NCBI GenBank assembly: GCA_035221665.1
Contig: CM069153.1
Span: forward strand, 40,920,001-40,984,000
Direction: 5' to 3'
Origin: Okamejei kenojei
Lineage: Eukaryota
Length of the DNA stretch: 64,000 bases
Both the position numbers and the translations under genes were made by a program. Positions 1 through 64,000 of the stretch are shown piece after piece. Position 1 is the first letter of the stretch; each line of letters begins with the position of its first letter. A model generated the notes under the pieces. It was given only the letters and a program-made list of their open reading frames with translations, was not told the origin of the DNA and did no database searches.

Positions 1-754
1 ACTACAAATTAAGTAATTTAATCTCTTTAATGTAGTACACAATTGTTTTTGTATTGTAGTGCCTGAAGGGGTAATGGATACGGAATTTTAAAAGGGTTCT
101 GGATAAATAGTTGAAATTGAGAACATTACCAGTCTACGGGGGTATGGGCAAGAGAGTTGACTAACTGAATGGTTTCTTAATTAATGGCACGTGCATGGTG
201 CACTATATTTTCTCTTTGAGTCATAGTCGTACAGCTCCAAAATAAGCACTTTTCGAATAGCCAACATGCCCATGCCAACAAAGATGCCCCATCTACTTTA
301 TTCCACCACACTGTCTTTGCCCCATTCCCCTCTAAATCTTTCCTATCCATTTACCTACCCAAATGTCTTTTAAATGTCATAATAATACCTGTCTCAACTA
401 CCTCTTCTGGCAGTTCATTGCATATACCCACCCCTCTCTGCGGATAAAGGTGTCCCTCAGGTTCCTATTAAATCTTTCCCCTCTCAACATTAAACTTATG
501 TCCCCTGGTTCTGGATTTTCAAGAGAGAGTTAGATTTAGCTCTTAGAACTAACGGAATCAAGGGATATAGGGGAAAAATGCAGGAACAGGGTACTGATTT
601 TGGATGATCAGCCATTATCATATTGAATGGCAGTGCTGGCTCGAAGGGCCGAATGTCCTACTCCAGCACCTATTTTCTATGTTTCCCTTTGTGTAAAAGA
701 CAGTGTAAATATCCTATCTATTCTCCTCATGATCTTATGCACCTCTAGAAAATA

Positions 755-1340
755 TGATACAATACGGTAACATTTTGTTCCCGGAGGGAAATTGGTCTGC
801 CGACAGTCACAACACACAAGGTACACATAAACTTGAAATTAAAAGTGAAAACAAAAAGAAGAAGACAAGCGACTGTTGGCTGGCTTCACAAATGAACAAA
901 CAAACACAGACTGAGCCCCTGGGCAGAGGATTCTAAACTAGAGTCCGCTCCCCACACCGGATCCCGCTTTGTTATCCCACCGTCCCTCACAGCTGTCCCC
1001 CACGCTGGGTCCCCATTGTTCTTCACAGCAGCCCCCCCCAAGTCGGGTTCCCATTGTCTTCCCCTCCCCCTCACGCTCATCGACCACGATGCCCCACCGA
1101 CACCGAGGTTCCCATTGCTGCCGAGTCTCCCATCGCCGCCATCGCTGAGGCTCCTTCGGCTCAGACAGGCCTCGCCGCCTGGCTTCTCCGCAGTCCCCTG
1201 GAAGGCCTGTGGGGCGAGTCAGGCCTACTGGAGCGCGTTACGGTCGTCGTTCTAGTCGTCGGCGGTTAGGTGGTTGGATTGGACTCTCACGGCTCCCCGG
1301 GACACTCCTGCCATGTTCGTGGCTCCCCGGGACTAATCGG
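755..1340 (-). mobile_element. GC-rich non-LTR-derived insertion(s) within an old CR1
   Basis: GATACAATACG tail and Rex-like 3' end (GGAGGGAAATTGGTCTGCC.ACAG); CR1 sequence on both sides. Confidence 0.55.
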
Positions 1341-1567
1341 GATTCAACCCCCACCTGTGCTTCATGGAATAATGTCCTCGTCTGCTGAACCCCTTCCTAT
1401 AGCCCAGGTCCTCAAGTCCTCGTAAAGTTTCTCTTCACTCTTTCCAGCTTAACAAAATCCTTCCTATAGCAGGATGGCCAACAAAATGCTCCAAATGCAG
1501 CCTCGCCAAGACTTGTTTAATTTAGAGATGCAGTGCAGAAACAAGCCCTTCAGCTCACTGAGCCCAA

Positions 1568-2450
1568 TGCAGAATGACTTGGACAGGTTGGAGGAGTGGG
1601 CAGATGCATGGCAGATGAAGTTTAATGTGGGTAAATGTGAGGTTATCCACTTTGGTATCAAAAACAGGAAGGCAGATTATTATCTAAATGGCGTCAAGTT
1701 GGGAAAAGGGGAAGCACAACGGGATCTGGGGGTCCTTGTTCATCAGTCAATGAAAGTAAGCATGCAGGTATAGCAGGCAGTGAAGAAAGCGAATGGCATG
1801 TTGGCCTTTTTAACTAGAGGAGTTGAGTATAGGAGCAAAGAGGTCCTTCTGCAGTTGTACAGGGCCTTAGTGAGACCACACCTGGAGTATTGTGTGCAGT
1901 TTTGGTCCCCTAATTTGAGGAAGGACATTCTTGCTATTGAGGGAGTACAACGTAAGTTTACAAGGTTAATTCCTGGGATGGCGGGACTGTCATATGCTGA
2001 GAGAATGGAGCGGCTGGGATTGTACATTCTGGAGTTTAGAAGGATGAGAGGGGATGAGATAATGTTCTTTATTGAAACATATAAGATTTTTAAGGGTTTG
2101 GACACGCTAGAGGCAGGAAACATGTTCCCGATGTTGGAGGGAGTCTAGAACCAGGAGCCACAGTTTAAGAATAAGGGGTAAGCCATTTAGAATGGAGATG
2201 AGGAAACACTTTTTCTCAGAGAGAATTGTGAGTCTGTGGAATTCTCTGCCTCAGAGGGTGGTGGAGGCTGGTTCTCTGGATACTTTGAAGAGAGAGCTAG
2301 ATAGGGCTCTTAAAGATAGCGGAGTCAGGGAATATGGGGAGAAGGCAGGAACGGGGTACTGATTGGGGATGATCAGCCATGATCACATTGAATGGCGGTG
2401 CTGGCTCGAAGGGCTGAATGGCTACTCCTGCACCTATTGTCTATTGTCTA
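1568..2450 (+). mobile_element. CR1 LINE 3' part (second family), nested in a SINE
   Basis: WQMKFNVGKCEVIHFG, LYRALVRPHLEYCVQFWSP; (ATTGTCT)n tail; SINE halves at 1515-1567 and 2451-2675. Confidence 0.93.
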
Positions 2451-2763
2451 ACCAGCGATCACCCACACACTATCCAACACATTGTGGATAATTTACAGAA
2501 GCCAATTAGCCAAAAATCAACACGCTTTTGGAGTGTGCGAGAAAACCAAATCACTGGGCGAAAACCCACGAGGTCACACGTAGAATGTCCAAACTCTGTA
2601 AAGTCAGAACCTGTAGTTAGGATCAAATCTGAATCTCTGGCTATATAAGGCAGCAAATTTACTGCTGCCCCTGTAATATAACATCCCAACTTCTATGCTG
2701 TGTGATTTCATGTTTGTGAGTGTTTGCTATTTTAACATTAGTTTTCCAAAATACAGTGGATAC

Positions 2764-2850
2764 GAGGGTCTCGACCCAAAACGTCGCCTATCTCCTTCGC
2801 TACTTAGATGCTGCTGCACCCGCTGAGTTTCACCAGCCTTTTGTGTACGC
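2764..2850 (+). mobile_element. Truncated solo Penelope terminal repeat with TSD
   Basis: Direct repeat ACAGTGGATAC at 2753-63 and 2851-61. Confidence 0.75.
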
Positions 2851-2892
2851 ACAGTGGATACAAGGATCATTTTATTTCAAATTGTAGTAAAT

Positions 2893-3028
2893 CATCTTCT
2901 TTCATGTGGTGTACACAGCCTAAAGTTGTAGGGCAACTTGTTCTATTTGATCTTCCGTTTGTGCACGTCGAGTTGATTGCATTAGTCGAAACAGGGCGGA
3001 CCACGTGAAGGTTGCAATCGTCCACCCC
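2893..3028 (-). mobile_element. 136-bp short retroposon with GAA/GAT-type tail
   Basis: Flanked by ATTGTAGTAAAT / ATCGTAGTACAT (10/12 TSD). Confidence 0.6.
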
Positions 3029-3769
3029 ATCGTAGTACATATAAACAATAAAAGGGACATTTAAGAAATTTGCTGTGAGGGGCACTAGACAATGTTTGTT
3101 ATTGTCATGTTTCAAGGGGGTGAGTGTTCAAATTTACCATGGCGCCATTATGTGGCAGTGTAGTATTTGTGACATCAATTCATCTTGCTGTAGCCACCAC
3201 TTAACTATTCCTCTTCATTATTGGTTGATTTACTGATTTTTATTTCCTCCAACATTTTCTGGCTTTATGTTGCCTGCAGAGACAGAAGATAGATTACGCA
3301 ATTGTCGGGGGGGGGGGGGGGGGGGGGGGGGGGAGAGTGAGAGATTTTTTTTTAGATTATTACAACAGAGCCCTAACTAACTTGAGACTTTGCGGTTGGC
3401 ATGTTATTTCCAGATGCTAATTTATAATATAGTTATATTATGTATAATGGTCACTTATACATTTCTTCCTATCTTTTGTTGGCATATCTTGTCTCAATTA
3501 GAAAGGAAGTCAGATGATGTCTACTATTACATACAAGTAATGAAGGGCACGATTTTAATGTGGATAAATAACTGAAATTTGTGATGTAATTCCAGAAATA
3601 ATTAGATAAAGGTTATTTCTTAGCGTTACATTTATAGATGGTTTAAGCATTCAAAATCATAATGACCCAACCATGGGTAATGATAATTAATGATGGCATC
3701 ACGCAAGGAAGAGAAAGGGGAAACTATGGTATAAAGGATGAGATGAAGAACATTGGAAAGTATCAATTA

Positions 3770-4780
3770 TATTAGACAGTCGATTTGTATTTCTGGAATG
3801 GTAACGGGAATTTTTGAGAATATAGCTAGTAGACTAGGTAAAGGAAAACCAATTAATCTGGTGTACTTGGATTTTCAGAAAACCTTTCATAAGAGTCTCA
3901 TGCAAGGCACAAGGTTTTAGGGGTAATAGATTAGCATGGATTAAAAATTGGTTCACAGACAGGAAACAGTAGGAGAAAATGGTATTTCTCAAGATGGCAA
4001 GCATAAAGAGTTGAATAATGAAGGGATCAAATCTTTTATGGTATGAATGATTTGGATGAAGGAACAAAATGTTTAGAAGTTTGATGACACAAAATTAGGG
4101 AATTGTGAAGAAAGTACACAAACAAAGTAGGACAAACAAAGAGTGTTGTAATATTTAAAATATTTATTTGTGAAGTGTTGATTTACATGGAGACTTGGGT
4201 GTTCTTGTACATTAGTCAATGAAAGCTATCGTGTAAGTATAGCAGTTAAGAAGACATAGTAGGTTGTGCTAAATAGCAAGAGGATTAGAGTATAGGAGCA
4301 AGGAAGTCTTACTACAGCTATATTGGTACTGTCATACCTGGAGTAATGCGTGTAGTTTTGGCCCCCTTTACCATGGAGATATACAATTGCACTTGAATGG
4401 CAAACTTCCACACCAGGAGAGGTGACTAAATTTGTACTTGTAAAAGTTTAAAAAATGAGAGGGATTCTCACTGAAACTTTAATAATCTTGAAAGAGTTGT
4501 ATGGAAGATGCTTTACTTACCCAAGGTATTCAGGGTGGGTCAGGGGGGGGGGGGGTCGGGTCAGTTCGGGTCACAATGTCAGTTTGCTGAGTAGGAGATT
4601 TCAGACAGAGATAGGCAAAATCTTCATTCAAAGCTTGGTAAGCCTGTGGGATTTGTTACTAGGCTATGGAGGCTAAGTCATTGCAAGGAGAAAGATAATT
4701 TGTTAGGTGCAAATGAATTCAAAGTAGATAGGGAAAGAGGATGAATGTGATATTCAATTCGGTCTACACATTTTGTGATG
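3770..4780 (+). mobile_element. Old degenerate CR1
   Basis: Remnants of VYLDFQK.F.KV, FDDTKLG and EYRSK..LLQL; many indels. Confidence 0.65.
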
Positions 4781-5104
4781 AAATCAGATTCAGATTTTCT
4801 TGATTGTTTCAGTGGAACTGAATGTTCTGCTTGTTTAATTGAGCATATTGCAGATCGTAACTTGGTCATTAAGTATATTGAACAGAGAGAATGCCTGCAA
4901 ACATGGTTTAAACATCTTAAGCTCTTGCATCTGTTGCCTGGCAAGTGGTTGTAAGTTGCAAGTGACCTATCAATTTTGTTACATATTTTTAATGGCAATA
5001 CTTGAATTCAAATTTATGCTCGCTTGCATCATGACAAGCCAAAATGTATCTTCTAGGCAAGGCAGCATAGTTGTATAACTTTGCTGTTTGTTTCAGCTTT
5101 GTTA

Positions 5105-5381
5105 AGGGCCTGTCCCATTGTACGAGGTAATTCAAGAGCTCTCCCGAGTTTAAAAAAAATCAAACTCGTGGTAAGTATGTAGAATGTACGTCGGAGCTCG
5201 GGACGTCTCTTAGCGGCAGGTACTCGGGGAAACGCGGTAAGCTCGTGAAGACTCGTGAAGATTTTTCTACATGTTCAAGATGTCCACGAGAGCCCCGAGT
5301 ACCTACGAGCGGCTTTTACCGTAATTCTCAGAGTTTGAATCGGGAGCTATCTTGAATTAGCTCGTATAGTGGGCCAGCCCA
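5105..5381. mobile_element. PIF/Harbinger-type MITE
   Basis: TTA|AGGGCCTGTCCCATTGTACGAG...CTCGTATAGTGGGCCAGCCC; imperfect TIRs of the same terminal type as 6282-6926. Confidence 0.8.
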
Positions 5382-5563
5382 ATTACTGTTGTAATGCAGA
5401 ATTAAGCTGTCAAGCTTGTTTAACTTAAGAACATTTTGCAATTTAACATAGTGATTTAAATTTAAATTTTAAGGAAGTGGATGTTCATGTGAATGAGGTA
5501 ATTTCTAGTTTGTCACTCCCCAAGATGTAGTGTGCCCACTAATTAATTACACAATAACTCAAT

Positions 5564-5693
5564 GTCTGAAGAAGGGTCTCGACCCGACACGTCACCCTTT
5601 CTTTCTCTCCAGAGATGCTGCCTGTCCCGCTGAGTTACTCCAGCTTTTTATGCTTATCTTCGGTTTAATCCAGCATCTGCAGTTCCTTCTTAC
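5564..5693 (+). mobile_element. Solo Penelope terminal repeat, hammerhead GAAA mutated to GACA
   Basis: GTCTGAAGAAGGGTCTCGACCCGACACGTCACC...CAGCATCTGCAGTTCCTTCTTACA. Confidence 0.8.
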
Positions 5694-5739
5694 ATAATGA
5701 GTTGGACAATTTTCTTCATGGAATGTTGTCATTCTCACA

Positions 5740-7140
5740 AAGAACATACAAGAACAGCACTGGAACAGGCTCTTTGGTCTTTGATGTCTGTGCTGACCAT
5801 GATGCCAGATTAAACTAACCCCCATCTATCTACATGATCCATATTTGTCCATTCGCTGCATGTGCATGTATCCACCCATATCTGTAAATAATATGTATCC
5901 TGTGACAACCACCTTCACTATCCGCAACTCCATCGGTTTTTGCATCATCTGCAAAGTTACTAATCAGCCCATCTAAATTTTCTTCCAAGTCATTTATATA
6001 TCAGAAACAAGAGGTTCCAAGCACTGATTCCGGCGAAACATCACTGGTTACAGACCACCAGTTAGAATAATACTCCCATTCTTTCCCCTTCTACCTCCTA
6101 GGGCCAAGACAATTTTGAATCAAGCCTACCAGATCACTGGATCCCATGCATCTTAATCTTCTGCATCAACCTATCATGAGGGACTTTGTCAAATGCCTCA
6201 CTAAAATCCATGTAAACAACATTCACTGCACTATCCTCATCAATCATCTTCACTTCCTCAAAAATGTTATCAAGTTTGTAAAGCCCCTGTCCCACTTTGG
6301 TGATTTTTTTTTTTGGCGACTACAGGAGACTCGGCTGTCGCCACATGGTCACGGAGTGATGTCTGTAGGGTCGTGAGTAGTCTCCTCAAGTCGCCTAAAG
6401 AGTCATAACATTTTTTTAATTGCCGCTGGATTTTGAAATATTCAAAACTTTTCGGCGACTGTGGGCTTGATGTAGCTTTTCTTCTCCTGTCATATGTGCT
6501 GTCATAGGTTGTTGCCAGGATGACACGGGTTGTCGCCAGGTGACGTTGGTTGTCGCCGGGTGCTGACTTCAGTGAATTCCATTGGCGACTACCTACGTCA
6601 ACCGGCGACGGATACCGGTGACTGAATTGTCTTCAGTTGTCGCCGACAGTGCCGTTGCTTGTCGCTGGTGGACGTAGGTTGACTTAGGTTGTCGTAGGTT
6701 GTCGCCTGTGTGGTCGTAGGTGGATGTCCTAATGGGTCCCCGATTGTCGCCTGTGTGGTCGTAGGAGGACGTCCTAATGGGTCGCCGGTTGTCAGTAGCT
6801 TGCCGTAGCTTGGCATCGACTAGGTGGTAGGTTGTCGTGGGGGGGGGGGGGGCAGTTGCCGCTTTTTCGGCCACTTGCTACAAATGTGACAGTCGCTGAA
6901 AAAATCGCCTAAGTGGGACAGGCCCCTAAGATATGATCTGCCACATACTCACTCAGATAATAAATCCATACGTGTAAATCCTATCCCTAACAATCCTCTC
7001 CGATAGTTTCCTTACCACTGACACGAGGCACACCGGCCTATGAATTCCTGGATTATCCTATGTCCTCCTTACACAGAGGAACAATGTAGGCTACTGTAGT
7101 CCTCTGGGACATGGCCTGGAGCGAGAGACAATACAAAGAT
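5740..7140 (-). mobile_element. Old CR1, host of the 6282-6926 MITE
   Basis: Minus-strand remnants of FADDAK and VYMDFSEAFDKVPH. Confidence 0.7.
6282..6926. mobile_element. PIF/Harbinger-type MITE
   Basis: TAA|AGCCCCTGTCCCACTT...AAGTGGGACAGGCCCC|TAA. Exact 3-bp TAA TSD inside an old CR1; internal GTTGTCGCC repeats. Confidence 0.9.
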
Positions 7141-7328
7141 CATAGCTGTAAACAGATCAATGACAGGAGAGCAGCCAAGCAAGGATGTATAAGAAAAAAA
7201 GAACAACAATTAACAATTCAAGAAATTATAGCAGTAACTGTTGTGGAAAAAAACTGTTTATAGCAAGCATCTACATTTAGATATAATCTCTAATATTGAG
7301 AGTCAACTAAAAATCAGAGCAATAAAGT

Positions 7329-8958
7329 CCATATATAACCATATAACAATTACAGCACAGAAACAGGCCCTCTCGGCCCTTCCAGTCCATGCCGACCATT
7401 TGTTTTCCCCTAGTCCCATCTACCTGCACTCAGACCATACCCCTCCATTCCCTTCACGTCCATATACCTATCCACTTTACTCTTAAATGTTAAAATCGAT
7501 CCTGCCTCCACCACTTCTGCTGGAAGCTGATTCCACACAGCCACCACCCTCTGAGTAAAGAAGTTCCCCCTCACGTTACCCCAAAACTTCTGTCCCTTAA
7601 TTCTCATATCATGCCCTCTTGTTTGAATCTTCCCTACCCTCAATGGGAAAAGCTTATCCACGTCAACTCTGTCTATCCCTTTCAACATTTTAAAGACCTC
7701 AATCAAGTCCCCCCTTAACCTTCTGCGCTCCAAAGAATAAAGACCTAACTTGTTCAACCTTTCTCTGTAACATAGTTGCTGGAACCCTGGCAACATTCTA
7801 GTAAATCTCCTCAGTACTCTCTCTATTTTGTTGACATCCTTCCTATAACTAGGCGACCAAAATTGTACACCATACTCCAGAATTGGTCTTACCAATGCCT
7901 TGTACAATTTTAACATTACTTCCCTACTCCTATATTCAATGCTCTGATTTATAAAGGCCAGCACACCAAAGGCTTTCTTTACCACCCTATCTACATGCGA
8001 TTCCACCTTCAGGGAACTATGCACAGTTATTCCTAGATCCCTCTGTTCCACAGCATTCCTCAATTCCCTACCATTTACCATGTACGTCCTATTTTGATTT
8101 GTCCTGCCAAGATGTAGCACTTCACACTTATCAGCATTAAACTCCATCTGCCATCTTTCAGCCCACTTTTCCAAATGGCCCAAATCTCTCTGTAGACTTT
8201 GAAAATCTACTTCATTATCCACAACACCACCTATCTTAGTATCATCTGCATACTTACTTATCCAATTTTCCACCCCATTATCCAGATCATTGATGTACAT
8301 GACAAACAACAGTGGACCCAACACAGATCCCTGAGGCACCCCACTGGTCACCGGCTTCCAACCTGACAAACAGCCATCCACCATTACTCTCTGACATCTC
8401 CCATTCAGCCACTGTTGAATCCATCTTGCTACTCCGCCATTAACACCCAAAGATTGAACCTTCTTAACCAACCTTCCATGGGGAACCTTGTCAAAGGCCT
8501 TACTGAAATCCATATAGACAACATCCACTGCTTTACCCTCATCAATTTCCCTAGTTACCGCTTCAAAAAATTCAAGAAGGTTTGTCAAACATGACCTTCC
8601 AGGCACAAATCCATGTTGACTGTTCCTGATCAGACCCTGTTTATCCAGATGCTTATATATATATTATCTCTAAGCATCCTTTCCATTAATTTGCCCACCA
8701 CTGACGTCAAACTAATAGGTCTATAATTGCTAGGTTTATTCTTTGAACCCTTTTTAAACAATGGAACAACATGCGCAGTACGCCAATCCTCCGGCACTAT
8801 TCCCGTTTCTAATGACATTTGAAATATTTCTGTCATAGCTCCTGCTATTTCTACACTAACTTCCCTCAATGTCCTAGGGAATATCCTGTCAGGACCTGGA
8901 GACTTATCCACTTTTATATTTTTCAAAAGTGTCAGTACTTCCTCCTCTTTGAATCTCA
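7329..8958 (-). mobile_element. Young CR1 LINE, 5'-truncated, with RT domain
   Basis: ORF 7410-8606 with GVPQGSVLGP and KYADD; upstream part ORF 8630-8958 shifted by a 2-nt AT slippage near 8660; (TGGTTATA)n tail. Confidence 0.97.
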
Positions 8959-9170
8959 ACACAGAAAAGTCAACACAGAAAAGTTCAGGAAATTGTTGTG
9001 GATGATAAACTTGGTCAGATTGGAGTTGAGTTGTGTTGAGAAAAAGTGTAGATAAAAAGTGGAAAGTATGCAACTGGATTGGGAGATCGGGAATACATCC
9101 TTAGTTTATGAGAGGTCTGATCAAGGATATGATAACAGTGTGGAAGAAACAGTTCATTAATCAGGTACTA

Positions 9171-10363
9171 CAGTGCCCTCTATAATGTTTGGGACAAAGA
9201 CCCATCATTTATTTATTTGCCTCTCTACTTCACAATTTGAGATTTGTAATAGAAAAAAATCACATGTGGTTAAACCGCACATTGTCAGATTTCTATTAAA
9301 GGGTGTTTTTATACATTTTGGTTCCACCATGTAGAAATCACAGCTGTGTTTATTCAATACTTCCCCCCCCCCCCCCCCCCCCCCCCCCCAAAAAAAAATC
9401 GTGGGGCACCATAATGTTTGGGACACATGGCTGCTCTGCTGTGGTTAATTGCCTCCTTAATGCAGGTATAAGAGAGCTCTCAGCATCTAGTTTTTTCTCC
9501 AGTCTTTCTATCACCTTTGGAAACTTTTATTGCTGTTTATCAACATGAGGACAAAAGTTGTGCCAATGAAATGTCAAAGTAGCCATTATGAGACTGAGAA
9601 ACAAGAATAAAATTGTTAGAAACATCAGCCAAACCTTAGGCTTACCAAAATCAACTGTTTGGAACATCATTAAGAAGAAAGAGAGCACTGGTGAGCTTAC
9701 TAATCGGAAAGGGACTGGCAGGCCAAGGAAGACCTCCACAGCTGATGACAGAAGAATTCTCTCTATAATAAAGAAAAATCCCCAAACACCTGTCCGACAG
9801 GTCAGAAACACTCTTCAGGAGTCAGGTGTGGATTTGTCAATGACCACTGTCCGCAGAAGACTTAATGAACAGAAATACAGAGGTTACATTGCAAGATGTA
9901 AACCACTGGTGAGCTGTTAAAATAGGATGGCCAGGTTACAGTTTGCCAAGAAGTACTTAAAAGAGTAACCACAGTTCTGGAAAAAGGTCTTGTGGACAGG
10001 CCTGCAATACAGGCCTGGCAGAGCATCACCAGAGAGGACACCCAGCAACTGATAATGTCCATGAATCATAGACTTCAAGCAGTCATTGCATGCTAAGGAT
10101 ATGCAACAAAATACTAAACATGACTACTTTCATTTACATGACATTGCTGTGTCCCAAACATTACGGTGCCCTGAAATGGGGAACCTATAAACACTGCTGT
10201 AATTTCTACATGGTGAAACCAAAATGTATAAAAACGGCCTTTGTTAAAATCTGACAATGCACTTTAACCACATGTGATTTTCTTTCTATTACAAATCTCA
10301 AATTGTGGAGTACAGAGGCAAATAAATGATGGGCCTTTGTCCCAAACATTATGGAGGGCACTG
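9171..10363 (+). mobile_element. Tc1-family transposon, internally deleted
   Basis: TA|CAGTGCCCTC...GAGGGCACTG|TA with long (over 200 bp) IR-DR-type TIRs. ORF 9588-9920 encodes the paired-like HTH and GRPRKT. The sequence jumps from WKKVLWT to the C-terminal QAWQSIT...GYATKY*. Confidence 0.95.
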
Positions 10364-10374
10364 TATGTGCATTC

Positions 10375-10795
10375 AAGTTGTTAAAGGGAGAAGAGGTAAT
10401 GTCCAGGGTTTGAGTGATTCTTCATTAAGTTGGCTGCTTTCCCAAGGCAGTGTGAATTGTAGATGGATTCTATTTCTCCCACCTTATCTGTGTTGGCACA
10501 GTTACTGTACTTTGGCACCCAAGAATAGGATAGTACGCGTAACATCTGTGGTAGATAATTTACTGTTGCAGATTTAGAGGGATTAGAGGCATTTCGAAAA
10601 ACTGGTTGATTATGATGTGAGCAGCACCTTGTGCCACGGATGACAATAGGATTAACAAATTCATCAGGAAGGCTGGCTCTGTCCTGAGGGTGGTTGGATT
10701 CATGGGAGGTGGTCTTGGAGGGGAGGATGCTCCTCAAACTGCAGAGCATCCAGGACAATACAGCTCGCCCCCTCCATGACACACTGGTCAACTGG
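10375..10795. mobile_element. Rex/Babar LINE fragments in mixed orientation
   Basis: RINKFIRKAGSVL..LDSWEVVLEGRMLLKL.SIQDNTA.PLHDTLVN on + (10635-10795); minus-strand remnant upstream. Confidence 0.7.
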
Positions 10796-11175
10796 TGGCA
10801 GAGGTTCGCTTGCACTTCCTCCAACCTCGTCTTCTTTATCCATTGTTCAAGATGTGGACTCTTATACATTGGCAATTCTGTCTGATTTTAGAGATTGAAG
10901 ATCTGGAATGGTGCAGTTTGAGGCTGTGTTCTGTTTTTTTTTTTTACAAATTTTCTATCATAGAATTGGCACCTCTGATTTTCCACATCTATAAAAGGAC
11001 GTTTGGGAACTGCAGTATTATTTCTGTATTAGTATAAAGAAATCTTTAAAAATTGATGTCTGGAAGTAATTTGAGTTATCTTTAGTGACTTGGGTGATTG
11101 ATAAAATAGATCATTCCAGCTACAGTATGAAACGATTGTCTGCTTAACATAAAAGTAAGAATCAAACAAACAATA

Positions 11176-12585
11176 TCTATATAACTAAAAGTCTCATGTT
11201 GACCACTTCCTGTCTGCGCTGTATATTGATTTTAGAAAAAATGCTACCAGATATCACTATGATTTCTGGCCATCTTACTCAGTCCTTCTCCGCTGAGCAG
11301 GCCCCGAGAAATTTTCCCATCGATGAAAAAAAAAGTTATGAGTGTTTTTTAAAAAAAACCTTGAGATCCTCTCGTCTGTCAATCACCGCAATGAAGGTAA
11401 CGTCCCTTCCGGGGGGGGGGGGGGGGGGGGAGGACTATAAAACCCCAGATGGCTGTACATGACAGTCACTGCAAGATCGCGAGGGAGAGGCCACGACTCT
11501 CATTCTAAGCTGTGAATCAACTGAACTGTGAGTCTGCAATGTACTTGCAATAAATGATTTGTTAGCCCTTAATGAAAATGAAATGAGCTGTTTGGCCTGC
11601 CCTGTGCTTGTAACTGCAATGGCAATGGAAGTGAAATGAAAATGCAATCAGCTGTTCGGCTTTCCCTGTGCTTGAAACTGCAATGGCAATGGAAGTTAAA
11701 TGAAAATTCAGTCAGCTGTTTGGCCTGCCCTATGCTTGAAACTACAATGGCAATGGAAGTGAAATGAAAATGCAATCAGCTGTTCGGCCTGCCCTGTGTT
11801 TGAAATTGCAATGGCAATGCAAATGAAATGAAAATGCAATGAGCTGTGTGGCCTGCCCTGTGCTTGAAATTCAAATGGAAATGAAATAAGTTGTTTGGCC
11901 TGCCTGAAACCACTAATTTTGGCCCACAAGGCCCCTATTAGCCGTGAAACCACTCCCTTTTGCCCAAAATGCCCGTATTATCCCAGGATGAGCATTTTGG
12001 TCCAAAAGGCCCATGCCAGGACAGGAAAAGTCCAGAAAAAGTGCCTTTCACTGAGATTTCACACAGATTTTTTTTTAAAGAGCCCCTTTGGCCCATCATG
12101 CCTTTACTAATCCAGGAGGAGTCCCTTTGGCCCAACGGTAAGTAATCCCCCTGCAAGTATTAACCTCACCCCAGTATTTTTCTCCCTCCCTTCACTGGCT
12201 CCCTGTGAGATCAAAGCCAGGATGGACTTCATTGCTGTGATGTGCAGAAAAAGTTGAAAAATGTCTAAAATTGATTTTCCACCCTCTCCCCCTTCTATCT
12301 CACAGAGTTTTGGGCAGAGTTTCTGCCAGTTTCTGAGCTGCCAGCCCACCTGGCCTGAGTAACTGAGCTGCCAGCCCAAGAATCCATTCGACCCACAATG
12401 TCCATACTAGTCCCCTGGAAACCAGTCCCTTCGGCCCAAAACACCCATACTAGCGCTCCAGAAAGCCCCCCCCAGAAAAAAAAAACTGACCACCAATGTT
12501 GGAATGGGTGAAGAGGTGGAATACTGCTTTGGGGGACCAGCCCTCCTGTGTGAACATGGGACCCAACGGGTCCCACTTAGTCGAG
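11176..12585 (+). mobile_element. Non-autonomous Helitron A
   Basis: Starts A|TCTATATAACTAAAAGTC. Subterminal hairpin TGGGACCC-AAC-GGGTCCCA (12557-12575), then a decayed CTAG end (CGAG|T). No TSD. Confidence 0.75.
11570..11905. repeat. 64-bp minisatellite, about 5.3 copies, inside Helitron A
   Basis: AGCTGT anchor at 11586, 11650, 11714, 11778 and 11842, plus a truncated unit at 11889. Confidence 0.95.
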
Positions 12586-13499
12586 TACTTATTAAAAGTC
12601 TGATCTTGTACATGTATGTATGTGTGTGTGTGTATATGTGGTTGTCTTTACATCTTTGCAAAAACACTGCATGGTAACGATTACATTTTTACATATTCCG
12701 ATTGACAAATTTCCCCTCAAGGCTAGGATCACCTTAGCTGAATATTTTATGCTTTTTCTCGATTCATGAATGTCTAAAAAATTCAAAAGACTTTGAAATT
12801 AAAACAACCAGCTTCAACTGATGACGTCACAATGGCTCGACTAGCAGTGATCAAATTCACTGAAGATTTCATCCTACATTTGAAACTTTATTCGTGATTA
12901 AAGCTTTAAAAATGCCAACTTTCACAAGATTTTTACATATACTGATTCACATTTTCCCCTCGGCCGAGATCTCCCTCACTGAACATTTTATGCTTTATTT
13001 CTCGACTTATTACTGATTAAAAATAACTAAGTTTAAAAACAACAAAATACTTTGAATTTAAAACCGCCAGCTTACACTGATGACGTCACAATGGCTCAGC
13101 TGGCAGTGATCATCTTCACTGAAGATTTCATCCTATATTTGACACATTCATGGTTGAAGCTTTAAAAATGCAAAGTTTCACAAGATTTTTACATATTCTG
13201 ATTCACATTTTTTCCCACTCTAGGCAGAGATCACTTTTATGCTTTATTTCTCGACTTATTACTGATTAAAAATAACTATGTTTTTAAAAAAAATCTAAAT
13301 ATTTTGAATTTCAAAACAACCAGCTTCAACTGATGACGCCACAATGGCTCAGCTAGCAGGTGGAGAGCGAATTGCTATTGCAACACGCAGGGCAGGTACA
13401 ATTGGATTGAGTTGGAGGACCAAGCCTCCCGTGGGGGCTATGGGTAGGGAACGGGTACGTTGGGAGGGAGCAGACCCAATGGGTCTGCAATTGGTCTAG
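12586..13499 (+). mobile_element. Non-autonomous Helitron B, directly abutting A
   Basis: The 5' end ...ATTAAAAGTCTGATCTTG resembles the start of A. Hairpin GCAGACCC-AAT-GGGTCTGC (13470-13488), then CTAG|T at 13496-13500. Confidence 0.8.
12685..13357. repeat. About 255-bp tandem repeat, about 2.7 copies, inside Helitron B
   Basis: ACTGATGACG(T/C)CACAATGGCTC at 12817, 13076 and 13329. Confidence 0.9.
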
Positions 13500-15574
13500 T
13501 TTTAAGTTAAAATGGTCAGAATTATATTGGGGCATATCTTCTTCCAAATAGGAAGAAGTGATCCTTGGTGATCATATTGGCTGGCATGTTAAGAGAATCA
13601 AATTTTGTTGCTCTGTGAATGTTCTATTCAATACGGGAAATACCCGGGTAAACTGATATGCACTAATGTGTTTCACTTTGGGATATATAATGTCTTGGCA
13701 AAATGTTGAATGTGGTGTAATTTAAGGCATTTCTATTCAATCAGTGCAACCTAAAGTATTCAACGTATTTAGATGCTAGTTTAACTAGTTTCATTCCATG
13801 ACACACAGTGCTTGATGCCTGCCGCATTCCCTTGTCACAAAGGCTTTGTGCATGGTGCAAAATGTTGTATAAGAAGGAATTGCAAATGCTGGTTTAAACC
13901 AAAGATTGACACAAAAAGCTGGAGTAACTCTCCAGAGATGCTGCCTGTCTGATGGAAGATTTAGTACTGAATGTTTTGTGGATTTGTCAACAATTTACCA
14001 TTGGAAATAATTGGATTTGGTCACAGTTTATGCATAAATAATTTTGTTATTTCTCCACCCAATTCATATGATGACATTTATTAAATTCACTCAAGAACAG
14101 ATTAGATATGTTATTACTAAATGAAAGCTCACTGACATGAGAAAGTAAAAGGAAATTGCTATGTATCTTAGCTGAAATTGCCAAAGCCCATCCAGGCAAA
14201 ATAGCATGAGCAGCTTGACACTTCCCAAAGCAAAATAAGTAGTTGCTGGTTTAATTGCATTTTGGAATTTGCTTCTAGTTCCAAAATACTCCTCTAAGTT
14301 TAATAATGCTATACAAATGCAATTACATTCTGCGTACGGAATTCTGTATTCTTATGTGCCACATAATATGTTCAATGACCTTTAATAGTATTACGAATAT
14401 CATGCCAAACGTCGCCTACATTCTTGAGATCAGTATTAAACTAAAATCTTCACTAGACGAGCCGCCCACATGCTGTAGGGATGTGAACACCTCGGATTAT
14501 AGGTGTGCAGCAACCAGTGACTCGCCACTTGACCCCATGACGTCAATCTGCCGTGTACAAGGCACAAGTCAGGAACATGGTGGAATACTCTCCACTTGTC
14601 TGCAGGGTACCAATCCCAATGACACAACATCCAGGATAAAGCAGCCTCCTTAATGAGGAAGACATCTGACCCCCTACCCAAAACATGCCCACTTGCAAGC
14701 GATAACTTAGATGAAAATATAATGAATTTAACACTGGATTAGAAAAATATGTGCTATAAAAGTACATGGAATAAATAATTGATGAGTTGTATCCCATTCC
14801 TCAGGGTGGAACTGTGCCTGAAGCAAATTAAAATCGTACAATAGCTTTATCAGAGGGGTGGCTCAATTTGCTAGATTGAGATGGTCATTGATTAGATAGC
14901 ATCATGACATCTGAAAGTACAAATCTTTTCATCCTCTGTGTACTCCTCTGTTGGTATCAAGCATCCTCACCTGGTGAATACAAGTCAAGCCAGCAGCGAT
15001 TTATTTTGAGGTGGCTTGAAGAAATATCGTTTTCCCTATTTTTGGAGACTTGCCTTTTCTGCAGCTGTTACAGGAACATGATTGTGCATGTTTGTTTCTA
15101 TATCTTCTCTAGAGCCATTCTGGTTTCTCAATAAGCTGACTTTTTCAATAATAGTTGGAACGTTTAAAAGTGTGTGGCTGGTTCTACTGGCATGATAAGA
15201 ATAGAAAAATCCAAAGTTAATTTTTGAAATGTGTAGCTGTTAATTACAATAGCCTGAAAACTGACAAATGTTTTGATTGTTTTGTTTATTTGCTCAGATT
15301 TTTTGTTTGTTTTCTTGTATTCATATATCATACTCCACCTACTAAACTCTTGTGTAAATCATTATTTTAATGTTCAGAATCAAATTTGATTCAGAATATC
15401 ACTTCATTTGGTACAGCATTCAATATGTTTAAACAATTGGTATGCACGGTAGTTGGGAAGCAGTTCACATGTAGATGATGTTGGAGAGACTAAACTCTTA
15501 TTTTTAATGCATTTTTTGTCGTTTGTACAGTTTAAAATCTGATTTTGCTTTACTAGAGAAGCACAACAAGCATT

Positions 15575-15790
15575 TTAGGCCATAGGGGAATTTTACGATC
15601 ACTTGAGAGTATTCATAGTCTTGGTTTTAGAGACCCTCCAAAAGATTGAATATTCTAAAAATTTGAATGCTCTGCAGTGCAGCCCTCCCGCAGCATGCAC
15701 TGAAAAGCCATCTTAGATTATGCACACAATTCTTCGAAGTAGAGCTCAATACCACAGTGTTCTTGCCCACAGAGATGAGACTGACGTGAC
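15575..15790 (-). mobile_element. Ancient DeuSINE (SacSINE1/AmnSINE1-like) remnant
   Basis: Resembles the recalled Deu-domain consensus (GCCAT.GG.A.TTTTACG..CAC.TGAGAG...CAGTGCAGC.CTCCC.CAG.A.TGCACTG...CTAGATTATG). Similar relics near 33190-33370 and 55710-55850. Confidence 0.5.
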
Positions 15791-15998
15791 AGTGCATTTC
15801 CTTTTTATTCCATTTTCATGTTTTTAACTGGTGGATTTTGTCAGTTTAGCAGCACCATGATGTTTCATTAAGTGCCTCTAGTACAAAGTACAGTAGAAAA
15901 AATATTCTGGTTGGTTTATCATTAGTGATTCTGTTTAAAAGTGAAATTAATTGCTCAATGCACATCTGGATAATCCAGATTGTATATTTTATGACAAG

Positions 15999-16090
15999 GT
16001 AGACACAAAATGCTAGAGTAACTCAGTGGGACAGGCAGCAACTGGAGAGAAGGAATGGGTGTCATTTCGGGTCGAGACCCTTCTTCAGAC
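15999..16090 (-). mobile_element. Solo Penelope terminal repeat
   Basis: Minus strand GTCTGAAGAAGGGTCTCGACCCGAAATGACACCC; stem III and the cleavage triplet are mutated. Confidence 0.8.
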
Positions 16091-17657
16091 GGATAATTTT
16101 CTGACAAAATCATGTGCCTTATGGGTCTCTACTTTATCCTTCAGGACTACATAGGTGATATGTAAAACGTGTTTAGACAGTCTTGGCCAGATTTCTTGCT
16201 AAAATTTAAATGCATATAATTAAGCATAAGCTAATGGGTATATTTCATGGAGAATTACGAATTGCTTTTATGGGATATATTTTGAATGCATGTACAATGC
16301 ATTTTATAAAGTGGAGAAAACTTATTTTGCTTACTTTGTGCTCATGTACAAAAAATGATGTATTTAAGTGCAGGAAAAATAGGAATCACGGACAATTAAT
16401 TATTTTTTAAAAAAAGGTTAATGAGATTAATAGAGGTCTAGTGGCTGACACAATTGTCAGGGTTGGAGATGACTTGGGACAAAAAGGGTGCAGTTTTTAG
16501 AGAAAGCAAAAGTGATCTAAGCAAGGAATTTGTGCAGAACTAAACCTTCACCATTGGTGACTATAAATGCTTAGAAGGTGCAAGGCTTTGGAAAGAAACG
16601 CAAGGCTAAATTATATTGCAACGATAGGTAGTTGGGCCAAAGCCACAGAAGGATTTAAAGATGAAGAAGGTTTAGAGTACTGAAATGAAGTATAAACAGC
16701 AAATTAACAGGGCATGCATGTATTCAGTTATGCTGGGAACAAGAAAAATCTCAGCCAAAACATTTAAATGAGCTGATTCTTCCTTTGAAAGTTGCACAAT
16801 TTGCATGAAAAGGAACCATTTCTGAAGGTCAAAAAGAAGAGATCAAATTAAAAGTGGTTGCAGTTTAAAAGAAACCAATGCAGGGAGTATCGAAACAAGG
16901 AAGTGGGTTATTAGTGCCTGCATATACCTCATCTAAGCTTCATAACAATACCTGTGCTATGTTATGTACAGCTTCATTTGATCAGCTGATTGCTGAAATA
17001 ATTTATTCTCATCACATGCAGAGGGAAACATTGTAAGCAATTATAAAGTAGCAATCTTTCTGTCTCATTCTCCCTATATATAACCTTATGGGCTTGTTAT
17101 TCGTGGATTTAAAGCTCGCTAGTAACTTGAACATGTTGACATTCATGAGAAAATTGCTGTGTCAACAAAATATTACTGTAAATTAACAGTTAAGAGATCA
17201 CATCTGTGCAAAATCAATAGTGCTTGGGAAAGTAATAAAATATTCACAAATTTTGGGTCAAATATTAAAATGTTTTAAATCTTGCTAATTTTATCATATC
17301 CACTTGGATAAAGTAGTATTTTGACATCTCATTTAAAACAATTCAAGCGTAGTCTGTTTTAAAGTAACTTCATTTTGTTCCACGTCGATTGACAAAACCT
17401 GAGCTGTCTTTGACAAAAGCGCAGTCATGATAATGCTGGTGGAAGCCATGGCTATTTCCAGTGGAAAGGTAACTTGACTGGAGTAAAATGGTTTTGCTCT
17501 TTTCATTTTACTGTCTGGATGTGAATGCACTCTTAATCTGCGATTCATTTTGTTTTTTATAGCAAGTGGAAGTCAACCCATTTGGATCAGTTTGTTCAGT
17601 AGAAAGCACAGAATAGCTCATTGCAATTGATGATTAATTGACTCCAATATACAAAAA

Positions 17658-18267
17658 TATAGGAGCAAAGAGCTCCTTCTGCAATTGTATAGGGCCCTAG
17701 TGACACCACACCTGGAGTATTGTGTGCAGTTTTGGTCCCCAAATTTGAGGAAGGACATTCTTGCTATTGAGGGAGTGCAGCGTAGGTTTACAAGGCTAAT
17801 TCCTGGGATGGCGGGACTGTCATATGCTGAGAGAATGGAGAGGCTGGGCTTGTATGCTTTGGAGTTTAGAAGGATGAGAGGTGATCTTATTGAAACATAT
17901 AAGATTATTAAGGGTTTGGACACGCTAGAGGCAGGAAACGTGTTCCCGATGTTGGGGGAGTCCAGAACCAGGCCCCACAGTTTAAGAATAAGAGGTAAGC
18001 CATTTAGAACGGAGATGAGAAAATACTTTTTCTCACAGAGTTGTGAGTCTGTGGAATTCTCTGCCTCAGAGGGCGGTGGAGGTAGGTTCTCTGGATACTT
18101 TTAAGAGAGAGCTGGATAGGGCTCTTAAAGATAGCGGAGTCGGGGGGATATGGGGTGAAGGCAGGCACGGGGTACTGATTGGGGATGATCAGCCATGATC
18201 ACATTGAATGGTGGTGCTGGCTCGAAGGACTGAATGGCCTACTCCTGCACCTATTGTCTATTGTCTA
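17658..18267 (+). mobile_element. CR1 LINE 3' part (second family)
   Basis: ORF 17685-18104; near-identical to 1828-2450 with the same tail. Confidence 0.93.
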
Positions 18268-18439
18268 ACTTATATTCAAAACATATTTGGTCCTGATTTT
18301 ATGACATTTGATACTAAAATGTCAGCTTTCTTTAGTTCAGTTGATGCACTGATACATAGAACATTGAACAGAACAGGAACAGGCCCTTTGGCTCACCATG
18401 TCTGTGCCGAATGATGCCAAGTTAAATTAGTTCCTTCCA

Positions 18440-18668
18440 GGGTACACAAAATGCTGGAGAAACTCAGCGGGTGCAGCAGCATCTGTGGAGCGAAGGAGAT
18501 AGGCAACGTTTTGGGCCAAAACCCTTCTTCAGACTGAGTCTGAAGAAGGGTTTTGGCCCGAAACGTTGCCCATCTCCTTCGCTGCATAGATGCTGCTGCA
18601 CCCGCTGAGTTTCTCCAGCATTTTGTGTACCCTCGATTTTCCAGCATCTGCAGTTCCTTCTTTAACAC
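18440..18668. mobile_element. Penelope-derived inverted (head-to-head) terminal-repeat element with hammerhead core
   Basis: About 95-bp arms centred on 18536; exact 13-bp TSD TTAGTTCCTTCCA (18427-39 / 18669-81); CTGAAGA...GAAACGTT. Confidence 0.85.
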
Positions 18669-19043
18669 TTAGTTCCTTCCACCTGCACATACCCATATCC
18701 CTCAATTCCCTGTATTTCCATGTGGCTTTCTAAAAATCTTTTAAATTATACTATCATATCTGCTTATCATATCTATTGTTTTAGATTCTTAATTTGTGGG
18801 CATATTCCACCATTAATGCACCAAATTCACCTCTAAATGTCGTATATTGCTCAAACTTCGCCCTGCTTTATATTTAGGTCCTAAATCAAAATTCACAGCC
18901 AAAATGGAACAGATTTTTTTCGGACAGTAATTTAATTTGTTGAAATCTAATTACAACTTCAGTAATTTAATTCAATTGAACGTGTGCAAAAACAACCTGT
19001 TTTTTTTTTCGACACATGCCTGGTGAATTGAAAAACATTTTTA

Positions 19044-19128
19044 TAACCATATAACCATATAACAATTACAACACGGAAACAGGCCCTCTCGGCCCTTCCA
19101 GTCCGTGCCGACCATTTGTTTTCCCCTA
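19044..19128 (-). mobile_element. Young CR1, 85-bp extreme 3' stub
   Basis: TAACCATATAACCATATAACAATTACA...TTTTCCCCTA, same as the other copies. Confidence 0.9.
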
Positions 19129-19149
19129 AAAGCTAGTTTATTTTTTATT

Positions 19150-19450
19150 TTTTAGAGATATAGCACAGAAACAGGGCCTTCGGGCCACTGTGTCCACGCT
19201 GAACAGCGGTCCCCTGTATGCTAGCACGATCCCACACACAAAGGGATAATTTACAATCTTTATCAAAGCCAATTAACCCACTAACCTGTACCCTTTGGAG
19301 TGTGGGAGGAAACCGGAGCACCAGGGGAAAACCCACGCGGTCACGGGGAGAATGTGGGCACGGGGAGAATGTACAAACTCCGTATAGACTGCACCCATAG
19401 TCAGGTGACACTGTAAGGCTGCAACTCTATTGCTACGCCATCGTGCCACT
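19150..19450 (-). mobile_element. tRNA-derived HE1-like elasmobranch SINE
   Basis: Minus strand GTGGCACGATGGCGTAGCAATAGAG head, TGCAGTCTATACGGAGTTTGTACATTCTCCCCGTG core, CR1-type tail. Confidence 0.85.
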
Positions 19451-19994
19451 CTTCAAAGACACAGATTAGACTCGAACCCACAATCCCCAGCTCCCTAGGC
19501 TGATGCCTTACCCTTTAAGCCACTGGGTCACCATTTTTGGTGGAAGTGAATGCAGAAAATGATCTTTACTCCAACATGCATGAGAATTTGGTGCTGGATT
19601 GGCAGATTTTCCAGAAGATTAGATGTTTTTTCTGATTAATACTGCGGCACATTTTTATTTAATTTTCTTTTTAGATTTATAGATTAGCATGGGTAAGTTC
19701 CAGTGAACCCAGAGTTTTAAGGGAGCCTGGGATCTGGTGAGTTTCAAAGATGTATGTGTAACCTTGCATTGTGAGTCAGATGCTGAACCATTGGTATTTT
19801 CAAATAGCAGATTGTCAAGAGTTTTACTCTAGCTAGATTTAGGAATGAGTTGATTTCAGCCTGATATTACACGCTGAAATAAAATGACCTGAAAGGCTAC
19901 AGTAGGGCATCTTAATGACTCTAATTGATTTAAGGCATTTATACAAGCAGTAGTACAGTAAACTTGAAATACTGCAAAAATGATATTATGTTAT

Positions 19995-20415
19995 CAGGTT
20001 TGAGTTGCAAGGAGAGGCTGGATAGGGCAATTTCCCCCCCCGGAGTTTAAATGGTTGAAAGGTAACTATATGGAGGTATATAAAATTGTAAGAGGTATAG
20101 ATAACGTGAATAACCAGTCTTTTCCCCAAGGTAGGTGTGTCTAAGATTATAGTCCCATAGATTTAAGGTGAGAGGAGAAAGATTTAAGAGAGTCTCGGGT
20201 TTCACACCATGGATGTGTACGGAATGAGCTGCCAGAGGAAGTGGGAGAGATGTTGCCTTCATGACATTTAAAAAACATTTGGACAGATACGTTAATTGGA
20301 ATGCATGGAGGAATGGAGGAATACGAGTCAGGCAAGTGAGGTGAGCTTTGTCGAGCAATTTGGTCGGCAGGGACAAGTTGGGCCGAAGGGCATGTTTCCA
20401 TGCTGTGTAGCTCAA
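19995..20415 (+). mobile_element. Old CR1 3' fragment
   Basis: MEVYKI.RGID...RFKVRGERFK...WNELPEEV followed by a CR1-type 3' UTR. Confidence 0.7.
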
Positions 20416-22077
20416 TAACTCCTTTTCTTGGCTCTCGCATGCCAAATTGTTCCATCACAAAGTGTTGCTTAGTCTAACTTTATGCCCAACAGAAATAAAA
20501 GTTGAAAAACACATTTTCTGATTTGGGATTTTAATTCATGATGCAATGCAATCACTTTGCAAATTGAGTATCACAGAATTTGATATGGGAAAACTAATTA
20601 AGAAAATATCAGTGGAGATGGGACCGAGTTACCACAGCTTAGTTACCAATATAATATTCTGTATAAGCAGAAAAAGGATGCTATTGCATTGAAAATTTTA
20701 ATCAATTGAGTCAGTATTGCCTCTTAAAATGGTACATGAACCAAGTTTCTTCTGACTCCAAGGTGAGAGTGCCACCAATTAAATTTGGCATTTCTTTTGT
20801 GAATGCTCATACAAATAAAATACCATTTTGATGCAGTTCTTAGTCAAAAGAAGCATTTTCAGGGACTGTGAAAGTAGCGGAGAGCAGAGATGAAAATCCA
20901 AAACAAACATCTGTCTTCTTACCACCAACTAAACTTCCCTAATTCATTGTGTAGTAAAAAAGATTTGAAACCGTTATTATGCTGTGCAATACTATGTATT
21001 GATGATTGATGCGCTGTAGGTATTTGATTGTTGTGGGGCATCTATGGAGACAGAATAGGTTTTATCAGGTGATATATATATGTCAGGTGACATTATTTTT
21101 CTCCATCGATGCTGCCTAATATGCTGAATAGATCAACAACTTTTTCAACTTCAGATTTCAAGCATAATATTTTTTGTTTGACTTGTTTTGTAATGCACAT
21201 CAATCTGAAAGTTTAAGAATACATCAAGTATTTTATGCCATTTAATTTTGCTGAAACCTGTTAAGTATTTCCAGCATTTTGTTTTTATTCCAGTCTTATT
21301 GCGTATGCATGAGTATAAACAGAAATTAAATATTTATAAATGGTGACAGTAAACAATTAAATAAGTAAGATTATCACCAGTTTGAATGGAAACAAGATAG
21401 TTAAAGCAGCTGTGAATGCCAATTATGATTATCTTTTGAGGCAATGTATTTTTATTTTTGTAGTTGGTCATTTGTGTTAATTCATTTAAGACAGTTGCAA
21501 GCAGTTGAACAAAATCTTGAAGACAAATAAAGTAAGCTTTTAAAACTAAATTGCTTTTCAAGAGTAGGATTTGGTGATTGTTATGCAATCAATCCAATTT
21601 AATTTTAAAACTACCTTTTGAAGTGGAAAATTTAGGATAGAAGTTCTCAATAACATGGAAATTAGTTCGCATCTAAGTCAAGTTCATTTGCCGGAGAATC
21701 AGTGTAAACATTTTGCAAAATCTCTGTAGTCTTTAAAGGAAAGACTACTTCAAACTCTTGATTTCTGATGATAATTGCTTGTTTTTCAGTGTTACGATAA
21801 TGATCCTATCATTTCCTGTAAATGACGGGTGGAGCACCTACCATCGTCTGATGCAAATTGGATGCTTCTACTTCATCTTGTAGAACAATTTTATTGCGGG
21901 ATTGCAGTGGTCAATTTGAGGACAACTAATATTACAATGATGTTCTGATTCCAAATAGGCACCATTCATAAGTTAGACTTAGTTTCTGTGGTTACATTGT
22001 TTGACGCCATGTAAAATCAAGGGTAGCGCAGTTTTGTTCAGCAAGTAGAGCTTCTGCCTCACAGCTCCTGCGAACGT

Positions 22078-22500
22078 GAACAGGAACAGCACCTTGTATT
22101 CTGCTTGGGCAGCTTACAATGCATTGGTATTAACTTTTAAATCTCTAATTTTAGATGACCCCTCCCTCCTTGTTTTGCTCTCCCCTCTCTTCCTTGTGCC
22201 TCTTCCAGATGTGCATTCATTTTCCCCCACTCTCGGGCCCCCTTTCCTGTTCCTTCCGTCCTTCCACCTCTATTCCTTTGGCGTCACATTTCACTCTTCT
22301 TTCCTTATCTTACAGTTTTGTCTCCTTTTAATCTCTAGCTTTTTCCATCTTTCTCCCATCTATTAGAACCAGTCTGAAAAAGGGTCCTGACCATAAATGT
22401 CAACAATCCATGTCTTGTAGAGATGCTGACAGATCCGCTGAGTTATTCCAGCAGTTTGTTGTTTACTCAAGATTCCAGCATTTGCAGTTCTTGTGTTTCT
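22078..22500 (+). mobile_element. Penelope-like element 3' end, decayed
   Basis: EQHLVFCLGSLQ, a pyrimidine tract, and degenerate CTGAAAAAGGGTCCTGACC. Confidence 0.7.
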
Positions 22501-23400
22501 ATGGATGCTTTGCATGGACTCTGTGGAGCAGCTTCCATGTCCATAGATCTAAAATGTGCACGATGCAAATGTGACAGAAATTGAACCAGAATTAGACCGA
22601 CACAGCAGCATTGAAATATTGTATGAGGAAGGATATTTTAATCATAAAAATCTTTAATCATCCAATTACTTGCCGATTCTGGAAATCCATTCTCTTTGGT
22701 CGTTGTTGGTTCTAAAATTCCAGGTATTCAGTCATAAATTTGCAGTTTAAAAAAAAAACTCTATCTGCCTCAGTTAATTGTTTCACAATTAAGGTAATTT
22801 TTCAGATTTGTCTTTCTCATCCGTCAAGTTCCTCCTTTCCTGATACTAACTGCAAAATTAGAATGAAAGTAAACCTCTATTTAAAGTTATTCCCTTAAAT
22901 CCCATCTAAAGTTGGTTAAAAATATATGCATGGGGTCTGTGTGTGTGGTATGCCTTCATTTTAGCAGATTATGTTTATTATCCGATTACTTTGCATGCTT
23001 ACATTGAATTTTCTTGAGTTTCATGGTGTGAAAGTGTCCATTGTTATGGTCTTTTATGGAATGTATGAATTAGGAGCAGAAGTGGGGCACTCAGCATCTT
23101 GGGTCGGCTGTACCATTCAATAACATCTTATTTGATCTGATTATAATCTCATCTCTGTATTTCCGCTTCTCCAGCTTTTTCCAGATCCTTCCCCTCCCGT
23201 TTGCTTGTGAATATACTCAAAAGGCCTTACTTCATTTGAGAGAGAGTTTTGTCACTCAGAAATGCCTAATTTCTCTTTAATGGGTAGTCCCTTATTTTTA
23301 TATCGTAACTCCAAGTTCTAGTTCTCCTACATGAGGAAATCTTCTCTGCCAAATCCCCCTGGGAACTTAATATTTCACTCAGGCTTGCTCACTTCTACCG

Positions 23401-24265
23401 ATCAATCAATCAATCAATCAATCAGTTTTTATTCATCACATACACAGTAAAGTGCAGTGAAATGAACTTGCCAGCAGCAGTACAATCAAAAAAGAACACA
23501 AACATCCACCACAGCCTTCTTCACTGTGGTGGAAAGCACAAAGTACAGTCAGTCCTCCTCCATTGTTCCCCCGTGGTCGGGGCCATAAACCTCTGCAGTC
23601 GTTGCTGCGGGCGGCCAGGTGTACAGGCCCTCTCGTCGGGACGGTAAATCCCGAATCGGCGCTTCCCTACCGGAAACCGCGGCTTCAGGACGTTGTAGGC
23701 TGCAGGCCGGCAGTCGGAACTCTTCGGGGATCTCCGGCGAGGGATCCCCCTCCAGATGTTAAGTCCACGCTGTGCCCGCAGCTAGAAGCTCTGCAGACCG
23801 CGGCTTCAGAATGTTATCGGCCGCAGGCCGACGATCAGAGCTCTTCTCTGGCGATCCCTAATGAGGGGTCCCAGACTCCGGACACCGCGCCTGCGGCTAG
23901 AAGCTCCCCAGACCACGGCTTCAGGATGTTATAAGCCGCGGGCCAGCGATCGGAGCACTCCCTTCTGGCGACCCTGGCAAGGGCTCGCCCGCTCCGCGAT
24001 GAGAAGCCCATGCTGTGCCCGACTCCAGGAAGTGCCGCACCAATCCATGGTGTCAGGCCGCGAGGGAGGCAACCTGGAAAAAGTCGCCTCTCTGTGGAGG
24101 AGGCGACCAAAACCGGTTTCCCCCCTTCCCATTCCCTCACCACCCCCCACACAAGACACACCAATAGACATTAAAACACACATTTGGACACACAAAAAAA
24201 CCCAAAAAGAGTAGAAATGACAAACACGCTGCTGGCTGGGCAGCCAACCTGCAGCGCCCCCACTG
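23401..24265 (-). mobile_element. GC-rich non-autonomous non-LTR element with (TGAT)n tail
   Basis: (ATCA)6 at 23401, then TTTATT and a LINE-type 3' end; GC-rich body; 5' end CAGTGGGGGCGCTGCAGGTTGGCTGCC. Confidence 0.7.
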
Positions 24266-26904
24266 ACCTATAAATTCTAAACTCCGATGTATACATGCCT
24301 GGCCTGTCCAACGTTTCCTTTAAGATAACCTGTTCTGGACATCAATTTAATAAACCCACAAAACTACCCTCTATTAATTAACATCCTCTCATATTGATCC
24401 AGATGTTTTCTCACTAATGCACAATATAATCACCTACTTTTGCATTCATTTCTCCTTAAGCAATAAAAAATTATATTGATAGCTTTCCCTTGGTAAACCT
24501 GCAGTACTGGTTGGCTTGAACATCTGTCGTTGGCAGCATCGTTGGCAAATAGACAAACACAGAGAGAAAAAAAAACTTGCATTTCTAGAGGCATTTTTTG
24601 AGGTACTCATGAAAGTTCATGAAGTAGAATGTAATCTCTTTACACGGATGTAAGATTTGCTGTCACACAGGAAACAGCAAGGTCTTTCTCGTGGTTTGCC
24701 GGTTGTATTGAATGCTGTGCAGTGAGGATTTGGACTGTTCCCTCAATTTTATGGAAATGGATTAAAGATCTGAAAGTATGGTTGCTAAATTTGCTGATGA
24801 AACAAAGATACTAGAAAAGCAATTGTGAAAAGTTCTGATGATGGTTGCCAATGGGTGCAAATAACTGACTGGAAAAAGTTCTTGCAGATGGACTATAATC
24901 TTAGGAAAATGTAAAATGTCCAATTTTGGCAAGAAAAGAAAAACAGCGTTTTATTTACATGATGAGAAATTATACCGCTCTGGTCTTTAGGCAGAATTTA
25001 ATAAAAGGAACTCAATTAATATGAAGGCAAATTATTAATGTGACCTCAGTTGGCAGCACAGCAGTGGTCCAAAGGATAGGTACATAATTAGTAGGACTTA
25101 CAAGAACTGTCATCTGTCAGTGATTGATGTGTTTTTTTCATCCAGTCATCCCACGTTGCCAATAACACAAAGATAGGCATTTTCAATTGAAACATTAAAT
25201 TGAATTCTGTTTTAAATATTTAAATTAGGCGTATTAGCATTTATTATTAACCTAAAAAGGGTGGAATAGAGTACTTTCTAACAGCTCAGGAGAGTTCAGG
25301 GAAACTTTGAGGTGAATGTATGCAGTTCATTAAAATGTCTGGGACAGTTACAGAAAATCATCTGCAAGGTAATGGAATAACTTCCTTTATATCTGGAGCT
25401 TCTGGTACAATGGTTTAAAAGTTCTGATGGAACCCTATGCAGAAGCTTGGTTCGGATATATGTTATGGTCTCAGGAAGGATATATTGTCTTTCAGAGAAG
25501 TGCCTTAGAACAACTGGGGATGGACAATAAATGATAGCATTACCAGGGATATCCACATTATGTGAATGAATCCACAAACTCATTTATGGAAGTGGAACAT
25601 AAATGGATTATTTTTCAAATGCCTTAATCACTAGCATTGCCAACAATTATTTAATTATCCCTGAGATCAGAAGGCATTTAAAGTCAACACCTTATGTAGA
25701 TCTGGAATCATATTTGCCAGACCAGGTAAGTATAGCAGATTTCCTTCCCAGAGAAAATTTAGTAAACCGGATGGGATTTAACAATAATCTGGTAGTTTCA
25801 TGGATATCATTTTTAACACTAGAATTCCAGATTTAGCTACTTGAGTTTAAATTGATCATGTTGAATAGTGGAATAGGCTTGGTGGAGGCAGGAATAGAGC
25901 TCTTTCCTGTGTTTCTTTATTTCTATGAAAATAGATAATTACTTTTAGTTGTTGTTCCCAGGGTGCACATGAATAGCCCTACTCTGAGATTCATTCCTTG
26001 GAAATTGAAAATAAAATCTATCTAAGAAATTCCGCTTAAGTTATATTATCAATAATTACAATGGGGTATTTTATGTTATTGTGAAGACTGGGAATTTGAT
26101 TAAATATCTCGAAGTATACAGGGCCTTAGTATTTTATGGAAATGCAAGAATAAACCCCAAATGTCCCTGTCAGCGTTGTTGATGAAACAAGTGATACCCG
26201 AGGTTTACTCATGCAGGTGGAGGGGTGAAGTGGTCTTTATTGTGTTGCAGTCTACTGACTCGGGGTAGTCCTGAAGTAAACCCTCGGCCTTGTCAAACCA
26301 CTGCGATATTACCCTTATCTTTGGCGTCATGTTTTAGTGTAAGCCTGTAAACAGAACTGCAGCAATATTTATTGCTAATTTTCTATTTGGACAAATTATT
26401 ACATAAATAAAATTCAGACATTAAATACCTATTTCTCCAATAGCAATTCATCTAGCCAAGTGGAGGGGATTTTATCTGTGTTCTTATTGATTGGGACACA
26501 TTTTGGAATGCCAGAATAGTTGGTTTATAACCTGCTTTTGGCTGGTACATTGAGATTATGACTAATTGTGATTCCCTTGTATGTTGAGATTGGGGACTAG
26601 CCAGTGGGAATGCCACTGATTTGTCAAGAGTAGCTGGTTCGATTTTTGGAAACGGTCTTTGCCTGGCACTTTGGAGCACAAATATGGATTTGCTACAATT
26701 TCTTTAGATTTATGAATGGGAATAAAAATTACACAATCATCCGTTAAAATCCCCATTTCTGACCAAGATTGTTGGGGTTCTGATTATTACGATTTAATTA
26801 ATTGACTTCCACTAACCACACCTATCTTTGTGTGATATATAACTGAAATCATTGCAATGTTTGCTTCTTGCTATTTATCAACTTTGGTTTTATCAAGGAT
26901 CCTT

Positions 26905-27412
26905 AACCAGAGGCTGACGATGGAAGGATGCTTCTTGGACTGGAAGCCTGTAACTAGTGATGTGCCTTGGATCGTTGGTGGGCATTTTGATGTTTATATC
27001 AACAATTTGCTTGAGAATGTACAAGGTGCAGTTGGTTAGTTTGCAGATGCCACTAAAATAGGCGATGATCTAGACAGTGAAGAAGGTTATTAAGAAATAC
27101 AGTGGAATCTTGACCAACTGGGTAAGTGGGCTGAGAAATGGAAAATCGAGTTTAATTCAGATACACGTGAAGTGTTGCCAGCCAGTGTAGGACTTGCACA
27201 GTGAACAGTAGGGATCTGGGGAGTGTAATAGAACAGAGGAACGTAGGACTACATAGTTCCCTGGAAGTGGTGTTACAGGTAGCGTGGTAAAGAAGGCTTT
27301 TGATGTTCTGAGCTTCTTCAGTCAGGAAACTGACTGGGACAAGCTTAGATGCACATCTTGGTCGGCATGGACAAGTTGGGCCAACGGGCATGTTTTTTTG
27401 TGCTGCATGACT
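26905..27412 (+). mobile_element. Old CR1 RT fragments
   Basis: WKPVTSDVP...VYINNL...FADATKIG...LDQLGKWAEKW. Confidence 0.75.
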
Positions 27413-27949
27413 GATTCTGAGGTCTGGACATGAATGCTGGCGGTGAAACCCAAACAGAACATAGTTGATCAAGTTATTAGTCCGTAAATGAAATTTGATA
27501 GTTCGTGATGACACCTTCAATCCAAAGGGAGAATTCTCCTTGTCCACTATAACTCATTTTACTGCCGATTGTCTTTTACACACCGTGCCTAAAAAGCTAG
27601 TCTTTCTCAAGGCAATAGAAGAGCTTAATCTGGAGACACAGTGAATTGCGGATGCTGGAATGTTGATCAAAACAAAAAGTAACCCAACGGGTCAGGCAAC
27701 ATCTCTGGAAGGACTTTTATCTCCTTTTCATCTTTAGCCGTGCCACTTACTCCACCCATATGCCAATCAAAACCCCTTCACCTGTATCCATCTATCACTT
27801 GCCAGGCATTGAAGAGTTGATACCCAACCTCATTCCAGCACATGATCTGTAGTCTTGCACTTCATAGCTCTTCAAGTGCATCAAAACATGGCTTCTGAAC
27901 GTGTACAAATGCAAGTGTCAACGGTGAGGTGCAGCATGACTATTTGGTT

Positions 27950-29040
27950 TTGGTTTATTATTGTCATGTGTACAGAGAAACAATGCAAAGCTTTGTTTGC
28001 GTGATTGGCAGTCAAATCATACTACACATGAATCAAGCCATGGACAATGACAGTATGTAGCGCAAAGAGAAAAAATACCAGAGTGCAGGATATAGTGTTA
28101 TAGTGTGCAAGCCTGTAGTGAGATAGATTGGAAGATTGGGGCTACACTCTAGCTTATGAAGTCTGATAACTAGGGGAAGAAGCTGTTACTGAACCAGGTA
28201 GTATGTGCTTTCAAGTTTTTTTTATCTTCTTCCTGAGGGGAGAAGAGGCAATGACTGGGGTGAAAATGGTTCTTGATTATGCTAGCTGCTATCCTGAGAC
28301 AACATGAAGTGTAGATTGGGTCAATGGAGGGGAGAGGCGTGTGTGTCGGCTGGCATGTGTGATGGACTGTGCTACATCCTCAACTCTGCAATTTCTTATG
28401 GCATTGCACAGTTGTTGCCGAACCAAGCCTTCTGTGATACACCCTGATAAAATGGTTTCTGTGGTACATCTATAGAAGTTGGTAGGAAACATACCAAACT
28501 TTTACTCTTCTCAGAGGAAATAAGGCTTTCATGGTCGTTCCTTTATTATGATTGATCCAGCACAAATTGTTGATTATATTTTTGCCTTGGAACTTGGAGG
28601 TTCCTGACCATGACCATTTGGCAGTATCGATGCTGATTGGGATGTGTACACCTTGTTTCATGAAGTCAATAACTAGCTTCTTCATCTTGCTGACATTGAG
28701 GGAGAGGTTGTTGTCTTGACACAATGTTATTATGCTCCCTATCTCTGTCTTGTCATTGTTCGCGATCCAACCCACCAGGGTGGTGTCATCTGCAAACTTG
28801 TAAATGGAATTAGAGCAAAATTTGGCCACTTAGTCATGGTGCATAGGAAGTATCGTAAAGGACTGAGAAGCCATCCTGTGGGGCACAGTTGCTGAGTTAT
28901 AGGTCCAAGAGTTTGGAGATAAGTCTGGTATGGATTACTGTGGTCAAGGCAGAGCTATAGTCGAAAACTAGGAGTCTTGACGTAGATGTCTGCGACAGGG
29001 ATGGGTGTAGGGCCAGGGAGATGACGTCTGCCAAGTTGCC
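27950..29040 (-). mobile_element. Rex/Babar- or L2-like LINE RT remnant
   Basis: DYSSALTTVI..RLISKLLDL; YKFADDTTLVG...NLSLNVSK.K.LVIDF; FYRCTTETILSGCIT. Confidence 0.8.
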
Positions 29041-29454
29041 AAGGTAGGCAAATTGCAGTAGATTATGTGTTGTGTGCCAATGGTGTAAACAGAACTGCTT
29101 GGTCATTAATATGTTAGGACTATCAGAATCCTCTGACAAAAATATTCTGAGGCATGCAAACATGAAATATTCCAAAGATATCATTGATTTGTGCTGGGAT
29201 GGATGAAACAATTCTCTAATTGCTTCTTGTCCAGGTTAGAAAGGTCAACAGTTCTCCATGGTTTTTATTTGAATGTGCAATGATTCCTTGCTGAAAATGT
29301 GTGTACATTTATTATAGATGTAGGGAATTGCCTTGCTTGCCTGTGATCATTTATATATCTGATTCACATTTGGATAACTTACTGCTACATTCTTGACAAA
29401 TTCACATTTGGGCAAAATACGGGGATACCAGTATGGAGGTTTTCCTCCGCCTTA

Positions 29455-29830
29455 ACCTATCCCGGTTGCTCAGCACTTTAACTACCCCTCCCATTCCTAA
29501 TCTGACCTTTCTGGCCTGGGCCTCCAACATTGTCAGAGTGAGGCCCAGTGCAAATTGGAGGAACAGCACCTCATATTTTGCTTGGGTAGCTTACACCCCA
29601 GTGGTATGAACATTGACTTCTCTAACTTCAAGTAGCCCTTGCTTTCCCTATCTCTCCATCACTTCCCAGTTCTCCCACCAGTCTTACTGTCTCCAACTAC
29701 ATTCTATCTCTGTACCACCACTTCCCTGACATCAGTCTGAAGAAGGGTCTCGACCTGAAACGTTACCCATTCCTTATCTCCAGAGATGCTGCCTGTCCCG
29801 TTGAGTTACTCCAGCATTTTGTGTCTAGCC
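29455..29830 (+). mobile_element. Penelope-like element 3' end (GIY-YIG C terminus plus terminal repeat)
   Basis: PVAQHFN.PSHS..DLS.LGL.HCQSEAQCKLEEQHLIFCLGSLHPSGMNIDFSNFK*, then the hammerhead motif. Confidence 0.85.
29737..29764 (+). ncRNA. Minimal type I hammerhead ribozyme core (Penelope-type)
   Basis: CUGAAGA-AGGGU-CUCG-ACCU-GAAA-CGUU. Core boxes are intact but stem I is only about 2 bp. Confidence 0.6.
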
Positions 29831-30407
29831 TGGAGGTTTTACAACTAGCCCAAAGAGGTGTCAACATTGACAGAAATAAAACACAGTGCTTCCCGGGCAT
29901 TCGTAAATGGTAGTATGACTAATTATAAATGCTTTTACTTAAAATAAAAAGTAGGAGACAAAGCACCAAAAGAAGCAACAAAATCAATTACTGACTCTCG
30001 TCCAAAACTTACTTGACTCGAGGTGAATTAATCAAGTGCCAAAATATTATTTGCTTAAAATTAGTAGAGCTAGGCAGATCCAAACCAATGTCAATGTGGA
30101 AACAATTTTCCCCTGACACATTTCAAAACAAGACAGCTGAAGACGACAGACAGAAATGTAGGGAGATGATAGATAGCTGTAAGGTTATAATGGTATGTGA
30201 TATCAACTTCCCTGATATCGCCAAGGACTGACATAATACAAAGGGTTAGGATGGGGTAGAATTTGGTAAATGTGTCCAGGAAGTGTTCTTAAAAAGTTTG
30301 CGACGGCCCTACTAAAGAGGTGACAACTTGACGAAATTCAACTAAAAAATGAAATTGGGATGTGACTCGTATGTCAATGGGTGAACACTGGGACATGTGA
30401 TGATAAT

Positions 30408-31413
30408 AAGCGAGTTTGGTATTCCGACTGCACATGCTCAGGTCATAGGTCACTAGCTATAAAACAGTCTCGGCAATGGTGGTGCTGTATTGTGTGCAGG
30501 CTTGCGTTTTGTCTTCCTTTCCCCTCCCCATTGTCCCTTTGCAGCTGCTCTGCTTGGCAGCAGTCCTCCCACCACAACCACCACCCCCCCCCCGCAATCC
30601 TGCTGAAGATGGGCAGCCGCCGCCCTTGCTCGATGACGGGCGACTTGTAGCTGCTGCTGGAGTAGACCTGATCCGAGAGAGAGTCTGCGGATGGGCTCCT
30701 GCCGGCCACGGGCAGGCTGGGAGCCCACTGGAGCTGCTGGTGCTGTTGGTGGTGCTGGTGGTAGCAACAACCTTCTCCCCCTCCCTTGCTCGGCCCCAAG
30801 CCCAGAGTCTGGGCCAGCTCCAACTCCAGGTCGGGGCTGAAGCCGACCGCAGCGCAGCACAATCGAGCACCGGGCTGGAGGAGGCCGAGCCCAGGCTGGC
30901 GCTCTGGCGCAGGCGAGGCCGGGGCCCTCGCTCCTCCTCGGGGTTGTGGATGAAGTGGCAGCGGGTACTGTAGGGGCAGAAGCCAGTGGTGTGTAAGGTA
31001 CGGCTTGTACTTGGGGTGGCGGCTGAGGGAGCGCAGTTCAGACAGGCCATGGGCGAACTGGCACTTGTTGCTGTGGAGGCCTATCGGGAGCGGGTTTCTC
31101 TGGGGTTGGAGCGGGGTTGGGCTGGAGTTGGCTGTGGGTTCTGTGGGCCTGGGGCCGCTGGTGTTGTGGTCGGTTGGCCCGACGGGAGAGGCGGAGGTGA
31201 GCCTGGGTTGGTGCGTCTCCGCACTGGGCCTGGGGGCCAGGGCCAGTCCAGTGGCAGTTCTTCCCCCCCGACTCCCCCACTGAAAAAAGCCAAAAACTCG
31301 GACCCAAACTATACTCACTGAATCTACAGCACTTCGTTCGATTTTTATTTATAGTGTTCGACTTTTGATAAATACCATGATTCCTTGCTTTCGTCGGAAT
31401 AACAAACTCACTT
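30408..31413. mobile_element. Non-autonomous TIR DNA transposon (AT TSD; ISL2EU/PIF-Harbinger-like) enclosing a host gene fragment
   Basis: 21-bp TIRs AAGCGAGTTTGGTATTCCGAC / GTCGGAATAACAAACTCACTT (19/21). AT at 30406-07 and 31414-15. Removing the element restores a CR1 endonuclease-like reading gat-gat-aat-tct-att. Confidence 0.8.
30593..31075 (-). pseudogene. ZFP36/tristetraprolin-family (CCCH tandem zinc finger) gene fragment, frameshifted
   Basis: [21 protein letters not shown], then about 11 nt deleted, [25 protein letters not shown]...RLRQSAS, then a second shift, then [31 protein letters not shown] (CNOT1-binding motif). Paralog not determined. Confidence 0.9.
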
Positions 31414-34400
31414 ATTCTATTAATTTAAAAATACTTGCGAGAAAAGATTGGGCTGGTCCACAGACTAAAATCCTAACCTAATCCTGGTCACACTGCTCTT
31501 TTCCCTGCCTCCATCTTGCATGTCAATTATTGTCTGTCAATTATTGTCTGTCCATTCCCTCCACAGATGCTGTGTAACCCGCTCAGCTCCTCCAAAATTT
31601 TATATTAGCTCTAGATTCCAGCATCTACAGTTTCTTGTATCTTCAGTACACCTTGGGCATTACGGTAACTCTTGTGTGCTTTTATCAGCCATGAACATCT
31701 TGCAATATCTGATCTCCAGCAACATTAATCAAAACTATAGAATTTTTTCATTTTACTGAGCACAATGCAAAAGGTGACGAGTGTCTTAAATTCAGATCAA
31801 GTGTGAGATAGCTGGTTCAATTCAAAATAAAGTAAAAGTACAGGTTGAACACTGATAGTCCGCCCACCCCAAAAATCCGGACAAAATTAGTTGAAATAAC
31901 AGAGCTTAGTTGAAATTTCCTGAGTGGAATTGCGAGTGGCGAGCACTCTTTCCAGTCATGTCCCTCCACCATGAAAGTGTTGTTTTGTTTACATCTAAAC
32001 GTGGAAATTCCTGCTTGGCACTGTCTAATTTCATCTCTGCTGGCTCATTGTTTAAGTTTCTCATGTTTCAACTGCCTGGCCTGCACGCACCACCCCACAA
32101 CCCCTCCTCCTACCTTTCTGTTCAATTTTCCTCTCGCCCTCTAAAACTCTCAACTTCCTGTCAAGCCTCCAGTTTACTGGGCATCTTTAAAAGGCTGCTT
32201 CTCAAAATCCCTTTTAAACTATGCTCTCAATCTTCTCTCCTAAATGTTTCGCAAAGATAAAACAGTAAACCATCGTTTTAACGACCCCCTTATAGAAGAT
32301 TTTAGATCTAGATTTAGAGCCGTGGCTCCGTGGTGTTTTAGAGGCATGGAAAATGAATCATTGTATTCTTGTTTCATTATCACATGGCCTCTTAATACAG
32401 AAAATCAGATAATCCAGAAAGGCTCTGGAACCAAGGCTGCCAGAAAATTGATGTTCTACATTTTTATCAGTGCTGCAACTGCAATCCATTTTGAATTCTA
32501 GGTCTGAGAGCTAGGTAGAAAATAATACTTATGAAGTCAGATGGCTATCTGGGTTTTAATGAAAGCCTTAAAGTAGAATGATTGCATCATGAAGGCTTGC
32601 TATCGTGGACTGAAATCGCCAATGCAAAACGGATATATTCAAATAGTAAATTTTGAATGAGGTTTGACCTTTTAAAAATATCTTAATATATCCCATGCAG
32701 CTATGTAAGGAGGGCAATTTTAGCTTTGATGCACACGTTCAGTTTTTTTTCATTAATTAATTAAAATATTGTAGGGTCATGATCAAATTAAAATTTGCTG
32801 AATAGTTTTGCAGGGTCTTCAGTATAGCTAGAATATTACTGCAGTACCAACGTATTAAAACTTTTCAACAAAGATTTATATAATCTTTCAAGACACTGAC
32901 AGCATTAAAAGAAAAACACTTAAATTGCCCCGGCAAAGAAGGCCATGGGCCCAATAATTGTAGACTGGATTCATAAAGACATTTGCCCATTGGGCAATGT
33001 GGATGTGTTTGACTGCATGGCCTGTTTCCATGCTGTATGATTTTATGATATTCAAGTACATCTGATGTCCAACACTCTTATAGTTAACCTAGAGGTCAAT
33101 ATATGCACAGCAGTGTTGATAAAGCAATGTTGATTATGCAAAAGGTTAGAATTTTTGGTCAAGGGATAACCGTTGCGTATAATTAAAGGGAGAACTCCCT
33201 TTATGCTCTTCAAAAAAAGTGATGACGTTTCTCATCCATCTGAAAGAATGAGTGGATTAAGTTGTTTTTGCGGCATCTTGGACAGTGTAATAATGCAGTG
33301 AATTATCAGCCAAAATTTTGTGTCGAAGTCTCTACAGGGAATCCACAACCATTTGATTTAGAGGCGCAGGGACACATTTGAATACTATTGAATTACTAAT
33401 GAACACCATATGAGTTTGCAAAATAAAATATAGTTTCCTTTTTGCAAGATAAGGCAACTGATGTTTTTGGAGCCTCCCTGGGTTACGACAGAGTTCTGTT
33501 CCCTCGAACCATTTGTAACCCAAGCAGGGTGGCACAGTGGCTCAGCTAGTAGAGCTGCTGCCACAGCGTCAGGTTCAATCCTGACCTTGGGTGCTGTCTA
33601 TATGGAGTTTGCACGTTCTCCCTGTGACACGTGAGTTCCCCCCACATTTTGTTTCTTGCTGTCTTAGAGGTACTATTGATTTTGCAGTTGTCCTTTAATT
33701 TCTGGAGGAATTCAAATGAGAATAGTTTTCAAATGTGTTTAATAGGTCCATCTCAGATGGATGAACAACCTATTTCTTAAGTATGAAGTTTACTAGACGT
33801 ACTAGAAAGCTTACTTTCTATTGAAGAAATTCATTCAATTGCTAGTTTCCTCTCACAAATATAATATGTTTGTGACTTTTAAGTCAATGGCACCCAAGTT
33901 ACTATGAAAAACTTTGGAGACTTGGGTCATATTTTTTATAAAGAGCTGTGAGACGATACAAACAGAAAATTCTGTGAATACTCAGTGGGTTAAGTATAAT
34001 TTGTGGAGAAAGGAATATGGAGCATTAATATTTTGTCAGAAATCGTATTCTGATGAAAGTTCATTCCTTTCAAATGCTAGCCATATCTTCCTCAGTAAAT
34101 GGTTGCTTTACGACCATGGTGCACAACATGAAGCCTATCGGCTAGATTTGGCCTGTGGGATAGTTCTGTCAAATCTACTGTTCAGCACACTGCTATCTGG
34201 TTTAATGGGATCGGTATCTTGGTTTGTAAGTCAGCTGCTGTTTGGCTTTAGGCTGAAGATAGCAGTCACTGTTTCAGAAATGCTTTGCCAAGCGGCAAAC
34301 CCCCCCCTCAAGCTTACTATCTGCCAAAACTATCAAAAGGCTTTCATAATGAAGAACTATGAAACTAAAACTCAAGCATTAAATGCTTTAAACTGTTGAA

Positions 34401-35111
34401 ACCCAAGACTGGAAAACAATTAAATACATTTTATTAACTGTATCTTGACAAACTGAAAGTGCATAAGGATCGGATGTACATATTAATAATCTTGCACTGA
34501 AGATTGTGTATTTTTTGTCCCATAATTTTTAAATGTTTGCATTTTGACATGTTCCTAACTAAACAAAACATACAATGATGTTTTGAGATCAAAAAGGTGA
34601 TGGTGTTGGGTTTCTGCATCCATCTGAGAAGGTAGACAATGTCGAAGAATCCTAGAGAGAAAGGGAGCAGAAATGGGTCTTGCGCTCACTGAGTCCATGC
34701 TGACCCATTAGGCACCCATTTTTTTTCCTTGCACGTCTGTACACGGGGGACAATTTGAAGTGAAATTTTGATCTATCCATCCCCATGTTCTTGGGATGTG
34801 CAAGGAAATTGGAGCACTCTTAACAAATCCATGCAGTCATGGACAATGTACAAATTGCACAAAGCATCAGAGGACAGGGTGACATTTCCTCTAACATTGC
34901 AGCCAAGGTTTTTGTATTCAACTCTGTGGAGTTAGAGTTTAATCTATATCCTTAATACCAATTGAACCAAAGTTAGTACATTATTTTCAAGATAACCAGA
35001 GTCTTGTCCAGCACTGAGTAATTATTGATTTTTATTGCAAAATAATTAAATTAAAGCTAGTTTTCATCTGCAAGTTTGGTGAATAACATTTTTATTTGTT
35101 TCCATTTTCAG

Positions 35112-35162
35112 GGAGAATCTGTGAAATACTTCCTGGACAATTTGGAAAGATTAGCAGATCCA
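35112..35162 (+). CDS. GNA13: G protein alpha-13, penultimate coding exon (51 nt)
   Basis: ttttcAG|GGA...CCA|GTAAGT. Translates GESVKYFLDNLERLADP, matching G-alpha-13 GESVKYFLDNLDKLGEP; phase 0 joins in frame to 41914. Upstream exons were not found in the window. Confidence 0.95.
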
Positions 35163-36274
35163 GTAAGTAATACATAGCTTTCTCTACAGTTCTCTCTTAC
35201 AACAACATTAAAAACATCACCCCATTGCATTCTATATGGAGAAGTCATAATTTTTATAACTATTGTTTGGAGATAATAAATATTTACAGCATGTACAAGT
35301 AAAATTGAGGAAAATGGAATTAAATATTGAAATGATGTAATTCCAAGCAGATTTACTTTGATTTTTTCTTCTTCTTAGGTTTTTTTTTATTGGTGTCAAC
35401 CAGAACCATCTGAATAATGTGCATATAAGGTTTAGTTGTATGTAAATAGTGAAATTAGTATTTAATATTTCCCCCTTTTCCTTCTCTTCCCACACCCTCC
35501 AGCCCTTCATGCCATTCACAAAGCCAAATGTTCACAGGTCTCTGAGTGTGCCATTCTCTGTATACAATAGCTTATTCCTTTGATGGTGGAGATTTCATCA
35601 GGGCAAGTAAACAATCTGGGATGATTTGTCTCATAAACTAATGTTCATCCTCTATCTTTCCTGTTTTTAACTTCCTGCATGAGGTCATGTTACGAGCTTG
35701 CCTCCAACAGTAGTGTGCTACATTGCAGCAATGGTTTAACCATACAATTAGATGTGAAATCTAGTGTTAGAAAACCAGGCCAATGTGCTATTAATGAGTT
35801 TGCTAACAAACTTGCCATTTTACCATTCCGTTAGGTCAGTAATGATCACGAGGACGTGTTTTTATATGCTAGTTTCAAAGTCTCAGTTTTGTAAAATTTT
35901 ATAGATTGCATATAGATCAAATAAGAGGTATTACTAATTTTTGGAATTCCTTTTCAATATGCATTCTTGCTGTGATAAGACAATTAGGGCTGCTATTGAA
36001 ATGGATATACTTCAGAAATGGATGTAGCACAGAAACCTTGGAATCTTCAAGTTTAGGTGCATGCTGAAATGGAAAGATCTTTGTTCCTGAAGGGTGAAGT
36101 GAAGTCATTTGAAACTCTCAGTAATGCCAAATTATGCCACATTCTTCCTCTAAACACCTTTTTCCAAAGTATTGGTTACCTGCGATAGAAATATGCGCAT
36201 AGCCAAATATACCAAGTTGGTAAATTGTATCATAGAGCTACAATTTTCCATAACCTGGCTAACGCAGGTAAATT

Positions 36275-37010
36275 TCACAATCACAATAATACTTTATTAG
36301 CCAAGTATGTTTCGCAACATACGAGGAATTTCATTTGCCAAGTCAAAAGCAACGAAACACACAAAATACATTTTAACATAAACATAAACATCCACCGCAG
36401 TGACTCCTCCACATTCCTCACTGATGGAAGGTGAAAAAAAAGTTCAAATCGCTTCCATTCTATGCTCTCCCGCGGTAGAGGCCTCGAACCCTCCCTTGAC
36501 GGGACAATCTTGACTCCTGTACTTGGCGGCATTTGGGCCCTCCGCATCGGGGCAGTCAGTTCCTGCAGGGAAGGGATGTCAGCTCTCCCCGCGCTGGCGA
36601 TCGGACCCCGGGTCAGGACTGGTAGCGCCTCTGCGTCGTTGGAGCTCCCAACTAGCCTCTCCCGAGACTGAGCTCTTGATGGTAAGTTCGCGGCCGTGGT
36701 TGGAGCGATCCCAGGCAAGGGATCAGCTCCAATGTTAAGTCCACGCCCAAGTAGGGCTCAAGTCAGTCTGAGGAAACCTCCAGCGCCATCAATGGTAGGC
36801 CGCAGATCGGCCGGAGATGCGACCCGAAAAACAATTGCATCTCCGGCAAGGTAAGAAACTGAAAAAGTTTCCCCTGACCCCCTCCTCCTACCCCCACATA
36901 AAACAAACCGGGGAACATTTACACAAACTTTTAACACATACTAAAAATTAAAAGAAAAGACAAGAACACAGACTATTGGCGGGGCTGCCAATCCTGTGGC
37001 GTCCCTGGTG
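36275..37010 (-). mobile_element. GC-rich non-autonomous non-LTR element related to 23401-24265
   Basis: (CACAAT)2 tail plus TTTATT; shared CCA.ATGTTAAGTCCACG motif; similar 5' end CAGGGACGCCACAGGATTGGCAGCC. Confidence 0.7.
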
Positions 37011-37085
37011 TTTTCCACCTTGTCTACCCCTTCTGCCATCTTTTAAGAATTTTTGTCTTGCAAATACTGCCTGGTTTTGGTAAAT

Positions 37086-37392
37086 CACTGTGGTGCAATG
37101 GTAGAGTTGCTGCATTACAGCACCAGAGACCCCGGTTCGATGCTGACAGGACGTCGTCTGTATGGAGCTTGTGCATTCTCCCTATGGCTGTGGGTTTTCT
37201 CCAGGTGATCCGGTTTCCTTCCATGTTCCAAAGACGTGCTGGTTTGTAGGTTAGTTGGCTTCTATAAATTGCCTCTAGTGTGAGGGAAGTGAAACTGGGA
37301 TAACATAGAACTAGTACACGGGTGGTCGTTGTTGCCGTGGACTTGGTGGGCTAAAGGTCCTGTTTCCAAAGCTGTATCTCTAAATCTAAATG
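37086..37392 (+). mobile_element. HE1-like SINE
   Basis: A-box-like TGGTGCAATGG, B-box-like GGTTCGATGC, same core, (CTAAA)n tail. Confidence 0.85.
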
Positions 37393-38427
37393 TTTCATTT
37401 GCAAATATTTGGTTTAATGTCATTAACTTTTAGGGGTATCCATGCATGTAGCAAAATTCCCGCAAAGTACTTGCTCCAGCCTTTTTCCAAAATGTCACTA
37501 AACACAGTTTCCAGTAATGTATTCCGTTCATAACTGGAATTCTTTGCATGCTGGTTCAGAAACTTTTGTTTGTTAATTTTTGGGGGATTTGAACATTGTT
37601 GATGAGGTCATTATTTTTGCTGATTCCTAATTTTGCAACCCCAGTTGCCCTTGATAGGGTGGTGGTGAGGTTCCATCTTGGCTGCTGCAATCATTGTGAT
37701 GAAGATGGCCCTGCCAGTGATGTTGGATAGTGAATTCCAGGATATAAACCAGTCCCATTGAAGGTTTGGTGATAAATTGTCAAGTCCTGATTGTGGTTGT
37801 CATGAAGAGAACCCACACATTTGCTGTCCTTGACCTTGGTGGTAGGTTTTCAAGTTTGGCAGAGACTCAAGCAACTAACTGCAGTGCATTTTGTAGAATC
37901 AACAGCAGATGAGAAAATACCTAATACCCTACAGACTTCTAGAAATAATCTGACTCAGAATGATGCAAACTCTTCTAGATCAAGTGAGTGCACATTTCAC
38001 TGTGTATATGGGAGTCACATTTTTAAAAAATTGTGGCAATATAAGGTATTGTAAAGTTTCATGATATTGCAGAATATCTATCATATTCAATAATGTACTT
38101 CTCAGATATTCTTTAAATGTCAAACATCTGAAAACTAGAATCCCTGAATGAGAGGATGGTCGGTCGCATTCTCGTCCTCTCAGTTTGGCCACACGTGGTT
38201 TACACTTGTTCTTTGTAAATTTTTTATAAACCGTTATAAATTTTATAAAAACATATCATGCAATTAGTATAGTCTAGGAATTGACTCTTGTGGTTTGCGT
38301 GACATATTACCTTTATAATTTAAGACGACGGGGAAATTGAAGATGTCAAATCAACTGCAAAACATTGCAATTCATTAATTCTACATTTGGCAGCCGTGCA
38401 TGATGGTAGTTGGATCTGTTAGATATT

Positions 38428-38826
38428 ACTGCAAAACTCTGATCACTTGGCATCCAACGGTTCAGAAATTCCAACGGTTCTGATGGTCTATAGTCAAGCA
38501 CAACCACGGTGACTGGCTGGAGTCAGTGGCTCAGAGTACAGCTGGGGGTGGGTTCATACTGTGAGCTGGGTGAGCAACTGGAAACTGGGTTGGAATCCAG
38601 AACGGCATCATGCGTAGGATTGGAGCTCAAGCCAGTTTCCTTGTGTATTTTCTGCTCTTTTAAACTTGTAGGATTTACTGACATCTATTTTACTACTGTG
38701 TAATGTTTGTCATAAAAATTGAAAAATATCTCAGAATTAATAGGAGTCGTGTCCAGTCATGTCCAAAATATGCAGTCTGACACTATCACGGTCTTAAAGG
38801 TACCTGATCATTGGAGTTTTATTGCA
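38428..38826. mobile_element. Old Tigger-like MITE
   Basis: Degenerate TIRs TACTGCAAAACTCTGATCA / TGATCATTGGAGTTTTATTGCA. Confidence 0.45.
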
Positions 38827-41800
38827 AGTAAATGTTGTTCAAATACTACTTTCTAATGTCTACTCATTACCATCCTTTTACCACTAATATAGATAATCCT
38901 AATGTTTTAGCTAGTTGTAGTTTTATTTGATTAGAGCATCTCGGTCAGATTTTTACTGCAGAGCCACAGGGTGGTTACAGCATGGAAGACGACCATTTGA
39001 ACTGTTGCTTGTATCGATACAACATAACAATCCAACATGTCCCGCTCACCTTCCCACGTCCCGTAGCTTTGAAAATTCTTTCCTAGATTTATTCATTTTC
39101 TTTTAAATTATGTAATTTTGTCTGCCTCTACTATTATCACTTTTAGAGCATTCCAAACCCTAACTATTCACCACATAGTTTTTTCCTTTGTGCGTACGTG
39201 TTGGTTATTTTGCCTCATTTTAGAGTTCTCCCATTCAAAAATATGGTTTTCTCTAAATACTGTATAATTTAAAGTATTATTGAGATCCCTTTCCAATCTT
39301 TAAAGAACAATTCCTGCGTACCCTACATAACTGAAATCTGTCACCCCTGAATTGTTTTCATCAATATATTCTGAATTATTCTTAAATGTTTACGTTTTGC
39401 TTCGTGTGGCTCATGGAACCAAGTGAATCGAGAGTGTTTAATTATCAGTACTGAAATGGAACAATTAAATTCTTACTTGCAGAAGCATAACAGATCTGTA
39501 AACACAGTACTCAAGAGATAACATAATGAACAAAAATAATTTGAATTTTAAAAAAAAAGCAATACAAGTGCAAAAAACCAAGACAAAAGCCTAAAGTCAC
39601 TAGTGCAACCAAGACAGTTCGTACTTCGAATTTAGTTGGTGTTAGTAGTTTTTAGCAGCCACACTCATTTTACTCTACTTTGTACCTCTTGTTGCAAAGA
39701 CGTGTATGTCATATGCACTTTTAAAACCGATTTTCTTCCTGTCCCGTCATGTTAAAGAATTTTACACATTTAACATCTGTTCCTAGATCTCTTTACATGG
39801 GTTCTTGTACCCTTGTTAAAATAGTGCCATCTAATTTATATTGCCATTTGCATAGTTTCTAAAAATATTAACCTTGTTCCTCTCAGTAATTATTTTCTTC
39901 TGAAGCTCAGCAGTGTCTTGTGTGCATATTTCACTCCGCATCAGTGAATTTCTAATTATCAAAGTGAAAACGCAAACTTGCTCTAGCTATAGCTGCTATT
40001 TTGTTTTACTTTGTCACGTGCATACCCTAACAAATTAAAATCTGAGAACTATTTTTATTTGTAGTGCTTGTTTTTAGATTCATCCTCCAGTGGCGACGGG
40101 AAGATACAATATGTACACGAAGATGCACCATAAATGAATAACTGGTGTGCTTAAATGTCCAAATATTAACATGGTGACTACTTGTGGAAATTATTTAAAA
40201 TTATAAATTAGGGTAAATTTTTGGATGTGGCCTTTAGCGGATCTTGAATCTGATCAGATCTGGAATCTGGTGAGAATAATGGTTCTATAATCGATTGTGC
40301 TATATATTTTTATTTGTACAAGAGAAAGTTACATTGATCTTATGCTGAATTGCGTGGATATTGTGCTGTCACTGACAGAACTCCACTCAGCAGTTTGCTG
40401 CTATCAATAAACCTCTTGTTAAAAGATCTGCATATATTTGCATACAAATTAGATTTGTGTTCAGAGTAATGTTTATCCTGTATGTGTCTTTAAAACAAAG
40501 GCTTAAACAAATAATAGAGCTCCGCTCTGATGCAAAGTATCAATTTTGAATATTTTTTGCTATTATTTAAAAGGCTAAAAATTCTAGTTTGGATCATCAG
40601 CCTTTTTATTATGTCTAGTTAATGCCATGGTTTTACATGGTTTGTCCATTATTGCGATTGTCCGCTATAACCAAGTTGGGGGTTGGGGGTAAATATGAAT
40701 TAATTTAATACAAGGTTGGTTGGGAGGGAATGCGGCATCGGTGGTTGGTGGAGTTAAACTAGAGGGAATTCACAGGCTGGGGCCCCACACATGGTGCGCA
40801 AGGGGTGTGCCTGATAAACATGCCACCTTCATGCTGTTTGCTCTCTCCACTCCCGCAACTGGAAGCACATCATGTGGCACCAGATCATAGGGTAACCTGG
40901 AGGAAGTGGGGGGACGGTGCAACGGGAGCTTCACGCCATTACCAAGTGACCGAGGCATGCGCTGTCAGGGAAACGCAGGCACAGTGGCAGAAGCTGCCTC
41001 TGCATCCAACATCTCAGGTCCTCGCTTTGTGGCAGTTGCTGCAAACCTGTGCCCAATGCAACATTCTTCAAGAGTGTTTTGCTGCTCGTGCTTTCTCTGC
41101 TGTGCCTTTCCATTGCCCAGAGCTGCGCTGCCTGCCAACCGTCACCACACACGGACACCTTAGAACCGAAATCTGTTACCTAGAGGTGCCTAATTGTTAG
41201 GGTTTACTGCACAATAAATGGCAGCAGACCCATAACTCCACTCTTACGCCGTCCAAACAGAAAAGCAACCCTTCATAACTACCGTTTGACTCCTTTCTTT
41301 GTCAATTTTGACTGCAATTGGCTAGCTCACCTTGGGATCCATACGATCTAACCTTCCAAGCTGGCCTACCATTTGGATCCTTGTCAAAGGCCTAGCTAAA
41401 GTCCACAGAGACAATATCACTGCCCTCTTGGTGATCATCAATCCTCTTGGTGGCCTCTTCAAAAAAAACCCACCAGATTTGTGAGACATTATTTCCCATA
41501 CAAAAGCCAGGTGTACCTATCCAAATGATGGTAGATCCAGCCCCTAAGAAACCCCCTCCAACAATTTATCCATTTTCAGTTTGAAATTTTGGTAGAAAAC
41601 CCTTCATGCCGTTGGGTGCTATTTTCTGGGGGAAAAAATGTTGTAAGAAACAAGTTCATTCGCTGTAGAATGGTGGGGATCCTGAAGGATTTAATTTAAT
41701 TATATGTGATGTTTGTAGGCTATTTTCATGAAATGAGTACTGTGTCACAAAACAAACTCTAATCTTTTTAAGCGATTTGTCAATTCCACAGATGGTGCGT

Positions 41801-41913
41801 CCAGATGCACATGAGGAAGTTGTATACATTTATTTGTACAATGGTATGTTAGACTTTGTCTTGAACCAATGCCACCTGTGTACAGTATTAATTTGGCTCT
41901 GATTTATTTTTAG

Positions 41914-42486
41914 GAATATCTTCCAACACAACAGGACATTCTACTGGCACGAAGGCCCACTAAAGGAATACATGAATACGACTTTGAAATAAAAAATGTG
42001 CCCTTCAAGATGGTGGACGTGGGTGGACAAAGATCAGAACGGAGGCGTTGGTTTGAATGTTTTGATGGCGTGACTTCCATTCTCTTCCTGGTGTCGTCAA
42101 GTGAATTTGACCAAGTGCTGATGGAAGACCGGCAGACGAATCGCCTGAGTGAATCCTTGAACATCTTCGAGACGATAGTCAACAACAGAGTCTTTAGCAA
42201 TGTCTCCATTATTCTTTTCCTTAATAAGACGGACTTGCTGGAAGAAAAGGTTAAAACTATTAGCATCAGAGACTACTTTCCACAATATGAGGGAAATCCC
42301 CATGAGCTCTCCGATGTCCAACAGTTCCTTGTGCAGTGCTTTCGTGACAAACGTCGAGACCAGCAACACAAACCACTATACCATCACTTCACCACCGCCA
42401 TTAATACCGAAAATATTCGTCTGGTTTTCCGTGACGTCAAAGACACTATTCTCCATGACAACCTTAAGCAGCTGATGCTTCAGTGA
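41914..42486 (+). CDS. GNA13: G protein alpha-13, last coding exon
   Basis: ttttAG|GAA acceptor. [43 protein letters not shown]...NKTD...[31 protein letters not shown]. Has DVGGQ and NKxD motifs and the G13-specific C terminus LKQLMLQ. Confidence 0.98.
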
Positions 42487-45400
42487 CATCAGTTTTCTTC
42501 ATTAATTTTAATTTTTGGCATTGACAACAGCTTACACCATTGTGTGATTACGGTTGCATTTTCTTCAGAAACTTGAGGCAGCCGCAGTAAACTGCTTAAT
42601 CAGATTAATGCCAAATTTGGTTTTCAGACTTGGCTTTTCAATTGCTTTTGCTCCCAGTTGGGTAGTGCTAAGGTACTCTGTGTGTGCACTTAGACAACCC
42701 AGCAAGTTTACGATCTTGTTCCTTCAAAAATGAAGATATGTGAAAAAAATTGCCAGATAATGCAAAGCTGTGGTGTTCATTGTGGGGATTGTAACGTTAA
42801 TATCTACTATCTTCCTCTTTCAACCCCTTACCAGCCCCCACCCCCCAAAATAAAAAGGGCTATTACAGTGACAAAAATGTTTTTGAATATTACATAAACA
42901 AGTAAGCAACGCCTTAAGTATTCCTTTAGGGCGTGAATATTGCTTTTGTTATATTCAGATTGTTTTGAAAATCTTCCTAGAAAGTTTTTAAATTTTGCCT
43001 TTTGGTTACTGTTGAGGTATAGTCAGTGTGGAACATCTTGAAATGTGAAGCAGTTGTAATTTGTGTAAATTTGGATTTAAGGGAAACATTTCCCTGTTGG
43101 AAGTTTCACAGAAAAGATAATTTGTTTAATGTTTGCAGTCTTGCAACAGAGTATTATAATAGTACAAATGACAAATTTGGCAGAATTGCTTCATAATTGT
43201 ACTGGATTTGGGGCCAAATTTACTGTTTTTTATAATGCTGATACAACCATGCCATACCAACTGATGATGACCTAATGTAGTAAGCCAACATCTAATTTAC
43301 TGTTCGGTGCTACAGTAAAATGGGCTGTTTTTTTTATTATAAAGTTCCCGACCTAAACTTTTGTAATTGACAGCTGTGTGTTTAAGCTGTGGATCATACC
43401 TCAGTAAAAATGCCATTAAATTTCTATTTAGCAATGAGAGCTTTTTCTATTATTGAACCAGTGGTCTTCAGTGCAAGATGCAGTTAATATATTTGGTATT
43501 AAGGTATTTGATATTACTGTGCTTGAAATATTCCCACTGTTTGTTTAAAATAGCAATGACATAATTTAATATAATTATGATTAATGATGCCTTTTTTTTA
43601 AAAAGTTATCTGAAAATTAGCTTTTACTTAAACTGCAGTGTGTTGCAAAATACTACTATTACAGTGCTAATCATGGATAAATACCTGCTTTTAAACAGTT
43701 TGACTTTAAATTAGTTTTAAATGTGACCTTACCAAATACAGGGTTTAGAATTCACTCATGTCTCTGCAAGCCCATTCAGCTGTCATTATAAACAACAATT
43801 TGCAAAATCTATCAATGTACAATTTAGAGTGAAAATGTTGCCTATTGTTTTGTTAAAACTAGTAGTAACTGAAAATTGCAGGGAAACCAGTATGTTCCAT
43901 CGTGGGTTTTCTTAACTGTAGGATCTATTTTAAATATTACTGTCTTTTTTAGTATTTTAAACGTGCCTCAATGTTTGGGCTGTCAGAAAGTAGTAAATTC
44001 TAACCCTATTGTCTTGATGACCTGTGTTTGTTGAATAACAGGTTTGTCACAATTGTTGCTTACTGTTTTCTATTTGAATAGTTTTATAAATCAACATTTT
44101 ATTATATGCTGTCTTTTATATTGGTTTCTTAACATTCTGCATGATAAAAATATTTTCATTGTCAAAGTGCCATTTGCAGATGTTTGCAGCTGGTTTCTAC
44201 CTGATTTTGTCTTTCAGTGGTTTTCGTCAAAGAGAAAGTCAGTTCGGTGGACAGGTCTGCAGAGGCCACCAGTTTGTCAAATACATTTTAAGATTATCTG
44301 CATTCTTTAAAGGGAAAGTCAGAATTTGGAATATAGATGAAATGCTGGGCATGTTTTGCAGATCGGGTAGCATTTGTGGAGGATGAAACAGTATAGGTTG
44401 CAGATTAAAAATTGAAAATGGAAGAAATGCTCAACAGGTTGGGTAGGATGTGGTAGAAAGAGAACTGGTTCAAAATCTTTCATTGTTAATGGTGCATTGA
44501 GAATTTACAACCATTTCTGTTTTTATTTTGGATTTCCAGCCTATGCAGTTGTTGCTTCAATTTGATGGCTTGTAAAATTTGATGACCGTTGGAAAAACTG
44601 ATATGAAAAGTTGACTCTTTTTTTCCTCTGGAGATACAGCCAGGCAGTTGAGTATTCACTGTAGTTTGTTTTTAATTTCAGATTTCCAATATCTTGTATA
44701 TTGCTTGTTTTCATAACTAGGAGTAAGTTGAGCCACTTATCTGTCAATTATATGATGGGTACCAAAGAAAACGTTAAGGCACATTTGATAGGCCATTGTG
44801 AAGCCTCTAAGATGTTTCATGAAAAATATTCTTTGTTGGAATTCTGATTTCTGTTAACAAAGTTAACAAACTAAATTTACTATTGATTTGTTCAGTACAT
44901 ATGGATTTTATTTACCTTTCCATAAAAACAATATATTAAAATCCTAGGAAATTTTATGAATACAGACAGTATCATTGAATGTACCTTTGAAGAAAATTGA
45001 TTTGGCAAGAACTAGGACGTGGATTAAATCTTTGTTGTATCTGTCTAAAGTAGCATGTTCCAGTGTAGTCTACTACGCGATGTATTAAAATGTACTGTGA
45101 CGCATTAGGCTGTTATGACTGGAAACTATACTATCATCTTTATAAGATTATCAAACTGCATTTGACAAAATCTTCCAAAATAGACTTATGCTGACATTGT
45201 AAAAGCCTTAATTTTCATTTGAGTTACTATAAACCTGTGGGGAAAACTGGAAACTATAGTTGCTCATCTGACTGAACTCAATACTCAAAAATAATCACAT
45301 ATTCAAGACAATCACATCTGTGCTATTGATTACTTAAACCAATACTTAAATGGATCGGATAATAAATGTGACTATTCTTAAGAGTTGTTTTGAATAAATA

Positions 45401-48400
45401 GTGTTATGCATTTCCTTTTTTCTTGCCCATTGAAGGCCTTTAACCATATAACCATATAACAATTACAGCACGGAAACAGGCCCTCTCGGCCCTTCCAGTC
45501 CGTGCCAACCATTTGTTTTCCCCTAGTCCCATCTACCTGCACTCAGACCATACCCCTCCATTCCCTTCACGTCCATATACCTATCCACTTTACTCTTAAA
45601 TGTTAAAATCGATCCTGCCTCCACCACTTCTGCTGGAAGCTGATTCCACACAGCCACCACCCTCTGAGTAAGGAAGTTCCCCCTCACGTTACCCCGAAAC
45701 CTCTGTCCCTTAATTGGATGTAAGTGTAGATTGGCTAAAGGCTAACTATTTAACTTTTTGCCTAACATTTGCTGGGGTACGGCGCTCATTTTCGGTATCT
45801 ATTGAGATTGCCAATTAAGGATGGTTAGTACGATAGAAAAGTGCCTTCAGTAATAAGCAATCTTAACTAATTTGACAACTAAAAGCATAATACTCTACAG
45901 TAATAAGTAATCATCTCCATTCTGTGAGGCGATAAAGATGAGATTCTTAAGGATGTTCATCTCCACCTAATCCAAAACACAGTTGAAGACGGACTTGCAG
46001 TCAATACTGTGTAAATAATTCCTTTTATGCAGACTCAATAATATTGTACACTAAACCAGTGCTTTTTTTGTGATGGTACATGCCAGTACAGTGTACCAGC
46101 GCCTCTTAAAAACGTAAAAACTAGATTTATGTGCAGCAGCTAATAGTGTTGCACAAACTGTTATATATGCACTGGTACCCTTTTCTCTACAAAAAAGCAC
46201 GGCACTAAACTAAAAGATATCTTCATTATGTCATTGTTGCATAAATAGTGGTAAATTACACTGTACTGCTGCTTGATCTCTCTTTCTCTCTCACTATCAT
46301 TTGGCTTGCAAGAGTTTGGCTGAAAGACCTGTTTCCATGTATGTATAGTTCTATGACGCTCAAGAGCCATTTAAAAAAAAACAGAAAAAAATCTTCCTGC
46401 AATACATAGATGATTTTAGACCCAAGACTGTTGAGTCCTCCATTTATCTTATGACAAAGATTGCAAAGCCAAATCATAGAACTAACTAGCTTGATTTGTT
46501 AAATGGGAACATGACACTCATAACCCTTTATGTTTTGTAAACAGACAGAAAAATAAAAAAAAGTTTTCTGGAAGACTTTCTGGTGAAAGTTTTACTTCCA
46601 AAAGTGCTGTTTATTTGTTCAATTTTGTAAGCAATTTAAGATGAACATTAGGCAATATTTGTGTACCAATTTTATGCTTCCATTAGTTTTTATACGAGGT
46701 CGCCATTTTCTTTAGTGAAGTAATTTGATCTTGTCCTTCATTTTAGCGCTCTGGCAAATCCATCTGAGGTATGTTTAACTTCATTTCTGAAAATAAGACA
46801 GCTTATAACTTCAAAAAAGATTTTAACTTCACTTATCTACTTATTTATCTAAATTGCCAATAACTCCTCAAAGCTGATTCAGAACCAGTATGCCACTTCG
46901 TGCACTAGCCAACTTAATTATTTATTTAATTTGTTCTTTCATTTAATTCAAAGCTTTTGTTTTTAAACCTTGCATTCAGGTACTCTTAGTCAATAAGTGA
47001 GCATCATTCATTTAATGGTCTTGCTGAGTTTAGGCCTTAAACAGGATAGCAACCCATTTACTATATCAATTTCTATGCAGACAAGGTTCATACCATTATA
47101 TCATCTTATGTCATTCAAAATACATTTCATTTTCAGAGATATCTCTAATTTGCCTTTATTTTTAGGTTCTCTTTGCATGTGCCGATTATTGAAATGCACT
47201 TTCCAATAAATCTGAAGTAGAAAAGATTAAACGTTAGTTTTATAGTCTTAATATAGCAATAAGTTGCAGTGTATAAAATTCACAGCAGTCTTAAACATCA
47301 AAACGAATTGAAAGTCATTATTTTTCAGAAGATAGATCCAAAGTATCCAGAAAGAGTTACATTTGCTTTTCATTAATGTTTGTGAGATTGTTCACATTAA
47401 TTGTATATAAATTGGATGTCTAACAAGCTAATAACATAAATCTGTAGCAACAAATTCAGTGATTTCTGAATAGGCTGTTGTCGGTAATGCTAACAATGAA
47501 TGGAATGACTGTTGCATCATTGTTCCTAAACTATTGTGATGAATCAAACGTTAGTTATCGGGATCAATGGCTAATGATTATTGTAATTTGGTTGGTTCAC
47601 CAGCCAGTGTTACTTTTGCTAATAGTTGGGTATAACATTAATGGTATGTACAAAGGTAACTTTTCTCAAAAGCTTAATAATAAAGAATATAGGTCCTATA
47701 TGTTATATGTTGATTAGACAATAGTTACATTGGAGTGTTACACCATGAGAAGAAGAAACTGACAATGTCATAATCCACATATGCAGTATGGAGTGACATT
47801 TTCAGACGGACCCATTAAAGAGAATGGGCATGTCCCCAACTTCATTCAAAACTGTCTCTGTTTCCACATTCTCCAGCATGCATGAAATGAAAAAGAGTAG
47901 CACAGTGACTACTTATTCAGCTTAGAGGATGGGGAAAAAATTGTCCCCAGAGGATGTCTTTGGAATTGAAATTCTGGTCTATAAGTATACTGATTTTGAA
48001 AATCGAAGGAGGCAGCACTCTAGAGGACATCATATGATATTTTCAAAGTAGATTTTGGTTTTAATGCTACTGGAAAGGTGCATGTGAACACCAAACCTTG
48101 TGAGCTCTGTTCTTTACAAATACTACTTCCAATTTCCAAATGTTTTTTCAATTTTCTTGTTTACTGGAGGCACTGGCTTTTGAGGTACTAATGTGTGCTA
48201 ATATCGGTCCTCTGGTACTTTGCTTGGCTCGTAATGTGCAAACGAAATAGTGCTGATACTGTGCTAGACCAGGTTTCATTCTCAAGGGTGTAGCTGAAGT
48301 ACAGTTCAAGGGTTGTAATTCATTTGCTTTGTGAAGTGCATGTTTTAGACACTGAATCATTGGAAAATCTCCAGTATCTTTAATTAGTATTCTCAACTTT

Positions 48401-49945
48401 ATTCTGCACTGAAATTGGCAAGCAAATTGGCTTTAAATAAAAAAAACTTAGATAATTGTGAGAAATTAAAGATCATCTTTAATTACTTTCTCTTTAATTT
48501 ACATCTATGCAATTGTCATCTTTTCTCAAAGTTTTGACACTTGAAAGTTGTTTTTAAAATATCAGAAACCATGCACTCTTTATGTAGTAGCCAACATTTA
48601 CCAATTGACTTGGGCAGGCTATGCAATCAAGGTGACATCACTTCCGTACCTAATTCCTATTGAAAATTAATGTGCACTTTCCAGCAAAATTGTTGTCTGT
48701 TTACAATTAGTTACTGAGGGTACTTGCTCTGTTTCTCTCCCTATCTCTTCCCCCCACCCCCCATGCTCTATGATTTGAGTTCAGGAATCTCAGCACATAC
48801 TGGAAATAAACCTGTGATTTTTAGATTCTCTGATTTGGTGCCTTTATCAGGCCGTTCCTTCTGTTTAATTGTGGATAATTAGTATGAATACTACTCCATA
48901 AGTATGTAGAACTGCTTGGTCCATTTGTGTTCTGTTGGCAGAAGATTGCTGTTTCTGAAGTTTTGACCATGATTGGAGAAAGATTAATAATTGGTTGAGA
49001 GATGTCTTAACACATAACTCTGCATTGCTGAAGCCAAAGCAGAACTTTAAAAACAACGTATTGCCTGCTTGTAAGACCATAAACAGCCTTTATTCTACGA
49101 ATTATGATCCCTCACAGCTGGCAATTTGTTAATTAAAGATATTAGTGTATCATGCACTTTTTGTCTTCACATTATTAATGAAATAATTAATATTTGAGTT
49201 GGTCAGTTGAATAAAACGTTGTCAAAGATCAAGAAGATGCATGTGTTATTCAACTCGGATTAAGGCTTACTTTCATTTGTAATGTATGTTAGTGGTAAGG
49301 TGCTGCTAGAAGAATTTGTTTGCTTTTGTTACTTTGGTGTGTGCCTTTAGTCATATTGCCTAGTTTCTGATAAAACAGTTTAGAAATGTACATATTTTCT
49401 GCATTTGTACAACATGCTCCATTATTCTCGACATTCTTATCTGAATCTTGATAATTTCAGTGGCATTACTTGAATTGGAAATATTTTAAGCAAGATATCC
49501 AGAATTTATAGAAAATAGGCTCTTAGCACAGGGATTTATTCAATAATCATTTTCTTTTAAATAAAAGCAAAAAATGGTTAAACAATGCTTTAGCTAAAAG
49601 TATTTTAACTATTCATTTAACCAGTATACTATTGTATAGGAACATTTTTGTGGTTTTATATCTTCATGGATTTGGGGGGTGGATATGGACTGAATCTTTT
49701 ACATTGTTTTACTTTCACTTTTTGTTGTATATTTTTCTTCGTTCAGAAATGGCAGTAAATTATTCAGATTGGAAAGCTGAGAGTAACTGCTTGTTTTGAT
49801 TTAATGCTTTAGTTAATAGTAATGCTGTTTCATTATATTGCTGCTGTTATATTGGTCTGTACATACCATGCAGAAGTTTGTCTTTGCAGCCATTAATGCC
49901 TAAAATAAATTTACTGACGTGTATTAAACATATACAATTTTTGTT
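42487..49945 (+). other. GNA13: Putative long GNA13 3' UTR (end inferred)
   Basis: AT-rich and much poorer in repeats than the flanks. Candidate poly(A) signals: AATAAA 47205-47210, and AATAAA 49904-49909 / ATTAAA 49923-49928 followed by a T/GT-rich tract. Confidence 0.55.
45441..45715 (-). mobile_element. Young CR1 3' fragment in the putative GNA13 3' UTR
   Basis: Near-identical to 7329-7602. Confidence 0.95.
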
Positions 49946-49960
49946 TGGTCTGTCATGACT
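49904..49960 (+). terminator. Candidate distal polyadenylation signal of GNA13
   Basis: AATAAA plus ATTAAA, then TTTTTGTTTGGTCTGT downstream element, near the point where dense repeats resume. Confidence 0.5.
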
Positions 49961-50209
49961 TTGTATTACTGGAATTCAATGTTCATACTGTTGGACTGTA
50001 GGCTACCCAAATGGAATATAAGGTGCTGTTCTTCAATTTTAAGGTTAAAAATCTTTATATGTTTTAATAATTGTCTTTGTAGAGATGAAGGCAGAGGCAA
50101 CATCCTCATTTAGCCAGTTATCATTGTCAGTTGTAACCTAATCTCACCTATTGGTATCAACGGAAGTTTGCCTTGGAATTACTAACAGAAAAGGCACAGA
50201 TTAATTAAA

Positions 50210-50945
50210 AACACGAAACTGTTGATGCTGGAATCTTGAGCAAAATGCAGTGTTGCAGGATTTCAGTGGGTTAGGCAGCATCTGTGGAGGGAATGAGCAG
50301 ATTCCCTTCAGACTGATGGAGCTGGGGGAAGAAAGCTGGAAAATAGAGGTTAAGTTGGGGCAAAGCCTGGCAATGGACAGGTAGATACAGGTGAGGGGGG
50401 GTTGATTGGCAGATAGGTGGAGTAAGTGACATATGTGGTGAAAAAGAAACGGTGTCAGATAAAGAAAGATGAGTGAAAAGTAAAGCCAGAGGGAGGGATA
50501 TGGATGGAATAAGACCGGGGGGAGAGGGTATGAGGGGAAAAGAGAAAAATAGATTAAAAAATAATTGTGGGAATTGGGGATGGGATATGCATAAGGCGAT
50601 GGCAATGGAGGTAAGGAGCAGGGTGTTTATGGCGAAGAAATGTGTGCACTGAAGTGGTAAAGTGGAGGGTATTACTTTAAATCAGAGATTTTGATGTTCA
50701 TACAGTTGGGTACTAGGCTGCCCAAGTGGAAAATGACCTGCTGTTCTTTCAGTTTGCATGTGACCTCTCTCCGGCAATGGAAGAGGCCAAGGGCACAAAG
50801 GTTGCTTTGGGAATGGGAGTTAAAATGGGTAGCAACTGGGAGCTCTATCAGGTCTTGCTGGTCAGAGTGCAAGTATTCACAAAACGGTTGACACATCTAT
50901 GCTTAGCCTTGTCGATGTAAAGAAGGCCACACCGGAAGAACCGAA
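50210..50945 (-). mobile_element. Penelope-like element 3' end
   Basis: ORF 50672-50896 LPVATHFNSHSQSNL..LGL.HC..E...KLKEQQVIFHLGSL.PN.MNI; terminal repeat with the hammerhead deleted. Confidence 0.8.
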
Positions 50946-51669
50946 TGAAATACACACTTATTATGTGCATCGCAACCCGCAGATCAACCCTGCCTGCTGA
51001 TTTACATCCACCCTTCACACAAAACAAACTGCAGACTTGGGCAATGATTCGACCTACTTAACCTAACTCGAAGATGATTCAAACACGAATGAATACCTAC
51101 TACGCAAACCTCAGCTAATGTGTAGGAAGGATCTGCCGATGCTGGTTTAAACTGAAGATAGACACAAAGAGGTGGAGTAATTCAGCAGGTCAAGCAGCAT
51201 CTCTGGAGAAAAGGAATGGTTCAGGTCAAGACCTTCAGACTAAGAGTCGGGGGATAGGGAAACTAGAGATAGACGGTGGTGTAGATAGAACATAGGAGAT
51301 ATGTGCGGAAAAAGTAACGTGGAGGAAGGAACTGTAGGTGCTGGTTGAAACTGGACTTTAGGAGGGACACCCGTGTGGATGTGCGGTTTACCAGGGAGTA
51401 CAAGAAGGGACAGAGCCGGCTGTACTTTTCGAAAAGGCTCCGCTCCTTCAACGTCTGCAGTAAGATGCGGCAGATGTTCTACCAATCGGTGGTGGCCAGT
51501 GCCATCTTCTTTACTGCCGTGTGCTGGGGCAGCTTGGGCGAAGGCTGCAGACGCAAATAAGATCAACAAACTCATCAGGAAGGCTGGCTCCTTCCTGGGT
51601 GCGGGGTTGGATTCATGGGAGGTGGTCTTGGAGGGAAAGATGCTAAAACTGCGGAGCATCCTGGACGAT

Positions 51670-52486
51670 AGGGAAGTTGCACAGCAGTCAAGGTCGTGAC
51701 CCGTGCTGTTGCCAACGCCAACTGGAGTACACGCGGTGAACTGCAGGTAAGCATTTACTATTGCTGCCAGCACAGCGGGCCCTCCTTCTGTCCCAGCATC
51801 TGGACTCCACAATGACTGGTTCCACACTAGCGGACCCCGGGCCGTCTATCCCCGCAGCCGAAGGGGAGGAGGCACGGGTGTCGGTGCAGCGCCTGGGTGG
51901 GCGGAGGGACCAGACAATCCCCAACTCTGCTGCAGCTGATGGGGACGTTGCCGGGTGGTCCGGGAGGAGGTAGAGGGTGGTCGGTCGGGGTGCCGGTGCA
52001 ACGCTGTCAGTGACTGGGTGGGCGGAGGGACCAGACTGTCCCCAACTCAGCTGACTGGGACGTTGCCAGGTTTGTGTCCCTGTGTGTCCACTGCCCGGAG
52101 CCGCGACCTCACTCCACCCGGCCCCATGTGTGAGCGCTGCTGACCCACAGCCCGTGACATTGGGGCCCACAGGGGGAGACGGGGCCAAACAGTGCTGACC
52201 CCGGGGGGGAGGGGGAGGAGAATGTGGGGATGGGCTCCTTCGGCCGCTTACACCTTGGTGCTTGGGTTCAGAGCAAAGATACTAGAGCATTTGGTTCAGA
52301 ACGCACAGTCGCCCTCCACAATTATTTACAGCGCAGAAATTGACCATTTTGGCGGTTTTTAACAAGTAAGAAAGTACGCATTTCGTGTGTTAACAGTGTA
52401 TGCCGAGGCTGCCATGTCTTGCAGACGGATTGAGCTGCTCCGTGCGTCACACCGTTTGACCCGATGCCCTTGCGTGCAACCTCCCT
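51670..52486. mobile_element. GC-rich non-autonomous TIR element inserted in a Rex/Babar LINE
   Basis: TIRs AGGGAAGTTGCAC / GTGCAACCTCCCT (12/13), preceded by AT. Interrupts LINE LRSILD|..PLHDTLVNL (compare the uninterrupted copy at 10741-10795). The right TSD is lost with a small deletion. Confidence 0.75.
52274..52293. mobile_element. 20-bp hAT-like micro-element
   Basis: CAAAGATACTAGAGCATTTG flanked by GTTCAGAG / GTTCAGAA. Confidence 0.65.
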
Positions 52487-52610
52487 CAACCCCCTCCATG
52501 ACACACTGGTCAACCTGTGGAGCACCTTCAGCAATGGACCTTCACCAAGATCCTTCTTCCCTGTGGCTATCAAAATTTACAACTCATCCCCCTTGTGTCG
52601 TGGTGAAGAG

Positions 52611-52642
52611 CAAAGATACTGGAGGAACCTCTAGTATCTTTG
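52611..52642. mobile_element. 32-bp hAT-like micro-element (palindromic)
   Basis: CAAAGATACTGGAG-GAAC-CTCTAGTATCTTTG flanked by GTGAAGAG / GTGTAGAG. Confidence 0.8.
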
Positions 52643-53079
52643 GTGTAGAGTGAGACTGACCCACTCCCACCCCCCGATCTTTGCACATCCCCCAAGCCTT
52701 TCCACTCGTCACTTTCATTTCATGAATTTTGTGTTTTTTTTACTGTTGGCAGATCAATTTCCCACCTGGGATGAATAAAGTTCTATCGTATCCGTCAACA
52801 GAAGATGGACACAAAATGCTGGAGTAACTCAGCGAGTCGGGCAGCATCTCTGGAGAGAAGGAATGGATGATGTTTCGGGTCGAAAGAGTACCGATGATCA
52901 AGGAAACCGTCCATTGTTAGCTGTGGGTTGGGTGAAATCGAGTTACACAGACAATGACAAGTTTGGTTTGGGGAGAGGACAAACCACACACAGCTCCCAG
53001 TGCGCACATCCGCACTCCTCCATCTTGTCGGCTGCTGAAAGTGGGGGCGCCCGTCGCCTGATCACCACCCCCCCCCCCC

Positions 53080-53345
53080 CCCCGGCTCGTGTCCGTAGCG
53101 CGCCCCGCCTTCCCGGCTCGTGCCCATCACCAGCACTCCCCCTCCCCCCCACCTCGTGCCCATCACTAGCACTCTCACCCCCGTGCTCGTGTCCATCACC
53201 AGCACTCTCACCCCCGTGCTCGTGTCCATCACCTGAGCTCCACCCACCGGGGCTCTTGCCCGCGCACGTCACCTGCGCTTCCTTTACCCCCCCCCCCCCC
53301 CCTCCCCCGGCTCGTGTCCGCGACTCCGTGTCCGTCACCTGCGCT
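53080..53345. repeat. About 33-bp imperfect VNTR in the AMZ2 promoter
   Basis: CTCGTG at 53086, 53117, 53153, 53186, 53219 and 53311; unit CCCCCGTGCTCGTGTCCATCACCAGCACTCTCA. Confidence 0.85.
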
Positions 53346-53423
53346 TTCCCCCCACGGCTCGCGCCCGCCCGCGCGTTAACGGTTACTGGGGCGCGCGACG
53401 CCTGCGCTTCGTCGCCGTCGTCA

Positions 53424-53450
53424 ATGGAGCGAGCTGGCGGCGGCAACCTG
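53424..53450 (+). CDS. AMZ2: Possible upstream in-frame ATG in AMZ2 exon 1 (MERAGGGNL)
   Basis: ATG at 53424, 27 nt to a CTG|GTTGGT donor; in frame with the acceptor at 56485/56486 and ATG 56501. Confidence 0.4.
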
Positions 53451-53494
53451 GTTGGTGGCTCGGGCCTTGCGTGTGGAGCCGCTGTACCTAGTAG

Positions 53495-53531
53495 CAAAGA
53501 TACTATAATATACTCCGCTCTATAATCTTTG
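53495..53531. mobile_element. 37-bp hAT-like micro-element
   Basis: CAAAGATACTATA...CTATAATCTTTG flanked by CCTAGTAG / CCTAGGAG. Confidence 0.75.
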
Positions 53532-53948
53532 CCTAGGAGTGTGCACCCGCTCCTGATATGTGTGCCCGCAGCTCTGAACATGGTCGGCCTGCTTGAAAAA
53601 CGGCCCCCAGCAAAGGTGACACTGCATGGAAGGATTCTGGTGTAATGAGGCAACTGATGAAACTGTAATGATAGAATTTCCTGTTGAAGGGAAGCAATAT
53701 CGAAAGTCTTGGGTGTTCTTAGGTAGACCGAAGGAACTGCAGTTGCTGGTTTAAGACTAGGTTTCTCAGACAAATTTTATATCACGTAAATAATGGTAAT
53801 CATTTACTTTATGTTTTAAATTTGTCGCCTGAAAGTAGTGCATATGAAAAATTCTGACAGATCGATCAAGTTTTTTTCCTTTTGGTTTGGTTTCGTGCCT
53901 CTACAGGTATTACGACATCAGAACATGCTAGAAATTACCCACTTTATA

Positions 53949-55479
53949 TAGCAATGATACAAAATTTTGAGATTTAAAAAATCAAGTCTGCAATTTATCC
54001 CACCAGATAAAGCATAAAAAAAGTTTAATTTGACACCTAATTCACTTTCATATCTTCAGTTTTCAAAAAGTTATGGCCATTTTCATACTCGGAAATTTGC
54101 ATCTTGTTCCCTATTGCTTTTCTATTGACTTAACAAAAGCTGTGATAGAGGACAGTCAAAAGCCCATAACTTTCTTAAAAATCAAGAAAACTGAATGAAA
54201 ATTTCAGTTATTACAGATTGAAGCATTCTGAAACATCTTACTTGAATGACCTGAAATTAAAGCATATCATTAGCTAATTACCTAATAGTAGTTAATTACA
54301 AAACTGACCGTTGTGACGGAAATAGTAATAAACACCCAGACTGCCTTGAAAATTCAAAAATGTGATATTCTCAAGATCAGAACTTTAATATTATTGTATT
54401 ATCTGCTGTAAGTCCGTAATAGATAGGTAAATAAATTACAATTTCTAGCAATAGACCAAGTCTTTATGGAGAAGATCAGTTGCTAGCTGGTACATTGGCA
54501 TATCATAATCAGTAGCCTCATCATACTCCTCATAATGTAACCAATATGCACTGTACACCTTGTTTTTCCTCAACTTTTCAATTTTGGCGTTATAAACTAC
54601 AAGTTTTTGCTCTTCAAACCACGCATGACATGCCTTTCTGCCCACTACTTTCCCATTAAGAATGTCCTGTACATTCAATTTCTTAAGAAAAGGGCTTTTT
54701 TTTAAATAGCCTATCCGAATAACAAACAAACAATCCCATTCATACAAGAATTTACAATATAACATGATTTTTAAATCTCACTGTCGTTAATTTATATGCC
54801 AGATGGAAGGAATTGTTTAATTCCCATAAGTTAATCTAGAAACATCCACTCAATATAATTAAAATTATCATTTTTTTGCACCATATATGGGACTAAAACT
54901 GATATTTGGTATAAAAATATTGACTGGATAGACAATAACACAAAATATAGACGATTTAGATTCTCTTATGATATGATTGTACAAAAAAAGCATTTAAATC
55001 ATCTTGCGAGTTGGTTTTTCTGGAACGCGATCGATTGGGATGTTGCATTTGCGGAGAATTTGAACTCCATATCGGCAGGAAAAACACTGTTGGTTCGTAT
55101 GGGGCCCAAATCACATTTTTGCAACGTAAAATTAGATTAAAGCCATCCCAAGAAGCAAGATTATATGTAAAATAAACAACTTGCCTTTTGTTTTGTCCTG
55201 TTCATGCGATCCGTCTCGTAGGTGTTGAGGGCGTTAGAAGTCGCTTTTTATTTTTAATCTAATTATTAAATTGTTCTGTGATTTACATATTTTTAAAATC
55301 GGGAACGGAAGTGGGATCGATTTTTCTTCAGCAGCTAGTAGCCCGAGGAAATGTGCCTCGGACAGGCGGTAGAAAACTGGATTTTAATCCCGCCCCCCAC
55401 CTTCCAAGGCACCAAAGTCGCGCACACGGCCAGTGGCAGAACTGCAGCGCCGCTGAAGCTAAATTTTGTAACATCACTA
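53949..55479 (-). mobile_element. hAT-like DNA transposon remnant with 7-bp TSD in AMZ2 intron 1
   Basis: TIRs TAGCAATGATACAAAATTT / AAATTTTGTAACATCACTA (16/19); flanks CTTTATA / CTTTGTA. Residual minus-strand ORF 54445-54765 looks like a protein C terminus. Confidence 0.75.
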
Positions 55480-56500
55480 CTTTGTATCTGAGGTAGTGCT
55501 GCCTGTAGATCCCTGATGGTGGGAAGGTCAATACCCACGATGGACTGGGCAAAGTCCACAAAAAAATGCAATTACCGGGTATTAAAGAAATATTGCAAAT
55601 AGTCATTTAACTTTAAACCTTTGGGTGTCACAGGTGAGTTCACACAGTGCCATTTTAGGAAGTGACATTTGCTGACAAATAAACACAAAAATTGTGGGTA
55701 ACACCATTGTGCTTCTTCAGAGTAATGCCATGGAGTCTTTGGTATTCACTTGAGTTCTATAGTGGAGTGTTAGCCGAGGTATTTATGCTCAAGTCTCGAA
55801 AGTCAGATCTTTAATTATGAAATTAGAGTGCTAAAAATTGAGCAACGGCTGAAAACATCTCCAACTGCTCTTCCTCAACCGAAAATCTAGAGTTGTCACA
55901 TGATTGCACAAAAGTCATGTGACAGTGCACCTTCAGACAGATTGAGCTTCACTAAGGCATTGTGATAGTATTGCCGCCACCATGTTATCCCCACTTCCCC
56001 ATCATATGCACTTGATGGTGATACTGTGAACAACGTCAGTAAAAGATTGCTTGAAATTATCGTATGCACATGATCATCGTCAGTGTTCTAACAGACAATT
56101 AGTCCTGTCATTGGGCAATTGAGAGGTCTCATCTTTGACCGTGTATACTGGCGTTCCAATGACTTCCACCATTTCTAGTAGGTGATATCTGTAGATCTAC
56201 CTATCTACTTCTTAACCTCTACTTCCTCAGTTTTTGATGGAAATAAGAGGCCTGGTGATCAAAATGGAACAAAGCTATTTTTGAGAGTGACAATGCAGGA
56301 GAGTTGAATTATTAAACAGACATGATGGCTTGATTTGGTGAAGCGAGAATGCATGGACACAGGTATAGGTACATTTGCCAGTTAAGTGATGTGAAGAGTG
56401 ATGTAGTGGAGGATTGAATAGGCAGAGTGATGTTCACATCAACATTTAAATGAAATTAACACTGAATTTTAACTTTGTTTTGTAGTCATCTGTTTTACCA

Positions 56501-56783
56501 ATGGAGACAATCAAACACAGCGAAGAGATGCTGAGGACAGCCCTAATTTCTAATCATAAGGACTTTATTGACATGTATCAGAAGTACACTCCAAATGTGA
56601 AAAGGTTCCTCGAGGAAGGATTTAAGGCAAACAGTATTCTTTTCAAACCCATTGAGTTACATTCAAAGTCTGATTGGATCCTGAGCAATCCTGAACAAAA
56701 GCAAGATTTCTACACATATTACACCAACTCACACAGAAAGACACCAGTTCCTGGGAAAAATATTATTTGCATTCAGATCATTG
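56501..56783 (+). CDS. AMZ2: Archaemetzincin-2, first conserved coding exon (exon begins 56486)
   Basis: METIKHSEEMLRTALIS...LHSKSDWILSNPEQKQDF...RKTPVPGKNIICIQIIG resembles human AMZ2 MQIIRHSEQTLKTALIS...LHSPSDWITSHPE. Acceptor tgtAG at 56485, donor G|GTATGA, phase 1. Confidence 0.95.
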
Positions 56784-57190
56784 GTATGATTTTATAAACT
56801 TATTTCACTCAGATTAAATGACTGGATTACAAAATTATTCTGATTGTTAATTGACGATTCAAGAATAATTTATGCACTTCTTTCTGTCCATAATTGAAGC
56901 CGTTCATGATGCACAGCTGCCTTGATTTCCATCTAACACTGTCAGTGAATTCTATAAAAGCTTTATTCTTTCCTATATTTCATTTCCTGACAATCTAACT
57001 TTTTCTTCTTACCTCCTGGCATCCAGTTGACCCAACGTTCCTCAATTACTATCAGCTCCAGTATTCCTTTATTAAAAATCTTGGAATGTTTTATTCTCCG
57101 GTTCACTGTTCAACATCAGTGACATTCCAGTCCATAATCTTGAAACATCATTATCCAAACTAAAAAATGTTTCTTGTTCTATTTTATAAA

Positions 57191-57430
57191 TCTATAATTT
57201 TATATACTTTTTAAACTGTGTGTGTGTCTGCCGACCGCCGTCCGGCTGCCGGCTGCCTGTCACATTTTTGCCCTTTGATTCCCTGCTCCGCCAAAACCGG
57301 ACCCTCAAACGCCGCTATTGTTTCCATTTTGCCAGACATTACGCTTGTACATTCACAAACGCACTCCTCATTACATTTAGACATTTTTATGTACACTTTT
57401 TAACATCAAATCTCGCCCCCCCCCTCCCCT
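57191..57430 (+). mobile_element. Probable Helitron 5' fragment
   Basis: A|TCTATA...TTTTAAACTGTGTGTGTGTCTG start with (TG)n, organised like Helitron B; CpG-rich; no 3' hairpin. Confidence 0.45.
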
Positions 57431-58978
57431 CTTACTTCCAAGTAACTGAAAACTTGTGCCAAATTGTTGAACTAAAGTCAGTGTGAATAATCCATTTAAT
57501 TACTGGCTTTTATTTCACTCTCTCCATGCAACATGTAAAGCTGAATGATACATATGGGCTGTCTTTATGCCAAATATATTTTCAGGTCCCAGTTAATAGA
57601 GTAGCAAGACTAATTTTGAAGCTGCAGTATGTTTCACTGTGTAATATTCTGTTTACAGTATATAATGAAAGAAAATTGACATTATTTTTATTCAGGATAA
57701 ACAATGTGGTGTATAATTCATAGTTCCATGTTGTTCATTTAAGCTTTGAAGTGTTTAATTAAATTCATTTTTCAAGGGTAACCATTGACACATGAGATAG
57801 AGGATTAAGATTCCTTTATTCCAGTCCCTAGTCAAAAAAGAGTAGATAAAATAATGGTGCAAATAAAAGATATTGCAGTATCATTTAGTACTGGATACCT
57901 GGGGAATGCCATTACCTCTGAACTGAAAACATCTTTGATAGAGGACTTCCTATGTAGGTCAGTAGCAATGTACTCTTTGATAAACAATACTGAAAGTGCA
58001 GCTGAATGAAGTGTTTAAGACCATGGAGGATAATTACTGTAGATTCTTGGATCACTCAAATGTTAATTGTTATGAAATAATATGCATATTATCCAATAAT
58101 ATCCATTAAAATATTTTAATTTTTCTTGCTAACATTTGTGATAAACACTTAAATTACATTAGCCATGAATAAAAGTAATAAACAAATAAAATGAATAATT
58201 CTATTTGGAAAAGCCAGAAAGATCTATTTAAAGCTTGGATGTGTTTGACAAATGCAACAGTTTTTAAGGCATCAATATTATAGATAAAGAGAATTCAGTC
58301 TGTGTGGTGAATAGAGTGTTTCATATAATGTTAAATGAAGAGTAGCTCAGCACGAGCAACTGAAGTTGCATTAATTGGGAACAGAAAATAGTTGTGGGTA
58401 AATGAATATTGTTTGGATTGAGAAATAAATCTTATTTTGAAACCTGTTGAGAATAAATATAGGACTTATGGAGAATGCGCTAAAGGGATTTAAGGAAGTC
58501 AATAGATGCCTGGACAATTAACTGGATTATTGCGGATATGTGAATTTCCACAATTTATGGAAATAAGCTAACAGATATAAATAAATAAAAATATCTAAAC
58601 ATGAAAACTACATAGATTGTCAAAAACATGAGTGTGGCATATTAATTTATTAATGCTGTTTGCATTTTCATCTATAAGTAAGGGCTTAGCACATGATAGT
58701 AAAAACAAAATGGAAATAATAATTGCAATAGTTTATAGTTTAACGTGCACCATTGTCCATGGGGAAATAAAATCACAAAGCATCTTAAATTTGTGAACTA
58801 CACAGAAAATATATTAAGACTCAATAAGACTAGATCAAGTGGACAATGAATATTTAAATTTAATGGCATTGTGTTTAATTGTTCTAGAATAATAAATATA
58901 CGAGAAAATCGATTAACATTAAGCCTTGACTGTAATTTTTGAAAAATAAATAAACTCTTGCATAATTAAATCCATTTA

Positions 58979-59392
58979 TAACCATATAATATAACCATAT
59001 AACAATTACAGCACGGAAACAGGCCCTCTAGACCCTTCCAGTCCGTGCCGACCATTTGTTTTCCCCTAGTCCCATCTACCTGCACTCAGACCATACCCCT
59101 CCATTCCCTTCACGTCCATATACCTATCCACTTTACTCTTAAATGTTAAAATTGATCCTGCCTCCACCACTTCTGCTGGAAGCTCATTCCACACAGCCAC
59201 CACCCTCTGAGTAAAGAAGTTCCCCCTCACGTTACCCCGAAACCTCTGTCCCTTAATTCTCATATCATGCCCTCTTGTTTGAATCTTCCCTACCCTCAAT
59301 GGGAAAACGTATCCACGTTAACTCTGTCTATCCCTTTCATCATTTTAAAGACCTCAATCAAGTCCCCCCTTAACCTTCTGCGCTCCAAAGAA
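58979..59392 (-). mobile_element. Young CR1 3' fragment
   Basis: Near-identical to 7329-7740; same tail. Confidence 0.95.
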
Positions 59393-59678
59393 CATTTACC
59401 ATGGCTATGGTTCACAATTTTTTTCCTGCAAATCAGTTTTATGTTCCTACCAGTTATTTGTAGAGGGGAAGTAATAGATGTACCAATATTATACTTTTTT
59501 TTGCTATAATGGTGCTTCGACATTTTTTGTCGTTATTTGAGTGCTTTTCACTGAAGCACTTTAATATGAAATCAAATCACTTTTCAATAATTATTGAATG
59601 CAGTAACTGGTTAATGTAGAATTTCATTTGACTTTAAAAATGTTCTTGAATTCTTCCTTATTTATGTGGTATGTTCAG

Positions 59679-59852
59679 GTTCATTTGGTGACTCGGAGAC
59701 AACAACTAATACATACATACATTGGTTAAAGGAATACTGTGAAGCATTTTTCTTTGGGCTGGAAGTCAAATTCCAGGAGCCAGTTCCCGTATCCCACACT
59801 GGTTGTAAGTTCCGTATCAATAAATATTCAGAAAATCTGCAGATTCATACAG
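59679..59852 (+). CDS. AMZ2: Archaemetzincin-2 coding exon (174 nt)
   Basis: ttcAG|GT...ACAG|GTACT. SFGDSETTTNTYIHWLKEYCEAFFFGLEVKFQEPVPVSHTGCKFRINKYSENLQIHT; phase 1/1. Confidence 0.95.
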
Positions 59853-60594
59853 GTACTATTACTTAGTAATTTTTTTTACTAAAATATGGTGTTTAAAGGA
59901 ATATATATTAGAAATAACATTATCACATTGTTCATTTGGCTGTGAACATTAAATATATAAAATAAGATTTTTAATTCAAATCAAGAAGATATTAACAGCA
60001 GTTTTGTGATTTTGTGTCTGCTTAGAAATAGCAGCTGAATTGAGTCAGCTGGACTCGTGTACTTGTGCTGTATATAAAGTAACATCATCAGTAGTTCACA
60101 AGAATCTTTTGTCAATTTTCCCCATTTTGTAAGTATTCTGGAATAGCATCTCAGTTCCTAAATGAGCAGCCTGGACAGTCACTGAGTGGGGACGGGGAAT
60201 TATTTGGATATTAAGACCTTAATAAGTATTTGATAAAGTCCCAAAAATAGTATCCTGAAAAGATGGGAGAGGTGTGGAGGCACAGTGTGGAGTAAACTTA
60301 ATGGATCAGCATGTCAGTTACTTTCTGCTTTTTGTCTGTTAAATAGAATTGTAAATTTTAGTACTTTGTTTAAGAAGGTCAGTAATTTGAGTTAAAGTAT
60401 GCTGATTGGCACTGGAAGAATTTTCTGGCGAAGCAGGAAAACCAGGTCAGGAAATTGACAGTTGAATAAAAAGTACAATATTAGATTGAAGAACAATGAC
60501 ATCTTCTTTTAAATATTTTCAAAAATATGACTGCAGGTTTGTTTCTTGTGATGAACTTGTATATACATTTCTGTCAGTATCCAATTCTGTGGGG

Positions 60595-60869
60595 CGATAC
60601 GGTGGTGCAGCGGTAGATTTGTTGCCTAGAGACCTGGGTTCGATCATGACTATGGGTGCTCGCCATGACCGCATGGATTTTCCCCGGGTGTTCCAGTTTC
60701 TTCCCACATCTTCAAAGACAGACAGGTTTGCAGGTTAATTGGCTTTGGTAAAGATTGTAAATTGTCCCTATGGTGTAGGATAATGCTACTGTACAGGGAT
60801 CGTTGGTTGGCACAGTCTTGGTGGGCCGAAAGGTATGTGTCCGTGCTGTATATTTAAACTAACCTAACC
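60595..60869 (+). mobile_element. HE1-like SINE just upstream of an AMZ2 exon
   Basis: CGGTGGTGCAGCGGTAGA...GGGTTCGATC, core, (CTAAC)n tail. Confidence 0.8.
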
Positions 60870-60931
60870 TTTTTTTGTTGGTAATGTTAATTTTTTATTT
60901 TTCCATGTTAAAATTCTTGATATCTACATAG

Positions 60932-61060
60932 GTGGTATTCTTAAATACTTGAAGAACAGTAAACCCAAAGATGCCTTCTGCATTGTTGGAATTACAATGG
61001 TTGATCTTTATCCACAAGATTCCTGGAATTTTGTGTTTGGCCAAGCATCCCTTACAGAAG
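60932..61060 (+). CDS. AMZ2: Archaemetzincin-2 coding exon (129 nt)
   Basis: catAG|GT...GAAG|GTAAAG. GILKYLKNSKPKDAFCIVGITMVDLYPQDSWNFVFGQASLTE, with the hallmark DLYP..SWNFVFGQA. Not present in the ORF track. Confidence 0.96.
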
Positions 61061-61862
61061 GTAAAGAAACTCAGGAAGTACATTTTCTGTACCCTTTGTT
61101 TCTGTTAACATTTTAAAATTATTTACTAAGATTTGGCCATCCTTGATGTTCTCTTGGCCATCAGTTTAGGATGTAACCTATAGGTTAGAAATCGTTAGTC
61201 GTTTGTCTCTTTCTTTGCTGTATATTAATTTCAGGCCTTGGGCTGCTTCATAATGAAGCCACTACAAAGTAACTAAAAAGGCACATGTAGAAACAGCTGC
61301 TTTGCCTGTGTAGAGTGTCTAGATGAACTGTTGCCAGTTCTATTGACAGAAGCATATTGGGCTGACACCTGCCTGGTAATTCCCAATATAGTTCTTGTTT
61401 TCATAACAGCCCATTAGATTCCCGCCTCTTTCATGGTAGCATTTAATCGATTTTCCCTGTAATCCTACAATTTATTCTCTTTCAAACATGTCCATCAACC
61501 CTGCTTTGACTTTTTGTGCGAATAATCTACTGACGATGGGTCATTATTACCCCATTATTTTGCCAATAATGTAGCGATTTACAATGACCAATATCACCCT
61601 CATGGACATTAATATTCTGAATTGTCACATTATTGGCACAAGATTAGAAAAACGTTAATTCTGTTTGATCATTTGAATATCCAGCAAGATTTTCGACACA
61701 ATTAGAAGTATTTCTTTCTTTGGAAATTAAGTAACTTAACATTATGCTATAATCTTCATATATTTTCAATAGATGAGGCATTGATTATAGAGTTTTTTTC
61801 AAAGCATTTAATTTTCTTGTAGAGAAATGCTGAAATATGTAAACATTTTCTCTTTAATGCAG

Positions 61863-62026
61863 GAATGGGGATTTTCAGCTTTGCCAGATACGATGATGAT
61901 TTTTACACCATGAATTATAAGGGAAAGCTGAAGGTAAAGCAGTCTGTAGCTTTTGATGATTATTCAGTCTTTGATGCATACTACACACCATCCATAACAA
62001 GCAAGTTGTTGCTAAGATCATGCAAG
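61863..62026 (+). CDS. AMZ2: Archaemetzincin-2 coding exon (164 nt)
   Basis: tgcAG|GA...AAG|GTAAGT. MGIFSFARYDDDFY...YYTPSITSKLLLRSCK. The next exon (TLTHEIGH zinc motif) lies outside the window. Confidence 0.96.
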
Positions 62027-63212
62027 GTAAGTGTGTATAAAATAAGTCAAAATAAATAAAAACAGTAGTAGTCCACTTGACCCCTTGCACCCGGTCCACC
62101 ATTAAATAAGCCCACGGATGATCTCTGTCATCTCATCTCAATATTTCCTGATGTCTAAAAATCTATTGATCTCTCTGACGAGCTTATGTGAAATTAGAAA
62201 TACAGATTTTGTGGATGTTTTAAATCACAGAAGAATTGTACTCCCTCATAGTTAAGTCAGCTTAACCTAATTAGAATCAGTTCATTGTCAATGAGAACGT
62301 ATTTAGGCGAGTGAAAGCTACTTTGGATCCAGGTTTAGCTAAATGAGTAAATCTGATCCTTAAGACATTATTATAAATATGAAATACTCAAAAATATTAA
62401 TGTTGATCTTTGTTGAAGCTTACGGACTAATAATTATGTAAAATAATTTAAACTTCTCTTTAAGTATTGATTTCATGCAAAATACCATTCAAAAGTCTTA
62501 GCTTAACTAAGTGGCTGTAATACATGTGTATTTTCTGGATGACTCATAGGATATTTAGGATATTTAAACATCAATCAACCATTGTCCTTAATTAATGTAC
62601 ACAAAAATGTAGTCCAAGGATTGTATTGTAATTAGGAGTGAGAACCTTGGGAAATGTAAGCATTTCCCCCTCCTAATTGACAAATATTGAAGCAAATTGT
62701 AACGTATCTGACACAGCCTTGTCTAAGATGGTTTGTAATGCTCATCTCCTCCAAAATTTATTTCTGTGAATCTCAAGAGTCATTCTCATGTAACAACGGA
62801 ATAATTAAATTCTAACTTGTAGCATACCTGTAAACACAATACAATAAATTCAATAAATAAACACAATTCAACAAATTCAATAAATTAACTTTAATACAAG
62901 TACAAAAAACAAAGTGTATGGTGCAATCAAAGACACAGTCCATAGAAGTTAATATTTGTTAAGGTTAGTGGTGTGTAATGTTCAACAACCTGATGGATGC
63001 TGCGAAGAAGCTATTCTTGAACTAGGTGGTCACGGTTTTCAGGCTCCTGTACCCTCTTCCTGATGGTAGGAGTGAGATGAGATTGAGGCCAGGGTAGCGT
63101 GGGTCTTGGATAATATTGGCTGTCTTTGATGAAGTGTTGTTGCCAATTCACGCTGATTGTGGTAAGCAGATGAGGAAGTCGATGAACCAGTTACACAGGG
63201 ATGTGCCGAGAC

Positions 63213-64000
63213 CCATATAACCATATAACAATTACAGCACGGAAACAGGCCCTCTCGGCCCTTCCAGTCCGTGCCGACCATTTGTTTTCCCCTAGTCCCA
63301 TCTACCTGCACTCAGACCATACCCCTCCATTCCCTTCACGTCCATATACCTATCCACTTTACTCTTAAATGTTAAAATCGATCCTGCCTCCACCACTTCT
63401 GCTGGATGCTCATTCCACACAGCCACCACCCTCTGAGTAAAGAAGTTCCCCCTCACGTTACCCCGAAACTTCTGTCCCTTAATTCTCATGTCATGCCCTC
63501 TTGTTTGAATCTTCCCTACCCTCAATGGGAAAAACTTATCCACGTCAACTCTGTCTATCCCTTTCATCATTTTAAAGATCTCAATCAAGTCCCCCCTTAA
63601 CCTTCTGCGCTCCAAAGAATAAAGACCTAATTTGTTCAACCTTTCTCTGTAACAGAGTTGCTGGAACCCTGGCAACATTCTAGTAAATCTCCTCTGTACT
63701 CTCTCTATTTTGTTGACTTCCTTCTTATAACTAGACGACCAAAATTGTACACCATACTCCTGAATTGGTCTTACCAATGCCTTGTACAATTTTAACATTA
63801 CTTCCCTACTCCTATATTCAATGCTCTGATTTATAAAGGCCAGCACACCAAAGGCTTTCTTTACCACCCTATCTACATGCGATTCCACCTTCAGGGAACT
63901 ATGCACAGTTATTCCTAGATCCCTCTGTTCCACAGCATTCCTCAATTCCCTACCATTTACCATGTACGTCCTATTTTGATTTGTCCTGCCAAGATGTAGC
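63213..64000 (-). mobile_element. Young CR1 LINE (same family), runs off the window
   Basis: ORF 63292-63963 is nearly identical to the C-terminal part of 7410-8606; same tail. Confidence 0.97.

Follow-up and report, generated by a model that had tools for sequence, protein, structure and literature searches.

Short terminal-repeat inserts near AMZ2 in Okamejei kenojei: likely excision footprints of a P-superfamily transposon

Introduction

Eight-bp target site duplications (TSDs) and CA..TG ends are carried by transposons of the hAT superfamily, in whose Ac subfamily nTnnnnAn is the target motif, and all three features recur in the inserts described here. hAT excision makes hairpins on the flanking DNA and cuts through them (PMC5499845), whereas the parent transposase of the present inserts is P-type. 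The P element of Drosophila melanogaster is alike in that its donor-site products have an 8-bp TSD on both sides of two stubs of the terminal inverted repeat (TIR), and the 17-nt staggered cut, a hallmark of P transposition, has been shown for the fly enzyme (PMC2895639). The likeness extends to a GT....AC target core, a lean towards promoter-like DNA, and the combination of THAP, RNase H and GTP-binding domains (PMC7776569, PMC2577343). The fly scars are laboratory products, whereas those described here are natural, fixed and present in thousands in a vertebrate genome; the arm limit is 17 nt in the fly but 18 or 20 nt (possibly 19) here, as judged from the scars; and the TIR sequence is a different one, and many of the scars were multiplied as passengers within other repeats. 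Zebrafish Pdre2 (zfTHAP9) is likewise a vertebrate P-like element with 8-bp TSDs and internally deleted relatives, but it has 13-bp TIRs and distant subterminal repeats, whereas the TIRs here are at least 23 nt long; in the passages considered here, no cut position is given for Pdre2 (PMC10983969) or for vertebrate P/THAP9 enzymes.

The window analyzed here is a stretch of 64,000 nucleotides of the Okamejei kenojei genome (assembly GCA_035221665.1, contig CM069153.1, positions 40,920,001 to 40,984,000, forward strand). A preliminary description had reported three short inserts clustered at the AMZ2 promoter and had read them as hAT-like minimal transposons or as abortive gap-repair scars. We consider it likely, with a probability of roughly 0.85, that they are footprints left on excision by a cut-and-paste transposon of the P superfamily (THAP9-like), of which intact copies with the same ends persist in the genome.

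Results

The three inserts and their flanking 8-mers were found in the sequence as first described, all on the + strand. Insert 1 (20 bp, 52274..52293) lies between TSD copies at 52266-52273 and 52294-52301 (GTTCAGAG/GTTCAGAA) and consists of a 15-nt TIR arm, an A and a 4-nt arm. Insert 2 (32 bp, 52611..52642; TSD at 52603-52610 and 52643-52650, GTGAAGAG/GTGTAGAG) differs by two substitutions from a recurrent 32-bp blunt join of 18+14 nt, while insert 3 (37 bp, 53495..53531; TSD at 53487-53494 and 53532-53539, CCTAGTAG/CCTAGGAG) is composed of a 12-13-nt arm, AT-rich filler and, from the long end type, an arm of 19 nt. The flanking repeats carry one mismatch each at all three inserts, and two of the three sites fit nTnnnnAn, both as originally stated. 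When the window was shuffled in 1-kb blocks, one of 300 shuffles yielded one such structure and 0/300 yielded more than one. That none had been noticed elsewhere in the 64 kb also held: the window has no further short CAAAG..TTTG insert with a matching 8-mer. A fourth exact CAAAGATACT at 24803 has neither a partner end nor a TSD, and an 83-bp CAAAG..TTTG pair at 14182, which has no TIR arm past CAAAG, looks like chance.

The three inserts have separate histories. Insert 1 is a passenger inside a carrier repeat, a multi-copy non-autonomous TIR element (51668..52486, + strand) with TAGGG...CCCTA ends that are adjoined by TA in several copies; the footprint is present in 24 of the 24 best carrier paralogs, partly deleted in one, and the count of empty copies among them is 0. 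The carrier splits a repeat at 51318..52790 (+ strand), which we take to be the decayed 3′ part of a LINE, and which has a weak PF09004 match just below the cut-off at 51318-51557. Insert 2 is contained in the tail of this repeat (52487-52790). Among 24 LINE paralogs, 22 are without the insert (21 clearly, one in degenerate sequence) and the empty ones contain a single copy of the 8-mer; one is unaligned across the site, and the last (L115) carries a different insert, of 20 bp, between the same duplicated 8-mer that flanks the 32-bp insert in the window. The empty paralogs and the L115 insert together show that the 8-mer was duplicated as a true TSD and that two hits on the same LINE site ended differently; insert 2 is a local insertion into the LINE 3′ end. 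Insert 3 is located in unique DNA. Among the differences listed, it is unchanged in a second sample of organism A, and in organisms B and D it is spanned by contigs at full length, with the gap letters there explained without loss; organism C has deletions at both of its ends, in one contig with a depth of 2.9. Insert 3 is old and fixed, and common to related species. Because insert 1 is a passenger, the window holds two independent events 853 bp apart rather than three.

AMZ2-type exons lie on the + strand, with a Peptidase_M54 match on an exon just beyond the window. The first coding exon of AMZ2 is probably the one at 56501..56790 (+ strand, end approximate), upstream of the exon with that match; we assign it to AMZ2 by its N-terminus. 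Since these exons run on the + strand and the upstream G-alpha exon on the same strand ends at 42483, the CpG-rich stretch at ~53.0-53.6 kb (53000..53600, approximate bounds, strand unset) is the likely AMZ2 promoter, or possibly its first exon. The placement at an AMZ2 promoter is therefore plausible as a likely location, but only insert 3 stands within CpG-island DNA: its flanks have a GC content of 0.59 and a CpG observed/expected ratio of 0.93, while those of inserts 1 and 2 (0.56 and 0.60) are within repeats upstream of the island. No function of the scars for AMZ2 itself is indicated. Other features of the window include a degenerate 33-36-bp tandem repeat at 53072-53332, on the 5′ edge of the CpG-rich stretch; a TIR element at 53900-55509, which lies in what is likely the first AMZ2 intron and has 23-nt arms that are 78% complementary; a CCCH zinc finger frame (PF00642) at 30460-31080 on the minus strand, in GC-rich DNA between the G-alpha exons; a reverse transcriptase frame at 7413-8663 (minus strand); and a Tc1-type transposase fragment at 9570-9917 (+ strand).

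The window inserts belong to a genome-wide family of thousands. Across the whole genome, the 14-mer end occurs 2,902 times versus 110 times for its reversed control, and paired 7-nt ends within 46 bp are found at 6,381 places versus 1,016 for the control. The length distribution is concentrated at short forms: a 14-nt arm plus opposite end gives 4,896 rows with lengths of 21-51 bp, compared with 298 rows with lengths of 52-82 bp. Rows with full ends, 23-25 nt long, number 3,012. A set of 187 loci, with L115 added, yielded 119 elements that have a TSD (one mismatch at most); these fall into 60 site clusters, and 118 of the 119 are 12-40 bp long, although most were picked by short patterns. Many scars, insert 1 among them, were copied as passengers when other repeats multiplied. 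Non-autonomous relatives with full ends and TSDs, from 335 bp to 5.6 kb, are common. Several loci of the family have unusual forms. In L031:2127-8640 (G000:C1 near 104.06 Mb) there is a noisy tandem array of several kb, where the assembly may be poor, with a 24-bp unit equal to a 22-bp scar plus two bases and 22 exact units, apparently a footprint-born satellite. A short array at L363:1500-1940 (G000:C2 near 6.921 Mb) has units of TSD plus scar, with varying scar lengths, between GTCCAGAG repeats, and L411 (G000:C5:21277205-21277271) has two TIR arms around ~35 bp that resemble a common genomic repeat, a possible DNA capture at a break; no TSD pair was found there.

The TSDs of 59 sites gave a symmetrised profile of G at position 1 (51%), T at 2 (78%), A at 7 (78%) and C at 8 (51%). 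The consensus is (G/C)T....A(C/G), which holds the GT....AC core of the P superfamily. The Drosophila target core GTCCGGAC fits nTnnnnAn as well, so this motif, present at 34/59 sites compared with 4/59 for nnnTAnnn, is no guide to whether an element is hAT or P. The 14-bp fly motif, ATRGTCCGGACWAT (PMC2577343), also has an outer AT..AT, which is absent from the profile of the 59 sites. The flanks are island-like at 21/59 sites (14/46 among singletons) versus 7.9% of 1,890 overlapping background windows, with binomial p values of 2e-9 for all 59 and 8e-6 for the singletons, but this enrichment is confounded, as GC-rich repeats were counted as islands and exact patterns favor unmutated copies. 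The proposal of three targeted promoter hits is thus overstated for the window, given that insert 1 is a passenger, while a CpG-rich lean across the family is supported subject to the same confounding. A preference for promoters and local hopping are already known for P elements (PMC7776569). As a family trait, the local hopping that had been suggested is weak here: among 52 singleton sites, 4 have a neighboring scar no more than 1 kb away, with carrier repeats involved in those pairs, and 200 kb of background contained 0 scars.

Longer parental elements with the TIRs of the window inserts do exist. Searched with the P-type GTP-binding domain, the genome yielded 20 matches, around which 19 regions of 10 kb and 20 extensions were taken; 10 of the 19 regions have inward-facing ends. 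Two elements with intact ends are complete, L095 (10,235 bp, perfect 8-bp TSD, CTCTGAAC twice) and L097 (6,452 bp, perfect 8-bp TSD, CTTTCAAC twice). L095 has RNaseH_N, GBD and RNaseH_C domains above the cut-off and a THAP match below it (E 4e-4), L097 has HTH, RNaseH_N and GBD, and the broken frames of the two match PF21787, PF21788, PF21789 and PF12017 above the cut-off. A transposase whose RNase H domain is split by a GTP-binding insertion, with an HTH and an N-terminal THAP, thus lies inside the same TIRs, as in the P superfamily, and the 8-bp TSD of that superfamily is found at 3/3 window inserts and in both parents. Cleavage in the P superfamily is GTP-dependent, and at the sequence level the GTP-binding domain is present here. 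Both parents are broken, and the window scars may predate or postdate them. As a full counterpart of insert 1, L095 was rejected; the two have the 8-mer in common, but the DNA around L095 shows no relation to the carrier. Some P elements (L095:2480-2600, L099, L102, L105, L112, L113) also harbor, within their ends, scars of the family to which they belong, and these were copied along with them.

The arms retained in the scars end at GAGC, 18 or 20 nt from the end according to the end type. Because the patterns used demand long arms, the two counts of 100 matches that follow test only the sequence after the arm, which this selection does not bias; many rows are passengers. Among 100 matches listed for the short type (84 places) with an 18-nt arm, inspection by eye showed that 7 have the next A of the TIR and one continues AAG, and that 31 of the 84 places are a 34-bp GC-annealed join. 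Among 100 matches listed for the long type, which include a 38-bp passenger family, 82 reach base 20 by eye, three continue CAA and one CAAG. An arm that extends well past the limit occurs in one of the 100 matches listed for each end type. A set of 60 loci was chosen by a single 14-mer, except for L228, which was picked by hand; in this set, short-type arms end at 18 (8), at 17 (2) or at the full 23 (3), and none at 19-22.

The junctions are of the kinds that PMC2895639 tabulates for P tails of 17 nt (Table 1), namely microhomology, blunt and templated-insertion joins. The 34-bp (18+18-2), 38-bp (20+20-2) and 37-bp (20+19-2) forms are joins via the terminal GC, the 20-, 22- and 28-bp forms follow palindromes within the TIR, and some scars contain filler copied from the arms. 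Blunt joins of 18+18, 18+14, 20+15 and 20+9, all with TSDs, show that the 18 and 20 limits hold without help from microhomology. Three end types exist, in which GAGC finishes at base 18, 19 or 20, and several elements of 370-413 bp pair one 20 end with one 19 end. Mixed scars of 36 bp are ambiguous (18+20-2, or blunt 18+18), because no parent with 18 and 20 ends was confirmed; the candidates L399 and L400 gave no TSD pair. From the 400-bp parents with 20/19 ends and the 37-bp scars equal to 20+19-2, we tentatively suggest, at somewhat less than even odds, that the nick may be set by sequence at GAGC^AAGAT rather than counted from the end. The tail would then be 18, 19 or 20 nt long depending on the end type, and could differ between the two ends of a single element; alternatively, the enzyme of each subfamily may have an offset of its own. 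The 37-bp scars would fit such unequal tails, but trimming by one base would give the same length.

Discussion

The preliminary description was right that the inserts are remnants of transposon ends with true TSDs, but the ends belong to P/THAP9-type elements and not to the hAT superfamily. A derivation of the elements or scars from Ac-type hAT transposons has hardly any probability left: the genome has many hAT transposases, and the 8-bp TSD, the CA..TG ends and the nTnnnnAn fit agree with this origin, the TSD and the motif being undiagnostic because P has them too, whereas the ends of the window inserts flank a P transposase and 0 of 30 hAT loci (PF05699; 30 of 150 scored matches from 1,801 candidates) carry these ends within 1.5 kb on each side. 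Excision by a hAT enzyme should moreover not leave long TIR stubs, because its hairpins form on the flanking DNA. That the inserts are TIR-only micro-elements transposing as units of 20-40 bp, one of the two options originally offered, is very unlikely. The 34-bp palindrome does recur at unrelated sites with different TSDs (11/60 site clusters), but arms and joins differ by site as end-joining products do, and the recurrent forms match those predicted from the palindromic microhomologies of the TIR. The inner TIR (AAGAT..CCACT) common to all long elements is missing from the short inserts, which range over 12-40 bp with varied joins and lack the uniformity and complete TIRs of a unit that moves as such; true MITEs that have full ends are a separate set, 335-1,456 bp long. 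P transposition requires internal binding sites (PMC7776569), and 18-nt staggered cuts would leave such units no duplex.

The other original option, a repair scar, came closer. If a few bases of each end were copied from the sister chromatid in abortive gap repair and then joined, extreme internal deletions would result, and in wild-type flies most P repair products are of this kind, with incomplete synthesis and end joining (PMC2895639). A minority with one long arm, all with TSDs (L412, 46 bp; L414, 41 bp; L362, 74 bp), is in keeping with it, but synthesis tracts should form a continuum, whereas in the samples taken here the arms stop at one base, and the second arm of L412 still stops at 18. 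Abortive gap repair covers the minority alone, one of the 100 matches listed per end type, and as a general explanation we regard it as improbable, if less so than the two preceding ones. Deletion, or gap-repair synthesis over a very short tract, could likewise produce short arms.

Excision footprints of a P-type element remain the preferred reading. Excision itself is unobserved, as no site was seen with both a full element and a scar. In the proposed mechanism, the transposase would insert with an 8-bp stagger at GTnnnnAC-like sites, and later excision with a long stagger, as the arm limits suggest, would leave 3′ TIR tails of 18-20 nt on the donor. Germline end joining of a polymerase-theta-like kind would then fuse the tails through microhomology of 1-6 nt, bluntly, or with templated filler, and the resulting scars would not be expected to move by themselves. 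A literature search, with subscription papers and repeat databases outside its scope, found no report of natural P footprints in vertebrate genomes; repeat databases may already contain the family.

For annotation, a caution follows from these data: such palindromes would be scars, often passengers, and not tiny hAT MITEs. The finding matters for its testable cut positions more than for the cluster at AMZ2, since the scars predict exact nick positions, at 18 and 20 nt, on named substrates, and would record how the vertebrate germline joins long 3′ tails. If the nick is indeed set by sequence, this family would offer natural read-outs, in their thousands, of how a vertebrate P enzyme cleaves and of theta-type end joining in the germline.
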